From: a virus
DNA length: 64,000 nt
Reading direction: 5' to 3' (one strand)
Virus record (IMG/VR): IMGVR_UViG_3300017963_000235
Coordinates: 20,682-84,681 of that record
Of the stretch, positions 1 through 64,000 are shown piece by piece (the stretch's first letter is position 1; each line of letters begins with the position of its first letter). The translations under genes and the position numbers were made by a program. The notes below the pieces were generated by a model. The model was not told where the DNA came from. It saw only the letters and a list, made by a program, of their open reading frames with translations, and did no database searches.

Positions 1-1
1 C

Positions 2-985
2 ATTCTCACATTCGATCCCCGTCCTTTCATGGATAAATCTGATAAAGAGAAACTGTCATTTATGATGGAGCTCCTTAATATCGATCTCTCCGATTTGGAA
101 ACGGAACACGCGGAGACCTATCAGGGGCGTAGGGATATTGGCAGAGACATCAAATCTATAGGGGATCTTGTTCCAGTTCCTAAGACAGAGAAGGTAGATG
201 TTCAGAAGATTCTTCTTGAGAAGGAGAGAATCAAAGAGAGTAATGAAACTTGCCGTAAAGGGATTGAGGAATCTAACCAGGCGCTGCGGGATGAGATCTC
301 CAAACGGCAGAAACATGAATCAACCCTTGAATCACTTAAGGTAGAAAGGGGGCGGTTAGAGGAAGTGCTGAGGCAGGCACAATCAGATCTGGAGGTTGTG
401 AAAGCTCGTATTGATAACGGGGAGAGGTATCTTGCTGATCAGCCCGATTTGGAAGAGCCTAAAGAGTTCATCCCGGAATCTACCGAGGAGCTGGATCAGA
501 AACTTGCTAACGCTGCGGAGATTAATGAGAAGGCTAGCGCCTATGCTGCGTATCTAGAGCGTCGTAAGGAGAAGGAGGAGTTAGAGAATACCTATGACGA
601 TATGACGGAGGCTCTTGAGAGGATTAAAACCCGCAAACAGGAGAGATTGTTAAAGGCACCTCTTCCGGTTGAAGGCCTTCAGATTGTCATTGAGGATCCT
701 GATAAAGAGGATGGGGTGTACTTTAATGGGATTCATTCGGCTAACTGGAGTGAGGCTGAGAGTATGCGGATTTCCTCAGAGTTATGCCTTGGAATGCAGC
801 CCGAACTAAGAGCTCTATTCATTGACCGGGGAGAGGCTTATGATCCTGAGGGGCTTAAACAGCTCGATACTTGGGCCAGAGATAAGGATCTTCAAGCTAT
901 CATAACGATGGTTTCTCCTATCCCTGATGTGTTGGAGCCTGGAGTATTCTACATCGAAGAGGGAGAACTTCTTTCAAATCCTTAG
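2..985 (+). CDS. SMC/Rad50-like (AAA) coiled-coil ATPase, C-terminal part (5'-truncated by the window)
   Basis: Frame is open from position 2. Long coiled coil, then signature-like WSEAE and Walker-B-like ALFIDRGEAYD, ending FYIEEG. Confidence 0.7.
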   Translation: MLTFDPRPFMDKSDKEKLSFMMELLNIDLSDLETEHAETYQGRRDIGRDIKSIGDLVPVPKTEKVDVQKILLEKERIKESNETCRKGIEESNQALRDEISKRQKHESTLESLKVERGRLEEVLRQAQSDLEVVKARIDNGERYLADQPDLEEPKEFIPESTEELDQKLANAAEINEKASAYAAYLERRKEKEELENTYDDMTEALERIKTRKQERLLKAPLPVEGLQIVIEDPDKEDGVYFNGIHSANWSEAESMRISSELCLGMQPELRALFIDRGEAYDPEGLKQLDTWARDKDLQAIITMVSPIPDVLEPGVFYIEEGELLSNP

Positions 986-1009
986 GTTGTGATTTTCTTT
1001 TCTAATTAT

Positions 1010-1076
1010 CTCTTTTTCTGTTGACAATAAATTAGAGATGGGGTAGAACTAGATTAGTGAGGCAATGACGCCTCAC
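1010..1076 (+). promoter_or_regulatory. Early sigma70-type promoter P1 with 5' leader hairpin
   Basis: T-rich UP tract, TTGACA (1021-1026), 17 nt spacer, TAGAAC, then the hairpin GTGAGGC-AATGAC-GCCTCAC. Motif is shared with P2 and P3. Confidence 0.75.
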
Positions 1077-1095
1077 CGATTCTAAGGAGATTCAC

Positions 1096-1377
1096 ATGAA
1101 CCCTACTAAAAGCCACACTCAGAGAGCCTGCATCAAGATGAGAAATAACGAACCTATGACTTCCATGGAAAAATCCCTTGTTGCGCTTAAGGCTACTCCT
1201 GTGGTTACGGAATCCGGTAAACTGTGTGTCTCTGTGGCCTTCAACGATGGGGAGCCCCTGGTTAAAGATTATGTGGTTATAACTAGTCTCGGATCCGTCA
1301 ACCTGTATCTTAGGGTGGGTTCTGTTCGGGTTGATTGGGATAAGGGCGTTACTATCTGTAGTGTGTATCAGGATTAG
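1096..1377 (+). CDS. Hypothetical early protein
   Basis: AAGGAG RBS upstream; directly follows P1. Confidence 0.6.
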   Translation: MNPTKSHTQRACIKMRNNEPMTSMEKSLVALKATPVVTESGKLCVSVAFNDGEPLVKDYVVITSLGSVNLYLRVGSVRVDWDKGVTICSVYQD

Positions 1378-1387
1378 GGGGTTCATT

Positions 1388-1675
1388 GTGTTTCCATCGG
1401 CTACAACTTACTGGACTATGATAGTCCCCAAGATTAGGGTTAGAGCTAAGGGCTGCTGTGAAGAATGCGGCAGGAAAGATTTCCTATGGGTGACAGCTAA
1501 GAAGGATTTAGAGGATTGGGAGTACCTGGAGATAACAGGTGTGCAGCCTTTACCCTTGGAGAAGTCGAATCTTATAGCGGTATGTTATCGGTGTGCTGGC
1601 CCCTTCCTTGTGATCGCTGAGCTCTATCAGGCGTCTAAAAAGAAGTATTATCAAAGGGAGTTACAATTTGATTAA
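1388..1675 (+). CDS. HNH-like zinc-binding protein (degenerate)
   Basis: CCEECG ... SNLIAVCYRC matches the CxxC/NL..LCxxC frame of phage HNH proteins; catalytic His not evident. GTG start after AGGGGG is inferred. Confidence 0.45.
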   Translation: MFPSATTYWTMIVPKIRVRAKGCCEECGRKDFLWVTAKKDLEDWEYLEITGVQPLPLEKSNLIAVCYRCAGPFLVIAELYQASKKKYYQRELQFD

Positions 1676-1679
1676 CTTA

Positions 1680-1750
1680 TTTTTCTTTTTTCTCTTGACA
1701 ATATTTCTCTATGTTCTATAACTATAAGTAGTGAGGCAATGACGCAGCAC
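1680..1750 (+). promoter_or_regulatory. Early promoter P2
   Basis: TTTTTCTCTTGACA (TTGACA 1695-1700) ... TATAACTATAAGTAGTGAGGCAATGACGC, nearly identical to P1 and P3. Confidence 0.75.
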
Positions 1751-1771
1751 TAACCCCAAAGGAGACCTAAC

Positions 1772-2146
1772 ATGACACCTTCCAAATTCAACATCACCAA
1801 TGATAAATTTTCCTCTGACTCTGCTATTGTGACTTTCGATGAGTTCATTGAGCTCTGTGAGTCCCTGGATTGGGAGCCTGAGATGGTCCGCGAGGGCAAC
1901 AACGAGCACGGCGAATGGAGTCTCATGCACGGTGACGAGTGCGTAGGCCCCGAAATCTGTTCAGAGAATAACCTGTATCTGGTTAACGGATACGCTGGGG
2001 AGTGGGATGATGCGGTTATTGAGGCCGCTAGTGGGTACGCTGCTGCTAGAGAATACGCAGACAATTTCCCATCTATAGACCCCGCATGGCATAAGATGCG
2101 CCTTAGTGTTAACGGGTGCCTGGTGGAGATTCCTGTTAATAACTAA
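1772..2146 (+). CDS. Hypothetical acidic early protein
   Basis: AAAGGAG RBS; follows P2. Confidence 0.65.
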   Translation: MTPSKFNITNDKFSSDSAIVTFDEFIELCESLDWEPEMVREGNNEHGEWSLMHGDECVGPEICSENNLYLVNGYAGEWDDAVIEAASGYAAAREYADNFPSIDPAWHKMRLSVNGCLVEIPVNN

Positions 2147-2150
2147 CATA

Positions 2151-2187
2151 TACCCCACGCGGCGATTACGTATCAAAGCGTGGGGAC
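2151..2187 (+). repeat. Structured element copy A (8-bp stem, loop GGCGATTACGTATCAAA)
   Basis: CCCCACGC pairs with GCGTGGGG. The loop matches copies B and C while the stem sequence differs. Confidence 0.7.
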
Positions 2188-2275
2188 AACGTACACCGGG
2201 TAAGCTCTGAAAGGTTCCTGTGAATATTCTAGACCACAGTATAGCTTAGTAAGGTTGGCTGCTATTAACGGTGCT

Positions 2276-2328
2276 ACCCCATGGAGGCGATCACGTTCAA
2301 ATCCATGGGACAGCCGCAATAAAGCGGA
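2276..2328 (+). repeat. Structured element copy B (53 bp; inverted repeat of 35824-35876)
   Basis: ACCCCATGGAGGCGATCACGTTCAAATCCATGGGACAGCCGCAATAAAGCGGA; 52/53 identical to the reverse complement of 35824-35876. Confidence 0.95.
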
Positions 2329-2349
2329 GTGTTTAAAGGAGATCGATTA

Positions 2350-2661
2350 ATGACTAAAGCCCAGATACTTAAACAACTCACAGATGCCGGTATTGAGACA
2401 TCTCAGGTGAATCCTGTCGCCCTTAGGTACAATTCTCACAAAGGAGTGTGGGAGTCCATGAAAAATTATCCTAAGATTAAAATCGTCAATAATACCGTTG
2501 AGGTTGTGGTTACCGATAAGTACGGCGAGTGTGATATAGATGCTACAAACGATCTTATGGACCTGGTGAAGGATGCATTAGCAAGTAGCGCGACTTGGGA
2601 CCCCTACACTAGAGTGTATAAGGTTCCTGCTTGTAGAATGTGGGAAGTTTGTTCTTTTTAG
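2350..2661 (+). CDS. Hypothetical early protein
   Basis: AAAGGAG RBS before the ATG at 2350, directly after element B. Confidence 0.6.
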   Translation: MTKAQILKQLTDAGIETSQVNPVALRYNSHKGVWESMKNYPKIKIVNNTVEVVVTDKYGECDIDATNDLMDLVKDALASSATWDPYTRVYKVPACRMWEVCSF

Positions 2662-2677
2662 ATTAGTTTAAAATTTC

Positions 2678-3041
2678 GGGCGTGAAATAGATTCGACATG
2701 GAAAGAGAGGATACTGATTGCACCCAAGAGAAGCGTGAGGCTCTTGTAAAACTCCACGTACCTAAATAATTCAGAACGATGAATTAAAACAAGCTGCCGC
2801 TTAGGTAGCCTCCCTAGAGTTGATTCCTGCTAGATTCTAGGGAGACATTAGCGGGATAGTGGATCAGAAAGACCTGGTAGGCGTTACACCTCTGAGACAC
2901 GATAAAAGATCGCTTTGTTGTCTACCGGGAGATTGAGTTTGTTCGTTCGTAAATCTCCTACCAACACAAACGGACTATGGTGTAACGAGTCAGTATATTA
3001 TTTTTCCGTGGACACCGGGGCAGTACCGGTCACGTCCACCA
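2678..3041 (+). ncRNA. ssrA: tmRNA, one-piece; tag (A)QNDELKQAAA* at 2772-2804
   Basis: Acceptor stem GGGCGTG/CACGTCC with G3-U and encoded ACCA; GATTCGAC D-loop analogue; long P2 pairing (CATGGAAAGA/TTTTTCCGTG, ATACTGATT/AGTCAGTAT, GCACC/GGTGT); pk1 CAAGAG/CTCTTG; tag ORF ending in AA-stop inside a hairpin; T-stem ACCGG/CCGGT. Confidence 0.95.
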
Positions 3042-3043
3042 TT

Positions 3044-3217
3044 GATAGGGTTAGTTGCTATGTGTCCTAGGGATTAGACTTACCTCCTTTAGTCTCCCTT
3101 GGAGAGCAACCTAACGATTACAGTTTCCTCATTCCTGGGTCATTGACTGTAATTGTTTGAGATGAGCAAGAATACACTTTGCTGGTCTAAGGATTCGCGT
3201 CCCTGCCCTATCTCAAA
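3044..3217 (+). ncRNA. Candidate structured small RNA with anti-SD loop
   Basis: Three consecutive stem-loops in non-coding DNA; loop TACCTCCTTT at 3081-3090. Confidence 0.4.
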
Positions 3218-3268
3218 TTTCTCTTGAAACTATTTCGAGAGTGGTTATCTTTTCAATAGGAGATCGTA

Positions 3269-3436
3269 ATGTTGCTTTTATTAACCCTCATCATAGCAAT
3301 TCTAAACTGCTCTAGAGCTGTTGTGATATTCTTCCTTAACGCTGGGGGTATGTTCTACTCCATGAAGGAAGCTATAGGGCTCACTTCAACCAAACCCAAA
3401 TGCTCTTTTAGAGTCTACAAGGAAGGCTTTCCTTAG
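3269..3436 (+). CDS. Small hydrophobic protein, 55 aa (not in the ORF track)
   Basis: AGGAG RBS, ATG at 3269, MLLLLTLIIAILNCSRAVVIFFLNAGG..., TAG at 3434-3436; TTGAAA...TATCTT promoter-like sequence upstream. Confidence 0.5.
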   Translation: MLLLLTLIIAILNCSRAVVIFFLNAGGMFYSMKEAIGLTSTKPKCSFRVYKEGFP

Positions 3437-3445
3437 ATGCTATAT

Positions 3446-3668
3446 CGGGGTGTTAGCGTGAGCAGTCGTTAACCTCCCGCCCAAAACATCCAAACCCATA
3501 GCTTCGGTAACGGGGTTATGGGTGGCGTATACAAAGTGTGGTTCCCATGATGAAGGATCAAAACCGCACCGTTTGCCCGCGTGAAGGGTGTAAGAAAATC
3601 CAGATGACCCAGTTAGAATAGCGTTATGAGGTTATCAGGTCGTCCTAGGGTATGACGAAAACTACCCT
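3446..3668 (+). ncRNA. Candidate structured RNA (hairpin array) upstream of tRNAs
   Basis: At least five hairpins in 220 nt, including a 13-bp stem with a GTAA tetraloop (3494-3523). Confidence 0.35.
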
Positions 3669-3672
3669 TTAT

Positions 3673-3746
3673 CGGAGTATAGCTCAGTCTGGTAGAGTAC
3701 TCGGTTTGGGGCCGAGATGTCGTGGGTTCGGATCCCACTACTCCGA
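3673..3746 (+). tRNA. tRNA-Pro(UGG)
   Basis: CGGAGTA/TACTCCG acceptor stem; anticodon arm CTCGG-TTTGGGG-CCGAG; T-arm GTGGG-TTCGGAT-CCCAC; CCA not encoded. Confidence 0.93.
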
Positions 3747-3751
3747 CACTA

Positions 3752-3835
3752 GCCCGAATGGCGAAATTGGTAGACGCGACAGACTTAAAATCTGTTAAGA
3801 GAAATCTTGTATCGGTTCGATTCCGATTTCGGGCA
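3752..3835 (+). tRNA. tRNA-Leu(UAA)
   Basis: GCCCGAA/TTCGGGC acceptor stem; anticodon arm ACAGA-CTTAAAA-TCTGT; long variable arm AAGA-GAAA-TCTT; CCA not encoded. Confidence 0.95.
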
Positions 3836-3872
3836 CTGTGTTATCGTCAGCACTTAACGGTGGAGGCGTCTA

Positions 3873-3900
3873 GGGCGAGGAGACTCGCCCATTTTTTTTT
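3873..3900 (+). terminator. Rho-independent terminator
   Basis: GGGCGAG-GAGA-CTCGCCC followed by A and T9. Confidence 0.85.
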
Positions 3901-3915
3901 ACATGGAGGATCGTC

Positions 3916-4137
3916 ATGCTCACAACTATTTGGGTTAAAGAGTTAATAAAAGGCAAAGATACACCATTGAATCATGGGTCATTCGATGTCCCGTTTATCC
4001 CACACAAAGGGGATTACGTATTTTTAAAGATGCACGTTAAAGGGGGCATGGGGCGGTACGAGGTTATTTCTAGATATTGGACTGAGAATTTCACAGCTTG
4101 TACTTTAGTTGTGGTGTTTCTTGACGAAGTGAAATAA
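3916..4137 (+). CDS. Hypothetical protein
   Basis: GGAGG RBS, 73 aa. Confidence 0.6.
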   Translation: MLTTIWVKELIKGKDTPLNHGSFDVPFIPHKGDYVFLKMHVKGGMGRYEVISRYWTENFTACTLVVVFLDEVK

Positions 4138-4151
4138 ATCAATTCAGGCAT

Positions 4152-4194
4152 TAGACAAAATACAGGGGATCCGATAACGTAACAGTAATTACTG
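4152..4194 (+). promoter_or_regulatory. Promoter of the structural operon, with ACAGGGGATCC spacer motif and palindrome
   Basis: TAGACA-17 nt-TAACGT; spacer motif shared with 62463-62491; perfect palindrome CAGTAATTACTG at 4183-4194. Confidence 0.55.
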
Positions 4195-4207
4195 GAGAGT
4201 TATCGGT

Positions 4208-5353
4208 ATGGAAATTCCTAATATAAATAGAGCGGCTTTGCACGGTACAGGAGCTTCACAATCTCATGTGCCTGAGTTCCTAGATAAGATAGACCTAATC
4301 ATAAATACCTTAAATCCAATTGTGGGGGATCCCGGTGAGTTTAATAACTTCATAAATTTTAATGCTGGATTAGCGATACTGGGGGCTATTCTAGGAGATG
4401 CTCCGGGATCAATTGCCTGGGATCCTATAAAGGGTAACTTGTTAGTAAGAGGCAAATATCCGGGTAATATCTGGAATGCCGGTAAAGAGACCTTTGTGGA
4501 TGTGTGTAATCAGACCGGAGACACATTAGAAGATGGAACAGTTGTTTATATCAATGGGTTTAACGAGGCTTCCGATTGCCACACAGTGGTTAAGGCTAAA
4601 GCGGATTCGCTTGATAACGCTAAATTACTGGGGGTTGTAACAACAACCATGACACATGGATCCATGGGATTGGTTACGAAATTTGGACGGGTCAATGAGA
4701 TTGACACATCGGGAGAAGCCGCAGGAGCCCCCATCTATTTAAGCGATACCGAAGAAGGGGGGTGGACTACTACTAAGCCTCCTGTAGCGTTTAGGATAGG
4801 GTATATAGGTTGCGTAGGTCCCTCCGGATGTATTCTGGTGGACATACAAGAACAACAGCCCTCCATCTTTGGTAGCTTTTATTCTGCGGTAAACCAATTT
4901 TTTGCGGATGGAGTGACTTCCAAAGTAGTGCCTTTAGAGGAGGAGTATGAGGTTAAAGGATTAGGCCACTCCAAAACGGTTAACCCCGAGGAGATAACCT
5001 TTCTATCCTCGGGTGTATACGTTATTACAGGAAACTTTCAATTGAATAGAACGGCTGGGGGTGCCTCCCCTGAGGATGTCAAAGCATGGCTACAAAAATC
5101 AATTGATGATGGGGTTACATGGGTTAATGTGCCGTGGACTACTATTAGTCAGGCATCCACAGATCAGGGCGATCCCGCTCGCTTATCGGCTAATGTTGGA
5201 GCCCCTTTTGATAGAAATGATAGAATACGGGTAAGAGCAAGAGCAACGTCTTCCGATATATTCCTGGAGGCGATTAATTCTGAAGGTGACGGCGAGCATG
5301 AGGCCCCTGGTCAGGCTAGCGTTATGTTTTCCGTTTATAGGTTAGGAGATTAA
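4208..5353 (+). CDS. Putative head fibre/decoration protein (shared N-terminal motif, cement-like domain, BclA/C1q-like C-terminus)
   Basis: N-terminal GTGASQSHVPEFLDKID; GLVTKFGRV...PIYLS cement-type segment; SGVYVITGNFQ jelly-roll-like end. Confidence 0.55.
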   Translation: MEIPNINRAALHGTGASQSHVPEFLDKIDLIINTLNPIVGDPGEFNNFINFNAGLAILGAILGDAPGSIAWDPIKGNLLVRGKYPGNIWNAGKETFVDVCNQTGDTLEDGTVVYINGFNEASDCHTVVKAKADSLDNAKLLGVVTTTMTHGSMGLVTKFGRVNEIDTSGEAAGAPIYLSDTEEGGWTTTKPPVAFRIGYIGCVGPSGCILVDIQEQQPSIFGSFYSAVNQFFADGVTSKVVPLEEEYEVKGLGHSKTVNPEEITFLSSGVYVITGNFQLNRTAGGASPEDVKAWLQKSIDDGVTWVNVPWTTISQASTDQGDPARLSANVGAPFDRNDRIRVRARATSSDIFLEAINSEGDGEHEAPGQASVMFSVYRLGD

Positions 5354-5356
5354 AGA

Positions 5357-6775
5357 ATGTCCGTGGATTTAGTTAATAGAGAAGAGCTTGCGGGTACCGG
5401 TGTTTCACCGTCTCATGTATCTAGTTTTTTAGATAAAATTGATGAGCTCATTACACAGAGTAACACGACAAAAACAATTGCGGATTCCGCTGATGTAGTG
5501 GCAGAAGACGCCAAAGAAGCGGCAACTCATGGGTTAGCAGGATTTATCAGCGGTGCAAATAATCCGGATACAGACATGTCTTTTGATGAGGGGACTAGAA
5601 CCCTCACCATAGCGCCTTCAGGAGATAGTTTTGCTTACTGGTGTGGGGGCATTGAGTACACGCAGGAGGAATCCAAAAGTGTGATTATAGATGACGAGGA
5701 AGGAGCCCACTTCGTCTATTTTGATGACTTGGATTTGAAAAGTACTCAGACCTTTTTTCCAGGATTAATAACCGTCGAGTCAATTGTTAGTATCATTGTT
5801 TGGGATAAGGTTAATCAGGAAGCGGTGAAATTTACAGAGGAAAGACACGGGCGAGTGATGACAGGGGAGACTCATCTATCATTCCACCTCAATCCTGGTA
5901 CCTTATTTGTTCATGGATGCGATCTATCGTTTAACACAGTAGATAGTGGAGCACCTAGTGACGATACTAGTTCTAAAGTTTACATTGCTGAAGGATCTAT
6001 CCGAGATGAGGATATTAATATAACTAGTGTAAATTCTGCTACCCCAGCCAACAGATGGGAGCAGATCCTTGGATCTAATCTGACAGATGACGCTGCTAAA
6101 TTACCCTTGTTTTACTTGGAGGGTGCTAGTGGGTATTGGCGTAGATGGCTTAATGACTCTGATAGATTCTCGTTTCTTCATAGGGGCGGTAATACCCCGC
6201 CTCAATTTAATGAGTTCACTGGGGGTGTATGGACGCTAAGTGATTGTACTAATAGAGATTTTGTCGTATATTATGTCTGTATGGATAATGATTATAACTA
6301 TCCTGTGTTTTTAATGGCTGGGCAACAACTGTATGAAACCCTATCAGAGGCAGAGGCAGCGACACCAACTGACCTTAATTGGGGTGTGTATGATCCTGCG
6401 GAGATTATCGTACTCCATAAATTGGTGTTTGAATATCGGATAATATACACCAATGCTACTCATAGATGCGTACTACGTCAGGTAGAATCTTTTAATATCC
6501 GTGGGGCTACTAAGGTGGGCTTGATTAACTCAAACCAAAACCATGCTGCATTACAGAATCTAGCATACGAGACATCGGGACATACTGGGTTTGCCTCATC
6601 GGCCTACTTTGCGACATCCGATCCTACTGCGGACAATGATGAAATAGACACCGCTGATGTAGGGCGGGTGTTTACATCAGGCGATTTTTGGTACAATAAT
6701 TCATTAGATAAGTTCTTTTTCTGCAAAGATGCTTCGGCAGGTGCCGCAGTATGGAAAGAAATACAGTTAGTATAG
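5357..6775 (+). CDS. Putative head fibre protein (shared N-terminal motif)
   Basis: N-terminal GTGVSPSHVSSFLDKID; C-terminal DPT.DND...G.FWYN...FFC.DAS.GAAVW fibre-type motif. Confidence 0.55.
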   Translation: MSVDLVNREELAGTGVSPSHVSSFLDKIDELITQSNTTKTIADSADVVAEDAKEAATHGLAGFISGANNPDTDMSFDEGTRTLTIAPSGDSFAYWCGGIEYTQEESKSVIIDDEEGAHFVYFDDLDLKSTQTFFPGLITVESIVSIIVWDKVNQEAVKFTEERHGRVMTGETHLSFHLNPGTLFVHGCDLSFNTVDSGAPSDDTSSKVYIAEGSIRDEDINITSVNSATPANRWEQILGSNLTDDAAKLPLFYLEGASGYWRRWLNDSDRFSFLHRGGNTPPQFNEFTGGVWTLSDCTNRDFVVYYVCMDNDYNYPVFLMAGQQLYETLSEAEAATPTDLNWGVYDPAEIIVLHKLVFEYRIIYTNATHRCVLRQVESFNIRGATKVGLINSNQNHAALQNLAYETSGHTGFASSAYFATSDPTADNDEIDTADVGRVFTSGDFWYNNSLDKFFFCKDASAGAAVWKEIQLV

Positions 6776-6784
6776 GAGTTACAC

Positions 6785-7540
6785 ATGACTATTGCGAATT
6801 TGGTAAAAACGGATTATGACGGAACCGGCATCTCTAGATCTCATGTACCCGAGTTTTTAGACTTAATCGATGAGATAATTACCCAAGTAAATACTAATGC
6901 CTCAGGCCTTGAACTGGCTGTGGCCGATATTGAGACAGCCGAAGCGGCTCTTGATCAGACAGACGACTATATTAGGGGTGATGTTGACTTTGCTTTAATG
7001 GGCACCACAAATTATACTGAGGTATTCGATGTTACTGATGTGACGGGCACTGGCACAAATGTTATTTCAGGTGGTGTTGCGGCACTGGCAACAAGCGGGG
7101 CTGCGAATGATCGTGAATCCTCACTTGGTGTTAAAGGTATTTTCTCCCGTGGGGATAGGTGTAGAAGTAATTGGAATTGTCTTGATGATTCTTCTGTCAA
7201 GGCTAGGTTCGGTATGTACAATGCCTCTACGAGATACATGTTAGTCACCCTTGACACCAGTAGGGATGGAAATCTTTACTTTGAGATTAACGATGGTACT
7301 GGCGCAGAGACGGAAGATCTTGGAATCGCGGTTGTCGGGGGTGATGATAAAGATATTACAATTTGGTCTGATGCCGATGGCACACCTCATGTAGCCATTG
7401 ACGGTACAGAAATTGTCTTAACAACTATTACAAACAAGATGCACACTAACGCCCATAAATATTTTTGGGATGTCGAAACCCTCACTACTGCGGCCCGCGA
7501 GCTTACGGTATCGTGGCTGAAATATAAGCGGGCAGTCTGA
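6785..7540 (+). CDS. Putative head fibre protein (shared N-terminal motif)
   Basis: N-terminal GTGISRSHVPEFLDLID, short coiled coil, beta-rich C-terminal domain. Confidence 0.55.
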   Translation: MTIANLVKTDYDGTGISRSHVPEFLDLIDEIITQVNTNASGLELAVADIETAEAALDQTDDYIRGDVDFALMGTTNYTEVFDVTDVTGTGTNVISGGVAALATSGAANDRESSLGVKGIFSRGDRCRSNWNCLDDSSVKARFGMYNASTRYMLVTLDTSRDGNLYFEINDGTGAETEDLGIAVVGGDDKDITIWSDADGTPHVAIDGTEIVLTTITNKMHTNAHKYFWDVETLTTAARELTVSWLKYKRAV

Positions 7541-7546
7541 TAGGGG

Positions 7547-8614
7547 GTGGGTATGTATACCGGGTACAGAACTGAGGCGATCTCCCTTTATTGGTATGTT
7601 GCGGATTTTCAAGGGAGGGCCGAGGATCTTGATCTAACCACAGACTCTCTTAACTATACCATTCACTATGCAGAAACGGGATGGACCGAGATAGTGGGAT
7701 CTACTTCTGTGGATCTTACTACAGGTAGGGATTCATTAGGCAGATACAAAATCACCTATACCGTTGCCGCAGATGCTGATGTAGGTCTCTATTACATCTC
7801 CTGGACCGAAATTAAAGGCGGAGTGACGAGAACGGGCAGAAAGCCCTTTGAGATTATAGAGACCTTCCTCCCGGAATTAGACGAATGGAATAGATATTCT
7901 CTGGCTATGGTAAGAGATGTTCGGGAGTTAGGTATACCCACGTCTGCGAAGACTGATAGACAAGTTGTGATAGAGCTAACTAGAGCCGCTCAGTACATAG
8001 AGAGAATGTGTAGGCGTAGATTCGGATCACGATACACAACTATGAAACTGGATCCCAAAAAGCAGATGAGACGGGGCGGTTTCCGTCTACCGGAATACTG
8101 CGCCTGGTTACAGTCATTTGGTAGTCCAGAGGCAGTAGATACTGATTTGTCCTTGGTTAAGTTCTACTCTAGGGCTATTCGACCTGAGTTAGGTACACCG
8201 TCCTTCGGTAGGGATGATAGGACAGCCCCTAAAATTGAGGGGTATGATTACCTTAATCAGAGTATTGTGCTGTTTAACTCGGAAGATTTCATACGTACAA
8301 CGGGTCTCTGGGGTTATGTGGATCCGGATGGGACAGACTCAGGTAAGGTCCCGGAGGAGATTAGAGCGGTTGTGATTAATGTAGCCCAGAAGTATCTGTA
8401 CTCACATATGGGGAATGGATCCACGGATTTAGACGGTACCCCCTCTGTGGGGGATCGTGTGATTAAAGAGAAAACCGCCACGCAATCTTATGAATTAAAT
8501 CGTTTGGATGAAGGAGGTCTAGAGGCTTCTAAATATGTCATAGGCGGAGATACAGAAGTTACTAAGATAATCCTCCAATTCAAAAGGCCTATGCTAGGGG
8601 GTAGTACTCGATGA
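7547..8614 (+). CDS. Head-tail adaptor/connector with N-terminal extension
   Basis: AAQYIERMC.R.F and TGLWGY...VPEEIR motifs typical of adaptor proteins; position before the neck genes. Confidence 0.6.
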   Translation: MGMYTGYRTEAISLYWYVADFQGRAEDLDLTTDSLNYTIHYAETGWTEIVGSTSVDLTTGRDSLGRYKITYTVAADADVGLYYISWTEIKGGVTRTGRKPFEIIETFLPELDEWNRYSLAMVRDVRELGIPTSAKTDRQVVIELTRAAQYIERMCRRRFGSRYTTMKLDPKKQMRRGGFRLPEYCAWLQSFGSPEAVDTDLSLVKFYSRAIRPELGTPSFGRDDRTAPKIEGYDYLNQSIVLFNSEDFIRTTGLWGYVDPDGTDSGKVPEEIRAVVINVAQKYLYSHMGNGSTDLDGTPSVGDRVIKEKTATQSYELNRLDEGGLEASKYVIGGDTEVTKIILQFKRPMLGGSTR

Positions 8615-8901
8615 CCAAGGGAATCATTAGTGAGACTCTATTTAACTTAGTCAAAGAAGCTTTATTAGGGGATAAACTGGATGACCCTTATTTAATGGCG
8701 ATCGGTCCTGCCGTGTTATCCTACTCCATCGTTGAGATCAGATGTGATCTTGGGATCGATGAGATTTATATTCAGGATTTTAATATCGTTGGGATTAACT
8801 ACACCACTGAGGAGTACAATAATCGAATGAAGATTATTCCTTGGAATCAGGTGCGGCATCTTGAGTTTAGGGATGTTCGGGAAGGTGATTTAGAGGACTA
8901 A
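8611..8901 (+). CDS. Hypothetical protein
   Basis: ATGA-overlapping coupled ORF. Confidence 0.55.
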   Translation: MTKGIISETLFNLVKEALLGDKLDDPYLMAIGPAVLSYSIVEIRCDLGIDEIYIQDFNIVGINYTTEEYNNRMKIIPWNQVRHLEFRDVREGDLED

Positions 8902-9353
8902 TGAGAGGCCGGTTAATCAACCCCTACCAAGCGGTATTTGCGATTTTAGATCCTGACAACACCACTTATGATCCGGATTACAGGGAACCTATAGGGGACA
9001 GGGCGGAAATAGATTACACAATCCCGTGTCAAGTTGAGCCGGGTACGTGGTATCGCAAGCAGTTCGGGTATAGTGGTTTGGAGCAGGATGGAGAAACGGC
9101 TTTGATTCTTCACTTCAAACATCTAGAGCAACTTGGTTTGGTGAATTCCAACGGATCCCCTATAATTACTATAGAGTCCAGACTGAAGACCATTAGTAGG
9201 CAGGATGGGACATTGGTCAGGGAGTATGTAAACCCCCCTGGAATGTATGTTGTAGATGTTAGAGATGAATCCTTTGGGTTACAGGTTAGGGGCAATTCCC
9301 ATAGGAATTTGTACTTTCTCCTGTTATCCCCTAGGAAACGATCTAAGCGCTGA
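8901..9353 (+). CDS. Head closure/stopper protein
   Basis: Size, beta-rich sequence (YDPDYREP, IPCQVE) and position in the neck cluster. Confidence 0.55.
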   Translation: MRGRLINPYQAVFAILDPDNTTYDPDYREPIGDRAEIDYTIPCQVEPGTWYRKQFGYSGLEQDGETALILHFKHLEQLGLVNSNGSPIITIESRLKTISRQDGTLVREYVNPPGMYVVDVRDESFGLQVRGNSHRNLYFLLLSPRKRSKR

Positions 9354-9955
9354 TGGCTGGTATAAAGCTATACGGTGATTGGGGTAAAGCGTCTAAAGTA
9401 ATGCGCAATATGCAGATGAGCTTGGATAAGGTGGTGTCTCTATTTCTGCATAAAGAGACGAATAATCTTAGAGCCCATATTCTAGAGGTGTTTCGGAGTC
9501 AAGGCGGGCCTGCGGGGTGGAAGCCTCTATCGAAATGGACGTTAGCTATGCGGCGGTTTAGGGGGTTTGGTGGTACATCTATTTTACAGCAGTCGGGACA
9601 GTTGAGAAACAGTATCATAAATAAGGTGGATGCTCCTGCTTTGACTGGTTTTGTTGGGGTCCTGTATCAAACCAAACGAGGCAGGGAGAGAATGGTGAAC
9701 ATAGCTAAGGTCCATGAATTTGGATCGAAGACTAGACGGTTTAAGCCCTCCCCAAAACAAAGACGATTTCTGATGATGGTCGGGACTAAAATGGGATTAT
9801 TCTCTAAAGGGAGTGGCGGGTCTGGTAGAGGTCGTGGAGTATACATATTTAGAATCCCACCAAGACCATTTATGCAGCCGGGAGCTAAATCATGGAAAAA
9901 GGGATTCAAATCCCGTACTAATCAATTCTTTAAGAAGATGTTTTCTAGAGGTTAA
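9353..9955 (+). CDS. Virion morphogenesis/tail completion protein (Mu gpG/P2 gpS-like)
   Basis: WKPLS, LQQSGQLRNSI, AKVHEFG and IPPRPFM motifs. Confidence 0.8.
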   Translation: MAGIKLYGDWGKASKVMRNMQMSLDKVVSLFLHKETNNLRAHILEVFRSQGGPAGWKPLSKWTLAMRRFRGFGGTSILQQSGQLRNSIINKVDAPALTGFVGVLYQTKRGRERMVNIAKVHEFGSKTRRFKPSPKQRRFLMMVGTKMGLFSKGSGGSGRGRGVYIFRIPPRPFMQPGAKSWKKGFKSRTNQFFKKMFSRG

Positions 9956-9957
9956 TC

Positions 9958-10884
9958 ATGGCGGTTATAAATTCGGTAACACCCAATCAAGGTATTTCTA
10001 CAGGACGATATATTGTCGTAATTGACGGTAGTGGGTTTAGGATTCCGGATCTCCTACCTGGATCTGATACATGGCAAGAATCCGTTAGGGTTTGGGTAGA
10101 TGGAAATCAAGTGGATTCTTCAGATGTGTTTGTGAGATCCGAAACCAAAATAGAATTCAGAATGGCCACCTCCTTTAGGCCTATTAGTCCCGATGCCGGA
10201 AATGATCCTTATGCTGTAGATGTCAAAGTTCAGAATGTGGATGCTAATGGCGATCTTATTTTGGGATCTGATGATACCCTAGCAGACGGGTTTTCATATG
10301 TGAAGATAAGCACATCCACAGATAGCATTACGGATTTGGTCACCCGAGAACTGGTTAGGTATTTGAGACGGAATCTTCCATTGCCTGTGTACTTGTTATC
10401 GCATGTAGATTACTCGACGGGTAGCGCCTCCCCTGTAGTGGACGGACCCGAACAGGCGAAGGAACCTTGTGTCTACTTAGAGGGACCAAGACGGGTTACT
10501 ACTGGCGAAGGAACGCAGAGAGTAAGGAATACGTGGCCCGTTACAGGGCCGGAAACAAGATGGCTTCCTGAAGCTACCGATCTTGTTTTCGATATTGTAC
10601 TGGAGAGCTCTAGAGGTGTTATTCTTCGTAATTTAATGCCGCGAATAGATACCCTGATACAGCATATACCGTTCATCATCCTTACCGTAATGGGGTCTGA
10701 ATATAAGATGGATACCTTTATGACTGATCGTATGTCTAAGGATGCGGATATTCTATTTGGGTCAAGTTTACAACAGGCATCAGGAGCGTTAAAAATAGAG
10801 AGTGTTCCTTTGGAGACGGATATTATCCGACTGAATAAGGACATAACCGATATTGTAATCACGATTGGAGAGTTAAATGTCTAA
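9958..10884 (+). CDS. Tail terminator-like protein with N-terminal IPT/TIG Ig-like domain
   Basis: INSVTPNQG...VVIDGSGF IPT signature; position just before the sheath. Confidence 0.55.
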   Translation: MAVINSVTPNQGISTGRYIVVIDGSGFRIPDLLPGSDTWQESVRVWVDGNQVDSSDVFVRSETKIEFRMATSFRPISPDAGNDPYAVDVKVQNVDANGDLILGSDDTLADGFSYVKISTSTDSITDLVTRELVRYLRRNLPLPVYLLSHVDYSTGSASPVVDGPEQAKEPCVYLEGPRRVTTGEGTQRVRNTWPVTGPETRWLPEATDLVFDIVLESSRGVILRNLMPRIDTLIQHIPFIILTVMGSEYKMDTFMTDRMSKDADILFGSSLQQASGALKIESVPLETDIIRLNKDITDIVITIGELNV

Positions 10885-11338
10885 AAAATCGGAAGAGAAA
10901 AAGACAGTTAAAAAGGCGGATGCCCCTAAGATTAAGAAGGAAACTCCGAAAAAGAAATCTGAGGAAGTCAAGAAGGATCCGGAGAAAAAGCCGACACAAA
11001 AACAGGTGAAGACTTCTGTAAAGAAGGTAGAAAAACCGCAAAAGAAACATTTCCCTGTGGTGGTATTCACTCCGTATAGACCTATGCAGATACCTCTTTT
11101 GCATGAACACTATTGTGTCTTGAAGGGTAAATGTTCGTGTAAACAAGGTATGTCAGGTTTTACTCCAGACGATAAGGGGCGGGTTACCAAGCGTAGATTT
11201 GCTAGGCTTTCCGATACGTTACATTGTTTTCCCGGTATTAAATACACTATCCCAAAACAGCTCTATGAAGCGGTCCCCCAGTTAGAGGCTGCTAGAAGGC
11301 ATGGGAAACTTGTGTGTCATTCGGGCAAGTTGAGATAA
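10877..11338 (+). CDS. Hypothetical protein, Lys-rich N-terminus and HxxYC...CxC cluster
   Basis: GGAG RBS; low-complexity K/E/P N-terminus. Confidence 0.6.
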   Translation: MSKKSEEKKTVKKADAPKIKKETPKKKSEEVKKDPEKKPTQKQVKTSVKKVEKPQKKHFPVVVFTPYRPMQIPLLHEHYCVLKGKCSCKQGMSGFTPDDKGRVTKRRFARLSDTLHCFPGIKYTIPKQLYEAVPQLEAARRHGKLVCHSGKLR

Positions 11339-11376
11339 AAAATTTAGTATGATAGTTTAATTTCAGGAGGCTACAA

Positions 11377-13578
11377 ATGGCTAGCAAAGAATTATTGGCA
11401 TCCAAAGTTGTATTTACAGAGGCGGGACAGGCGATCCCGGAGAATTTTGAGGCACCCACCGCTATCGCTAGTGGTGTTATGGTTACAGAGAGGGGACCTG
11501 TTGGAGAAGCTACACGCTCTCTTTCGTGGGGGGATTGGCAAAAGGTATTCGGTGGTTATATCGCTACTAGTCATGGCCCCGAATGTGTGGCTAATTTCTT
11601 TGGTATGGGCGGTCGTATCTTCTACACAGTAAGAACTGTGCATTATACAGATATCACTAACCCCGCCACAGCCACCTCAGCAACCGCTAGTAAAGCTGTA
11701 ACAGCCACAACCGCAGTAGCACAGCCTGCTATTGTGGCTACTAATATTGCAGAGCCCTATAACCTGTCTCCTGGGGATACTCTTGATTTTTCTATCAACG
11801 GTGGTGGCACCTTAACGGCCACCTTCACCGCTACCTCCGGAATTTCTACCAGTGGTAATACAGAGGATTTCGTTCTTGTGGATGGGATGACTCTAACCCT
11901 GAAACTTGACGGAGGATCAGAGCAGACATTTACCTTCCTGAATGCTGATTTCAGTGCTATAGGTGCTGCTAAGGCGTGGGAAGTGGCCAATAAAATTAAC
12001 CAAACTATCGTAGGTGGTAGAGCCTTTGCTCAAGCTGGGGCCGTGGTTATTGGTACTGACACATTAGGTAGTGGTGGTTCTGCTCAGATTACAGGCGGAA
12101 CGTCTAACGCTATTCTCGCGTTCCCTACCACTGTGAACTCTGGTACGGGTAATGTAGCGGATATCACAGGCGTTACTGTTGCCGAGATTAAGACTATCGT
12201 AGAGGCTGCCGTAGCGGGAACTTTGGTTTCCACTGTTACGGGGGGTAAATTCCAAGTCGCTACTGTGGCTACGGGATCTACAGAGACTATCCAGGTTCTC
12301 GGGTCCTCCACTGCTGATACTAAACTTGGGCTGGATAATGTCCTTCATACGGGTTCTGATGCGGGGACGGCTACTACGTTTACTGCGTATGGGAAGACTC
12401 CTGGAGCGTATGCTAACTCTCTTTACATTGAGATTACGAATGCCTCTAGTGGAGATGCTACTGAGTTTAACTTAAATGTGAAAACTCTGGATGTCATTTT
12501 AGAATACCATCCTAACCTCTCTATGACGCCGACTGATGATAGATACGCTGTAACTATCATTTCTGAAGATTCCAACCTTATCTCGCTCGTGGATGCGGGT
12601 ACCGGTAGCCGACCCACTAACGCAACGTATGGTGCGCTTACAGGTGGTGATGATGGTCTTGCTGGTCTCGTTGATGCAGACTATGTAGGAGATTCTGGAG
12701 GGGGCACAGGGCTCCATGCCCTTACTGCTATCTCCATTCTTAACATGATTGCCGTGCCTGGTATTACCAGTTCAGTAGTGCAGAACGGTCTGGTTAACTA
12801 CTGTCTCACTGATAGGGGTGGGATTCCTGTTGCGTTCATGGCTACTCCTGAGGGTAGTGATGCAGCGGCGGCTGTCACCCATGTAGAGACTGCGGGTATC
12901 CTAGAGTTGGCTGATTGTTCTGTTATCTTCTGGCCATGGGTCAAAGTGGCTAATCCCTCTAACACCATCTATGGTACTGATAGTTTAATCACCACATCCC
13001 CTGAGGGGATTATGATGGGTAGAGCGGCTATCACCGATGTAGCTAAGGCAGGGGGTGTCTATCAGTCTCCTGCGGGCCTTATTTACGGCGTGCTTAACAT
13101 CGTTCTTGGGATCGATTCGGAAGAGGCTAATCAGGAAATCTATAGAGACCTTGTGTATCCCAAACGAATCAACCCAATCCATAAGGACGACAACACCCCA
13201 TACTACAACGATGGTAGTAAGACTCTCAAAAATTCTACCTACCCCACCATTGGGGAGCGTAGAGGCCGCTCTAAAATTGAGCTGGACCTAGTTGCTAGGT
13301 TCAACTCTCTCAGACATCTCCCGGCCACTAAAGAAACTCGTAAGACTCTTGAAAGGGTCGCTACTACGTACCTCACGGATCAAATGAATGATGGTGCGTT
13401 TACTTCTAAAGTTCCTTCTGAGGCGTTCGCTATTGATGCTGGTGACGGTATTAACCCTCCCTCTGAAGAGGAGAAGGGCATTCTTAACGTAGATATTGAT
13501 GTACGCATGGCGGGATCCTACCAGTGGGTTAACGTGAGATTCTCTAATACATTTGGAACTACTAGCGTAGAGGCGTAA
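11377..13578 (+). CDS. Contractile tail sheath protein
   Basis: TERGPVG, VANFFGMGG, LTGGDDG, FWPWVKV, RINPI and ERR motifs of sheath proteins. Confidence 0.92.
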   Translation: MASKELLASKVVFTEAGQAIPENFEAPTAIASGVMVTERGPVGEATRSLSWGDWQKVFGGYIATSHGPECVANFFGMGGRIFYTVRTVHYTDITNPATATSATASKAVTATTAVAQPAIVATNIAEPYNLSPGDTLDFSINGGGTLTATFTATSGISTSGNTEDFVLVDGMTLTLKLDGGSEQTFTFLNADFSAIGAAKAWEVANKINQTIVGGRAFAQAGAVVIGTDTLGSGGSAQITGGTSNAILAFPTTVNSGTGNVADITGVTVAEIKTIVEAAVAGTLVSTVTGGKFQVATVATGSTETIQVLGSSTADTKLGLDNVLHTGSDAGTATTFTAYGKTPGAYANSLYIEITNASSGDATEFNLNVKTLDVILEYHPNLSMTPTDDRYAVTIISEDSNLISLVDAGTGSRPTNATYGALTGGDDGLAGLVDADYVGDSGGGTGLHALTAISILNMIAVPGITSSVVQNGLVNYCLTDRGGIPVAFMATPEGSDAAAAVTHVETAGILELADCSVIFWPWVKVANPSNTIYGTDSLITTSPEGIMMGRAAITDVAKAGGVYQSPAGLIYGVLNIVLGIDSEEANQEIYRDLVYPKRINPIHKDDNTPYYNDGSKTLKNSTYPTIGERRGRSKIELDLVARFNSLRHLPATKETRKTLERVATTYLTDQMNDGAFTSKVPSEAFAIDAGDGINPPSEEEKGILNVDIDVRMAGSYQWVNVRFSNTFGTTSVEA

Positions 13579-13612
13579 TCAAGCTCGGGTAAAACCAGAT
13601 AAGAGGTAAAAG

Positions 13613-14053
13613 ATGACTATTGATAAAGGAATGTTTTTTAGGATTGAGATTGACGGGTTTGCCTCCGCTGAGTTCATGACGTGCTCTGAGCTTACTGTAG
13701 AGTTAGGGGAGCTCTCCATTAGACAGGGGGGCACTCTGGTTGCGGATAAGGATCCGGGTTTAGCGACATACCCTGATATCGTCATGACACGAGGTAAAAC
13801 CCTAGATAGAGATTTCTATAATTGGATGAAACTTCTTATAGATGGAGCCTCCGGACGGGGTACCGCGCCTTCTACAGAACTCAAAAAGGATTTCGATATT
13901 GTACAGCTTGATCGTAATGGAGACGAGGTTAAGCGTTACAGAGTCTTCAAGGCGTGGCCTAAGATTCGTACAATTGGTCCTTGGGATAATGATGCAGAAG
14001 AGTATGTGATCGAGTCTCTTACTCTTGCATGTAAATATTGGGACGAACTGTAA
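13613..14053 (+). CDS. Tail tube protein (T4 gp19-like)
   Basis: FRIEIDG, Y.DI.M.RG, KKDFDIVQLDR, AWP and IESLTL motifs. Confidence 0.9.
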   Translation: MTIDKGMFFRIEIDGFASAEFMTCSELTVELGELSIRQGGTLVADKDPGLATYPDIVMTRGKTLDRDFYNWMKLLIDGASGRGTAPSTELKKDFDIVQLDRNGDEVKRYRVFKAWPKIRTIGPWDNDAEEYVIESLTLACKYWDEL

Positions 14054-14087
14054 ACAACCACACAGAAGAGAAAGGAAATGATGTTCT

Positions 14088-14906
14088 ATGATTAACTCTA
14101 TAACTCTACCTAGCGGGGCGCAGGTCCAGCTTAGAACTATGTCTATGGCAGAGCAGGACGCTCTGTTATCCAGTAAAACAAACACATGGTTGCAAACTCT
14201 TATTGCTACTTTGGGTAAATGTACCGAGAGTGTGAATAGCTGGGGTATATATCCTGAAGGCGAATCATTTGATTGGAATGAAGTATATGAGGGTGATCTT
14301 CTTTATGGGCTGTATCAACTCCGTAACACGACTCACCCTGATCCCTATGAGTTTGAAACGCGATGTAAGCGATGCGGCAATACATTCGATGTTGAGGTTG
14401 ATGTTGATGAGTTGGAAATCATCAAACCTTCACCGGATGTTTTGGAAGTTATCACCAAAGGAGAGACTTCTATCACTGTTCCTGTGACACATGGGGATGA
14501 GACGGTTAAGGCCACTATTCGTATTAGAACCGCTAGTCAGGTACTTAAAGCTCTGGTTAGTGAGCGTATGGATTCGGGCAGGAAAAAGGCTAAAGCCAGG
14601 TCCAAGAAAAAGGCCTTTGAAGTAGATCTCTCTGGGCATAAGCTCACCAGTAAAATAAAAGATTTCATTCGTACCGTGGATGATTTGAGTCCCAAGGCTT
14701 ACAAAGAATGGTTGGCTTCTGTAGATGGTGGCTGGATGCCTAAGCTTTTCGATGCTATCGAGTCTGTATCCTTTGGGGTGGATAGTGATATTTTGTGTGA
14801 CTGTATCCATTGCGATGCTGAGAATGAAGTTACAGCCCCTATGAGTTCTGATTTTTTTATGCCCTTACGGAGTCGGAAGAAGAGAAACCGGAAGATCTCC
14901 GAGTAG
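14088..14906 (+). CDS. Tail assembly chaperone (T4 gp26-like, two CxxC pairs)
   Basis: ITLPSG start, CKRC and CIHC pairs, DFFMP end; lies between tube and tape measure. Confidence 0.7.
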   Translation: MINSITLPSGAQVQLRTMSMAEQDALLSSKTNTWLQTLIATLGKCTESVNSWGIYPEGESFDWNEVYEGDLLYGLYQLRNTTHPDPYEFETRCKRCGNTFDVEVDVDELEIIKPSPDVLEVITKGETSITVPVTHGDETVKATIRIRTASQVLKALVSERMDSGRKKAKARSKKKAFEVDLSGHKLTSKIKDFIRTVDDLSPKAYKEWLASVDGGWMPKLFDAIESVSFGVDSDILCDCIHCDAENEVTAPMSSDFFMPLRSRKKRNRKISE

Positions 14907-15118
14907 TTAATAACTGGTTTACTGGGCTTGCATCTGCGGGCGACCTTTTGCACCTCAAATTATCGGTGTGTTATACTCAGCATGGAGGATCGGGATTAAA
15001 CATCACATACCGAGACCTTGACTCTATGACAGTAGAGCGGGTTAAGGAAATTAAAGAATGGCTGGATAAACGCCGAAAGGCGGAAGCCGAAGCCATTAAA
15101 AAAGCGCAACGAGGTTAG
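14852..15118 (+). CDS. -1 frameshift extension of the tail assembly chaperone (gpGT-like)
   Basis: Slippery T TTT TTT at 14852-14858; the -1 frame stays open to TAG 15116-15118 (…HGGSGLNITYRDLDSMTVERVKEIKEWLDKRRKAE…), 3 nt before the TMP start. Confidence 0.75.
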   Translation, partial: FFYALTESEEEKPEDLRVVNNWFTGLASAGDLLHLKLSVCYTQHGGSGLNITYRDLDSMTVERVKEIKEWLDKRRKAEAEAIKKAQRG

Positions 15119-15121
15119 ACT

Positions 15122-17707
15122 GTGGCTGTTAACTCTTGGGACTTCGGATTTAACTTTGTTGCTAAGAACTCCGTAACTCCTACCGTAACTAAAATCAATC
15201 AGGGGATGGACAAGCTAACGAAGACGACTGATAAAGGATCTGACTCGTTAGATAAGTTTTTCTTTGCTTGGAATAGTGGGATGTCCCTGTTTAGAACGGG
15301 TATGGGGATCATCAATAAGTTAGCCATCCCGGTGCAGGAGTTTGCAGAGTTTGAACACGCTATAGCAGCGGTAGGGGCTATCTCACAATCTTCTGCGGAG
15401 GATCTTAAGAAACTAGAAGCGGCTGCATTAGAGGCGGGGTTAAAGACTCAATTCAGCCCCACGGAGGCAGCTCAGGGGTTACAGGTGCTTGCCTCTGCTG
15501 GTTTAGATGCTGAGGATAGCATAAAGACCCTCCTACCCGTCTTGGACCTCGCAGCGGCTTCTATGGGAGAACTGGGAACTCCTGAAGCGGCATCGGCTAT
15601 CATTGGTACATTAAAGAGTTTTGGAAAGGGGATGGATGAAGCCGCTGGGGTTACTGACAGGTTAATGAAGATAACCACCATGACCAATTTCAGAACCAGA
15701 GACTTTGGGGCTGGTCTATCCAAGGCGGCTGCTAATGCGGGCACATTTGGGTTCTCGCTAAACGATACTCTAATTACTATGGGTCTCTTAAGGAATACAG
15801 GAGAACAGGCTACTAGAGCTAGCACAGCCTTAGGGGAGGCTATGCGCAGATTAGCCACGGATGGATCGGCCCTTAATAAAATGAATAAACAGGGCATTAG
15901 TGTTTACGATAAACAAACTGGGGCTATACGGCCTTTCCTGGACATCATGAATGATATGGTTGTAGCGACAGCCGACATGACTCAGAAACAGCGAAACCAG
16001 TTCGTAGAGAGTACATTAGGGGCTCGTGGTTTGAAAGTTTTTAATGCGGTGGCTAAGGGGTCCTTCAAGACGATGAAAGATGGTCAGAAGGTTATGGCAT
16101 CTGGCGCAGAGATGATAGCCGCTATGCGTGGTGAATTGGATCAGGCTACCGGTACTACAGAGAATTTCCGTAAGAGGATGCAAGACACTGTTAAAGGTCA
16201 ATTAATCTTACTCAAGGGATCTTGGCAGACTCTAAAAATTCTTATTGGTAAATCCATTGGGGAGGCGTTTAGACCTATAGTCGAGATAGCAATTAAGGCA
16301 ATCAACGGGGTGATATCCTTATTCACTACTATGCCTGGGCCTATTAGGGTTGTAGTAGGTCTGATAACCAAATTCATAGCTGTAATGTCAGTACTAGTCG
16401 CGGGGATGATTGCTTATAAGGGGGCCGCTATTGCCGTCAAAGCAGTAAATACTCTACTGGCATCCTCGTTTATGGGACTGAACATCTCTCTTGGACCTTT
16501 ACTCTGGGGTGTGGCCGCTGTAGTGGCGGCAATATTAGCGCTTAAATTAGCCTACGATAAAAATTTCTTAGGATTTAGGGACGGTTTAGATTCCTTTATC
16601 AAAGGTTTTAAAGAGGGTTTTAAAGTTCTGGGTCTGATTATAGATGTATTTGTGGCGGGTTTAACTAAGGTTGGTGAGATGTTATCTCCGTTAATTAATC
16701 TTTGGAATAGCTTATGGGGATCCGTGAATGATGTAGGAGACGGGGCCGGTTTAACTATGATGGAGAAAATCGGAAAGGTAGTGGGAATCACTACAGGTAT
16801 ATTAGCTGCTTTTATTGCAATATCGTTAGCCACTAAGACGGCTATGATAGCGTTAAAGGTTGGGGCTATGATATTTAAAGGGGCTAGTCTAATTATGGCC
16901 GGGGCTAACGCTATATTAACTACATCCTTCACTGTTCTATCAGTGCCGTTATTGCCGTTAATAGCGGCTATAGCTGCGGTTGCTGCGGCGTTTCTATTAT
17001 TAAAAAGAGCGTATGATACTAATTTCCTGGGGTTTGCGGATGGTTTAAGATCTTTCTTAACATGGGTTGGGGACGCTTTCGGAACAATGGTAGATGTTGT
17101 TACCGAAAGTATACACACTCTACTCATCCCCTTTAAAGTAGTATTTGGTGGGATTAAAACCATAGTTGTTGGCACAATGAACGTCATTAGTACGGTTGTG
17201 GATTTTGTTGTTGGTGGAATTCGGAAAAATATAGAGCGAATATACGGATGGATTAAAGCCGCCATTGATAAAGCTATGTGGGCTAAAAACAAAGTTAAGT
17301 CATTATTGGGGAGAGGTAAAAGTGCTGTAAAGAAAGCGGTTGGATCTATTAGGGAATCTCTTCTTGGGCCTACTAAAGTAATTGGAGTGGGTCCGGATGT
17401 GTTTTCACCCGAATTGATAAAGACCATAGCAAAAGAGGAAACGGCAGAAATGCCAACCCCAGAAAAGTTGCAGAAGGACGAGAAGGGAGCAATTGCTAAA
17501 TCAGAGGAGCAGTCCATAGCCGCTCAGATACAACGCCCCATACCCCGCGAAGGAGAAGGGGATAGGATCATAGAAAAGAGAGAAGTAGAAGCCACCACCA
17601 ATCTTATATTAGATTCCAAGGTAATCGCGCAGGTGGTGCAGCAGTATAATGATAGAAATTTCGAGAATAAACTTACTACGACTATTCCTGTAGCGGGAAC
17701 CAGTTAG
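15122..17707 (+). CDS. Tape measure protein (TP901 family)
   Basis: TQFSPTEAAQGL..LASAG TP901-type core, hydrophobic helical repeats; two AYD.NFLGF.DGL repeats. Confidence 0.92.
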   Translation: MAVNSWDFGFNFVAKNSVTPTVTKINQGMDKLTKTTDKGSDSLDKFFFAWNSGMSLFRTGMGIINKLAIPVQEFAEFEHAIAAVGAISQSSAEDLKKLEAAALEAGLKTQFSPTEAAQGLQVLASAGLDAEDSIKTLLPVLDLAAASMGELGTPEAASAIIGTLKSFGKGMDEAAGVTDRLMKITTMTNFRTRDFGAGLSKAAANAGTFGFSLNDTLITMGLLRNTGEQATRASTALGEAMRRLATDGSALNKMNKQGISVYDKQTGAIRPFLDIMNDMVVATADMTQKQRNQFVESTLGARGLKVFNAVAKGSFKTMKDGQKVMASGAEMIAAMRGELDQATGTTENFRKRMQDTVKGQLILLKGSWQTLKILIGKSIGEAFRPIVEIAIKAINGVISLFTTMPGPIRVVVGLITKFIAVMSVLVAGMIAYKGAAIAVKAVNTLLASSFMGLNISLGPLLWGVAAVVAAILALKLAYDKNFLGFRDGLDSFIKGFKEGFKVLGLIIDVFVAGLTKVGEMLSPLINLWNSLWGSVNDVGDGAGLTMMEKIGKVVGITTGILAAFIAISLATKTAMIALKVGAMIFKGASLIMAGANAILTTSFTVLSVPLLPLIAAIAAVAAAFLLLKRAYDTNFLGFADGLRSFLTWVGDAFGTMVDVVTESIHTLLIPFKVVFGGIKTIVVGTMNVISTVVDFVVGGIRKNIERIYGWIKAAIDKAMWAKNKVKSLLGRGKSAVKKAVGSIRESLLGPTKVIGVGPDVFSPELIKTIAKEETAEMPTPEKLQKDEKGAIAKSEEQSIAAQIQRPIPREGEGDRIIEKREVEATTNLILDSKVIAQVVQQYNDRNFENKLTTTIPVAGTS

Positions 17708-17715
17708 GGGGGTCT

Positions 17716-18252
17716 ATGAATATATTTGGTCAAGATCCTGTACCTGCGTACATTAAGAATTTACATAATGGGGAATTAAAGGGATTTCTAGTTAATCCAG
17801 CAGAACTAGGATCTAGTATATCCGCCGTATATAAACCGCGAGACTTGTTAGGTATGCCTAATGTTCCTTTGGATTATGAAAAAACAAATAATCAAACATT
17901 CAGATTCAATCTCATATTCTCCGCAACTATGATACAGACTGAGGGAAGGGTATCTAGGAAAGAAGCGGTAGAAGCGATCTCTGATTGGAGGGCCTTTTTA
18001 ACATCTTTAATGGCCCCTATCGAAACCCCGCATAAAAACTGGAGGGGCGGAGAGCCTCCTAAGATATGGTTCTACTGGCCTAACATCGCATCTTTGGAGG
18101 GGAGGTTAGTGAGGGTTAACTGGAGAAGCACTCTATTTGATCTAGATTTAAACTCTACTTTTGAGGTGGCCCAGATAAGTATTTCTTCAGATCAGAAGTA
18201 TCCGATTTGGTCTGAGGAGATTAGACTATTAGGTTGGGAGGTTCAGGTATGA
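17716..18252 (+). CDS. Baseplate tube initiator (CIS tube/gpU-like)
   Basis: FLVNPAEL and PPKIWFYWP motifs; follows the TMP. Confidence 0.65.
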   Translation: MNIFGQDPVPAYIKNLHNGELKGFLVNPAELGSSISAVYKPRDLLGMPNVPLDYEKTNNQTFRFNLIFSATMIQTEGRVSRKEAVEAISDWRAFLTSLMAPIETPHKNWRGGEPPKIWFYWPNIASLEGRLVRVNWRSTLFDLDLNSTFEVAQISISSDQKYPIWSEEIRLLGWEVQV

Positions 18253-18587
18253 GTACTCGCTATGATGATGCTTATATTATTAAAGACATAAATGGGAATG
18301 ATATTGTAGTTCCTCGGGCCTTCTTTCGTTACAAAGAAATAGACGATAATATAATTCACATAGCGAAAGATAACGAATCATTATGGGAGATAGCGACTCA
18401 ATATTATAGTGATGTTCTTCAGAATCCATCATTACACTATTGGATTATTGCGGACTATCAGCCCGAGCCTATCTTGGATCCTACACAAACAATGGTGCAG
18501 GGTAGAACGATTTACGTACCTAGCATTAGAACTATAGAGACACTAATCAATAATCCAGATAGAGATCCAGAATATGAGAGGTTCTGA
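18249..18587 (+). CDS. LysM-like baseplate protein (gpX/gp53-like)
   Basis: HIAKDNESLWEIATQYY...YWIIADY...GRTIYVPS. Confidence 0.75.
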   Translation: MSTRYDDAYIIKDINGNDIVVPRAFFRYKEIDDNIIHIAKDNESLWEIATQYYSDVLQNPSLHYWIIADYQPEPILDPTQTMVQGRTIYVPSIRTIETLINNPDRDPEYERF

Positions 18588-19861
18588 TGAGCGTCGTTAT
18601 AGATATTCGTCCATTAGATCCGAAAGATACGGAATTTACGGAACAAATACGTAGCAGGGTACAGTCTTTAACCTTTGACGACACGGATGATGGAGTTGAT
18701 GTTCTTAAGCTTGTTTTGGAGAATACCGATAGAGCGTTATCCAATTCCAAGAAAGTGATAGCGGGTAAGGGGATCATTATTTCATGGGGTGAGTCTGGAA
18801 ATATGGTGCCATCCAGGGAGATAACATTCACTAGGGTTAAGAGCTCGGGCACCTCGTTAATCTATGAGGGTAAAGGGAAGTTGTTCAATAGCGATCTTAA
18901 ACCTACGTATCGACGGTGGGACGCTGTAGAGGTTACTGAGTTAGTTCGTAAGGTAGCCAGAGAAATGGGGTTTAATAATCCTGATATTTCTGGACTAGAG
19001 ACCGAGTTTGTAATTAAACAACAAAACACCACTAACTCCAGGTTTCTTGCGAAGTTGGCTAGAGAGTTTGGCGTGGCATTCTGGATAGATAATCGTAATT
19101 TTCATTTCAAATCTAGAGATATAACGACCCCTACCCGTCTTAGGTTAGTGTACAGAGGTGTAGAAAATGGGGCTGGATTCGGTCGTATCATTGGAGAACC
19201 CGATATAGATTTCGAATATACTCGTAGAAAACCTTCGATTGTGACGAATAGAACTACTCCTAAGGTTGTTGCTCCTGGGGTTCGGGTTGAGTTTAAGAAA
19301 GCCCCGGATGGGACTACAGTACCGGTGATCATACGAACGGGAGCGCAGACAAGCGAAAAACAGACAGTATCTGGATCATCATCTAAAGCAGCGTATGCAG
19401 AGAAAAGAAATCTACCGGCTAAACATGAGGATAGGCGCTATATTGCTAAGGCGATGTTCCATAAAGGATCGCCTCAATGGCAAAATAAAAGCAGGGATAA
19501 ACAGACGGGCACAATACCCATTCATGGGGACGCTACGTTATATCCTGGAGACACTATTGAACTATATAATTACGGGGAGATTAACGAAGGTAAATGGTAT
19601 GTGCGTAATATAAAACACGAGGTTAGTCGGTCTCAGTTCACACAGAAACTTGGAGTTAGCCGCACATCTGGTAAGAAAAAAATAGCGGGAAACGTAAAGG
19701 GTAAAACGGTAAAACGTGGTAATGGTATCCTTAAGAGATGGCTTAACATAGGAATTGACATAGGCAAAGAAGTCATTAAGGACGAGTTGAAAAGTCGTAC
19801 GTTATCCAAGGGACAATACGGGAAATCAAAAACCGTCTATAAAAAGAAGAGAAGGCAATGA
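18587..19861 (+). CDS. Baseplate hub (P2 gpD/late control D-like)
   Basis: Q.NTTNSRFL.KLARE.G, G...LYPG..I and GKWYV..I.H motifs. Confidence 0.8.
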   Translation: MSVVIDIRPLDPKDTEFTEQIRSRVQSLTFDDTDDGVDVLKLVLENTDRALSNSKKVIAGKGIIISWGESGNMVPSREITFTRVKSSGTSLIYEGKGKLFNSDLKPTYRRWDAVEVTELVRKVAREMGFNNPDISGLETEFVIKQQNTTNSRFLAKLAREFGVAFWIDNRNFHFKSRDITTPTRLRLVYRGVENGAGFGRIIGEPDIDFEYTRRKPSIVTNRTTPKVVAPGVRVEFKKAPDGTTVPVIIRTGAQTSEKQTVSGSSSKAAYAEKRNLPAKHEDRRYIAKAMFHKGSPQWQNKSRDKQTGTIPIHGDATLYPGDTIELYNYGEINEGKWYVRNIKHEVSRSQFTQKLGVSRTSGKKKIAGNVKGKTVKRGNGILKRWLNIGIDIGKEVIKDELKSRTLSKGQYGKSKTVYKKKRRQ

Positions 19862-20403
19862 CATTAGATCAAAAGTACTATGGCATTTACCGAGGGATCG
19901 TTACGGGTGTATTGGACCCCGATAAGGCGCAACGAGTTAGAGTATCGATAGCGGGAATGACGGAACCTGATTCTGTATGGGCGTCCCCTAAGGGTCTCTT
20001 TGGGGCCGCATTTGGTTTAGGAATTGTTGGTGTTCCTCCCGAGGGATCCGAAGTTTACGTACAATTTGAGGCGGGCAACTTGGAATCGCCAATCTATGAG
20101 CCTATAGGAATACCTGCTAATGAGATACCAGAAGAGTTACGGGGTAAGCCGAATGTATGGGGTTTTCTATTTGGGGATATTCGTATGATTTTCGAATTAA
20201 CGGGAGATCAAAAGGGTAAAATACGGTTGTATTCTAAAACATTGGAAGATTACAATTACATAGAGTTAAATGCAGAGGATAATTCCATATCCCTAAATTC
20301 ATTAACAACTTTAAACATAGACGCTAAAGGATTAGTAGCGATTAACGGAGCGGTTGTTACTATCCAAAATAGACCTGTAACCCCTGCCGGAAAGGACATC
20401 TAA
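19858..20403 (+). CDS. Baseplate spike (gpV/gp5 OB-fold)
   Basis: YYGIYRGIV...DP....RVRV, WA.P and PP.GSEV.V.FEAG motifs. Confidence 0.85.
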   Translation: MTLDQKYYGIYRGIVTGVLDPDKAQRVRVSIAGMTEPDSVWASPKGLFGAAFGLGIVGVPPEGSEVYVQFEAGNLESPIYEPIGIPANEIPEELRGKPNVWGFLFGDIRMIFELTGDQKGKIRLYSKTLEDYNYIELNAEDNSISLNSLTTLNIDAKGLVAINGAVVTIQNRPVTPAGKDI

Positions 20404-21032
20404 TGGCTGTTACTATTGTATTTCCCGGGGGTGTGTCGGTAGAGTTTTCCGGGCTAGATACCAGAGAAGCCTATTACAGAACTATGAATACCCTATCAAT
20501 AGCTATGAGCCCGTTCAAATTGGTTCTGGACATTGTAGATTTATTCTTGGAACTCCAGAGAGTGCTGGAAGAGGTTACAGGTATTGTAACCGATCCTTCT
20601 GATTTTCTAGAAGCACTACAAAAGTTAGTCAGAAAAATAAGTTTGATCGGTCAGTATATTCCTCAAGCATCAGTACCTGTAATGATTAATGGGATATTGA
20701 ATACTGCTATATTATTGCTAGACCTGCTAGATGAGCAATTGGATATTATAGAATCCGTAGAGATTAAAATCGATGAGTTAGATGCTGTTATTGATTTAGA
20801 TCCGGAAGGTCTTGCTCCTGTTAAGGTAGTCCTGGAGACGCAACAAGCAGATCAGCAAGAGGAATTTGAATCTATGGTAGACCCGCTTAATGCACTACTA
20901 GAACTGGTTAATTTCTTCCTGTCTATAATCAGGGTCTCCTATACATTCCCTGTAATAAGCGGGGGATCTGTCGAGGAATTACGTGCGGCAATTGACACAT
21001 TAAGGAATTTCTTACAAGATGTAACATACTAG
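20403..21032 (+). CDS. Hypothetical helical baseplate-region protein
   Basis: Coupled ORF, acidic coiled coil. Confidence 0.6.
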   Translation: MAVTIVFPGGVSVEFSGLDTREAYYRTMNTLSIAMSPFKLVLDIVDLFLELQRVLEEVTGIVTDPSDFLEALQKLVRKISLIGQYIPQASVPVMINGILNTAILLLDLLDEQLDIIESVEIKIDELDAVIDLDPEGLAPVKVVLETQQADQQEEFESMVDPLNALLELVNFFLSIIRVSYTFPVISGGSVEELRAAIDTLRNFLQDVTY

Positions 21033-21040
21033 GAGGTTCC

Positions 21041-21424
21041 ATGAGTATCGGTATTACATCCCCTTTACGGTTAGCTAAATCGGGTGATTTCCAAACAGAG
21101 TCTGAAGCTGCGTTGGTTGATGCGTCCATAAGGCAAACTGTAATGACACGGAGCAGTGGAGAGGGGATATACGGAGAGATGCCTTGGAATCCCGCTTTTG
21201 GAACTTTAGTACAGACATTAAAACATCACAAACAGGATCTAGATTTAGTGCAGGCAGAGGCGGTTAGGATGACATCTAACGGAGTTTCCAGATATGTCCC
21301 TGATGCGATTATTACAGATGTTCAGGTGTCCGACATTAAAAAAGATCAAGGTCGTCTGTTGGAGTTGAAAGTCACTCGAAAATACAGAGAAACAATAAAG
21401 TCACTAAAAATGGGACTCGTATAA
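21041..21424 (+). CDS. Baseplate wedge/sheath initiator (gp25/gpW)
   Basis: GEMPWNPAFGT motif. Confidence 0.85.
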   Translation: MSIGITSPLRLAKSGDFQTESEAALVDASIRQTVMTRSSGEGIYGEMPWNPAFGTLVQTLKHHKQDLDLVQAEAVRMTSNGVSRYVPDAIITDVQVSDIKKDQGRLLELKVTRKYRETIKSLKMGLV

Positions 21425-22915
21425 ATGGTCACTACATTAGCATCTACAATCTATACTGATAAAGATTTTTTAGCATTACAAACCCGTTTACGCGGTTTGA
21501 TGCAATCTATTTTTCCAGAGTGGCCTATTAACGACTCAGGCAACTACGGAAATATATTGTTGGATTTATTTGCGTATGTTGGGGATGTTAATAATTTCTA
21601 TAATGACACAAACTTTCAAGAGTCCTCTGTTAAAACGGCCCAATTACTCCAGACATTATTAGATAAAGCTTTTGGCTTAGATGTTATTTTACCCCTTCAA
21701 GAAGCGGCCTTAGTGGATGAAGAATTTACCATAACAAACCCCAGGGATGTTAATGTACTTATCCCAAAGGGTTCTATTGTAGAGACCACAGGAGAGGATA
21801 TTGTATCCTTCCAAACCCTGACCGATCAGATTCTGCTAGCGGGGGCTACAACGATAACCATATCCATGGAGAATTCATCTACACAGACAGAGACCGTGTA
21901 CCCCTCTGGAGAAGGTTTCTGGACTGTTTGGTTGAGTTATGAATCATTCCTTAGAATAGTGTCTATTACTGATGAGCTTGGTAATTTGTGGACGGAACAA
22001 CCCACGTTAGTTAACTCAGGATCAACAGATAGGCATTTCACAGTTACAGTTAACTCAGCCGGTAACGCGCAGTTACGCTTTGGTAATGGGGTGTTGGGTA
22101 AGGTCCCAGATACGCCCCTAGTTGTCATCTACACCACCGGAGGGGGTTCGGCGGGTAATGTTGTTGAGAATACTCTAAGATCGTTGCAAACAGATATTGT
22201 GGATGAGAACGGGGAGAGCGTAGCGTTTGAGGTGAATAATCCTGCGGAGGCCTCTGGGGGTAATGATCGTATTTCGGTGGAGGAGGCGAGACAACTGATT
22301 CCCGACAGCTTTAGAGCTCAAAAAAGATCTGTTGGCGAGGGGGATACCGAAGCGCACGCTTTGTTAGTTCCTGGGGTTGCTCGTGCTATCTCCATCACTA
22401 GCGATCAGGATCCTGCCATGGAAGAGGCACTTAAGCATGTGCGGATAGTTCCGGAGGGTGGGGGCCTCCCATCTCAGGCGTTAAAGGATGCTGTATTAGA
22501 GCAGGTTACTGTTACATATCCTCAGACATCGAACATATTTGTTTTTATATTTGATCCTATCTATAAGAGTGTAGATATTGTGGCGAAGGTATTTCGTAAT
22601 GAAGGGTATACAACTGCGGAGACAGGCACACTTATCCGGTCGGATTTAACCACATTCTTTGCTCTTAATAGGCCCGATGGAGAACCGAATACCGGAATTC
22701 AATTTGGGGGTCAATATCGCAATTCTCAGGGGTCGATAGATCCTTATCTACCCTTTAGTGATGTGTATAATGTTATTCGTGATAATAAATCAGCGAGGAA
22801 ATTAGGCACAGTAACTTTGAATAATAACACTACAGATGTGTTTCTTTTGTATGGAGAGTTTCCTGTTTTAGGTTCGGTAACTCTTATTGACGGTGATACA
22901 GGGGAAATTTTCTAA
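21425..22915 (+). CDS. Baseplate J-like wedge protein
   Basis: YTDKDF, FAYVGD, FGNGVLGK.P, GGG.AGNV and ASGG.D motifs. Confidence 0.88.
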   Translation: MVTTLASTIYTDKDFLALQTRLRGLMQSIFPEWPINDSGNYGNILLDLFAYVGDVNNFYNDTNFQESSVKTAQLLQTLLDKAFGLDVILPLQEAALVDEEFTITNPRDVNVLIPKGSIVETTGEDIVSFQTLTDQILLAGATTITISMENSSTQTETVYPSGEGFWTVWLSYESFLRIVSITDELGNLWTEQPTLVNSGSTDRHFTVTVNSAGNAQLRFGNGVLGKVPDTPLVVIYTTGGGSAGNVVENTLRSLQTDIVDENGESVAFEVNNPAEASGGNDRISVEEARQLIPDSFRAQKRSVGEGDTEAHALLVPGVARAISITSDQDPAMEEALKHVRIVPEGGGLPSQALKDAVLEQVTVTYPQTSNIFVFIFDPIYKSVDIVAKVFRNEGYTTAETGTLIRSDLTTFFALNRPDGEPNTGIQFGGQYRNSQGSIDPYLPFSDVYNVIRDNKSARKLGTVTLNNNTTDVFLLYGEFPVLGSVTLIDGDTGEIF

Positions 22916-22928
22916 AAGGTAAGACGAT

Positions 22929-23243
22929 ATGTCAGCAAAAGTGAATCACGGACAAGCACAAGCATTGAATTCAGCAGGCGATGATACTTCTACATCCATG
23001 AGATGTGAAGGGGCCGATTTGGGGGGCGTGGGTGTTACAGCTTCTTCAGGTGGGTCTATTAAAGTTGAAGGATCTTTAGAGAAAGCATCGGGAGAGGATT
23101 GGTTTGAGGCCGTGGCGGCTACTGCGGTGGCGGCAGGGGATTATGTTCCTATCCCAAACATAGGAGTATTTCATAATTTCAGAGTAGTATGCACAGCAGG
23201 GACTGCAACGGTTAGATTAGCCACAATGGATAAAGATAGATGA
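22929..23243 (+). CDS. Hypothetical small virion protein
   Basis: Coupled ORF with a beta-sandwich-like pattern (IKVEGSL...DWF). Confidence 0.55.
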   Translation: MSAKVNHGQAQALNSAGDDTSTSMRCEGADLGGVGVTASSGGSIKVEGSLEKASGEDWFEAVAATAVAAGDYVPIPNIGVFHNFRVVCTAGTATVRLATMDKDR

Positions 23244-23680
23244 CAGTAGAAAACGGATCGTTTGAAATCAAAGGAGTCACAGAGGATGTAGCATTTGAGT
23301 GGGTTATAACCTCGGGTAGTGATAGTTCCTTTGTCGGATTTGGAGACGCCAATGAATTTTGGGATTCATTTGGATGGGGCGACCTATTATATGAGTTGGA
23401 TTTAAGCACATCTATTTGGCTGTTTTTTAACGGATATACAGAACTGTTTGAGGAATTTGCGTGGGGCGGGGATTATATCGAGGATTGGGATAGCAGTTGG
23501 ATTACATCCGTTTTTGATACTTTTGATTGGTCAGTGTTTAATGAGACTTGGGTTCCGGGGTCAACTACAGGTGCGGATACTTTTGATTGGTCAACATTTA
23601 ACGATGCTTGGGTTCCTGGAGATACCGCTCTATTTAATGGCGGAGCAGATATGTACGAAAGTTTCGAGACTGGATGGTAA
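23240..23680 (+). CDS. Acidic aromatic-rich protein with 20-aa repeat
   Basis: DTFDWSxFNxxWVPG occurs twice (60-bp period at 23516 and 23576). Confidence 0.6.
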   Translation: MTVENGSFEIKGVTEDVAFEWVITSGSDSSFVGFGDANEFWDSFGWGDLLYELDLSTSIWLFFNGYTELFEEFAWGGDYIEDWDSSWITSVFDTFDWSVFNETWVPGSTTGADTFDWSTFNDAWVPGDTALFNGGADMYESFETGW

Positions 23681-23682
23681 TT

Positions 23683-24159
23683 ATGGTAAGCTCTACTATA
23701 GCACAAGTTGTTTTAGCCATTGCTGGTGCGGTTGCAACGGGAGTTGTTGGCGTTATAGTTTTTCGCTATAAGCGAGGCGTAACCAAAGAAGATATAGAAA
23801 GCGGTAGGGAAGAAGATCGTCTAAAGGATCTTGAAAAAAAAATCGAGGTGATTCCAGCATTAACACAAAAGTTGACTAACCTTGAAAAAACAATTCCAAA
23901 TTTAGTTAAGAAGACAGATTTAGACGTATTACAAAAAGAGATACAGTCTGGATTTATCAAGCTTAATGGGGCCGTAGAAGAGATTCGAGAGGATTCAGAA
24001 TCGTTTGTTGGTGAAATTCCTGACAAATATCAGACTAAAGAAATGTGTCAGCAAAATGTTAAGGCTATGTTGAGTACAGTAAAACGTACCGAAGATGATG
24101 TAAAATATGTGCGTGGTAGAATAGATACTCTTGCTGATCATTTAATGGAGAAGAAATAA
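23683..24159 (+). CDS. Membrane-anchored coiled-coil protein (possible holin/spanin-like)
   Basis: Single N-terminal TM helix, then a long coiled coil. Confidence 0.5.
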   Translation: MVSSTIAQVVLAIAGAVATGVVGVIVFRYKRGVTKEDIESGREEDRLKDLEKKIEVIPALTQKLTNLEKTIPNLVKKTDLDVLQKEIQSGFIKLNGAVEEIREDSESFVGEIPDKYQTKEMCQQNVKAMLSTVKRTEDDVKYVRGRIDTLADHLMEKK

Positions 24160-24917
24160 TGTCACGAAGTGATTGGGCTATAATGACAGGATCAACTGAT
24201 GGTACTGGCTGGGGTGGTACTACCATTTTACGTAATGCAACTTTTGGAAACCCAAACCCACCTCCGGGCGGGGGTAATGCTTTATTCGCCTTTAATTCTG
24301 TGGAGCCTATTGTCGGTTCTGTTGGGGTATACACTGCGGTATCTGGTTTCAATCCTCTCCCTAAGGGGGGTCAAATAACCGGAGTAGTCCAGAGAGGCAC
24401 ATCGGGAGGTAATACCGGATTTTCTGTGGCCCTGGTTCTTGGGGCCTCCGGATCTAATGTAGGGGATAAAGCGTATTTATTAGGACTAGAGGATCAAACT
24501 CCTGGGCGTATTGTTCTCGCTAAAGGTCCCGTTAGTGGTGGTATACCGAACAACAATAATCAACCTGCTACTAAAATACTCAGAACCAGCCAAAGAACGG
24601 TTGCCCAAAATGAATATGTACATCTCAGAATGGATATGATTGTACAAGATTCTGGGGATGTTGTTATTAAGTGTTATGAGAATGATCTCAATGCGCATCC
24701 GTTAGACAATCCCGGATCGTGGGTATGGGTTCCTATCCCCTTTGATGATGGTTTCTCTGGTGAGTTTGGGGATGGTGAATTTATTGATGATGTAGTAGGG
24801 GTTAATAGTGGATCTGTTCCGCTCACATCCGGTTTTGCTGGGTTTGGGTTCGAGTGTTCCGAGACCGCTAGGAGGGCTTACGTAGATCACATAAGCATCG
24901 TAGCACAAGGTAATTAA
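24159..24917 (+). CDS. Virion structural protein (beta-rich)
   Basis: Gly-rich, lectin-like beta sequence in the tail cluster. Confidence 0.55.
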   Translation: MSRSDWAIMTGSTDGTGWGGTTILRNATFGNPNPPPGGGNALFAFNSVEPIVGSVGVYTAVSGFNPLPKGGQITGVVQRGTSGGNTGFSVALVLGASGSNVGDKAYLLGLEDQTPGRIVLAKGPVSGGIPNNNNQPATKILRTSQRTVAQNEYVHLRMDMIVQDSGDVVIKCYENDLNAHPLDNPGSWVWVPIPFDDGFSGEFGDGEFIDDVVGVNSGSVPLTSGFAGFGFECSETARRAYVDHISIVAQGN

Positions 24918-24918
24918 C

Positions 24919-27459
24919 ATGGCTGATCTTCTATGGCAGAATAAGGGAAGCGCTACGGGGAGAGTGCCTAGACCTGATGGATATGCTATCGGATCTGGGG
25001 ATTGGATGATGGCATTGGGGCCAGATCCTAGTGCTGCACTTCCTGTTGTTGGGGTCGAGTTTGTAATAGATTCTGTAACGTATGAGGAGAAGTTTGGGTG
25101 GGTATCAGGGGACTTCTATACGGTATCTCAGAGTGTAGATTTTACATCTCTCAATGAGATAACATATCAGGCCATTGGGGGATCTAAAAGCGCTCCTCTA
25201 CCTCTTAATTTGGTGTGGCGTTTGAGGGTCTTTATTGACGGGGTGTTATTCTATAACCGGGACTTTACAGATTCTAGGGAAGTTACTGTAAAGGATAGCG
25301 TTATTCCTGTTAGAATGCTATCCGGAACTAAGGATCTTTCATTCGGACTAACCCTTATTGACATTACTGAAACATCCGATTTCCCTTTGCCTGTTTCGTT
25401 CGCCTATCAATTAGACGATAACGATGCGTCGACTGTAGTTAAAGATAGTAATGAGAATTATAGAGATGGTGTGGCCTCAGTTAACACATCTGCAATAAGC
25501 GCAAACGGTAAATTTGGGTTAGCATTTCTAGTTGACGGTTCTCAATCTATATTCTTCGATGATTTAATCGGAGAGTTAATTTCTCCGTTGAATGATTGGT
25601 ACTTATCCTTATGGTTTAAACCAAACGCTGTAAGCGACGAGATTATAGCGTCATCGGTCAATGACGATGGTAAAGGTTTTTTTATTGAGAAAAAATCCGA
25701 TGGAACTATTGAGACAGGATTTAGAATCGGATCTGTATTGTCCCAGAATCTAAAAGCGTATTTTTCTCTCGAAGACAATACAGCAACTACGGATGTCGTA
25801 GACGCTACCGGTAATTTTACAGCTACAGCAAATAAAAATACAAACCTACTCCATGATGCGTCAGGTAAAGTAGGATCATGCTTTAATTTCTCGGGGAGCT
25901 CCACTGATAATTTTAGCTGTCAATTCGAAACAACGCCGGGAGACACTTTAGCCCACGATAAAGAGTGGTGTTTTGGTTTCTGGTTTTATAACCCTGGAAC
26001 ATCGGGGATTAAAGGACTTATTGGCAATGTTCCGGCAGCTGCATATCCAGGTTTTTACGCATATCTTAACGGGGCATCTCAATTAATATTTAGGGTAAGA
26101 CAAAGTGTCACACAATATAGGACAGTTATAGCGTCTGGGATCTCCCCCGGCTGGCATCACGCCTTACTAGGTCAAGACACCACTAATTCGGGTGGAGGTA
26201 CATTTGTTTTCATAGACACTATAAAGACCACAGGAACACAAACCGGAAGCATTATGACATCTATAGCAACGACTAATCCTGTGATATTCGGAGATACAGC
26301 ACCCCATAGCGGGTTCACATCTCGTATGGATGAAGTTTCTTTTTATGACACAACCCCAACTCTTTCTATGGCTACGGCGTTATTCAATGGTGGTGACGGT
26401 CTTTCCTATGCCGAAGTGATGGCGGCACGAGCGCTGTGGAAAACGACAAATATCTATACCGCAGGGGTATGGAACCATCTATTATGCACCTTAGATAGTG
26501 GCTCTGGGGTTGCGGGTATTAAGGCTTTCCTTAATGGGGTGGAGAACGGGAGTTACACTAATGATGATGTTAGCGTGGATTACACTTATAGAGGTGATTT
26601 CAGTTTACTTAAGGATTTAAGTGGATTTCTTACCGATGGTTATTCTGGGGTTGTAGATCAGTTACTAATAGGGGACGATGTTGCAGATGTTACGGATGCA
26701 TCTGACATCTATAACAACAGCCCAGAATATAAACGCCTAGATATCTTCCCCGCATCTATGGATGCTCTAACCAGAGGATGCATAGCTTCGTATCCGTGTA
26801 ATGATAACGCAATAAATGCAGATGTTACAGATACTCTTAATGGGCTTACAGGTACAGCAACCCAAAACACAGATCAATTAGCAGATGCCGGTCTGATCGG
26901 CGGTAGTTTTAGGTTCGAGAGCTCCAGTACTGATAATGTTAATACCCCTTTGGAATCGGTATCTGGAGAGTTCTTCCAAATAGGTAGGAGATTTTCGACT
27001 GTCTTAGCTATAACCCCATCTGCGCCTGGGGGCTTTCAACAAGGTTTCTGGGGCAACTCTACATCCACATCTGTGAAAGGTCTGAGATACGCTGTAGGAG
27101 CGGGGAAACTCCGTTTGAACATTAATCAAGACGGCTCTAATTATATATCATTGGAGACTGCTTTAACATGTTTCCCAACGGCAGATGACACGTATATCGT
27201 ATCCGTGGAGTATAAAGGGGGTGATCCCACCTCCGATTGGGTAGTTACAGTGAATGGGGCGAATCACACTTTAGGGATCATAAGTCAAGCTGGAACGGTT
27301 TCTGACATTGCCATGAGTTCTATTTTATTCGGGTCTATCAGTGGGGATCCTACGCGATATGGTGGGAATATTGAACTGTGTCACAATTACAGAAGGCTCC
27401 TTAGTACTGGGGATAAGATGCAATTATATAATGACTTGAAAGGTCTGCTACTACAATGA
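24919..27459 (+). CDS. Tail protein with multiple LamG/ConA-like domains
   Basis: Three repeats of ..Y.L.DN.A...V.D...G.FG..F.F; SLWFKP, WHH, WNHL and MDEV.FY motifs. Confidence 0.75.
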   Translation: MADLLWQNKGSATGRVPRPDGYAIGSGDWMMALGPDPSAALPVVGVEFVIDSVTYEEKFGWVSGDFYTVSQSVDFTSLNEITYQAIGGSKSAPLPLNLVWRLRVFIDGVLFYNRDFTDSREVTVKDSVIPVRMLSGTKDLSFGLTLIDITETSDFPLPVSFAYQLDDNDASTVVKDSNENYRDGVASVNTSAISANGKFGLAFLVDGSQSIFFDDLIGELISPLNDWYLSLWFKPNAVSDEIIASSVNDDGKGFFIEKKSDGTIETGFRIGSVLSQNLKAYFSLEDNTATTDVVDATGNFTATANKNTNLLHDASGKVGSCFNFSGSSTDNFSCQFETTPGDTLAHDKEWCFGFWFYNPGTSGIKGLIGNVPAAAYPGFYAYLNGASQLIFRVRQSVTQYRTVIASGISPGWHHALLGQDTTNSGGGTFVFIDTIKTTGTQTGSIMTSIATTNPVIFGDTAPHSGFTSRMDEVSFYDTTPTLSMATALFNGGDGLSYAEVMAARALWKTTNIYTAGVWNHLLCTLDSGSGVAGIKAFLNGVENGSYTNDDVSVDYTYRGDFSLLKDLSGFLTDGYSGVVDQLLIGDDVADVTDASDIYNNSPEYKRLDIFPASMDALTRGCIASYPCNDNAINADVTDTLNGLTGTATQNTDQLADAGLIGGSFRFESSSTDNVNTPLESVSGEFFQIGRRFSTVLAITPSAPGGFQQGFWGNSTSTSVKGLRYAVGAGKLRLNINQDGSNYISLETALTCFPTADDTYIVSVEYKGGDPTSDWVVTVNGANHTLGIISQAGTVSDIAMSSILFGSISGDPTRYGGNIELCHNYRRLLSTGDKMQLYNDLKGLLLQ

Positions 27460-29357
27460 CAGAGTATTTAGCTCCTTATGTCAATTTGGATTCAGTAGGG
27501 GATCAGACATCTTCAATTCCTGTGATATGTAATAGAATTCCTGAACCAAATGAAACGGGTGTAAGTTCCTCCAACTCTATCCAATTTGATTTATGGAACC
27601 CTACAGGTATAGGGTTTAAATTAGATACCCTTCAAGTCACGGCTAATACACTTCCGGCAATTGTTGACGGAGTTATTCAAGCCCCGTTTTCGGGGTCTAT
27701 AAGCGGGACGTATCAGGATTCATGGGTTCGAGTTATTTTGTCAGGAGTATCGTGGGAGTCTTTATCCAATGTCAATATAGACATAGAAATAGATACTTGG
27801 GATGGCTTTTCTATTAGCGATTCATATCTGTATGTAATAGCGGATGAAACTGCTCCTGAGGTTTATTCGGCAACCGCTACACATAGATCCACAATTAGAA
27901 TTGTCTATGCTCAGAGTGTTATTGATCCAGATGCTACTTCCGTGATAGCAACCTTCCCCTGGGGGGGCGAGTCTCTCGCCTATGATTCCTCGTTAAGTTC
28001 CTGGGTGCTCAGCCCCTTAGCGTACCCTTACTTAAGGTCTACTATTACAGAGCCGTATACGTTAGCAGAGGGGACTATTCTGGGGTTAATCATTAATGGT
28101 GCGGAGCACTTGATAGCAATACCCGCACTATCAGGAACCACTGCGGTTGCTGTGGCCTCTGATTTGAACTCTGTATTAGCCTCCATCGGCGCCTCTGCTA
28201 TTGCCTATAATAACCGTTTGTATATACGCAACGCGGATCCTACAGGCACTATTGAGGTGATTAATAGAGGAGCCCAAGCGATACTCAAACTTGAGTCAGG
28301 GATCCAATACGCCCGATTACCTTTTGGAACCCCTGAGGGAACGTATTCAATCTCAACTAAAGCTACGTTCGCGTCTGGCGTTGTGGAGTTCCAGACAGTT
28401 TCTCTTGAGCTACTCAATTCTATAGAGACTCTTAGATTGATAGATTTTGGTTTAGTGATGGGAGATTCTGCGCTAGTTGCGGGTAATTACGTGATCACAA
28501 TAGATCCGTTTATTGTGGCGTATGAGATAAGACCTACATGGATACCTACTGTAGAGTCTGTGACTAAAATATCTGATAACACATATGATTTAGTTTTAGA
28601 CACAGATATGACACCGCAGGGGCCGTATATTCTCACTGTATTTAATGTCTACGATGCGTCTGGTAATTTGGTCAGTTCTGATCACGATTCGGTAACATAT
28701 AGAGGATTCTCTCCCCAAACCCCCACTAGAAGACAGTTTGATTTATTCAGAATGCAACCCCTATATAATAGGCAGGAGGATCAATCGTATGGGTCCACTT
28801 TGCTTAAATTTATGCGGGTTCTTCAGGAGGTTGAGGATCAATTACTTGCGGATATGGATGAGTATACTGGAATCTTCAATTTAGATAATGCACCGGATTG
28901 GTTTATAGAGGCCTTCTTAAGTAGTCATGGATCCCCGTTTGATTTTATGCCTATTGATGTAACCAAGAAACGGCAGTTATCCGCTATCCTGGTTGATCTC
29001 TTGCGAATACGTGCAACTAATCCTGGGATAGAAGCGGCACTTAAATTTTTCTTTGGATTCACAACTGTATCTATAACGTCTGCGTGGGGTTTGGGCTGGT
29101 TGCTCGGTGATTCAATCCGATCTATTTTAGGCACATCGACTGTGCTTAACTCCTCCGATAGACGAGATAAATTTACTATTATAGTAGAGGTAGATCGGGA
29201 CCTCACAGAAGACGAGTTATGGCAGGTTAAACGGGTTATCGAAGTTATGAAGCCCGATCACATACACTATGATTTAAGGCAACCGGAAGCGCCTTTTGTT
29301 CCCAATCATTGGCAACTAGGGTATAGTGTTCTTGGGACAAATACTATCGTTCACTAG
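27456..29357 (+). CDS. Baseplate wedge protein (P2 gpI-like C-terminus) with Ig-like N-terminal domains
   Basis: APDWFIEAFL, RATNPGIEAALKFFFG and MKP.H motifs. Confidence 0.7.
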   Translation: MTEYLAPYVNLDSVGDQTSSIPVICNRIPEPNETGVSSSNSIQFDLWNPTGIGFKLDTLQVTANTLPAIVDGVIQAPFSGSISGTYQDSWVRVILSGVSWESLSNVNIDIEIDTWDGFSISDSYLYVIADETAPEVYSATATHRSTIRIVYAQSVIDPDATSVIATFPWGGESLAYDSSLSSWVLSPLAYPYLRSTITEPYTLAEGTILGLIINGAEHLIAIPALSGTTAVAVASDLNSVLASIGASAIAYNNRLYIRNADPTGTIEVINRGAQAILKLESGIQYARLPFGTPEGTYSISTKATFASGVVEFQTVSLELLNSIETLRLIDFGLVMGDSALVAGNYVITIDPFIVAYEIRPTWIPTVESVTKISDNTYDLVLDTDMTPQGPYILTVFNVYDASGNLVSSDHDSVTYRGFSPQTPTRRQFDLFRMQPLYNRQEDQSYGSTLLKFMRVLQEVEDQLLADMDEYTGIFNLDNAPDWFIEAFLSSHGSPFDFMPIDVTKKRQLSAILVDLLRIRATNPGIEAALKFFFGFTTVSITSAWGLGWLLGDSIRSILGTSTVLNSSDRRDKFTIIVEVDRDLTEDELWQVKRVIEVMKPDHIHYDLRQPEAPFVPNHWQLGYSVLGTNTIVH

Positions 29358-29366
29358 GAGAATAGT

Positions 29367-31274
29367 ATGAATAGAGTTAATTATTTTGATGGTATGTTGG
29401 TTGCCGAGGGCGATCTTAATACTCCCTTTACATATGCTGAGAATGCAGAAAGAAACTTATCTCTTGAATTAGGGGAAGTTGGCGTTCTGACCGGGTTGAA
29501 TGTTAGCCCAACAAGTCCTGTATCCTCTTCGGTAGATGTGAGTACTGGATCCGGTAGAATCAAAGACGATGGAGCCCGGGTTAGAGTGGACTCTGTACAG
29601 ACGGTACCTTGCAATCAGACTACTAGCGGGGACCCCACATATTCTGATTTAGTTGCTGGAGAAGGACGATGGGTGTCCTTTTACATTAAGTTTAAAAGAG
29701 AGTATTCGGATCAAAGAACCCCTGAGGGTGGGGGTGTTCCCGTTTATTTTAAGGAAACAGAATCCTACGAGTTTCAGATTAATAATGGAACAAAAGGACT
29801 TATTGCAGATAAAGACACGCTTGCTAAAGCAGGTACCTTAACTACTGCGTTATTGTTAGCAGATATTTGGTTTGAGTCTGGGAGTGGTAATATTGACCTT
29901 GCCGATTTGGATGTGACACGTAGAGAAGACTATATGAGGGAAACCATCAGCGGAACTCAGCAAGTTTTTGGTAATCCAAATGATACATTGGTATATTTAA
30001 TGGGACGCATAGAGGCTATCTTTTCCTCTGTTACGGGAAGTAGTGGGGCATCTCTTATTGGGTTGGGGGGTACTGATACTGAGGCGACTTTCCTGTGGCA
30101 GATTGGAAAACACCTATCCGCTACTTCGAACAATGTAGAGGCGGCTATCTCGAAAATAGTGTTAGACCTAGGAAATAGCAGAGCTCAAACTGTAGACGGG
30201 GCTGATTTAATTTCTGCGGTAGCAAGTGCCCCTAACTGGTTCACGGATCCTTTATCGGATCCGGGGGGAGGCGGAAGTTACGATGGTACAGTGGGATCCT
30301 TTCTTAATAATATCATAGCGGATCTCGCATCCGCAAAAGGGTCAGAATGTATTGGCTCACAAGCTGTAGCGGGATCTCCGTACTCTTTAACTTCTGAAGC
30401 TGTGTATACTCAAATATCAAGTATCCTTAGTGACTTAAATACCCATGTAAATACGGGAGGACATCCCGCAACTGCTATTTCTCATGATCCAACAACTAGT
30501 ACGTGGGCCGATGCTTCTACATTAGGGGCCGCTAACGGTGGGGTTAGATGGAATGATCTATTGGACGCACTAGCGGCTACAGGGACGGGAACTTCGAGCC
30601 CTGCCGGAATAAAGAAAATAGGCACTACTCTTGTGAATGGTACTTATGATGGTGATACAATATCCATCGGGGGTTCACAAAATCTATATGCCTTCCTTAC
30701 GGAATTAGTGGAAGCCGTAGCGAGAAGAATTGATGTAACAGGTGACTCTAGAATTACAGGTAATCTAATACCAAAAGCCGGATTTAATCCGGATTTGGGA
30801 TCTGTCTCTAATAGGTTTGATGCCGCGTACCTTAAGGGGCGGTTATATTTCAACTCAGCCGAGAATATTGAAAATAGACAAATATCGGCGTTACTAGGCT
30901 CCTGTGATCCAGGAGCTAATCTAGCCTTCAATAACGCAGGATATGTTACCAGTGGTGCGGTATCTCAGAGCCTATTTTTTCCTCTAGATTACCTAAAGGA
31001 TTCGGATGCGTTATCCTCTGTGGAGGTGGAATGGAATCCTAATAGCTCATCATCAATGGATTTGTACATTTATAAAATGGCGGATGGAGGATCACGAACG
31101 CAGGTTGCTAGACTGACATCTTCTATAACAGCTAGAGGATCGGAATCTGTAGTCTTAGGTCCTGAAAGCATGGCTTCAAATACTTCATATTGGATTGAGG
31201 TTGTGTTTAATGACGCGAATGATGTTCTTTATAAAGTTCGACCAAAACGGATCACCAGACAATTACCTGGTTAA
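29367..31274 (+). CDS. Tail fibre protein
   Basis: MNRVNYFDG.LV...DL N-terminus, GVLTGL.V, repeated GA..IG motifs, DLGS.SNRF knob motif. Confidence 0.7.
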   Translation: MNRVNYFDGMLVAEGDLNTPFTYAENAERNLSLELGEVGVLTGLNVSPTSPVSSSVDVSTGSGRIKDDGARVRVDSVQTVPCNQTTSGDPTYSDLVAGEGRWVSFYIKFKREYSDQRTPEGGGVPVYFKETESYEFQINNGTKGLIADKDTLAKAGTLTTALLLADIWFESGSGNIDLADLDVTRREDYMRETISGTQQVFGNPNDTLVYLMGRIEAIFSSVTGSSGASLIGLGGTDTEATFLWQIGKHLSATSNNVEAAISKIVLDLGNSRAQTVDGADLISAVASAPNWFTDPLSDPGGGGSYDGTVGSFLNNIIADLASAKGSECIGSQAVAGSPYSLTSEAVYTQISSILSDLNTHVNTGGHPATAISHDPTTSTWADASTLGAANGGVRWNDLLDALAATGTGTSSPAGIKKIGTTLVNGTYDGDTISIGGSQNLYAFLTELVEAVARRIDVTGDSRITGNLIPKAGFNPDLGSVSNRFDAAYLKGRLYFNSAENIENRQISALLGSCDPGANLAFNNAGYVTSGAVSQSLFFPLDYLKDSDALSSVEVEWNPNSSSSMDLYIYKMADGGSRTQVARLTSSITARGSESVVLGPESMASNTSYWIEVVFNDANDVLYKVRPKRITRQLPG

Positions 31275-31329
31275 TTTTGTATGGTTTCTTGACGTAATTT
31301 GTGCAACATTAAAGTGAGGAGGGCTAAAG

Positions 31330-31956
31330 ATGCCAATACCTTACTTGACAGAATATCCATCATTAATAGACGAGAACAATGGTAGGGCCGGATTTTTAAG
31401 AGGCCATAGTAAAGGGGACGGAGGGGCGCAATCTCCTGCTACAGGTATGAGTGAATGGGAGTATTACGGACCTGTTTTACCTGAGGTAGCTAAGCATCTA
31501 CAGAAAAAGGGAGTGGTGGTAGACATCTATCAACGTGATGGGAGATATGAGTGGGGGGCGATGCGGGATATAGTCAATCATAGAAGTGCTACTATAGCCC
31601 CTTATGACCTGGTAACTATGGGACATCTTAACGCCTTTAATACGCGGGCTAGGGGTACTGAGGTTCTGTACTGGCATGATTCCCCTAATGGTAAGATAGC
31701 GGCTGAGTGTATGCTAGAGTATGTTCAACCGCTTTTTGGGGGTCCTAATCGGGGGATTAAAGCATTACATCCCAATGAGAGAGCCTGGAAAATGCTCTAC
31801 ACTATTAGGGATGTCGCTCTTATAGTAGAGGCTGGTTTCATAGATAACTCTGAAGATGAGAAGGCCTTAATACAATATAGAGATTTATTTGATGAAGCGA
31901 TAGTGAACGGAACGATAGCATACCTTGAGTACAAGGGAATAGAAATGGAGGACTAG
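31330..31956 (+). CDS. Endolysin, N-acetylmuramoyl-L-alanine amidase (Amidase_3)
   Basis: GH..GD.GA, E, H.NA, GTEVLY and VEAGFIDN zinc/catalytic motifs are intact. Confidence 0.88.
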   Translation: MPIPYLTEYPSLIDENNGRAGFLRGHSKGDGGAQSPATGMSEWEYYGPVLPEVAKHLQKKGVVVDIYQRDGRYEWGAMRDIVNHRSATIAPYDLVTMGHLNAFNTRARGTEVLYWHDSPNGKIAAECMLEYVQPLFGGPNRGIKALHPNERAWKMLYTIRDVALIVEAGFIDNSEDEKALIQYRDLFDEAIVNGTIAYLEYKGIEMED

Positions 31957-31958
31957 TA

Positions 31959-32156
31959 ATGGGTTTAATTGATATTATTCTTTATGCAGTAGTGATTATT
32001 ATTGGTTTTGTTTCTGGGAGATTTACAGGAGGAACTAAAGAGTTACTGCTGATTATATCTCGGATTCTTAACGGGGTAATAAAGGATCGAGAAGAGTTAA
32101 AAAGGGAGCATCCTAAGGTAGAGAAAAAACTAACCAAGAAAAAGTTATTGGACTAA
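31959..32156 (+). CDS. Putative holin
   Basis: 65 aa, N-terminal TM helix, charged C-terminus, adjacent to the endolysin. Confidence 0.55.
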   Translation: MGLIDIILYAVVIIIGFVSGRFTGGTKELLLIISRILNGVIKDREELKREHPKVEKKLTKKKLLD

Positions 32157-32172
32157 AGGGAGTCAGGTACAG

Positions 32173-33141
32173 ATGAGAGTTACAGTAGATTATCCAAGAG
32201 ATTTAAAAGCGCGTTTGGGATCCGGTGCGATTTCGTCAGATCATCTAGGGGGTATAACTGACGAGAAGATAACGATTCGACTAGAAGATATCAGTACTAG
32301 ATTGATGTTCTATGTAGCACCGTTCTGTCTTAGCACAGAGATGATCCCCTCACTTCCGGAAGGGATTGGAGTATACACACCTACAGATGATCCATCTCCA
32401 CTTATGGAAGCATACTTGTCGTGGATTGCGTATCTGGGTGAGAAGACTAAAGAATTAATGTCAGATCACTCATTCACCATTGATCAGATAAATAGGTTAT
32501 ATCCTGTGGGTTACTTGGGGGATTGTGAATGTGTTTTAACGCTACAACAATTTGGTAATTTGGTTGCATCTAGCTGGGGTGTAGGTGAGAAAAAGGAATT
32601 GGGAGATAAATTAAAAGAAACTTGGTGCCCGTCAATCTCTGAAACATTCCCGCTAAAGCCCTGTATGAATGCGCGATCTAGTGTTCGATTGCCGTCACCT
32701 CTAGAACGAGAGTACAAACAGCCCTTTAAATTGAAGCGATTGGAGGGGATCCCAAGGAAACTTAAGAAGCAGGTAGAGGGACATCCTGTTATGGCGTCTC
32801 TTAGTCGGGGGGTTGTTACAGGGGTCTTAACGTATGGCGGATTGGTCGCGTTATCTATGATGAGGTTAGGAGAAGTGGCGTGCAGCAATTCTATTTGGGT
32901 CGAGGACTGGTTGCCTAAGTTAGATGCGGAAGAATACCATGAGGCTAGATTAGCGTTTATCAGAGCAATGAAAGAGAGTGAGGATCCCATAGCTAACGAA
33001 TTGCTGGAGTACGGCTCTCACCTGGGGGGTTTGAGATCTTTTATTTGGGTGTTGGATACCAAAGAGAAAGACCAATTCCTTAACGAGAGAATGTGTGAGG
33101 ATCTGGGATTATTACGCGACTTTTTAAAGTTGAATTGGTGA
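32173..33141 (+). CDS. Hypothetical protein, possibly degenerate tandem ThyX-like fold
   Basis: EKITIRLEDISTR and RLYPVG...VLTLQQF resemble ThyX segments; no RHRxxS motif. Confidence 0.35.
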   Translation: MRVTVDYPRDLKARLGSGAISSDHLGGITDEKITIRLEDISTRLMFYVAPFCLSTEMIPSLPEGIGVYTPTDDPSPLMEAYLSWIAYLGEKTKELMSDHSFTIDQINRLYPVGYLGDCECVLTLQQFGNLVASSWGVGEKKELGDKLKETWCPSISETFPLKPCMNARSSVRLPSPLEREYKQPFKLKRLEGIPRKLKKQVEGHPVMASLSRGVVTGVLTYGGLVALSMMRLGEVACSNSIWVEDWLPKLDAEEYHEARLAFIRAMKESEDPIANELLEYGSHLGGLRSFIWVLDTKEKDQFLNERMCEDLGLLRDFLKLNW

Positions 33142-33145
33142 TCTG

Positions 33146-33682
33146 ATGAGTGGCGTTCTTCTTCAATCAAGAGCTCCCTATCCAAAAGAGAACACACAAG
33201 AGAACTGGTTACAATGGGCCGTAGATGCTAGTGATGTTATCTTAGAGCGGTTTAGGGAACTTCAGAAATCCAACCTACTATCGGATGCGTTATATGCGGG
33301 TTGTATGACGGTGCTCTATAGAATCCCGGTAAACGCATTTCCTTTTGGGATCCCTAAGGAGGAGATAGTATTGCAAGATGTGGTTATGGCTTCCGGTTAT
33401 TATCTGACAGCTCCCGTATTGCGAGAGTTGGTGAATATGAGTCCTCAGTTCTCTAGGCCTGATTTAGATTTGGCTAATCGGATTTATAGGGAGTCTAGTA
33501 AGCGGGGTATCAAACCCTCTACCCTTGTTCGGTCTATGGGATTAAGTTATCAGAGGGTGATGCCGTGGTTGATTATTGGTAATTTTTTACCTCCAGATGT
33601 CCGGAACGTGATACAGGAGGCGTTAAATGTGAGAGGTCTAAAATGGATGCACACAAAGAAATGGGTACAGACACAGTTTTAA
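33146..33682 (+). CDS. Protein with C-terminal XRE/Cro-like HTH
   Basis: LANRI...RGI....LVRSMGLS...V..W...N..P.......I.EALNV. Confidence 0.5.
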   Translation: MSGVLLQSRAPYPKENTQENWLQWAVDASDVILERFRELQKSNLLSDALYAGCMTVLYRIPVNAFPFGIPKEEIVLQDVVMASGYYLTAPVLRELVNMSPQFSRPDLDLANRIYRESSKRGIKPSTLVRSMGLSYQRVMPWLIIGNFLPPDVRNVIQEALNVRGLKWMHTKKWVQTQF

Positions 33683-34818
33683 AAATTGAAGAATGGAAGC
33701 TTAAGGATATTAAGCCTTACTATTTGAATGCTAAAACCCATGAGGTGGGTAGAATAGCGGCTAGTATAGCGGAGTTTAAAGTGGATCAACCTATTGTTGT
33801 GGATGGGGATGGGGTGATCATTAAGGGGCATGGGCGATTGAAGGCGGCTAAGAGGCTTAAGTTAAAAACCTTCCCTGTAGTTGTGAGAGAGGATTTGACT
33901 CCTGAACAGGTTAGATTGGCGCGTTTATCTGATAACCGAAGTGCGGAAGCTCCATGGGATACTAAACTTTTAGAGAAGGAGTTAGAGGATTTGAATCTTC
34001 CTGAAATAGATTTGGATGTATCAGCCCTTGGTATCGATTCTGATTGGTTGGAGGGGTTGGATATTACTCTAGATTTAGGGGGTCTTCATCCACCTAACAT
34101 ACCTCCTGTAGAAGAGAAGAGTCCCGTCCCTGAGATCCCCACTATCCCTAACGCTAAGCGTGGTGACGTGTATCTGTTGGGACACCACAGGGTAATGTGC
34201 GGGGATGCTTCTGATCAAAAAGATATTACAGCGTTATTAAATGGGGCTATTGTGGATATGCTGGTAACAGATCCTCCTACAAAACCTGTTGAGGGAGTTT
34301 CGGATGCTGAGGTTCAACAACTGTGCGTGAGTGCCTTTAAAGGAATCCCCTTGTCCAAGTACAACACGGTATACTGTTTTGCTCACGGTAAACGATTACG
34401 CACAGTTCTCGATGTGTTTGAGAATATGGGGTGGCACTTTTCACAGCATTTAGCATGGGTGCATAACCACCATAGTCCAGGATTAGACTACAGCCCTAGA
34501 ACAGAATTGATCTTTTACGGGTGGAAGGGGAAGCACAAGTATTACGGATCCTTCTCTAAAGATGTCCTAGAGTTTGATCACCCTGGAGCCCCTGAGGATA
34601 AACCCACAGATCTTTTAGGATCGCTTATTGATAACGGGTCTCCTGAAGGTGGGGTGGTCTATGATTCTTTTGGAGGCCTTGGGAGTAGTTTAATAGCGTG
34701 TGAGCAGACGGGACGTAAGGCCCTGGTTATGGAAATATCCCCGGCTTATGTAGATGTGATCGTTAAACGGTGGGAAGATCTCACCGGCAAGACTGCAAGG
34801 TTAGTATCTGAAGACTGA
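33643..34818 (+). CDS. ParB-like domain fused to beta-class DNA methyltransferase (motif IV altered to DPPT)
   Basis: PY..NAK.H, PIVVD...II.GHGRL.AA, RLSDNR (ParB-N); LGHHRVMCGD, TDPPT, KP, VYDSFGGLGS, MEI.P.YVDVI..RWE (MTase). Confidence 0.85.
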   Translation: MDAHKEMGTDTVLKIEEWKLKDIKPYYLNAKTHEVGRIAASIAEFKVDQPIVVDGDGVIIKGHGRLKAAKRLKLKTFPVVVREDLTPEQVRLARLSDNRSAEAPWDTKLLEKELEDLNLPEIDLDVSALGIDSDWLEGLDITLDLGGLHPPNIPPVEEKSPVPEIPTIPNAKRGDVYLLGHHRVMCGDASDQKDITALLNGAIVDMLVTDPPTKPVEGVSDAEVQQLCVSAFKGIPLSKYNTVYCFAHGKRLRTVLDVFENMGWHFSQHLAWVHNHHSPGLDYSPRTELIFYGWKGKHKYYGSFSKDVLEFDHPGAPEDKPTDLLGSLIDNGSPEGGVVYDSFGGLGSSLIACEQTGRKALVMEISPAYVDVIVKRWEDLTGKTARLVSED

Positions 34819-35514
34819 GGAGTAGGGGCCGAAAACCTGCCCCAGTTCATCCCTGTAGAGCACAGAGACAACATTAGAGAGGGGAGGCATGGGAATCCTC
34901 ACATAAGGGGTGAAACGCGCCCAGGCACCCCATACGTTGGATTCTGTGCTGAGTTTATATTCCCATGTTCCGATAGATACATTCAGATGACGTACGGCAA
35001 CTCTTGAGGTGTCATTAGAATCCCGTACAGCAGAGTCAATAACGATCTCTTCTCCGGGGGATCCGTGCAGTGTGAAACCACAATATCCGTTATGGATAAT
35101 ATTAAGGGGATCATCCATTGTTCCCTGATGTACCTCTGTGTCTTCTTTTGAAAGAGACATGAATACCTGATGAGCGGGACCTGTAGAGTATCCTCTGATG
35201 ATGATTTGTCTATCAGTTTTTGGAAGCTGCACAGATACCGACCTGATACACCATGAGGGGATCCCCATTGCCGCATGTTGACCGAAGAATCCCCCATTGA
35301 TTCTCTGGACACAGAGATTGTATTTCAAATGAGTCTCACGATCCCAAGCAGGTCGTATGAGATTTCCCGGCTCTTGGAGATAGATGGAGAGATCTTCACC
35401 TGAGATAACCGCTCTTATATCTCCGTCAATAGTTTCGAGATGAGGGGATTCCTCTACAGGGTTAGATGTACAGGCGCTTAGAAATACGATTAGGATAATG
35501 AGGAAGATATTCAT
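34801..35514 (-). CDS. Lipoprotein
   Basis: GAAGGAG RBS before the ATG at 35514; signal peptide MNIFLIILIVFLSA-C with lipobox. Confidence 0.75.
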   Translation of the reverse strand: MNIFLIILIVFLSACTSNPVEESPHLETIDGDIRAVISGEDLSIYLQEPGNLIRPAWDRETHLKYNLCVQRINGGFFGQHAAMGIPSWCIRSVSVQLPKTDRQIIIRGYSTGPAHQVFMSLSKEDTEVHQGTMDDPLNIIHNGYCGFTLHGSPGEEIVIDSAVRDSNDTSRVAVRHLNVSIGTWEYKLSTESNVWGAWARFTPYVRIPMPPLSNVVSVLYRDELGQVFGPYSSVFRY

Positions 35515-35551
35515 TGGTCTCTCCTTCAGTCTTGGATACGTTGTCTGAATC

Positions 35552-35803
35552 CTAGGCAGGGTTAATGCGTCTGGTGAAGTCTTCACCTTCGCCGTCAGAG
35601 GTCCAGATAGTGACGAAACCTTTTGGAGGGTTTTCCTTGAGCAGTTTTGAGTGAGCTGCTCTAGCTTCGTATCCGTCTTTGTGAGTAGAGATGACAGCCC
35701 CACTGAAGAAAGATACGGATTCAAGATTGAGATCTCCATTTCTGTTTCTACGAAGTTTGTGGGTTTCTTTTGCGTAGGTCTCGTTGATAATTCCAAAAAG
35801 CAT
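35552..35803 (-). CDS. Hypothetical protein (83 aa)
   Basis: AAAGGAG RBS before the ATG at 35803, directly after element C. Confidence 0.6.
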   Translation of the reverse strand: MLFGIINETYAKETHKLRRNRNGDLNLESVSFFSGAVISTHKDGYEARAAHSKLLKENPPKGFVTIWTSDGEGEDFTRRINPA

Positions 35804-35823
35804 ATTGAGCTCCTTTGATTGTT

Positions 35824-35876
35824 TCCGCTTTATTGCGGCGGTCCCATGGATTTGAACGTGATCGCCTCCATGGGGT
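35824..35876 (-). repeat. Structured element copy C (inverted repeat of 2276-2328)
   Basis: Reverse complement is ACCCCATGGAGGCGATCACGTTCAAATCCATGGGACCGCCGCAATAAAGCGGA. Confidence 0.95.
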
Positions 35877-35885
35877 GGGCTTGGG

Positions 35886-36158
35886 CTAGTCTCGGGTGTT
35901 GGGGATGGCGTCGGATTCCTTTTCCGCCTCCATTCGCTGTGAAATCTTATAGAGATCGCTTTTTCTATAGCGCGCCTCCCGTATTTTCCAACATCTCTTG
36001 CTCCGCCAAAACGCGATTTTTCTAGAAATGATTGGATGCGCATGCCTCCATAACGCGCCAATGAAAAGCGGAATAACAACCACGGGCCATGGCCAATGGA
36101 TGCTGCCAGATACTCTTAATGTAGCAAGCACGATGAAGATAATTACGGTGACTGACAT
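35886..36158 (-). CDS. Small two-TM membrane protein
   Basis: IFIVLATLRVSGSIHWPWPVVVIPLFI matches the phage LKL.G.I.WSWWWV..P membrane-protein pattern. Confidence 0.65.
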   Translation of the reverse strand: MSVTVIIFIVLATLRVSGSIHWPWPVVVIPLFIGALWRHAHPIISRKIAFWRSKRCWKIREARYRKSDLYKISQRMEAEKESDAIPNTRD

Positions 36159-36203
36159 ACTGTGCTCTCTTTCTACCTCTCGGCAAGGGGTATGAAGATT
36201 AAC

Positions 36204-36262
36204 GCCTCACTACCTATAGTTATACTCCCCTCCGTTTTGTTGTCAAGAGAAAAAAGGAAAAT
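36204..36262 (-). promoter_or_regulatory. Early promoter P3
   Basis: Minus strand reads TTTTCCTTTTTTCTCTTGACAA...TATAACTATAGGTAGTGAGGC, matching P2. Confidence 0.8.
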
Positions 36263-36299
36263 AATTTTAAACTGTGAAAGTTATTTATCCGAGATAGGT

Positions 36300-36647
36300 T
36301 TAAAGGAAGTTATCTATAAGGACGCGGAGAATGAGAGAGGGGGTCACCCGTTGTTTGATTTCTAACGTGTGCTTAATCTCTATAGCGAATCTCTCTAGCT
36401 TCTCTTGTGTTTTACTTTCAAATTTAAGTTTAAGAAAGTGCTTCTCTACTTTTGTCCAAAAACCCCATTCCTCAGCCTGGTCTTCAATCATCTGTTTAGT
36501 GATTGAGTCCAAATGGGCATTGCATAAGCCCTCCATTATGGAAGTATTGGTTACCTTCGGATCATCTCCATATTTGAGATTGGCTTTTCTGATCCCAACT
36601 TTTCGTTGCTGATCGCTTGTAATATTAATTCCGTAAGAAGTAGGCAT
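36300..36647 (-). CDS. Putative tandem ribbon-helix-helix DNA-binding protein
   Basis: Two strand-helix-helix units (SYGINIT...TSIMEGLC..HL and FLKLKFE...PSLILRVLIDNFL); AAAGGA RBS. Confidence 0.45.
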   Translation of the reverse strand: MPTSYGINITSDQQRKVGIRKANLKYGDDPKVTNTSIMEGLCNAHLDSITKQMIEDQAEEWGFWTKVEKHFLKLKFESKTQEKLERFAIEIKHTLEIKQRVTPSLILRVLIDNFL

Positions 36648-36759
36648 AATTAATCCTTTCTAAAAATCATTCCTAAGATAAATATAGGAGTAGGAAAATC
36701 AAAGTCAAGATATTTTATTTTCCAAAGAAGAAGACTCCCAAAACTTTTACACTATCTAT

Positions 36760-36845
36760 ATACTCTATAAGATCTTAATAGGGGATCTTAAGATCTCTTA
36801 GTACTCAGATCCTGGTATTTAGATCTAGTAAGAGAGTACTGAAAT
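36760..36845. other. Candidate replication origin (AT-rich, clustered GATC)
   Basis: Five GATC in 55 bp (36771, 36784, 36792, 36808, 36822) and two AGTACT, in a divergent intergenic region before polA. Confidence 0.35.
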
Positions 36846-36875
36846 ATTGATAGAGAAAATTTTTCTTTTGCGTTT

Positions 36876-39800
36876 TTGGATTGGGGGGCTATATTGGAAA
36901 GAAGAAAGATTGACCGCAGGAAAAATTTCCCAATAACCCCTACGGTCAAACCAACTAAACATATGGATATATTTAAATCAAAGTTCGTAAATGTCAATGA
37001 TAAAATACAATTGGGGTTGTTTCTTCTTGGGTGGGAATGGGTTAATGGAAGTGCAATAAGTGGCGATGAGTCCGTTTGGTTTCTGAAATCAAATAACAAT
37101 TTCTGGTTGTATCAGGGTGATGATGGGGCGTGGAGAGTGTGGTTAAGGCGAGATGAGGAACCGGAATTAAACGGCGATTATTTAAGGGAATTGCAGTGGA
37201 AATGGGGTGAATTTGGTTCGTGGTCTCTCGCTGATTGGTTAGTGGCTACTCGGACAGTTAGCGATTACAGATTAGTTAATCGGTGGGCGTATAGGATTTT
37301 AGAGGGCGTAACCGATTCGTCTTTTGGTGAGTGTGGTTATTATGTTCCTGATGTTTTGGAAGAAATAGAACGCTTTGATAGAGATGTGTTTAGGTGTAGA
37401 TCTCGCCATGTTCACAAGGGAGATCTTATGGTCGCCTCTCATGACCGTATTGAAACCTCATTTTGGAACTCTGGTAAGATAACCTTTGCCACGGGTAAGG
37501 GAACAAACTTACGGAAGGCGTTTGATGTTGGTGGGGTGGGTGTTCCTGATAAAGGGGTTGTAGTTATTCGGTGCTCTAAGCGGGCTGAAAGGGTGGTTGT
37601 TTCCGAGTACTACAGGGATAATTGGGTGGTAGAGTTTGGTGATCAGTACTGGAAAGAGTTACCTGATGATCTGCGTAGAAAGCGCGAATCTAAAGCAATA
37701 CGTGAGGTTATGGATGAGCTCATACCGGGTAGAGTTGTTGTTATTGTGGACGTTCCCCGGTTTGTGAATCTAGGGTTTAAGATTCGGTCTGAGAAGACCT
37801 CTTGGGTTGATGAGTATAAACGGGGCGGAGTGAGCTGTTCTTATCTGTGGGAGAATGTTTATAGGGCGGCTAGTCATGTGGTGCTAGGGTTTGTGTGTAG
37901 GGATGGTAAGTATCGGATGTCTCCGGGTGGTTTTCCGGTCTTGGAGAGTGACGCGGATAATGCGGATCACCTGGTAGGGGCTCGTAATATTGCTAAGCCT
38001 AATAGGCCTGCTAGGTTGAGGAAAATCAAGACGGATCAGTTAGTGGAATCTAGATTAGAAATTGCGGATGAACGCGCTATAGTGTGGCGTCCTAAAGTTA
38101 GAGAAGCGGCTTGTGAGCTTCGGAAAGAGGAACTAGAAATGAGTGATAGTGGAAAAATTATAGTGTGCGTGGAGGGGGTTGATACCCTTGATTTGGTGAA
38201 GACGGTTTGGGGTTATCTTTCAGATTTTAAGTGTTTTTACTCGGATCATACGGATACGCTGTACTATTCTGATTGGGATGAGAAGAAAGATCCTAAGCGG
38301 AATCAGGTGTCTTTGTGGCAGGTAAAGCCGTATTGTCCCAGCATAAACAACAGGAAGATCTCTGAGATGCTTTTGGAGAGGTTTCTGTGGGTTGCGTCTA
38401 GTGGAGTTGCGGTACCAGCGCCCCTTTATCTGTTGGATGAGCTTATTCATAACGCTCCTAGGTTCCCTTCTATCGCTCAGTTTGGATCGGAGGCTAAAAC
38501 ATATCTTGCCGTTCCTGGGGATTCCGTGAGTTTGGGGGAGGCTACAGTAGAGCAGCGGGGATTGTTCGATGATATTTCCTTAGACCAATGGGATGTAAAG
38601 TACTTACGGGAGTTTAAACCGGAGTCAGGTAAGATCTATTACTTGGATACAGAGACTTCTGGGCCGGGTAAGGACGGGGCATTAGATCCCAACAAGAATA
38701 CTATAGAGTTGGTGCAGCTGAATGATGGGGATCAGATCCGGTTGTTGTCTGCGAGGGGCGCTACTGAGGGTGAGTTGATTGATTTCTTTAAGGCTTTGTA
38801 TTCGGGTAATCTGATAATCGGACATAACCTAGGGTTTGATGTGACCACTGTTTACGCGAAGACGGGGTTACTACCTGAGCGCATTTATGACACTATGTGG
38901 GCTGAGGTCATGATTGAGAACGCCACAGAGGAGAGGCCGCATAGACGGAGCGTCTTGATCGGGAAATCTCTAAGGGATGTGGTAGCTAAGCACCTAGATA
39001 TTCAGATGGATAAGGATATGCAAGTATCTAATTGGGCGGCCCAGCAATGGTCTTATGAACAGCTCCAGTATGCGCATAGAGATGTTGAGTATCTACCTGA
39101 GTTGGTTAAGCGTCAGGTTTATTTGCTCAATAGCTGGACGGTTTCCGGTTATGACGATCCTTGGTTAGATCTCGATAATAGGGTTTTCTGGTTGGAGATG
39201 GCGGTACTTAGGGAGGCTCTTTGCAAGATGATAGTTAATGGTGTTCCGATTAACTATGATTATGTATGTGAGCAGATCACAGAATCGCATAAGAAAGAGC
39301 TGGTGGCTAATGAGGCGTTCCAGCATAGATATCCTGCTGTGACGAAGATACGAAGTAATGATCAGGTTAAGAAGGCCTTACGATTAGACGGGGCAGATGT
39401 GGAGAATACACAGGAGAAGTACCTAAAGCAGTTCTATTCAGACACTAATCACGAGGGGGTTAAGTTGCTGATAAACTGTAAGAAGGAATCTCAGGTGTAT
39501 CGTAACCTGAAGAAATATAAGAGTTCGGTTTTATACCCACAATGGAAGTTGATTGGAGCCCCTGCGGGACGTATGGCGACCTCTAAGCCTACCGTTCAGA
39601 ATATCCCCAGAAGGATTAAGAATAATTTCTACGATCCCACCAAGCTACTTATTAGGGCAGACTATCCCGCTATTGAGCTTAGGATCTGTGCCGCGTATAA
39701 CGGGGTTCAATCTCTTATAGACGCATTCAATGGGGGCGTGGATACTCATAAGTTAACCGCCTCCAGGGTTTTAGGGGTTGATATAAGCGAGATTACAAAG

Positions 39801-40364
39801 GAGCAGAGGCAGCTTGCCAAGGGTTTGAATTACGGTCTTATCTACGGGATGGGGGCGTATAGACTGTGGGAATCTTTGCGGGATGATTACGGAGTAGATC
39901 TTACTTTGGAAGAGGCGGAATCCCACAGGGCATCTTTCTTCACAGCCTATCCTGAGATCAAGAGGTGGCATTATGCGACCTCAGGAGAGTTACGGGATCA
40001 TGGGGGGAAGATGGTTTACACCATGTTTGGGCGTCAGGTTTGGTACCCCGAGGAGGAGTATACCAATGCATTGAATGGGGCTATTCAGGGTACTGGTGCT
40101 GATATGCTCAAGATGGCCGTAGCATATTTGGTAAGGGAGCTCCCGGAATTGGGGGATACTCGATTAGTTTCTTTGATCCACGATGAGATTATTATAGAGT
40201 CCGAGATGAGTTATTTAGTAGGCGCTTCCAAGGCATTGAAAGATTCTATGGAGAAGGCAGCTAAGAATTTGTTACCGGATATTGAGACTCCGGTTGACGT
40301 TGAGGTGCAGATAGACGGAGAGTTTATAATGCTTGACGACTATTTAGAAGCGAAGAAAGGATAG
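36876..40364 (+). CDS. polA: Family A DNA polymerase with 3'-5' exonuclease and ~580-aa N-terminal extension
   Basis: Exo LDTET/GHNLGFD/YAHRD; pol GRMATSKP.VQNIPR, ADYPAIELRI, RQLAKGLNYGLIYG, NGAIQGTGAD, IHDEI. True start is uncertain (36876 TTG, 36963 ATG). Confidence 0.92.
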   Translation: MDWGAILERRKIDRRKNFPITPTVKPTKHMDIFKSKFVNVNDKIQLGLFLLGWEWVNGSAISGDESVWFLKSNNNFWLYQGDDGAWRVWLRRDEEPELNGDYLRELQWKWGEFGSWSLADWLVATRTVSDYRLVNRWAYRILEGVTDSSFGECGYYVPDVLEEIERFDRDVFRCRSRHVHKGDLMVASHDRIETSFWNSGKITFATGKGTNLRKAFDVGGVGVPDKGVVVIRCSKRAERVVVSEYYRDNWVVEFGDQYWKELPDDLRRKRESKAIREVMDELIPGRVVVIVDVPRFVNLGFKIRSEKTSWVDEYKRGGVSCSYLWENVYRAASHVVLGFVCRDGKYRMSPGGFPVLESDADNADHLVGARNIAKPNRPARLRKIKTDQLVESRLEIADERAIVWRPKVREAACELRKEELEMSDSGKIIVCVEGVDTLDLVKTVWGYLSDFKCFYSDHTDTLYYSDWDEKKDPKRNQVSLWQVKPYCPSINNRKISEMLLERFLWVASSGVAVPAPLYLLDELIHNAPRFPSIAQFGSEAKTYLAVPGDSVSLGEATVEQRGLFDDISLDQWDVKYLREFKPESGKIYYLDTETSGPGKDGALDPNKNTIELVQLNDGDQIRLLSARGATEGELIDFFKALYSGNLIIGHNLGFDVTTVYAKTGLLPERIYDTMWAEVMIENATEERPHRRSVLIGKSLRDVVAKHLDIQMDKDMQVSNWAAQQWSYEQLQYAHRDVEYLPELVKRQVYLLNSWTVSGYDDPWLDLDNRVFWLEMAVLREALCKMIVNGVPINYDYVCEQITESHKKELVANEAFQHRYPAVTKIRSNDQVKKALRLDGADVENTQEKYLKQFYSDTNHEGVKLLINCKKESQVYRNLKKYKSSVLYPQWKLIGAPAGRMATSKPTVQNIPRRIKNNFYDPTKLLIRADYPAIELRICAAYNGVQSLIDAFNGGVDTHKLTASRVLGVDISEITKEQRQLAKGLNYGLIYGMGAYRLWESLRDDYGVDLTLEEAESHRASFFTAYPEIKRWHYATSGELRDHGGKMVYTMFGRQVWYPEEEYTNALNGAIQGTGADMLKMAVAYLVRELPELGDTRLVSLIHDEIIIESEMSYLVGASKALKDSMEKAAKNLLPDIETPVDVEVQIDGEFIMLDDYLEAKKG

Positions 40365-40369
40365 ATGTC

Positions 40370-40864
40370 ATGAGCGGAGAGAAGAAATACGAAACTCTGA
40401 AGCCGTGTCCTAAGTGCCGTAATTGCAGCGTTTTTAATGAGTCGTTGACTGATATCGTTACGTGCGGAATATGCCAATATAGCGAGTCAGTGTTTACATG
40501 GAATGACCGCCCGATAGAGGATGCACTTGAGGAGGCGTTACGCTTGGCCAACGGTGACATTGCAGAACTGACCGGCGAGCGTAATGGGCTACAGACACAT
40601 GTGGATGCACTGCGGGCGAAGATTGAGGAGTTGAAGGACGAGTTGACAACGAGTAATAATCACGCAATGAGGATGGATCAGGATAACCAAGAAAAAGACG
40701 CCGAGATCGCTCGGTTGCGTGAGCAGAATGGGCAATTAAAAGGGAATCAGATTAAGGTGAAGTGTGATGCCTGTATAAAAAAGGGGATGCCATGTGAGAT
40801 TAGATGGGCGGGAAGAGGGGTTACTTTCTGTAGTGCAGGCGTCCCGCGAAAGGGTGGTAAGTGA
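40370..40864 (+). CDS. Lar-like zinc-ribbon plus coiled-coil protein
   Basis: LKPCPKC...VTCGIC...WNDR motif. Confidence 0.55.
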   Translation: MSGEKKYETLKPCPKCRNCSVFNESLTDIVTCGICQYSESVFTWNDRPIEDALEEALRLANGDIAELTGERNGLQTHVDALRAKIEELKDELTTSNNHAMRMDQDNQEKDAEIARLREQNGQLKGNQIKVKCDACIKKGMPCEIRWAGRGVTFCSAGVPRKGGK

Positions 40865-41421
40865 CTATGGGAATAGGGCACGGACCTAACGACGTAGGGT
40901 GCTGGAACTACGAGTGCTCCAGAAACCATTATAACAATTGTGAGATGGCTTGTGCTGATGCGGAGTTAGAACCATCTGATGATTCTACACAGGATGCAGA
41001 GAATGAAATCCCACGAAAGGAAACTTTAATGAGTGAAGAGAATAATAAACCTGAAGAGGCTGAAAAGAAATCGGATGTCATAGAGGTGAAGGAGGAAGTC
41101 TATAACCGTATGTTGGGTCAGTTAGGGCAATTGGCTTCTGTGGTTCAGTCGCAACGAATGGCCCTTGATTTTGAGCGTAGGGTAGTCAAATCCAGGGTAG
41201 TAACCTTGGAGTCTGTGGAGACTATCCTAGAGGATCTTGATGTGGGTTTATCGGGAGCACGTAAGATCATAGAGGCGGTCAATGCGTGGATGGATGCTAA
41301 GGAAAAAGAGGTTAGGAAAATTGCGCAGGGGGAGATGAATAGATGGGTAGAGGAGCAGAAGGCCTCTATAGAGCAGCTTAGGCAAAAACAGCAGGGGTTA
41401 GAAGATGGCAATCCTACGTGA
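40861..41421 (+). CDS. Hypothetical coiled-coil protein
   Basis: Coupled ORF; alternative start at MSEENN after AAAGG. Confidence 0.55.
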   Translation: MTMGIGHGPNDVGCWNYECSRNHYNNCEMACADAELEPSDDSTQDAENEIPRKETLMSEENNKPEEAEKKSDVIEVKEEVYNRMLGQLGQLASVVQSQRMALDFERRVVKSRVVTLESVETILEDLDVGLSGARKIIEAVNAWMDAKEKEVRKIAQGEMNRWVEEQKASIEQLRQKQQGLEDGNPT

Positions 41422-42448
41422 TCTCCACTCGCATTTACAACCGTTTGAGTTCACTCCGGATGATTTTTATGTAGGGAGATCTGAGATCCCCAGGGCGTTT
41501 GTGTATGCTGTCACTAAAAAGATAAAGCCTGCATATGTGCGGCTGTTAGAGGGGGGTCTTAGGTTAGTCGGGAAAAACTACAGGCTTTACGAGGCCTATA
41601 AGATTTTTACCAGTGATTTAGCTTATCAGATAAGGCGCTATCAGGACAATATGGAGAAGAGTGGGGTTAGTTCAGGGGTGGCTCATGTGATAGACCTTAA
41701 TCCTCTGGATACACCAGACTACTATGGTACAGGGGCATTACCTTATGAGGCTATATTAGAGGCCTATGTAGAGGCCTTGAAAGGTCAGGATCCAAACAAA
41801 CCACAGATAAGGCTGTTCTTAGGTGTGGATCCAAGGCGTGCGAATGTTCTTGAGTTGATGGAGAAGTTTTTAACGGGTCCTGATACTCCCTTTATTGGGG
41901 TTAAGGTCTATCCAAAATTGGGGTGGAAGGTTAATGATCATCGCAGATCGTTCTGGTATAGTAAGACTCTATATCGGATCTATGCGTTCTGCGCATCTCT
42001 AGGTATTCCCATGATGTCTCATACCTCTGGTGGGGGTTTATCGGGGCCTGATGGTATGAGAACAGATGTGAATGAGTGGCATGATGTTCTTTTTGATTTC
42101 CCTAAGTTACATGTTTGTCTAGCCCATTCTGGAGGGAGTTATTCTTTTCTTAAGCAGAGGGGTATGTGGTTGGATGTGGAGCGTGTTCTTCTAGAGCATG
42201 AGTTTGCATTTAGTGGGCTGTCGTTTCATGAGCACATGGTATCTAGGAGATCCGAATATCAGCGTTCTTTCCTTAAGGTTATGGGATCCGGTGTGGCGAA
42301 TAAGCTTCTATGGGGGATCGATTGGCCTTTTACAAGTATTCTGTATCCGTATTCTGCTGGTGTATCGGCGTTTAGGGCGATAGCTGGGGAGTCCAATTTA
42401 GAGATAGTGTCAGATAATACTGATTGTTATCTAGGTATTAGCGTCTGA
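41405..42448 (+). CDS. Amidohydrolase superfamily protein (Amidohydro_2-like TIM barrel)
   Basis: DLHSH, GVDPRR, GVKVYPKLG, SHT, LAHSGG and WGIDWP metal-binding motifs. Confidence 0.85.
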   Translation: MAILRDLHSHLQPFEFTPDDFYVGRSEIPRAFVYAVTKKIKPAYVRLLEGGLRLVGKNYRLYEAYKIFTSDLAYQIRRYQDNMEKSGVSSGVAHVIDLNPLDTPDYYGTGALPYEAILEAYVEALKGQDPNKPQIRLFLGVDPRRANVLELMEKFLTGPDTPFIGVKVYPKLGWKVNDHRRSFWYSKTLYRIYAFCASLGIPMMSHTSGGGLSGPDGMRTDVNEWHDVLFDFPKLHVCLAHSGGSYSFLKQRGMWLDVERVLLEHEFAFSGLSFHEHMVSRRSEYQRSFLKVMGSGVANKLLWGIDWPFTSILYPYSAGVSAFRAIAGESNLEIVSDNTDCYLGISV

Positions 42449-42575
42449 AGAAAAAAAGTTGCAAAAAGTTCTGGACTATTTCGGAGCTTTAATTACAGTA
42501 GAGTTAGGAAGTGAGACTTCCGGAAAGGTGCTGTATGTCGGTTTCACAATTCGCGACAAAGAATAGGAGAGGGGA

Positions 42576-43112
42576 ATGATAGTTCTATTAGAGGGGCCGA
42601 ATGGCGTAGGGAAAACTACAGTATCTAAGATTATCCAAGACAAGTATCCGAATTGTGGCTATCAACATTTCCCTACTGAGGGACCTCCTGACGGTGCAGA
42701 TTTTAGGTGGTTTATCAGAGACTACACAAAGGTTTTTTATTCTTTGGATCCTGACCGGGTGCATATTGTCGATAGGCTGTGGCCGTCTACAGTAGCGTAC
42801 CAGGAGGTTAATCTTTATAGATACCCTGTTATTGTCCCTTATATATCGTCATGCTTTTCAGGTTCGTTGAATTACTATCTCAGGCTAGATGCTACGGACC
42901 TGCGTAAAAGACAGCAAAGAGGGAATAAGGGTAGGATGGACCGGGATGCTAAAGGGGTTGTGGTGGACCCTTGTTACTCAATGGTTCAGAGGTATGATCA
43001 TTTAGTCGCTTGTGATTTAGATAACTGGATTATTCTGGACGCCATTAAGGCTCCGGAGGATCTTGCTGACATTATAATAGAGGGGATTGAGAATGCTAGA
43101 AGCAAAAATTAA
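42576..43112 (+). CDS. Thymidylate/dNMP kinase
   Basis: LEGPNGVGKTT P-loop, HFP, IVDRLWPSTVAYQ. Confidence 0.85.
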   Translation: MIVLLEGPNGVGKTTVSKIIQDKYPNCGYQHFPTEGPPDGADFRWFIRDYTKVFYSLDPDRVHIVDRLWPSTVAYQEVNLYRYPVIVPYISSCFSGSLNYYLRLDATDLRKRQQRGNKGRMDRDAKGVVVDPCYSMVQRYDHLVACDLDNWIILDAIKAPEDLADIIIEGIENARSKN

Positions 43113-43287
43113 GATGTGCATTGTTAGTTTTGATTGTCCGACTAAAGGTGTGGAGACTGAGGTGTGTTTATTGGATCGTGAAGTGGAGCTCTCTGTTCGT
43201 GTGGTGAAGGGTCGTGCAACGATGCGCGTTAGATGCCCTCTATGTGGGAAGGTCCATAAGCTACTTTTACAGGGGGTTGAGGGATGA
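43087..43287 (+). CDS. Small zinc-ribbon protein
   Basis: CP...CPLCGKVH. Confidence 0.5.
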   Translation: MRMLEAKIKMCIVSFDCPTKGVETEVCLLDREVELSVRVVKGRATMRVRCPLCGKVHKLLLQGVEG

Positions 43288-43814
43288 GGTTTCATGGTAG
43301 GCAGTGGAGAGCTGTACGGGAGTCTTTGATCTTTCGTGGGGGTGGTGCTTTGATGTTGGAGTTCCCTAGCGGGGCCTCTATGCCTGATAGGTTGTGGAGC
43401 CCCCTTGTGGTTGTTACCAGAGAGTTAAATGAGAACAACGAATCTGTATTGGCTTTTTGGGATCCGACCAGGTATCTTCAGGCGTTGGTTGATGGTTTTG
43501 AAGGTATTCCGTGGGATGTCGATTTTGTGTTGGATGAAAGGAAATACCGTAGGGTTGATCCTGATTCTATGGTTAATCTGAAGGAAACGGTATTAGCGGG
43601 TCCTGATTCCAATCAAGAGGCACTATGGTTGGCAGCACGTTATTGGGCTCTTTGGAGGGCTGTATTGCAGGGCGATGTATGTGATAGGGAGGATGTTGTA
43701 GAGTTATATACGAGTTTAGGGTACGGGGGTTTGATAGCCGCGATTAATGACGGGGTTATTTTTCCTGTCAGTGTTACTGAGGTTCCCGTGGAATGTAGGG
43801 GGTTACATGCGTAG
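43284..43814 (+). CDS. Hypothetical protein
   Basis: Coupled ORF in the replication operon. Confidence 0.6.
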   Translation: MRFHGRQWRAVRESLIFRGGGALMLEFPSGASMPDRLWSPLVVVTRELNENNESVLAFWDPTRYLQALVDGFEGIPWDVDFVLDERKYRRVDPDSMVNLKETVLAGPDSNQEALWLAARYWALWRAVLQGDVCDREDVVELYTSLGYGGLIAAINDGVIFPVSVTEVPVECRGLHA

Positions 43815-45087
43815 GGTTGTGTTTAGTAATTCATCCAGGAATGTGATGACGGGATGTAAGCGTTATTATTATTTTTATAATATTTTAAATCTGCGTCCTG
43901 AAGTGGAGAATACTAATTTCCGGGTGGGCGGAGTTTGGCATACGATCAAACAGAGATTCTATGAGGGATATAGATCCTATGATTGGTTGTACAAAGATGG
44001 GGTTATTAAAATTATCCCAGGTAGAGAGACATGTGGAGAAGAGATTGAGCCCCGTTTAGAGAGAATTTCTAAAGAGGTGCTGAGGGAGAAGACGGTAACC
44101 ATAGAGGACTCTGTTAGAGAGTTATGGATGGATAAAGAGAGGCCTCTACTAGAGTCCATGGCGGGTACGTATCCCTCCATGGCGAGGAGAATATTAGATG
44201 AGTATGACATTTTTGGTGTTGAAATTCCTTTCAGGCTTAAGATATCTCGTTATAGAGATCGGTACATGGTTACATGGCTACCTCTATTAAGTGACGAGAG
44301 GCCTGCTACTGAGTATGTTGGGGTGATGGATCTTGGTCTTAAAAAGAAAGAGACCAATAGGGTTTTCTTTGGGGAGAATAAATCTACCTCTGAGAATTCT
44401 TATGAGGCGTATCTACCCACAGTGGATTCCAATTACCAATCAGTGGGGTATGCGTGTGCAGTATCGTCACTGTGTGACGCGATGGGTTTGGGAGATCCTA
44501 TTGGTGGAGTTTATATAGCGTCACGAAAGAAGATCCCTACAGCGCCTCATTTAAATCAATGTACTAAATGTAAGGGTAAAGGGGTCCGTAAGCTCAAGAA
44601 AGAGGGGGAGTTTATTTGTGAGCTCTGTGATGGGAGTGGTAAAGGCGCTTTAAGTCTGTCTAAGATAGAGACTACACAGCGGGTTATTGATAAGGTGCTT
44701 AAGGATGCGGGGCATTTACAGAAGGATCATTATGTATTCTTTTGGGATGATTACGAGAAGTGGAGATCTCGTTGTGTATCTGATGCATGGCATTTTAAAT
44801 TTCTAAAAGTGCATTCACATTTCGATATGCGGATGTGGTTAGAAGATACCTTAGAGGTTTTATCCCAGTATAGGGAATGGGAGAGACGGCCTAAGTCCGA
44901 AAAGAGATACACTCGTAGCTGGGATTTCACCAAATGTAAGAAATGTGAATTTAGACCTGTGTGTCTTAACGGGGACTCTAATTATATTAATCAATTTTTC
45001 AAGCGGGTTGAGCCTAGTGAATATCCGTTTGAGTTTAATGAAAGGTTCTCTAAGTTTGCAGAGGAGTATTTTGGGGTGCGAATATGA
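43807..45087 (+). CDS. PD-(D/E)XK Cas4/RecB-like exonuclease with DnaJ-type Zn finger insert
   Basis: C.R.YY, G..WH, VEIPF, GVMD, ENKS, Q..GY and C..CEF..VC motifs; insert CTKCKGKG...CELCDGSG. Confidence 0.8.
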   Translation: MRRVVFSNSSRNVMTGCKRYYYFYNILNLRPEVENTNFRVGGVWHTIKQRFYEGYRSYDWLYKDGVIKIIPGRETCGEEIEPRLERISKEVLREKTVTIEDSVRELWMDKERPLLESMAGTYPSMARRILDEYDIFGVEIPFRLKISRYRDRYMVTWLPLLSDERPATEYVGVMDLGLKKKETNRVFFGENKSTSENSYEAYLPTVDSNYQSVGYACAVSSLCDAMGLGDPIGGVYIASRKKIPTAPHLNQCTKCKGKGVRKLKKEGEFICELCDGSGKGALSLSKIETTQRVIDKVLKDAGHLQKDHYVFFWDDYEKWRSRCVSDAWHFKFLKVHSHFDMRMWLEDTLEVLSQYREWERRPKSEKRYTRSWDFTKCKKCEFRPVCLNGDSNYINQFFKRVEPSEYPFEFNERFSKFAEEYFGVRI

Positions 45088-45794
45088 GTTTGATTTTTGA
45101 TCCAATAGAAGAATCAGTGGGTGATGTTAAGTTGAAGTGTCTGCTTTACGGGCCTCCTGGGGTTGGTAAATCTACTCTGTCAGTGTCGTCGGGATTACCA
45201 ACTGTTGTTGGTTCTACTGAGATAAAGCAAACCAACTTAGCCTTGACATACGCTAAAGCTCGTGGGGTGGTGCATCCCAATACGTCTAAGAAGGGGTTAA
45301 ATAGCATTGCCGATCTCGAATCTTTCTACAATAAAGTAGCGGCTAATATAGATAAGATTGGTGTGATTGTTCTGGATAATCTTACAGGTATTCAGGAACT
45401 TATCTATAAGCAGATACAGGGATCGGCGGGCTTAGAGTCCTCCATGAATTACGATGGGTGGCGTAGTATGCGCGTTAGGTTGTTCGATTGGGTAGCTAAG
45501 TTTCGGGACCTAGATGCTCATGTTATTTTCATTGCGCACTACATGGAGTATATTTCTGAAGAACAAGGGAAATATGTTAGGCCGCAATTGATGGGTAAGG
45601 ACACGGGTGTTTGGGTTGCTTCTGAGCTCAATCTTGTTGGGTATATGTATAATCGGATGGAAGAGAACAAGGTCAAGCGTGAGATCATGTTCCAGGGTAG
45701 TAATAATTTATTGTTAAAGGGGAATCCTATGCTGGATAATGTGGAACCAGCGGACCTCAAAACCATTATAGCTAAGGCTACAAAAAGCGAATAG
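45084..45794 (+). CDS. Sak4-like recombinase (AAA_24)
   Basis: LLYGPPGVGKST, IVLDNLT, VIFIAH, LVGYM. Confidence 0.85.
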   Translation: MSLIFDPIEESVGDVKLKCLLYGPPGVGKSTLSVSSGLPTVVGSTEIKQTNLALTYAKARGVVHPNTSKKGLNSIADLESFYNKVAANIDKIGVIVLDNLTGIQELIYKQIQGSAGLESSMNYDGWRSMRVRLFDWVAKFRDLDAHVIFIAHYMEYISEEQGKYVRPQLMGKDTGVWVASELNLVGYMYNRMEENKVKREIMFQGSNNLLLKGNPMLDNVEPADLKTIIAKATKSE

Positions 45795-45802
45795 GAGAGA
45801 AG

Positions 45803-46378
45803 ATGAAATTTAATTCTAATGATCACAAGAGTAAACCAATTCCGGTAGACGTATATCCCATGGAGATTGTGGGGGTATCTACGGGTGTGTCTAGTAAGAA
45901 GAAGACGCCATATGTTCAGTTTAAATTGGAGATTTTAAATGGGTCTTTTGAGGGTCGGTGTATCCGTCAAGATTTCTATATCACAGAGAACGCTCTTTGG
46001 AGACTGGGAGATTTTTGTGATGGGTTTAAACAGGGCGCGGATTTCGATACCGACGATCCTAAAGGTATCTTTGCGGAGATGGCTGGGCTTAGGGCTATGG
46101 TTAAGCTCAAGGAGAAGGGGGAGTATGAGGGGGTGATGCAAACAGAGGTGGGGGGCGCTAAGCCTCTGAGCAGTGAGAAGCGGGCGGAGCTTAGCAACGT
46201 CCCTAAGAAGGCTCCCGCAGAGTACGTTAAGGAGGAGACTTCTACCAGTGGGGGTGGGGGGTCTACATCTTCGGGGGGATCTGCATCGTCTGGTAGTAGT
46301 GATATTCCGGGTATGTCTGGGGGTTCTGGTGGGGTTCCTGGGAGTGGTGCCGGGTTTGGTGGTGATATACCATTTTAG
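45803..46378 (+). CDS. ssb: Single-stranded DNA-binding protein (DUF669-like)
   Basis: OB-like N-terminus, Gly/Ser linker, C-terminal DIPF; follows Sak4. Confidence 0.8.
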   Translation: MKFNSNDHKSKPIPVDVYPMEIVGVSTGVSSKKKTPYVQFKLEILNGSFEGRCIRQDFYITENALWRLGDFCDGFKQGADFDTDDPKGIFAEMAGLRAMVKLKEKGEYEGVMQTEVGGAKPLSSEKRAELSNVPKKAPAEYVKEETSTSGGGGSTSSGGSASSGSSDIPGMSGGSGGVPGSGAGFGGDIPF

Positions 46379-46387
46379 GGGGTAGGT

Positions 46388-47059
46388 ATGGACATTCATA
46401 GAAATCCTTTATTTTATAGTTTATCCACAGTATCTCAGGCCATTCTGAGATCCTTTATAGCATCCGAGAAAACCAGAGTTCCTAGGTCTGATTTCGATCT
46501 GATAGTAGACCCTATGGGAATTATGGGGACTGAGGGGCTTACCAAAGGTCTGTTAGCGTTAGAGCGCATAGGGTTTATGGTTCGCACCACAGAGAGATAT
46601 CGCGGGTCAGAGACGGACATGGTTACCCTCTTGCCTTGGGATGATTCGTTTAAGTTGCATCGCGTTATTGAGGGTGTTCCTTGGGTGCCTAAGCAGTGGT
46701 CTGAGGAGAAGTACACTGGACCTGACGAGCATCATTGGTTTAGGGATCCTGGTAACTCTAAGGCGATAAACGCGGAGGAGCTGGAATTAGAGATCAAGAT
46801 GTTATTTGGGTTATGGCTGGATGTCTGTGGTAAGGATAAATCCAGAACTAAATTAAGCCCCAAACGAAGGGGGATTATTAGGCGGTTGTTGGGGGAGAAT
46901 TCTGCTGAGGATGTCTCTCTTGCGATAAAGGGTATGATTTATTCAGATCATCATATGGGTCGGACGGAGACTAATAAGGTTGTCTACGATGATCTCAAAT
47001 ATGTAGAGCGGAATTTTGATACCTTCTATCAATTGGGTGAGGCAAACGAAATAGAATGA
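46388..47059 (+). CDS. Putative replication initiator/helicase-loader-like protein
   Basis: wHTH-like N-terminus; C-terminal KLS.KRR..I..L...AI.G...S.HHMG domain; precedes the primase-helicase. Confidence 0.45.
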   Translation: MDIHRNPLFYSLSTVSQAILRSFIASEKTRVPRSDFDLIVDPMGIMGTEGLTKGLLALERIGFMVRTTERYRGSETDMVTLLPWDDSFKLHRVIEGVPWVPKQWSEEKYTGPDEHHWFRDPGNSKAINAEELELEIKMLFGLWLDVCGKDKSRTKLSPKRRGIIRRLLGENSAEDVSLAIKGMIYSDHHMGRTETNKVVYDDLKYVERNFDTFYQLGEANEIE

Positions 47060-49146
47060 CTACCATAGAGTATCTTGAATCCAAGGGATTGGAATCAGTA
47101 GGGGAAGTGCGGGCAGGGAGGGAGGTTATAATGTCTCCCTGCCCGCATTGTGATAAGGAGAGTACAGCTAAGGATCATCACTTTACTGTGCGTAAGGATA
47201 CCGGTGTTGGGTTTTGTTTCTCGTGTAAGGGGAGGGGGAACCTAATTGTTTACAAGCAAAAGTATGGTGATTTCGAGAGGAAAGAGAAGAAAGAAAGCGC
47301 ATCGGTAGCTAGGTGGAGGAGTAAGCTCAGACAGAAGGCCATAAAACAGCACACAATGAAGGTCCCTAAAGATATTGTCAGTAAGGGGGAGCATTTTCTT
47401 TGGCATGATTTTGATTTCGGGAAGCAGGCTAGGGATTACCTGATGAAAGATCGGGGATATCTAGAGGAGACGTTAAGGCGATGGCGCATAGGGCTGATCC
47501 CAAGAGCTAAGTGTACTGCGGATAAAGAGGATTGTGATTTCTTTGGGGTGGTTAATGAGGATAAAAAGTGCGTAGCTTGTGGATCCCCTACTTCGGATAG
47601 GGTTTACTGGAGTATAGCTATCCCTGTATTGTCTGGTGATGGGCAATTGCAGTTAGTTAAATACAGGTCATTACCTCCCGATAAAATGTATTCCAGAGAG
47701 ACAGACGGTGTGACATCGTTATATGGTATCCACTTATTGGATAGTGGAATTAATCATGTGGTTATAACCGAGTCTGAGTTAGATGCCGTTGCGGGGGACC
47801 AGTATGGATTGGGTAATGTTATAAGTATTGGGGGGTCTAGCAATGCGGGATCTGATAATTGGGATGATTCTTGGAGGGAGGCCCTAGTTCGGTTTGACGA
47901 GATATATTTAGCCTTGGATAATGATAAGGCTGGTATTGAGGCGGCCGAGAAGGTAGCGGATAAGTTAGGTCCATTCCGTTGCAAGTATGTTTCGTTTCCA
48001 GATGCGTATAAGGATCTTGCTCAGATGCAGGAGGAGTGTGTACCTACCGATCAGGTTTTGGGTATGCTTGTAGACGCGCAACCGGTCCAGAAGAATCTGT
48101 GGACACGAGGTAAAGATCTATATTCGTCTGTGGTCAAGTCGTTAAATCCGGATAGGCTTGGGTACCTGACTAGCTGGCCTAGATTTAATAAGCTATTTGG
48201 TCCGGTTAAACCTGGGGAATTAACGGTAGTTACATCCCAAACGGCTAGTGGTAAATCGTTATTCACCAATCAATTAGCCTTGGATATGGCGTCTAATGGG
48301 ATACCATGCGGGGTTGCATCATTTGAGCTTAGATTAGATCAGAGTGGATATCGCGTATTGAATCAATATATGGAGCAGCCTTTAGTGGAGTTCAAGAGCG
48401 ATAAGTGGATTCCTGTTGTTCCAGAGGAGGATATCTATGTTGCATGTGAGGCTCTTGATAGAATACCATTTCACATGCTTGATATCTATGGGAGTATGGA
48501 GCTAGATGGTTTATATGAGTATATTAGATGGGGCGTTAAGAAGTACGGGATAAAGATTTTAGTGTTGGATCATCTCCATTATTTCCTCCCTGGATTAGGC
48601 GGGAGAGATGAGCATAGTATTATATCCAACGCCATGAAGAGTTTAGTTAATTGGTGTGCGGATTTGGATATTCACATATTCCTAGTAGCGCACCCCAGTA
48701 AGGCTAAGAAGAGCGCTGCGGATGGTCCGGTATACACAGGGTCTAGTGATCTTAAGGGGTCCTCTGCAATAGAGCAGGATGCTTACAATATCATAACACT
48801 GTACAGGGCTCGTGGGTACGAGAGGGTTACGCGGCTGGAGTTGGATAAACCTCTGTGCGCTACTCTTTTGAGTATCCCTAAAAGTAGATCTCCCTTGGGT
48901 AGAGAGGGGGATGTGTGGTTCCATTTCGATCCGTATACGTTGTTGTTTAAGGAGACCTTAAACGAGGCGGAAGGCAGATCCATTAGGGTCAAGGATCATA
49001 GCGGGTATGGAAAGCAATACGATCAGATTCTTAAGAAGCGATATAAGAAGACTGATAAGGATAAAACAGACAAGCCAGAGAAGAAGGGTAAGAGGGATAA
49101 ACCTTTGTCTCGTCAAAAGGCTAACGATACAGACATCCCATATTGA
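47056..49146 (+). CDS. Primase-helicase (T7 gp4/Twinkle-like)
   Basis: CPHC/CFSC Zn finger, TOPRIM ITESELDA and LDND.AG, KD; Walker A ASGKS, LDHLH, VAHP, DLKGSSAIEQDA. Confidence 0.92.
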   Translation: MTTIEYLESKGLESVGEVRAGREVIMSPCPHCDKESTAKDHHFTVRKDTGVGFCFSCKGRGNLIVYKQKYGDFERKEKKESASVARWRSKLRQKAIKQHTMKVPKDIVSKGEHFLWHDFDFGKQARDYLMKDRGYLEETLRRWRIGLIPRAKCTADKEDCDFFGVVNEDKKCVACGSPTSDRVYWSIAIPVLSGDGQLQLVKYRSLPPDKMYSRETDGVTSLYGIHLLDSGINHVVITESELDAVAGDQYGLGNVISIGGSSNAGSDNWDDSWREALVRFDEIYLALDNDKAGIEAAEKVADKLGPFRCKYVSFPDAYKDLAQMQEECVPTDQVLGMLVDAQPVQKNLWTRGKDLYSSVVKSLNPDRLGYLTSWPRFNKLFGPVKPGELTVVTSQTASGKSLFTNQLALDMASNGIPCGVASFELRLDQSGYRVLNQYMEQPLVEFKSDKWIPVVPEEDIYVACEALDRIPFHMLDIYGSMELDGLYEYIRWGVKKYGIKILVLDHLHYFLPGLGGRDEHSIISNAMKSLVNWCADLDIHIFLVAHPSKAKKSAADGPVYTGSSDLKGSSAIEQDAYNIITLYRARGYERVTRLELDKPLCATLLSIPKSRSPLGREGDVWFHFDPYTLLFKETLNEAEGRSIRVKDHSGYGKQYDQILKKRYKKTDKDKTDKPEKKGKRDKPLSRQKANDTDIPY

Positions 49147-49155
49147 GGTTAAAAT

Positions 49156-50259
49156 ATGAGCGAGAAAAAAGAGACAGATAAGAAGGGTTTAATAGCTACG
49201 GCATTAGTTTGTCATATCTGCGGGGCTTCCCAGTTCGATGAGAAGAAGCATTCTGGAAACATTCTGTTGCATTGTTCTGGATGTGGGGGCAAGGCTAGGG
49301 TGTCCGTTGCGGGGGTGGTTAATGTCAAAGCTATTGAGACATACGAGGAGAGTAAGGTCTTTGCTGATCCCAAAGAAAAGCCTGCGGCTAAGAAAGACAA
49401 GGACACCATATTTAGGGAGCTCCGTTATGTTGTTCCGGAACCGAGCAAAGACATAATCACATTGGCTACCTGGTGTGCTAAGGCGATGTGTAGGGCCACT
49501 GGTAAATGGTACGCTGGGTCTATGCTTACGCATATCTGTGCAGATTTTTTATCGGGGTTTGATTTTAATTGTTTGGATGCAAAGACATACGATAAGATCA
49601 AGCCCATTATTGATCGGATAAATGATACTGCTGCGTCTGAGGAGGATCTGGATAAGAAGTTAGAGGAGGTGCAGCAGGATCAGTATAGGGAGCTTACCAA
49701 GGGGCAGGTTAAAACTACTATCGTCATTACGGATAAGGTGAAAGCTGCCGGTGAGGTCATAGAGAAGCGGAAGGAAGAGAACCGCACAAAGGGGACTAAG
49801 GCGATGATACGGGGTAAGGCTACTGGTGCTGTTAGTCGTAGGCTCAAGAAGCTAGAGGATGCAGGGCTTACAGAGGAAGAGAAGGGTAAGTTCTACGCTC
49901 CAGGTCAGGAGATATTATCGTTGCTTGAGGCGGGTAAGATGGCTGGAGATAACTCCTCGGTGAAGGAGTACAATGATCGGGTGGATACATTTCTTGTGAC
50001 TAAGGAGAAGCTTCTTAAGTTTGAGGCCAAGAAGGCGGAGCCGGAGGAAGTAACAGAGGAGAAATGTATAGAGTTTTTGCAAAAGCAATTGGTGAATACC
50101 CGAATTGAAATGGGCAAAGCTAAGAGTTCCGGTAGTGCTGATGAAGAGGCGATGATACAACAGACCATAGAGGAGATTAAGGTATCCATAGCGGGGCTTA
50201 AGGACGGGTCTTTAATAGCCGATGACGTTTCAGATCTTATGAAATCATTAAGGGGTTAG
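49156..50259 (+). CDS. Zn-ribbon plus coiled-coil protein
   Basis: CHICG...CSGCG N-terminus; charged helical remainder. Confidence 0.6.
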   Translation: MSEKKETDKKGLIATALVCHICGASQFDEKKHSGNILLHCSGCGGKARVSVAGVVNVKAIETYEESKVFADPKEKPAAKKDKDTIFRELRYVVPEPSKDIITLATWCAKAMCRATGKWYAGSMLTHICADFLSGFDFNCLDAKTYDKIKPIIDRINDTAASEEDLDKKLEEVQQDQYRELTKGQVKTTIVITDKVKAAGEVIEKRKEENRTKGTKAMIRGKATGAVSRRLKKLEDAGLTEEEKGKFYAPGQEILSLLEAGKMAGDNSSVKEYNDRVDTFLVTKEKLLKFEAKKAEPEEVTEEKCIEFLQKQLVNTRIEMGKAKSSGSADEEAMIQQTIEEIKVSIAGLKDGSLIADDVSDLMKSLRG

Positions 50260-50260
50260 T

Positions 50261-50836
50261 ATGTTATTTTCAGATGTAAAGGATGATCTTGTAGGTAGAG
50301 GATTAGTATTGGCTAGGCCTCGGGATAAGTGGGTGATGACGGGGGATTTCCGTTTGGGTGATGAGATAACGTATTGCACCTTCTATTATTTTGTGAAGGA
50401 TGGAGATACGTGGATGTCCCACGCTAAGAAGAATGTGGCTAAGCTGTTTCCGGATCTCAAGTTTCGGGATGGTGATGGGATACCTCATTGGGTGGGTGAG
50501 CTAAAGATAGGCGGAGGGGAGATTAAGGTGAGAATATTCTACGGTATTCCTCCAATATCTCTTGGGTTCATTCAAGTATGGGGGGCTGTTTCTTTGGATG
50601 AGAAGAACCACATAAGAACTTTACTCAGCCGTAAGAGATCTGAGTGGGGGGAGTTCTATGGGTGGCCTGAATTTGGATTTGCGATAGCCAAGGATAACGG
50701 GATTTACAGGGCTGATAGTAAGGGAGATCCTGTTGGGGCGAGTCTGGTAATTCCACATGCACGGTTCTTATTTCTTTTGCTCAGGGGTGATTCTAAAATG
50801 ATGGAATTAGCTAAGCGGTGGAGATGGTCAGTATGA
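50261..50836 (+). CDS. Minimal DNA polymerase X-like protein lacking catalytic aspartates
   Basis: Segment-by-segment resemblance to ASFV-type PolX (see findings). Confidence 0.5.
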   Translation: MLFSDVKDDLVGRGLVLARPRDKWVMTGDFRLGDEITYCTFYYFVKDGDTWMSHAKKNVAKLFPDLKFRDGDGIPHWVGELKIGGGEIKVRIFYGIPPISLGFIQVWGAVSLDEKNHIRTLLSRKRSEWGEFYGWPEFGFAIAKDNGIYRADSKGDPVGASLVIPHARFLFLLLRGDSKMMELAKRWRWSV

Positions 50837-51333
50837 TTTTTATCGGGTTGGATCCTGGGGTTAATACTGGATACTCTGTTATCCGATATCATGGAGGTTA
50901 TCCGGTGGAGGATAACTGTGAGATTCTTACCTCTGGGGAGTTTCGGGCGGACATTGGGGATCCATTTTCGGTTATGCTGAATTTAGAGAGGTTGAAGGAT
51001 TACGTTCCGGATGACGAGGAAGTGATTGTGGGGGTAGAGAATCAGTACATGGATCCCGGAAAGGTGCAGGCTGGGAAGAAGCGAGGGGGTAATTTCCAGA
51101 GCATGAAAGGGGTTATGGTCACCTCGGGTATGTTGATTCTTGGGGCTATGATTATTTTTGGTGTAGTCGCACAGCGTCCTTACCCTAGCTCATGGCAATC
51201 TAGATTTGGGATATCTGGAAAGAGGGAGCAGAGAAAGAGACAAGCAAAGAAGAAAGTGCTACTTTTGTTTGGGTTGAAGGCGAAAACAGATCGGGCAGAG
51301 GCGATCCTGATATCTGTATACCTAGCTATGTGA
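50833..51333 (+). CDS. ruvC: Holliday junction resolvase, RuvC-like
   Basis: IGLDPG.NTGY, VGVENQY, PSSWQ, DRAEAILI. Confidence 0.8.
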   Translation: MIFIGLDPGVNTGYSVIRYHGGYPVEDNCEILTSGEFRADIGDPFSVMLNLERLKDYVPDDEEVIVGVENQYMDPGKVQAGKKRGGNFQSMKGVMVTSGMLILGAMIIFGVVAQRPYPSSWQSRFGISGKREQRKRQAKKKVLLLFGLKAKTDRAEAILISVYLAM

Positions 51334-51365
51334 TGTTGTATTAGGGACTAATTTAGAGGTACAGA

Positions 51366-51761
51366 ATGGCAAAGGTAAAGGCTGAGTTACGGGAGTTTCT
51401 ATTAGGTATGATTCAGGGGGTTTGTGAGGAAGAGGATATACCGTTCTCAGATGCCTTAGCTGTGTTGTTAGCGGCGCAGTCCAGGTGGGTCACGTTTGAT
51501 TCTAAGTTAAGGAGTCCGGCTAGGGACTCCTCATATCTTGCATTTGTTCGTACTAAAGCTTGTTGCGCTTGTGGTAACGGCAATACGGTGGCGCATCATG
51601 ACGGACCAAGAGGTACAGGGGAGAAGACTGATGATTATAGAACGGTCCCATTATGTGTGATGTGTCATGGGAAGGTACATCAGGGTTTATTAGAGATGGA
51701 TTTCGGGCCGGTTAAAGAGGACTTGCTGGTGGAATTTCTACGGCGTGTGCGGGGTGTGTGA
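51366..51761 (+). CDS. DUF968-like HNH-type protein
   Basis: YLAFVR...C.ACG...AHH...G.G.K.DD...VPLC..CH...H. Confidence 0.75.
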   Translation: MAKVKAELREFLLGMIQGVCEEEDIPFSDALAVLLAAQSRWVTFDSKLRSPARDSSYLAFVRTKACCACGNGNTVAHHDGPRGTGEKTDDYRTVPLCVMCHGKVHQGLLEMDFGPVKEDLLVEFLRRVRGV

Positions 51762-52153
51762 TGGACATGTGGAAAGAGTTTAAAGTCTTCGCCAAAGAGA
51801 GGGGCATGAGGGCCGGGGCTGCGCTGGGGAGAATAGCGGCTATACGATCTTATAGAGATAAGGAGATGAGGCCTGCTAAACGTGCGGTTACTCTATCCAG
51901 GTCTGTGTATTACGAGCGGTATCTACAGAGACTGCCTTGTGTGGGGTGTAGTGGGACTTATCTAGTTGAAGCTCAGCCCCTTCATGATGATGGTACTTTG
52001 GGGGTTATAGCGGATTGCTCCTCATATTCCTGTATCCCGTTGTGTAGGAAATGCGCTAAGATAGAGGTAGTGCGGGATCAGATACAGTTTAGATATAGAG
52101 ATCTGCAATACACGTTATTAACATTGTATTTACGATGTGTGGAGAGTACGTGA
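51758..52153 (+). CDS. Second, degenerate DUF968-like protein
   Basis: Y..YL..LPCVGC...IPLCRKC; His residues missing. Confidence 0.5.
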   Translation: MMDMWKEFKVFAKERGMRAGAALGRIAAIRSYRDKEMRPAKRAVTLSRSVYYERYLQRLPCVGCSGTYLVEAQPLHDDGTLGVIADCSSYSCIPLCRKCAKIEVVRDQIQFRYRDLQYTLLTLYLRCVEST

Positions 52154-52641
52154 TGCCTAAGAAACATTTGACAGAGAAAGAATATGAGTTAGCCGTAAAG
52201 GCCTACTACACGCAACGTAGTTACAATAGTGTTAGTGAGGCCTTGAAGATAACCTTTAGATTTGCAAAGAAAATAGTTGATGAGGGTTATGATGGGTATC
52301 CCCCTATACGGGAAACGGTTCAGGAGTATGAGGAGGAGTCCGCTGAGACGGGAGAGAAGGTATCTCCGGTGTCTACTGGAATCGATCCAGTGGTGGATCG
52401 TAAGTTTTATTTGGAGGCTTATAAAGCTATTCAGAGAGGGACAGTTGAGGAGATGAAGAAGGGGGAGGTCCCTTCTATAAACCCTAAGGCGGTTAAGGGT
52501 TTGGTGACTTTGCGGGAGCTTGGTAAGGAGCTTATAAAAGAATCCCGTAAAGAGTTTGATGTGCTTGCATTACCTTATGACGATATGTCTGAGGCTGAGA
52601 TAAATGATCTAGCCACAGGAAGACGGAAGGTGCATAAGTGA
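52153..52641 (+). CDS. Putative terminase small subunit
   Basis: N-terminal HTH-like pattern, C-terminal DMSE.EI..LA; directly before terL. Confidence 0.5.
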   Translation: MPKKHLTEKEYELAVKAYYTQRSYNSVSEALKITFRFAKKIVDEGYDGYPPIRETVQEYEEESAETGEKVSPVSTGIDPVVDRKFYLEAYKAIQRGTVEEMKKGEVPSINPKAVKGLVTLRELGKELIKESRKEFDVLALPYDDMSEAEINDLATGRRKVHK

Positions 52642-54266
52642 GTACCCTACGCCCTGCTAGAGTATATGTACCTAAAGACCTTGAAAAGAAACGTAAGGGG
52701 GCAGATACTGAAGGGAAGGTGGATCAGTGGTATCCAACGGAACCTAGTTTAAAATTTCTACCTAAGGGGCGCAGATCTAAGAAGGAAATACAAGCATGGT
52801 ATGCGGAGACGATTAAGCGGGCTCGTGAGGATGTCAATGCATTTATAGAATTTGTGTTGGATCCCGATGAAGATTGGAAGGCTAGAGGTCATGATTTTGT
52901 TAAGCAGGCGTGGTTTCATAAGGAGCTCCATGAGTTGCTTAATAAATCTATGCTTAATCGTAACGACAGGAGACACAGACATGTAGCTATAGCGCTTCCT
53001 CGTGGTCATGGTAAGACCGCGCAGATCGTAGGCAGGATTCTTTGGGAGCTGGGTAGAAACCCTAATCTAACTATCCGATTAGTGTGTAACACTCCAACTA
53101 CGGCAGAGGAGAGAATAGCGGAGATAAAAGAGCATATAGAATCCAATGGATATTTACACGCGGTGTTCCCTAATTTAGTCCCGGACAAGAGTAAGAAGTG
53201 GGGTAATCAAGAACTTTTTGTGGAGAGGTCTATAATCTCTAAGAGTCCTAGTGTTGGTGGTTATGGTATTCTTGGGAGCAATGTTGGTGGGCGTTGTAGT
53301 TTGTTAATTGGTGATGATGTTGTTGATCCTACTACAGCGTTGTTAAGTCCGGCTATGAGACCCAAGGTTAAGAGGATGTGGCATTCTTCTTTTGAGCCAC
53401 AGTTAACCAAGACCGGGCGTACGTGGTACATCTTTACTCCGTGGCACAAAGACGATCTCTCCCATGAGTTAGTATCTAAAGAGAGATACATTACGTTTAT
53501 GTCGTGCGTTGGGCCTAACATGGAGGCGGTGTGGCCCGAGGGGTTAGATTCTGAAGAGTTAGCAGACAGACGGGAGGCCATGGGGGATATTGAATTTGGT
53601 CGCGCATATTGGTTAGAGGCGGCTAATGAGCAGGGGTCTCCTATTTACGGGGATTGGATTGAGTATTTTGATACATCTAGTGTTAGCCTGGATAGTGTTG
53701 TGTTTGGTTTATCTGTAGATTTAGCGGTCGGGAAATCTACAGGTGATTTCTTTGCTATAACATGGTTTGCAGTAGATAAGATAAAGCAGATTATATACGT
53801 GCTGGGGTATTACAAAGGCCGCATACCATATCCAGAACAACGGGAGGTAGTGCGAAGGTGGAGTAAGCTGCGGAGGCCTAACTGGATTGTTATAGAGACC
53901 GTAGCGTATCAAGAGGTGTTTGCTGACGAGGTAAAGAGTGATCCTGAAATGGGGGAGTTTCGCTCTGCTGTGTGTAAATTTAAGCCTCGTGTATCCAAAC
54001 GGGCAAGGCTTGAGGCTGTATCCCCTTGGGTTAAGAATGGGCATATAAAATTTGCTCGTATATTATCTAATCCAGGAGGGGCGAAACCGGATCTTGTTAG
54101 ACAGATTGTCGATTTTGGTATAGAACCCAATGACGATCTTGCTGATACAGTTACGCAGTTCGCCCTCTATATGCACGATAAACATGGGTTTTGGAAACCT
54201 AAAACAGGGGGTGTCACAGTTCGGGCTGTTGGTAGAAGGCGAGGTAGAAGGCGTAGGTTAACATGA
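52638..54266 (+). CDS. terL: Terminase large subunit
   Basis: LPRGHGKT Walker A, GGR..LLIGDD Walker B, TPWH.DDL, SVDLA, IE..AYQ, NDDLADT nuclease motifs. Confidence 0.93.
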   Translation: MSTLRPARVYVPKDLEKKRKGADTEGKVDQWYPTEPSLKFLPKGRRSKKEIQAWYAETIKRAREDVNAFIEFVLDPDEDWKARGHDFVKQAWFHKELHELLNKSMLNRNDRRHRHVAIALPRGHGKTAQIVGRILWELGRNPNLTIRLVCNTPTTAEERIAEIKEHIESNGYLHAVFPNLVPDKSKKWGNQELFVERSIISKSPSVGGYGILGSNVGGRCSLLIGDDVVDPTTALLSPAMRPKVKRMWHSSFEPQLTKTGRTWYIFTPWHKDDLSHELVSKERYITFMSCVGPNMEAVWPEGLDSEELADRREAMGDIEFGRAYWLEAANEQGSPIYGDWIEYFDTSSVSLDSVVFGLSVDLAVGKSTGDFFAITWFAVDKIKQIIYVLGYYKGRIPYPEQREVVRRWSKLRRPNWIVIETVAYQEVFADEVKSDPEMGEFRSAVCKFKPRVSKRARLEAVSPWVKNGHIKFARILSNPGGAKPDLVRQIVDFGIEPNDDLADTVTQFALYMHDKHGFWKPKTGGVTVRAVGRRRGRRRRLT

Positions 54267-55084
54267 TATTTTTTCAATTAGTGTTGTTGATGGTTCATCC
54301 GTGGCTACATGATTATTCTGAGTGGAAGCATTGGCATACTAAATACGATACGGCGTATGCGGCATCCATAAAGAAACATAGATTAGATAAGAGGGGTGTT
54401 GATGTTCATTTCTACAGGGCTGTAGCTATCATAGAATCCCATCAGACCGAGCGCTTACGAGGTGGATCGGGTAATGCTTTTTGGGGTTTGTTTCAGATTT
54501 CCAAACAGTTAGCTAAGAGATTTAAGACGCCCAGGTATAAGTTACTTAGAGCTAAGGATAATATTGAAGTATTCTCTAGATGGGTTAAGTACATAATAAA
54601 TCACATCGCGCCAAAGACTACGGGAATTCCTTACGGGTTATCTAAGAGAGACTGGTTGGCGTTATTGTATGCAGGTCATAACACAGGACCTACACCCATT
54701 AGGATCTACATTAAGAGTAGGCACAGGTGGAGGAAGATTGGGCGATGGATGGCTAGGGTCAGGAATGAGAGAGACGCTAAGTACAGGTCTTCTTTGTTTC
54801 AGTTATTACCTAGGTTGGTTTTGCTATCCAAGGCGGGGACGCTTAAAGGGGGTCGAGCGGTTGTGTCGTGGTGGTCTAGTAGAGATCGGTACATGATACG
54901 GTGTGGGTACGTGGTTCCTAAGCGGTATAGGTGGAAATCTAGAACGATGTTTTTAGAGCGGTTTCAGAAGAGTAAGGGGTTGCCTGTAACAGGAGTCTGG
55001 GATACAGTTACGGAGGCGGCTATGTTGAGAAGCTGCGGGAGTACCCATGACAGAGAAGCAAGAAAAAAAGACACGGCAGATTAG
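54263..55084 (+). CDS. Lytic transglycosylase (SLT-like) with C-terminal peptidoglycan-binding domain
   Basis: AVAIIES, GLFQI, AGHNTGP; FQKSKGLPVTGVWD..T PG-binding motif. Confidence 0.75.
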   Translation: MIFFQLVLLMVHPWLHDYSEWKHWHTKYDTAYAASIKKHRLDKRGVDVHFYRAVAIIESHQTERLRGGSGNAFWGLFQISKQLAKRFKTPRYKLLRAKDNIEVFSRWVKYIINHIAPKTTGIPYGLSKRDWLALLYAGHNTGPTPIRIYIKSRHRWRKIGRWMARVRNERDAKYRSSLFQLLPRLVLLSKAGTLKGGRAVVSWWSSRDRYMIRCGYVVPKRYRWKSRTMFLERFQKSKGLPVTGVWDTVTEAAMLRSCGSTHDREARKKDTAD

Positions 55085-56855
55085 TAAGGTTGGATCTTCG
55101 GTTAGAGTTAGATTAGTTAAGATGGGGCGGGGGTTTAAAGGGGTGTTGTCCGAGTTATTTAGCGCTAATCAGGGAACGGAGAGTGGGGCAGATGTTATCC
55201 AACCCCCGTATGACCCACTTAATATGTACACCGTATACGAAAACAGTGATCTTTTATTACCTAATATAGAGGCATATTCGGCCAATGTTGATGGGTTCGG
55301 TTTCAGGTTAGTGTCTAGGGTGGGGCTACAGAGTGAGGATGCGTCTGATAGAATCCGTGAGGCCATGTTTGAGGCGGAGGTATTATCGGGGAGTTCGGAT
55401 AGTCTCAGGTGGAGTACGCCAGAGGAGATTACAGAAGAGGAAGTAGCGGCGGAATTAAAGAAGCGAAAAACTCAGGATACGATAGAGCGAATACGGGCTA
55501 GTAATTTCTTTGAGAACATAGTTAGACGTGGGGGTTTCGAGGGTTTACGTTCTGATTCAAGAGTGGACGTAGAGGTTACTGGTAACGGGTACTGGGAGAT
55601 GCTTAGGAACGAGTCGGGTAAACTGGTTGATTTAGGGTATCTACCATCGGCTAGAATGGCGCTTAGGAAGCTGTCTAAAAAGGAGTATCCAATAACGGTG
55701 TACACACGTAGAGGTGCCTTTGAGGTTGTTAAGACTACAACTAAAAGACGGGTCAGGTCTTATGTGCTGGATCCTGGGAATGACCAGGCTAAGACGTATT
55801 ACAAGGAGGTTGGGTGTGCAGCTCTGCTGGGTAAAACTACCGGTATATGGTGGGCGACGGAGGCGGATTACGAGGAGTGGAAGAAGAAAAATGGGAAGAA
55901 TGGAGAAGAGGAAACCTTAGCTAATGAGGTGATTCATTTTAGGACGCGAGGCAATTCGCAGGTGGCCTACGGTATCCCTAGGTGGGTAGGTACTACCCCG
56001 GATGTCATGGGTAATCGATCCGCTTCTGAATATAATAATAGTAAGTTCACTAATGGTATGATGTCTCCTAAGGCCGTTCTGGTTAATGGAGGTATGTTGG
56101 GGGATGAGACAGTAGCCGCATTGGAGGATATATTCGATGAGGGTAAAGGGTTGGAGGGGGCTCATAATTTTCTCATTATCGAGGCTAGTAAGAGTGGGGA
56201 TGGGGATGTTAATCCCAAGATAGAAATACAGGATTTGGTGAAAGAGGATACAGACGGATCTTATAAAGAGTACATGAAGCTCAACGAGGAGAAGGTGGGA
56301 TCTCAGTTTAGGATACCTAAGATTGTGCGCGGAGTTACCGAGGGTACGTATAACCGTGCTACAGCGGAGGCTGCTTTAGAGCAAGCGGATGCGCAGGTGT
56401 TTACCCCCTTACGTAATGCCTTTGATAGAGATATCGATACCTTAATTCTACCTGAGTTAGGGGTTAGTTTGTTGTCTTTCCAATCTAACGGGTACAGTAC
56501 TAGCGATTCTAAGACACGAGGAGAGTTAGTTACCGAGATGGTTAAGGAAGGAATTTTAGTTCCGGCTGAGGCAAGAGAGGTAGCAGAGGATATATTTGAT
56601 AGGGAGTTCCCAAACATAGACGCGATGTGGGCTACTACTCCTACTACTATGTATCAGTACTTAGCTCTTAATGGGGATTTCTCGGGGGTAGGTGTTGGGG
56701 GTGGCGAGGATGATGGGACTAAACAGGTGTCTTCTGCATTACGGGAAGAGGTGCAGGGGATTCTAAATGCGGCTAGAAGTCAAGTAGTCACGGCTATAGG
56801 CGAAGAAGCATTAGAATTATCTGGAGAGACAGATGATAAGACAGACGAAGATTGA
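55047..56855 (+). CDS. Portal protein (PBSX-like)
   Basis: IQPPYDP, TGNGYWEM.RN, NEVIHF, YGIPRW, YNRATA. Confidence 0.9.
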   Translation: MTEKQEKKTRQISKVGSSVRVRLVKMGRGFKGVLSELFSANQGTESGADVIQPPYDPLNMYTVYENSDLLLPNIEAYSANVDGFGFRLVSRVGLQSEDASDRIREAMFEAEVLSGSSDSLRWSTPEEITEEEVAAELKKRKTQDTIERIRASNFFENIVRRGGFEGLRSDSRVDVEVTGNGYWEMLRNESGKLVDLGYLPSARMALRKLSKKEYPITVYTRRGAFEVVKTTTKRRVRSYVLDPGNDQAKTYYKEVGCAALLGKTTGIWWATEADYEEWKKKNGKNGEEETLANEVIHFRTRGNSQVAYGIPRWVGTTPDVMGNRSASEYNNSKFTNGMMSPKAVLVNGGMLGDETVAALEDIFDEGKGLEGAHNFLIIEASKSGDGDVNPKIEIQDLVKEDTDGSYKEYMKLNEEKVGSQFRIPKIVRGVTEGTYNRATAEAALEQADAQVFTPLRNAFDRDIDTLILPELGVSLLSFQSNGYSTSDSKTRGELVTEMVKEGILVPAEAREVAEDIFDREFPNIDAMWATTPTTMYQYLALNGDFSGVGVGGGEDDGTKQVSSALREEVQGILNAARSQVVTAIGEEALELSGETDDKTDED

Positions 56856-58158
56856 TGGGGTTTGGTACGCTCTAATACCTGGCTGGTTTGGGGAAGTTCC
56901 GGAGCAGATTTTACCATATGTAATTAGGGGTTCAGGTAGTGTGGGGGATGGATCCTATATGGTGGAGAAATCGGGGGAGCATTATGGACCCTATTCGGAT
57001 GGGGATGATGCGGCTATTCAAGCTATTTGGTTAACTAAGGATGATGGTGAAGCTGTCATTAGTCAGTGTCTACTCAGGGGCGACAATGTTAAGTTATACC
57101 GGGCTCTTTCTAGAGTGGATCATAGAGGTGAGTTAGAGTCTCTTGTGGATCGTATGGTGAATTGCGAGGAGTATCTAATTAACTTGGGGTATATTGAGAA
57201 GGCTATAGATCCGAATACCCCCGAGGGGCTAGAGACCTATGTTGTTAAACTGAATGATGATTGGGATGAGACTTTAGATCCTATAGAGGAGGAGTATGTT
57301 GAGTTCTATTCTACATTCATAGAGGAGGGGGATTGGGAGGACATGACGGAGGAGGAGGTAGAGAGGGCGTTTGGTCAGGCGGGTATGTGGATACCCCCCA
57401 GGACAGCAGAGGCCATAGTGCAAATGAGTCAACAGGGGTTTGATCGTAGTATTGAAATCTCTGAGGATATTCGTAAAGGGCAGGTGGATGAGGGGCTTGA
57501 GATAAGTACATCTTTATCTTTGGAGGATACCAATACGGTAAGGCTTCTAAATCAGAATGCGGCAAAGCTAATGCCTGAGTCATTCCGTAAATGGTCTGCG
57601 GATATTGCGGATAAGATGTGGAATTCTTTGGTTAAAGGTGTGGAGCAGGGATTACCACTTAGTGAGATAACTGATGAGATTGTTAAACAGCTTCCAGATG
57701 GTGTGCATAAGCGTCAGAAACAGTGGACTAGTGTAGCTGCTCATAGTGCTATAGGAAGGGCTAGATCTTTCAGTTTGCTGAGTTCTTATAGGGACGGTGG
57801 ACTTAGGGAGATTATCTACAGGTCAGTATTAGATGAGGTCACAACACCTACGTGTGTGTTTTTGGACGGTAAAGTAATTGAGGTAGAGCAGGCGTTTAAC
57901 TACCATAAAGATAGTTTGGAGTCCGATAAAGGGGATTTGATAGAGGATTTTCCTTGGGTCCAGATAAAGAAACCCGCCAAGGAAGGTACCTTGTTGGTGG
58001 TGACTAAGGGTGGGGAGGATATTGTATTAGCACAGGAGCTCCCTGGGGGTGAGATGGAGTGGACAGATAATATGAGTATGAGGGAGGCGACCGCCTTAGG
58101 GGTGCATCCGCCAACACATCCAAGATGTCGTAGCACAACGGTATCTAGGTTGGTGTAA
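56833..58158 (+). CDS. Minor head protein (Mu gpF/SPP1 gp7-like)
   Basis: SVLDEVTT..C..LDGK and PP.HPRCRS motifs. Confidence 0.85.
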   Translation: MIRQTKIDGVWYALIPGWFGEVPEQILPYVIRGSGSVGDGSYMVEKSGEHYGPYSDGDDAAIQAIWLTKDDGEAVISQCLLRGDNVKLYRALSRVDHRGELESLVDRMVNCEEYLINLGYIEKAIDPNTPEGLETYVVKLNDDWDETLDPIEEEYVEFYSTFIEEGDWEDMTEEEVERAFGQAGMWIPPRTAEAIVQMSQQGFDRSIEISEDIRKGQVDEGLEISTSLSLEDTNTVRLLNQNAAKLMPESFRKWSADIADKMWNSLVKGVEQGLPLSEITDEIVKQLPDGVHKRQKQWTSVAAHSAIGRARSFSLLSSYRDGGLREIIYRSVLDEVTTPTCVFLDGKVIEVEQAFNYHKDSLESDKGDLIEDFPWVQIKKPAKEGTLLVVTKGGEDIVLAQELPGGEMEWTDNMSMREATALGVHPPTHPRCRSTTVSRLV

Positions 58159-58259
58159 TTTGACGATATAGTATAGAGTTGCTATTCCATAAGTAGGAGT
58201 TAGTTATGGATAAGATGAAACAATTGCGTAAAGAATATACCGAGAAAGAGGAGTAAACG

Positions 58260-59837
58260 ATGTTTAAGATACTTAAAGATAAAGCGGGTAAGGTTAATGT
58301 TCTGAAGTCTATACTTCCGGAGCATTTAGTATTTGTGGATTTGTTTGCTTCTGTGTCTGGGTTTGCGGTGGAGAAGAGAGATAGAAGTAGTTTGACTGTG
58401 GTAAATGATTCCTCTGAGGATTTCTACCAGCAGGTTAAACTGTTATCGGAGATTGGGGAGGTCCCTAGTGAGAAGGCATATAAGCAGACTGATTTGGATG
58501 AGGTAACTAAACAGTTTGTAGAGAAGCGGGTGGAGATTGTGAAGGCCTTGAGCTGTGATCTTCAGACTGCTGCGGATCGTTGTCAGGGCTTCAAGGCTGT
58601 CACAATGGATCCTATTGAGGTCTTTGGGGAGTATGACTCTAAGTATACATTTACTGTGGCGGAGCCTTCTGAGGGGTATGAGAATGTTAGTAAATTAGCA
58701 GAGACTCTTATTAAGAGTGATGGAAAGTTTATGCTGATCCTTCCTGGTGATCATGAGATGACTAAGGTTTTGAAGTCTTCTGTAGATAATGTGCAATTTG
58801 ATGATCAGGTAGTGTTCTATAATTATGATTGTGACACTACCCATATCGAGAAGAGAACGGAGATACACAAACTCTACCGGGTAGAGAGTCAGGTACGTAA
58901 GCTCCGCAAAGAGAAGGAGCTTGTTACCAAAGAGGCTACATGGACCTTCCCATCGTGGGCTACTAACCTTGGAGAGTTCTGGTGGACCTTTGAGGAGCAG
59001 GGTATAGAGAAGGTTATGGAGAGTGTGGAGGCGTCCTTAAACGCTCGGGGTGATGAGGGTATGTGGGAGGTTGATTGGTGGGGTACGTGGGTAGAAACTA
59101 TTAACAACGGAGCATCTACATGGAATGTATGGGCGGATTTGTTTGATAGTAATGGTGGATGGGTGAAATCGGAGCAGGGTACTGTAGAGGTTCCGTGGTC
59201 TGTAGAGAACGATGAGATAGCCTATGGGGAGTCGGAGACTGTTTACCCTGCTTACGTATACCTGAAGGAGGGTGAGCGTAAGGAGGTATGGGTAGACGGT
59301 GGTGAGGTACATGAGCAGGCGGCAGGTGGGGCTCCTGAAGGTGGGGAAGATGATGAAGGCGGAGAATCTAAAGAGGATAAGGCCGCTGGTAAATCCGGCG
59401 ATCAAAAAAAAAAGACTAAGATAAAGAAGTTTGCGAATTACAAAGTATTAAAGGCGGATGAGGGCGAGGATAATCCAATAGTTTTTGGGGTAGTGTTAGA
59501 GCCCAATGATGGGAAGGATGGGGCGAATTTTGATCCTGATGCCCAAGGGGAGGTGTATAGTGCTGAAGAGGTGGAGAAGTCGGCTCATAAATTCTTGTCC
59601 GAATTTGCCAACTTGGGTGTGATGCATGAGAGTTTAACAGGTAATTTTAGGGTTAAACTTCTTGAGTGTTACACGGCTCCTGTGGAGTTTACTCTTGGGG
59701 AAGAGATTGTACAAAAAGGGACGTGGTTAATTAAGGCGGAAGTGGTTGATCCTATTCTAGCTAAAGCGGTTAGGGATGGGGAGTTAACGGGTTGGAGTAT
59801 TGGTGGTTGGGTTAGTGCAGAGCCTTATGTTGAATAG
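58260..59837 (+). CDS. Fusion: degenerate Dam-like MTase domain + Trp-rich domain + XkdF-like prohead protease
   Basis: N-terminal LPEH..FVDLFA, VVND, YDSKYTF, GKFML; C-terminal IVFGVVLEP, DAQGE, AHKFL, MH, KGTW, GELTGWSIGG. Confidence 0.8.
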   Translation: MFKILKDKAGKVNVLKSILPEHLVFVDLFASVSGFAVEKRDRSSLTVVNDSSEDFYQQVKLLSEIGEVPSEKAYKQTDLDEVTKQFVEKRVEIVKALSCDLQTAADRCQGFKAVTMDPIEVFGEYDSKYTFTVAEPSEGYENVSKLAETLIKSDGKFMLILPGDHEMTKVLKSSVDNVQFDDQVVFYNYDCDTTHIEKRTEIHKLYRVESQVRKLRKEKELVTKEATWTFPSWATNLGEFWWTFEEQGIEKVMESVEASLNARGDEGMWEVDWWGTWVETINNGASTWNVWADLFDSNGGWVKSEQGTVEVPWSVENDEIAYGESETVYPAYVYLKEGERKEVWVDGGEVHEQAAGGAPEGGEDDEGGESKEDKAAGKSGDQKKKTKIKKFANYKVLKADEGEDNPIVFGVVLEPNDGKDGANFDPDAQGEVYSAEEVEKSAHKFLSEFANLGVMHESLTGNFRVKLLECYTAPVEFTLGEEIVQKGTWLIKAEVVDPILAKAVRDGELTGWSIGGWVSAEPYVE

Positions 59838-59843
59838 GGTGTT

Positions 59844-59872
59844 TGACCTCATTTTAATAGATTGATATAACA
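59844..59872 (+). promoter_or_regulatory. Promoter before scaffold/capsid genes
   Basis: TTGACC-17 nt-TATAAC, then AGGAG RBS. Confidence 0.45.
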
Positions 59873-59889
59873 TATTTAGGAGATCACAG

Positions 59890-60498
59890 ATGAATGATTT
59901 TTCAGACAAAGTACGCAAGACAGAGACAGACATAGTACGTTTGACTGATATAGAAACTCAAGAAGTGTCTCTTGTAACTGTTCCTGCAAATAAACGAAGA
60001 TGGTTATCAGTAAAGGATGAGAAGGTTATGGACGCATTGAAAACATTGATCGCAGCTAAAGACGGAGATAACAACGCACGCCTTGAGGTTATTAAGGGGT
60101 GGAAGGAGAAGGCTGATGAGGATCAGATGGTAGAGATTCTGAAGACTCTCCTTCTCGGTCTCTCTGACGAGACGTTAGAGAAGCTCGGTCTTAAGCGTAT
60201 GGAGGAGGAGCCCGAGGAGGGTGCTGGAGAAGGTGCTGGAGAGGGTGATGACGTCACCAAAGATGGTGATGATCTCTCTGAGATGGATCAGCTCAAGGAG
60301 CAGATTGCTGCTCTCCAGGCTAGTGTTGAATCCATGAAGGGTGTCAAAGTGGATAAGTCTAAGGGCGGATCTGAACCCGAGAAAGTGACCCCTAGTACTA
60401 AGGGTAATCCTCCCTCTACATCATCTCAGACTGATTTCCAAGATGGTACTAAACCTACCACTAAGTATGTTGGTGGGCGTCTCCTCCCTAAAGAGTAG
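59890..60498 (+). CDS. Capsid scaffold protein (with XkdF-type N-terminal segment)
   Basis: EVSLV..PAN.RRW motif, acidic coiled coil, precedes the MCP. Confidence 0.7.
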   Translation: MNDFSDKVRKTETDIVRLTDIETQEVSLVTVPANKRRWLSVKDEKVMDALKTLIAAKDGDNNARLEVIKGWKEKADEDQMVEILKTLLLGLSDETLEKLGLKRMEEEPEEGAGEGAGEGDDVTKDGDDLSEMDQLKEQIAALQASVESMKGVKVDKSKGGSEPEKVTPSTKGNPPSTSSQTDFQDGTKPTTKYVGGRLLPKE

Positions 60499-60545
60499 AC
60501 TTGTTGAAATAGATTGACTAACTATCCGATTAAGGAGAGAGAAGA

Positions 60546-61478
60546 ATGAATACCAATGATAAGTTGATTAGAGAAAAACTGGATATGTTCACCAGCGATC
60601 TTAACGGAGGCCTGTTACAGGGTACTCAGGCAAGAGAGTTTTTCCAAAGGGCGATTAAGGGTAATGTGCTTCTGCCCATTATCAGGACTGAGACTGTCCC
60701 TGAGGGTGGTGAGCATTCTATGCCTCGTATCCTTTTCCCTAACCGCATTCTCCACGCAGCTACTGAGGGTCAGGCTCTTCCAGAGGCTAAGAGAGCTGTG
60801 CCTGTTATTGATGATATTAAGCTCAAGACCTACGAGTTTATTGCTCACACTCGTGTGACCAAGAAAACTCTCATGCGCAACATCGAGCAGGATCGTTTTA
60901 AGCAGACCCTTATGGACATTATCGGCAAGGCTGTCGGTCGTGACATGGAGGAGATTGCTCTTAACGGCGATACTACCTCTGCTGATCCAGATCTCAAACT
61001 CTTCGATGGTATGCGTAAGCTTGCCGGTAACACTGTGGATCACAGCGCAGTTAAATTTGGTTCTGCCACCATGTCAGAGATGATTGGTGTTCTTCCTGTC
61101 CAGTTCCTTCAGAAGCGCGATCAGATGGGGTTCTTCCCCTCTGGGCATTCTGAGGAGTACTATCGTCAGGAGCTCGCCGGTCGTGCTACTGGTATGGGTG
61201 ATGCCAACCAGGCCAATAAACTGGAGCTTATGTATAGCGGCTCTATGGTCCGTGGCGTTCCTCAGATGCCTGAGAACCTTTCCATCCCCCCGAACACCAC
61301 TACCGAGGCTCTTCTGCTCAATCCTGATAATGCTATTCTTGGTATTGAGGAGAGGATTGAGATGGAGACCTTCTATGATATCCGTAACCGTGTGTTAGAT
61401 ATCGTAACTACCGTTTGGTTTGGTTTTGCTTATGAGGAGCCTGAGGCGGTTGTTCGTGGATATAACCTCTTAGCGTAG
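60546..61478 (+). CDS. Major capsid protein (HK97 fold, P2/XkdG-like)
   Basis: GGLL...QA..F, NIE...F, RDMEE...NGDT, DG..K, LL.NP.N, EE.EAVV; highly biased codon usage. Confidence 0.9.
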   Translation: MNTNDKLIREKLDMFTSDLNGGLLQGTQAREFFQRAIKGNVLLPIIRTETVPEGGEHSMPRILFPNRILHAATEGQALPEAKRAVPVIDDIKLKTYEFIAHTRVTKKTLMRNIEQDRFKQTLMDIIGKAVGRDMEEIALNGDTTSADPDLKLFDGMRKLAGNTVDHSAVKFGSATMSEMIGVLPVQFLQKRDQMGFFPSGHSEEYYRQELAGRATGMGDANQANKLELMYSGSMVRGVPQMPENLSIPPNTTTEALLLNPDNAILGIEERIEMETFYDIRNRVLDIVTTVWFGFAYEEPEAVVRGYNLLA

Positions 61479-61528
61479 TACCTTCGTGGTATTGAGAGAT
61501 AAACTAATAGATTACCTGGAGGTAACCG

Positions 61529-61870
61529 ATGACTTTAGCTATTGACACTTCTAAGCAACTTGGCTTGAAAACCTTTGAGACTTCCGAGGCTGTGGAGATC
61601 TTCCTTGATACTACCACAGCGTACCCAACTGGTGGTTGGCCTCTTGCTGACGTTGAGTTATTCGACGATCAGCCGGGATATAATTACATGCTGTGTGATA
61701 ATGTCCTTGACGCCACCACTCCTAACACTGCTCTTGTAGCTAAGATCCGTAATGATAGTGGCACTAAGTATCTGCAACTCTTCCAGCTCTCCGATGGTGC
61801 TGAGGTGGGGAATGCTACTGATGTGGTCTTGGTTGCTGGTCGTGAGCGTCTGACTCTTATCCGCTGGTAG
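61529..61870 (+). CDS. Putative head decoration/cement protein
   Basis: Follows the MCP, GGAGG RBS, AYPTGG motif, MCP-like codon bias. Confidence 0.55.
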   Translation: MTLAIDTSKQLGLKTFETSEAVEIFLDTTTAYPTGGWPLADVELFDDQPGYNYMLCDNVLDATTPNTALVAKIRNDSGTKYLQLFQLSDGAEVGNATDVVLVAGRERLTLIRW

Positions 61871-61909
61871 ATTTTACACACCCCATACAGAAGAGAAAGG
61901 AATTGAGAG

Positions 61910-62449
61910 ATGCAATTTGAATTTCAGTTGCGCGGTAAGCACCGTGTAGTCATGCCTAACGGCGAGCGTAAGACATTTACTAAGGGAGACAAGGTAGATA
62001 CTACGGACATTAACGAGGCTGAGTTTTACACATCCTTGGAGGATTCGTTTAAGCGAATGATGTTCAAGGTAGTAAAGAAGGCCGCTCCTCCTATGAAGCC
62101 TGTACAGCAGCAGATGGAAGAGAACATGCGATCCTCCTTTGAGGAGGGCAAGGAATCCGCTGTTAAGGCCCGTGCTGAAGCTATGGCTAGTGTACAGGAT
62201 AGCATCGAGGCTAACCGCAAGCTGGTAGAGAAGGGCAAGAACCCTAAAGCCTATGCTCCTGAGCCTACGGAGGATGAGTTTGGACCTCTGAAAGGTACCG
62301 AGGCTTACAAGAAGCTCAAGCAAGGCGAGAAGATTAGACTTGGAACCCAACGTAAGGAACGGGACAAGGAGCTAGCAGAGCAGGGCAAGAGCGACGAGGA
62401 AGCCGCACCCCCTGTAGATGGTCCCTCTTTAGCAGACCTAGACGACTAG
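61910..62449 (+). CDS. Hypothetical protein
   Basis: AAAGGA RBS; last gene of the head operon. Confidence 0.65.
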   Translation: MQFEFQLRGKHRVVMPNGERKTFTKGDKVDTTDINEAEFYTSLEDSFKRMMFKVVKKAAPPMKPVQQQMEENMRSSFEEGKESAVKARAEAMASVQDSIEANRKLVEKGKNPKAYAPEPTEDEFGPLKGTEAYKKLKQGEKIRLGTQRKERDKELAEQGKSDEEAAPPVDGPSLADLDD

Positions 62450-62462
62450 ACCCCCTTAATCT

Positions 62463-62491
62463 TTGACAACACACAGGGGATCCCATAGGAT
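62463..62491 (+). promoter_or_regulatory. Promoter with ACAGGGGATCC spacer motif
   Basis: TTGACA-17 nt-TAGGAT; spacer motif shared with 4152-4180. Confidence 0.55.
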
Positions 62492-62528
62492 ACTACTAAG
62501 TGTCTTAACCGGGCATCTTACTAATTTG

Positions 62529-62559
62529 AGGACTACTGAGAGATCGGTAGTCCTTTTTT
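62529..62559 (+). terminator. Rho-independent terminator
   Basis: AGGACTACTGA-GAGA-TCGGTAGTCCT followed by a T tract. Confidence 0.85.
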
Positions 62560-62870
62560 ATTGGCAAACGCAACAAAGAGATCACAAAGACATAAAAGGA
62601 GGTATACAAGGACAGTAATGGGATTAGATCTGATGGATGTGGATAGGGTCTAAACACACAGGGGGTATATAATGATCTCAAAACAAGAATTGAGATGGGA
62701 GAAAATTAGGTAGATGATAAGATTGCACAACAAACCCCACTCCTAGCCTGTTGATTTTAGTACTGCTTTTGGGATAGTAAAATTGTTCGTGATAAATAAT
62801 AAAACTTTCTTAAGATAATCCTTGTCTAATTGTCCGCCTTGCGGTATACCAGAATTAAAGGAGGATTGTC

Positions 62871-63338
62871 ATGTTTTCAGATTCCATTATTGATGAGGCA
62901 AGAGCACAGTTAAATACGGGTGTAAAAGGGCCAACGGTATGTAAGACTATTATGGAGGCTACAGGGTGTTCCCTTAAAGCGGCTATTGATTTGGTTACGG
63001 CGATCCGTAATGGTAATGCGAATACACGTACGGTGGCGTTTCTTAAGGACCTGGTTGTTAGGAGGCGCAAAGAGATGGTGGAGATTATGGGTGAGTTGAA
63101 AGAGGCTTATCTTCAGGAGGCTAGGGAGAATTGCACCTTTGAGGAGGGAGATCGGGTTTCTGTTTCCGATAAGGATTCTGGGTGGTTAAGGGATATTGTC
63201 GTGTTTATTGGTGTACATGGTGTTGATGTCGAGTCGGATTTAGTGGACAGATATCACACGATTTATGACGTAACAGACTCAGAAGGAAATACACGTATCG
63301 TCAGCGGTAGAGATTACACATTCGAGAAGGTAGAGTAG
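62871..63338 (+). CDS. Hypothetical protein
   Basis: AAAGGAGG RBS. Confidence 0.65.
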   Translation: MFSDSIIDEARAQLNTGVKGPTVCKTIMEATGCSLKAAIDLVTAIRNGNANTRTVAFLKDLVVRRRKEMVEIMGELKEAYLQEARENCTFEEGDRVSVSDKDSGWLRDIVVFIGVHGVDVESDLVDRYHTIYDVTDSEGNTRIVSGRDYTFEKVE

Positions 63339-63343
63339 AAGCG

Positions 63344-63811
63344 ATGATCTATGGTGTTATGATGTACTTGAAGGAACGCAGATCAGTTTATTCCTTAAAG
63401 ATCAATGCACAGGATTTGGATGAGGTGCGTACTCTAATTAAAAGTGAGTACTCGGGGATACTAACAGATACGTGTAGCGCCTCTGAAATAGTGGGAATAA
63501 GCCCTTCTGCCAGTCTTTTGGTGTGTACAGTTGAGGCACTGTTCTGGGTTGTTAATCAAAGATGTTCAGACGTTATAGGGGTTAATGCGGTGTATCCGGG
63601 GCAATGGGATTTGGTGTTGTTTCTAGCATTTATGTATAGGTACTTGGAGGTCCCTTCCTTGCGGGAGATCTTTAAGAGATTTCCTGGGAGCGTCCCTAGG
63701 GAGGTGATTAGGGACTGGGATAGGATTGTTGCTGTAGAATCTAGGGGTGAGCACGGAAGATATGAGGTTTTAGATCTCGAAGGTACTACGCCCATGGAGA
63801 AAGTTAACTAA
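63344..63811 (+). CDS. Hypothetical protein
   Basis: Coupled ORF, 155 aa. Confidence 0.55.
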   Translation: MIYGVMMYLKERRSVYSLKINAQDLDEVRTLIKSEYSGILTDTCSASEIVGISPSASLLVCTVEALFWVVNQRCSDVIGVNAVYPGQWDLVLFLAFMYRYLEVPSLREIFKRFPGSVPREVIRDWDRIVAVESRGEHGRYEVLDLEGTTPMEKVN

Positions 63812-63880
63812 CTACGTGTTTTATTTGGTTTTTATTTTTGGTTAGGAATGTACGTTCCTAATTGTTTAAGAGAGGTTATT

Positions 63881-64000
63881 ATGTCTAAGCGTTATAAAGT
63901 TGTGGCGACAGTGTGTACTGATAAAGTTGGATCTGAGTGCGTTAACGAGTATGAACTTGACGAGAATGATATGGAGGGGTTTCTTGAGTGCAAGGATGAG
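63881..64000 (+). CDS. Small acidic phage protein, 3'-truncated
   Basis: AGAGG RBS, MSKRYKVVATVCTDKVGSEC..., open to the window end. Confidence 0.55.
   Translation, partial: MSKRYKVVATVCTDKVGSECVNEYELDENDMEGFLECKDE

What the first reader, a model, noticed from the sequence alone, without database searches (positions are those of the whole stretch)
2151..2328. Novel repeated structured element: conserved loop GGCGATYACGT(A)TCAAA on a covarying 8-bp stem
Seen: copy A is taCCCCACGC-ggcgattacgtatcaaa-GCGTGGGGac (2151-2187). Copy B is tacCCCATGGA-ggcgatcacgttcaaa-TCCATGGGac (2275-2311). Copy C, at 35841-35876 on the minus strand, is the same as B. The loop is conserved while the stem sequence is exchanged with pairing intact, which is the hallmark of a functional RNA or ssDNA structure. 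B and C are followed by a second small hairpin, CCGC-AATAAA-GCGG (boxB-like), then an AAAGGAG RBS. I recognise no family for it. Inference: a cis-acting antiterminator analogous to HK022 put or lambdoid nut sites in two early operons, an RNase III-type processing site, a protein-binding translational switch, or a hairpin recombination site.
Basis: partly seen in the sequence, partly recalled or inferred. Interest (0 to 1): 0.85.

Follow-up and report, generated by a model that had tools for sequence, protein, structure and literature searches.

The report
Conserved-loop RNA hairpin shared by phages
The three copies are real members of an uncatalogued small RNA hairpin found in a dozen unrelated uncultured phages, always with nearly the same 16-letter loop on freely changing stems, and its job, probably steering a host machine such as RNA polymerase on early phage transcripts, is still unproven.

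Summary
Observation confirmed. Hairpins A (2153-2185, +), B (2278-2309, +) and C (35843-35874, -) exist as described, and B and C are 52/53 identical.

The motif is not private to this phage. Loop-pattern scans of IMG/VR and JGI metagenomes found the same loop, GG(C/A)GAUCACGUUCAAA, on unrelated 7-9 bp stems. These lie in about 12 contig groups with G+C from 39 to 62 %, at 1-6 copies each, some as tandem arrays of 3-6. Among 120 exact-loop hits in bacterial and archaeal genomes, none has such a stem.

On 29 distinct copies, 8 stem pairs covary. The next-to-last pair is G-C in 28 of 29. G·U outnumbers C·A 17 to 6, which points to sense-strand RNA.

There is no Rfam 15 match, no tRNA call, no TIGR features and no shared phage protein.

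In this window both loci have the same layout: identical strong promoter, small gene, hairpin, RBS, small gene. The + locus continues into a tmRNA, two tRNAs and a strong terminator ahead of the tail genes.

Best guess (about 0.3) is a factor-independent, put-like element acting on host RNA polymerase. mRNA processing or stability is almost as likely. Function is untested.

The scan had noted this same stretch before. Other genomes gave analogous hairpin families with different loops.

The parts
2153..2185 (+). Hairpin A: P1 2153-2160 with 2178-2185 (8 bp), 17-nt loop 2161-2177 (GGCGAUUACGUAUCAAA). It starts 6 nt after the stop codon of ORF 1772-2146.
   Evidence: (MFE -18.8 kcal/mol, z -3.7)
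2278..2309 (+). Hairpin B: P1 2278-2285 with 2302-2309 (8 bp), 16-nt loop 2286-2301 (GGCGAUCACGUUCAAA). This is the family consensus loop.
2314..2327 (+). Small second hairpin CCGC-AAUAAA-GCGG, 4 nt after hairpin B. It is shared with locus C but is not a constant family feature.
2335..2352 (+). AAAGGAG ribosome-binding site (2335-2341) and ATG (2350-2352) of the 103-aa ORF 2350-2661.
35843..35874 (-). Hairpin C, identical to B. It starts 11 nt after the stop codon of ORF 35886-36158 (-).
35825..35838 (-). Small second hairpin CCGC-AAUAAA-GCGG after hairpin C. AAAGGAG follows at 35816-35810 and the ATG at 35803 opens the 83-aa ORF 35803-35552.
1695..1722 (+). Sigma-70-type promoter after a T-rich tract: TTGACA (1695-1700), 16-nt spacer, TATAAC (1717-1722). 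It lies about 430 nt upstream of hairpin A. The first transcribed bases (..tagtgaggc..) are shared with the - locus.
   Evidence: sequence match only; no transcription data
36219..36246 (-). Matching promoter on the - strand: TTGACA (36246-36241), 16-nt spacer, TATAAC (36224-36219). It lies about 350 nt upstream of hairpin C.
2678..3041 (+). Context: a phage tmRNA gene downstream of hairpins A/B on the same strand.
   Evidence: RF00023, 72.6 bits against a gathering score of 47, E 5.6e-28. It was missed by ARAGORN and by gathering-mode filters.
3673..3890 (+). Context: tRNA-Pro (3673-3747), tRNA-Leu (3752-3836) and a strong intrinsic terminator (3873-3890 plus a T9 run). The terminator lies 1.56 kb downstream of hairpin B and ahead of the about 30-kb tail module.

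Best explanation
The three copies belong to a widespread, uncatalogued phage RNA motif.

Anatomy: a sense-strand hairpin with a 7-9 bp stem of free sequence whose next-to-last pair is G-C. Above it sits a 3x3 internal loop (5'-N-G-M / A-A-W-3'), then an invariant two-pair helix (G-A with U-C), then a mostly UCACGU apical loop.

How it likely works: it is transcribed as part of early or middle operons. It presents its conserved loop to a partner that is the same in very different hosts, so the partner is a core host machine rather than a phage protein.

The mechanism I think most likely is that the nascent hairpin binds the transcribing host RNA polymerase. It would then make the polymerase resistant to pausing and termination, as the HK022 put RNA does, but with a smaller and unrelated RNA. 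Transcription started at particular early promoters could then run through untranslated RNA genes and terminators into downstream modules.

Shown: the structure, its spread, the strand, its placement and the absence of a shared phage protein. Inferred: the partner and the effect on transcription.
For: Structure and reality:
- On 29 distinct copies, 85.6 % of cells are paired against 54.6 % in shuffles and 30-46 % when the partner is slid. 9 of 10 stem pairs show double changes.
- RNAalifold gives the same P1+P2 on its own.
- Five of six single folds have z from -2.4 to -3.7.

Specific to phages:
- 0 of 120 exact-loop hits in cellular genomes carry a stem of 7 bp or more.
- By contrast, 10 of 97 IMG/VR stretches, 12 of 15 metagenome stretches and 10 of 23 occurrences of the GGAG loop variant carry a flanking stem. 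The last two of those 10 have only 5 bp.

RNA sense strand:
- G·U/U·G outnumber C·A/A·C 17 to 6 under a strand-neutral filter.
- The hairpin lies on the coding strand at every locus where flanking genes could be called.

Host rather than phage partner:
- phmmer all-against-all of 4,421 open frames from 15 contigs found no protein family in more than 3 of 13 lineages.
- The loop is unchanged in phages with 39-62 % G+C.

Placement that fits action on the polymerase:
- Both window loci lie 350-430 nt behind near-identical strong promoters, after the first small gene.
- The + locus is followed by about 1.2 kb of untranslated tmRNA and tRNA genes and a strong terminator ahead of the tail genes.
- In the L009/G011 group the hairpin sits 49-102 nt upstream of a strong intrinsic terminator, which is followed by a promoter and the packaging genes.
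- Same-strand terminators lie within 3 kb downstream at 5 of 17 loci and upstream at 0.
- The arrays of 3-6 copies lie in 0.5-0.8 kb untranslated stretches that are G-rich and C-poor (G 0.34-0.39, C 0.20-0.21). That is the composition expected to avoid Rho; this last link is an inference from established knowledge of rut sites.
- Put-type RNAs are known to need no phage protein and to sit downstream of the two early promoters (PMC9378689, passages read).
Against: - No transcription or termination data exist for any member.
- 12 of 17 loci have no predicted intrinsic terminator within 3 kb downstream.
- The operon behind hairpin C is only about 1 kb long and has none.
- The element is 30-34 nt, against about 70 nt and two obligatory stem-loops in put. 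The second hairpin is present in only 9 of 19 copies.
- The model R2 finds nothing in HK022 24,000-31,000: best 11 bits, against 33-53 bits for members. There is therefore no homology to lean on.
- In 7 of 12 lineages the first hairpin begins 4-13 nt after a stop codon. That placement fits an mRNA-end or processing signal equally well.
- Much of the loop's constancy is by construction, because members were found with exact-loop patterns.
Confidence: 0.3

Rival explanations
1. mRNA punctuation. The hairpin is a processing or stability signal. Either a conserved host ribonuclease (RNase P, E, Z or Y type) cuts beside it, or it caps a transcript end. This would set different lifetimes for the upstream and downstream cistrons, much as the T7 RNase III sites or protective end hairpins do.
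For: - The first hairpin starts 4-13 nt after the stop codon of a co-oriented ORF in 7 of 12 lineages, and 23-50 nt before the next start codon where there is one.
- In the window and in L324 it shares a transcription unit with tRNA or tmRNA genes, which must be processed.
- The loop contains the T-loop-like UUCAAA(U), and an exact copy of the 16-mer occurs inside a real phage tRNA.
- No phage partner protein was found.
Against: - There are only 1-6 copies per genome, in a single locus (two in the window phage). It is not found at most gene junctions, even in two complete genomes.
- Tandem arrays with no genes between copies make little sense as punctuation.
- There is no tRNA-like score and no T-stem pairing in most copies.
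- The helix is too short for RNase III.
Confidence: 0.25
2. Trans-acting RNA. The hairpin is the working part of a small RNA or decoy that soaks up or misleads a conserved host protein or defence nuclease. More copies would give more titration.
For: - Copy number varies from 1 to 6, with tandem arrays in long untranslated regions.
- In the L009/G011 group the hairpin lies in a 3' UTR just ahead of an intrinsic terminator, the layout of 3'-UTR-derived small RNAs.
- The loop is constant across host-diverse phages.
- It is absent from the cellular genomes sampled.
Against: - No promoter of its own was seen directly upstream, and most copies abut a stop codon.
- No target was identified.
- The best complementarity I noticed, to the 16S rRNA 5' region, is only 7 nt, rests on recall, and is lost in the 15-nt loop variants.
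Confidence: 0.12
3. RNA-only device. The conserved internal loop is a catalytic or ligand-binding core, either a new small self-cleaving ribozyme or a minimal aptamer. Its sequence would then be fixed by chemistry rather than by a host protein.
For: - It shows the pattern typical of ribozymes and aptamers: invariant unpaired nucleotides (G2, GA..UC, AA) held between helices of free sequence.
- It occurs in unrelated phages of different G+C with no shared protein.
- It forms tandem arrays.
- Known small ribozymes are common in phage intergenic regions (recalled, not checked here).
Against: - It is very small (30-34 nt) and has no third helix or pseudoknot partner that I could find.
- No Rfam ribozyme or riboswitch family matches, even at E<=10.
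- No expression platform is evident.
Confidence: 0.08
4. DNA-level hairpin. The inverted repeat acts as single-stranded or cruciform DNA, for example as a replication origin signal, a nicking site, or a recombination or inversion site.
For: - Each genome has a single locus, which would suit a unique site.
- Several copies lie next to replication or recombination genes: between an exonuclease and a Gp2.5-like SSB in one group, and about 1 kb from the DNA polymerase gene in the window.
- B and C form a 53-bp inverted repeat that brackets the 33.5-kb tail module.
Against: - G·U exceeds C·A 17 to 6. This fits RNA better than DNA.
- The orientation always follows the genes, including on both strands of the window.
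- No shared replication or recombination protein was found.
Confidence: 0.07
5. A guide-RNA array of the TIGR-Tas stem-loop type, or a neutral or selfish duplicated palindrome with no function.
For: Tandem stem-loop arrays with variable palindromic stems are known in phages as TIGR arrays (PMC12045711, sections 4, 9 and 24 read; bioRxiv 10.64898/2026.09.09.750476, sections 5, 7 and 11 read).
Against: Against TIGR:
- TIGR loops carry box C/D motifs and two variable 8-12-nt spacers. Here the loop is 15-17 nt and constant.
- No Nop-domain gene was found in 0 of 5 records searched, while the control search rang in 5 of 14 genomes.

Against neutrality:
- The loop is kept while the stems are replaced in about 12 lineages.
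Confidence: 0.03

Closest known systems
HK022 put RNAs (putL, putR)
   Same: Both are cis-acting nascent RNA. Both sit downstream of the two early promoters, one per operon. Put needs no phage protein and acts on a conserved part of host RNA polymerase (PMC9378689, passages read). Here there are two loci behind matching promoters and no shared phage protein.
   Different: Put is about 70 nt with two obligatory stem-loops and a triplex. This element is one 30-34-nt hairpin with an optional second hairpin. There is no detectable similarity: R2 finds nothing in the HK022 early region. No effect on termination is shown.
Lambda-type nut sites (boxA + boxB with N protein)
   Same: Both are small hairpin elements in early transcripts after the first gene. 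The second small hairpin (CCGC-AAUAAA-GCGG here; GCCG-GAAA-CGGC in another group) looks boxB-like.
   Different: I saw no boxA-like single-stranded box (consensus recalled). No N-like protein family is shared, and PHROGs gives no antiterminator hit for the neighbouring small proteins. nut hairpins co-vary with each phage's own N protein, whereas this loop is the same in unrelated phages.
TIGR-Tas stem-loop arrays
   Same: Both are tandem arrays of hairpins with variable palindromic stems in phage genomes (PMC12045711, section 9).
   Different: There are no box C/D motifs, no variable spacers in the loop and no Nop-domain protein.
PeSL (promoter-early stem-loop) cassettes of T4-type phages and T7 RNase III sites
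   Same: Both are repeated stem-loops between co-oriented early genes. This rests on recall and on the wording of an earlier scan note; I did not read the papers.
   Different: Those occur at many junctions per genome. This motif has 1-6 copies in one or two loci. Its helix is too short for RNase III, and its loop, not its stem, is the conserved part.
tRNA T-arm and tRNA-like punctuation elements
   Same: The loop ends in the T-loop-like UUCAAA(U). The exact 16-mer occurs in a real phage tRNA, covering the variable loop, the 5' T-stem and the T-loop. Two lineages have tRNA genes just downstream.
   Different: There is no T-stem partner in most copies and no ARAGORN or RF00005 signal. Most carrier phages have no tRNA genes nearby.

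Membership tests
Any Rfam 15 family | Covariance-model score at or above the gathering threshold, or at least a suggestive E-value | tested here: not met
   (whole window, gathering) found only two tRNAs. One search (2100-2400, E<=10) found only a chance RAGATH-5 hit on the other strand (13.7 bits against a threshold of 50). One search found nothing for the G011 locus.
tRNA / T-arm | Cloverleaf, or at least a 5-bp T-stem closing a 7-nt TTCRANY loop | tested here: not met
   ARAGORN calls no gene at the hairpins, and RF00005 is not listed at E<=10. By eye, a T-stem pairing is possible in only 2 copies (winA, G002 copy 4).
HK022 put | About 70-nt RNA of two stem-loops | tested here: not met
   The hairpin is 30-34 nt. 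A second hairpin within 6 nt is present in 9 of 19 copies, against 25 % at random positions.
HK022 put | [quoted passage not shown] | tested here: met
   For this window only: matching promoters lie 350-430 nt upstream of both loci. These are promoter predictions, not measurements.
HK022 put | Sequence or structure homology to putL/putR | tested here: not met
   R2 on HK022 24,000-31,000 with filters off scores at best 11 bits. That the put sites lie in this stretch is recalled; the record does not annotate them.
HK022 put | Suppresses termination without phage proteins through the beta' zinc-binding domain | not testable with these tools
   This needs transcription assays. The only related result is that no shared phage protein was found.
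Lambda nut | boxA, a boxB hairpin and a cognate N protein | tested here: inconclusive
   A boxB-like small hairpin is present in some lineages only. I saw no boxA (consensus recalled). No shared small protein was found, and there are no antiterminator PHROG hits.
TIGR-Tas stem-loop array | Loop holding box C, spacer A, linker, spacer B and box D, with variable 8-12-nt spacers | tested here: not met
   The loop is 15-17 nt and nearly constant in 29 copies. The definition comes from PMC12045711 sections 4 and 9.
TIGR-Tas stem-loop array | Adjacent Nop-domain Tas gene | tested here: not met
   PF01798 was found in 0 of 5 records (G000-G003, G005), while the control rang in 5 of 14 genomes. Divergent Tas proteins could escape Pfam.
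Intrinsic terminator | G+C-rich hairpin with a small loop followed by a U-tract | tested here: not met
   The loop is 15-17 nt and no T-run follows. The terminator scans do not list the hairpins.
RNase III site (T7 type) | About 20 bp of mostly double-stranded RNA | tested here: not met
   The helix is 8 bp plus 2 bp. The length requirement is recalled.

The most novel reading that the evidence does not exclude
A 30-34-nt hairpin that works with no phage protein, directly on a universally conserved host machine. It would be either the smallest known processive antiterminator RNA acting on RNA polymerase, or a new minimal self-cleaving or ligand-binding RNA. It has spread or been kept across unrelated phages of very different hosts, and in some it has been amplified into arrays.
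Probability: 0.2. Interest if true: 0.85.

Novelty: new variant of a known kind. Interest (0 to 1): 0.6.

Why it matters
If the partner is host RNA polymerase, or another core machine, this would be a portable, protein-free control module of about 32 nt. It would work across bacterial phyla, which makes it useful as a genetic part and as a probe of a conserved surface of that machine.

Even with its function unknown, it is a clean new RNA family. The loop is constant, 8 stem pairs covary, it is phage-specific, and it sometimes forms arrays. A covariance model is ready for database-wide searches and for Rfam.

It also adds to a pattern this scan keeps meeting: phage early operons marked by hairpins whose loops, not stems, are conserved. 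Here, unusually, the same loop is shared by unrelated phages.

Tried and rejected
- Near-identity searches of the two loci against cultured phages found nothing. The sheath protein has only remote hits of 22-29 % identity. The search for related loci with a neighbouring protein found no relatives, and with the G002 phrog_4652 protein found only itself. I therefore have no close relatives of the window phage in which to follow the element.
- A mini-helix C3-G10/G4-C9 inside the loop was considered. It is rejected because close relatives L250 and L332 differ C to A at position 3 with no change at position 10, and G002 copy 4 and G001 copy 1 break it.
- I weighed K-turn, UAA/GAN, loop-E, sigma-54, ECF promoter, IHF, ops/RfaH, boxA, SECIS, CsrA and 16S-complementarity readings by eye against recalled consensus sequences. 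None fitted all loop variants, and none was tested with a tool.
- phrog_4652, the gene upstream of the arrays in G001, G002 and G009, was considered as a partner. It is absent from G000 and from 5 other records, has no Pfam family, and has only hypothetical look-alikes in the Atlas.
- Sequencing runs: no RNA holder is listed. The two DNA holders are sediment and seawater metagenomes that may be the source itself.
- Read laying on 1200-4200: the Logan contigs break at the 36-nt repeat, which has roughly double depth. They say nothing for or against inversion between B and C.
- No paper in the held library contains the loop sequence (four spellings, matched anywhere).
- The open frame 35552-36079 (-) runs through hairpin C. 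I judged this to be chance, because copy B has an in-frame stop.
- False positives dropped before counts, each a loop match inside a coding frame or lacking a real stem: L045/L113, L087, L056, L245, L255, L253, L025, L013/L040. L045 was still in alignment A1 and model R1. It is not in A3 or R2.
Full report
**1. The observation**

Reading the window shows the three hairpins exactly as reported:
- A: CCCCACGC / GGCGATTACGTATCAAA / GCGTGGGG, 2153-2185, + strand.
- B: CCCATGGA / GGCGATCACGTTCAAA / TCCATGGG, 2278-2309, + strand.
- C: the same as B, 35843-35874, - strand.

The loop pattern occurs three times in the window, and none of 100 shuffles gave a match. It occurs three times in the whole 84,681-bp virus record that holds the window, with 0 for the reversed control.

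B and C are 52/53 identical over 2276-2328 against 35876-35824. That stretch includes a small CCGC-AATAAA-GCGG hairpin. Both are followed by AAAGGAG and an ATG.

The window belongs to an uncultured myovirus-like phage with sheath, tape measure, PolA and terminase genes. It has no close cultured relative. The two DNA runs that hold it are sediment and seawater metagenomes.

**2. Spread beyond this phage**

- IMG/VR, degenerate loop pattern: 97 stretches. That is about what chance predicts for a 16-mer, and most have no flanking complementarity. Ten stretches carry the loop on an inverted repeat of 6-9 bp with unrelated sequence: L032 (two copies), L010, L080, L067, L009, L083, L008, L076, L042 and L041.
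- JGI metagenomes, G-C-closed 20-mer: 15 stretches, 12 with the hairpin and 3 coding chance hits.
- IMG/VR, loop variant GGAGATCACGTTCAAA: 23 occurrences in 20 new stretches. Eight occurrences in five contigs have 8-9 bp stems and two have 5 bp.
- IMG/VR, 15-nt variant GGAGATCGCTTCAAA: one further phage among 61 new stretches.
None has a flanking stem of 7 bp or more, even when the loop is allowed to shift; the maximum is 6. With a looser core pattern, the same 120 loci give 140 core hits and again none with such a stem.

Some stem-bearing hits are coding coincidences and were dropped: L045/L113, L087 and L056.

I count about 12 contig groups that share neither stem sequence nor, where enough DNA was held, more than hallmark proteins:
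- the window phage;
- G001/G002/G009;
- G003;
- L067;
- the L009/L250/L257/L332 (=G011) group;
- the L083/L008/L076 group;
- L246;
- L252;
- L262 (=G012);
- L324;
- L333;
- L336 (=G010);
- and, more weakly, L328/L335.

Their G+C runs from 38.6 % to 62.1 %.

**3. Structure**

On 29 distinct copies (alignment A3) the named structure has 85.6 % of cells paired. Shuffles give 54.6 %, and sliding the partner gives 30-46 %. Nine of ten stem pairs show changes on both sides. RNAalifold predicts the same eight-pair P1 and a two-pair P2 without being told.

Single-sequence folds give the same picture:
- P1;
- a 3x3 internal loop, 5'-N-G-(C/A) opposite A-A-(A/U);
- P2, made of G-C and A-U pairs that never vary;
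- an apical loop that is UCACGU in most copies.

Two further details:
- The next-to-last P1 pair is G-C in 28 of 29 copies, so recognition reaches into the stem.
- Position 3 of the loop flips between C and A in close relatives without a partner change, which rules out the alternative inner helix I first considered.

Caveat: the members were found with exact-loop patterns, so the loop's constancy is partly by construction. The variation I know of comes from extra copies in arrays picked up by the covariance models.

**4. Strand and placement**

Under a strand-neutral filter (at least 6 of 8 Watson-Crick pairs), the non-Watson-Crick positions are G·U or U·G 17 times and C·A or A·C 6 times. This favours folding of the strand as written.

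That strand is the coding strand at every locus where flanking genes could be called. This includes both strands of the window.

The first or only hairpin begins 4-13 nt after the stop codon of a co-oriented ORF in 7 of 12 lineages. Where a gene follows, its start lies 23-50 nt downstream.

Model R2 finds only the known copies in 375,747 bases of carrier contigs, including two records rated complete. It finds only the three copies in the window. Copy number is therefore 1-6 per genome, in one locus (two in the window phage).

G002, G001 and G009 carry tandem arrays of 6, 3 and 5 copies spaced 84-141 nt apart. The arrays lie in 0.5-0.8 kb of untranslated DNA that is G-rich and C-poor, with GGCAAGG-like words.

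**5. Context in this window**

A note left by the first stage on the same genome pointed to promoters and to a tmRNA. I checked both.

- Promoters: both hairpin loci lie behind near-identical promoters, each a T-rich tract, TTGACA, 16 nt and TATAAC, followed by a shared ..tagtgaggc.. start. They are at 1695-1722 (+) and 36246-36219 (-).
- Layout: at both loci it is promoter, small gene, hairpin(s), RBS, small gene.
- Downstream on the + strand: a tmRNA gene at 2678-3041 scores 72.6 bits in Rfam's permissive mode. ARAGORN and the fast gathering run had missed it. It is followed by tRNA-Pro, tRNA-Leu and a strong terminator at 3873-3890, and then by the roughly 30-kb tail module.

In the complete G011 genome the single hairpin sits 4 nt after a small membrane-protein gene. 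About 100 nt further on lies a strong terminator, then a TTGACA-17-TATACT promoter and the HNH, terminase and portal genes.

In another group it lies between an exonuclease gene and a Gp2.5-like SSB gene.

**6. What it is not**

- No Rfam 15 family matches.
- It is not a tRNA, although the 16-mer occurs inside one real phage tRNA.
- It is not an intrinsic terminator.
- It is not a TIGR-Tas stem-loop array. Those loops hold box C/D motifs and two variable spacers (PMC12045711, sections 4, 9 and 24; bioRxiv 10.64898/2026.09.09.750476, sections 5, 7 and 11). No Nop-domain gene is present in 5 records.
- It is not detectably related to anything in the HK022 early region.
- No paper in the library holds the loop sequence.

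**7. Mechanism**

An all-against-all phmmer comparison covered 4,421 open frames from 15 carrier contigs. No protein family is present in more than 3 of 13 lineages. The nearly constant loop in phages of very different composition therefore points to a partner that is conserved in the hosts, or to an RNA-only activity.

I rank a put-like action on host RNA polymerase first, at about 0.3. The reasons:
- the promoter, first gene, hairpin layout at both window loci;
- the long untranslated tmRNA/tRNA stretch and terminator that follow on the + strand;
- the hairpin-then-terminator layout in the G011 group;
- the Rho-unfriendly composition of the arrays;
- the precedent that put needs no phage protein (PMC9378689, passages read).

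Against it:
- 12 of 17 loci have no predicted terminator within 3 kb downstream;
- the operon behind hairpin C is short;
- the element is half the size of put;
- the second hairpin is optional.

A processing or stability signal is nearly as likely, at 0.25. The stop-codon-hugging position and the tRNA/tmRNA company fit it. The low copy number and the gene-less arrays do not.

A trans-acting decoy (0.12), an RNA-only ribozyme or aptamer (0.08) and a DNA-level hairpin (0.07) remain possible.

**8. Novelty and verdict**

The element is real, widespread among uncultured phages, apparently absent from cellular genomes, and uncatalogued.

As a kind, a conserved-loop hairpin in phage early operons, it has relatives in nut, put and PeSL-type signals. 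The scan's own notes list several analogous families with other loops in other genomes. None of those shares this loop. What is unusual here is that one loop is shared by unrelated phages.

I rate it a new variant of a known kind, interest 0.6. Its function is open until termination, end-mapping and binding experiments are done.

Noticed in passing
window 2678-3041 (+): A phage-encoded tmRNA gene (RF00023, 72.6 bits, E 5.6e-28). It was found only with Rfam's permissive filters. ARAGORN and the gathering-mode run missed it.
   Followed up: partly
window 1021-1050, 1695-1722 (+) and 36246-36219 (-): A family of promoters with a T-rich tract, TTGACA and a 16-17-nt spacer. These three share the first transcribed bases (..tagtgaggc..). 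Three more of the type lie elsewhere in the record.
   Followed up: partly
window 2276-2328 and 35824-35876: A 53-bp inverted repeat (52/53 identical) brackets the 33.5-kb tail module and could support inversion. The Logan contigs break at the repeat, so this could not be tested.
   Followed up: partly
L012 6760-6834 (-): A phage tRNA that ARAGORN calls with a four-base anticodon (tttt) in an 8-nt loop. It happens to contain the exact 16-mer of the hairpin loop in its variable loop and T-arm.
   Followed up: no
L340 (G011) about 1075-1135, and the same place in L009, L257 and L250: A strongly conserved leader of about 55 nt (GGGGTCGGGATACGG...GCCCGCCCC) directly after the promoter of the packaging operon. 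No Rfam match.
   Followed up: partly
L111 2925-3560, L115 581-1070, L344 3270-4050: The hairpin arrays lie in G-rich, C-poor untranslated regions full of GGCAAGG, GGCTAGG and GTTCGGCA words. In G001, G002 and G009 a phrog_4652 gene of unknown function lies just upstream.
   Followed up: partly
L324 535-606 (+): A tRNA gene (called Ser, anticodon tga) lies 86 nt downstream of that contig's hairpin. It is the second lineage, after the window, with a tRNA next to the element.
   Followed up: no
window 35552-36079 (-): The reading frame of the 83-aa gene stays open for 92 codons upstream of its ATG. It runs through hairpin C and into the preceding gene. I judged this to be chance.
   Followed up: partly
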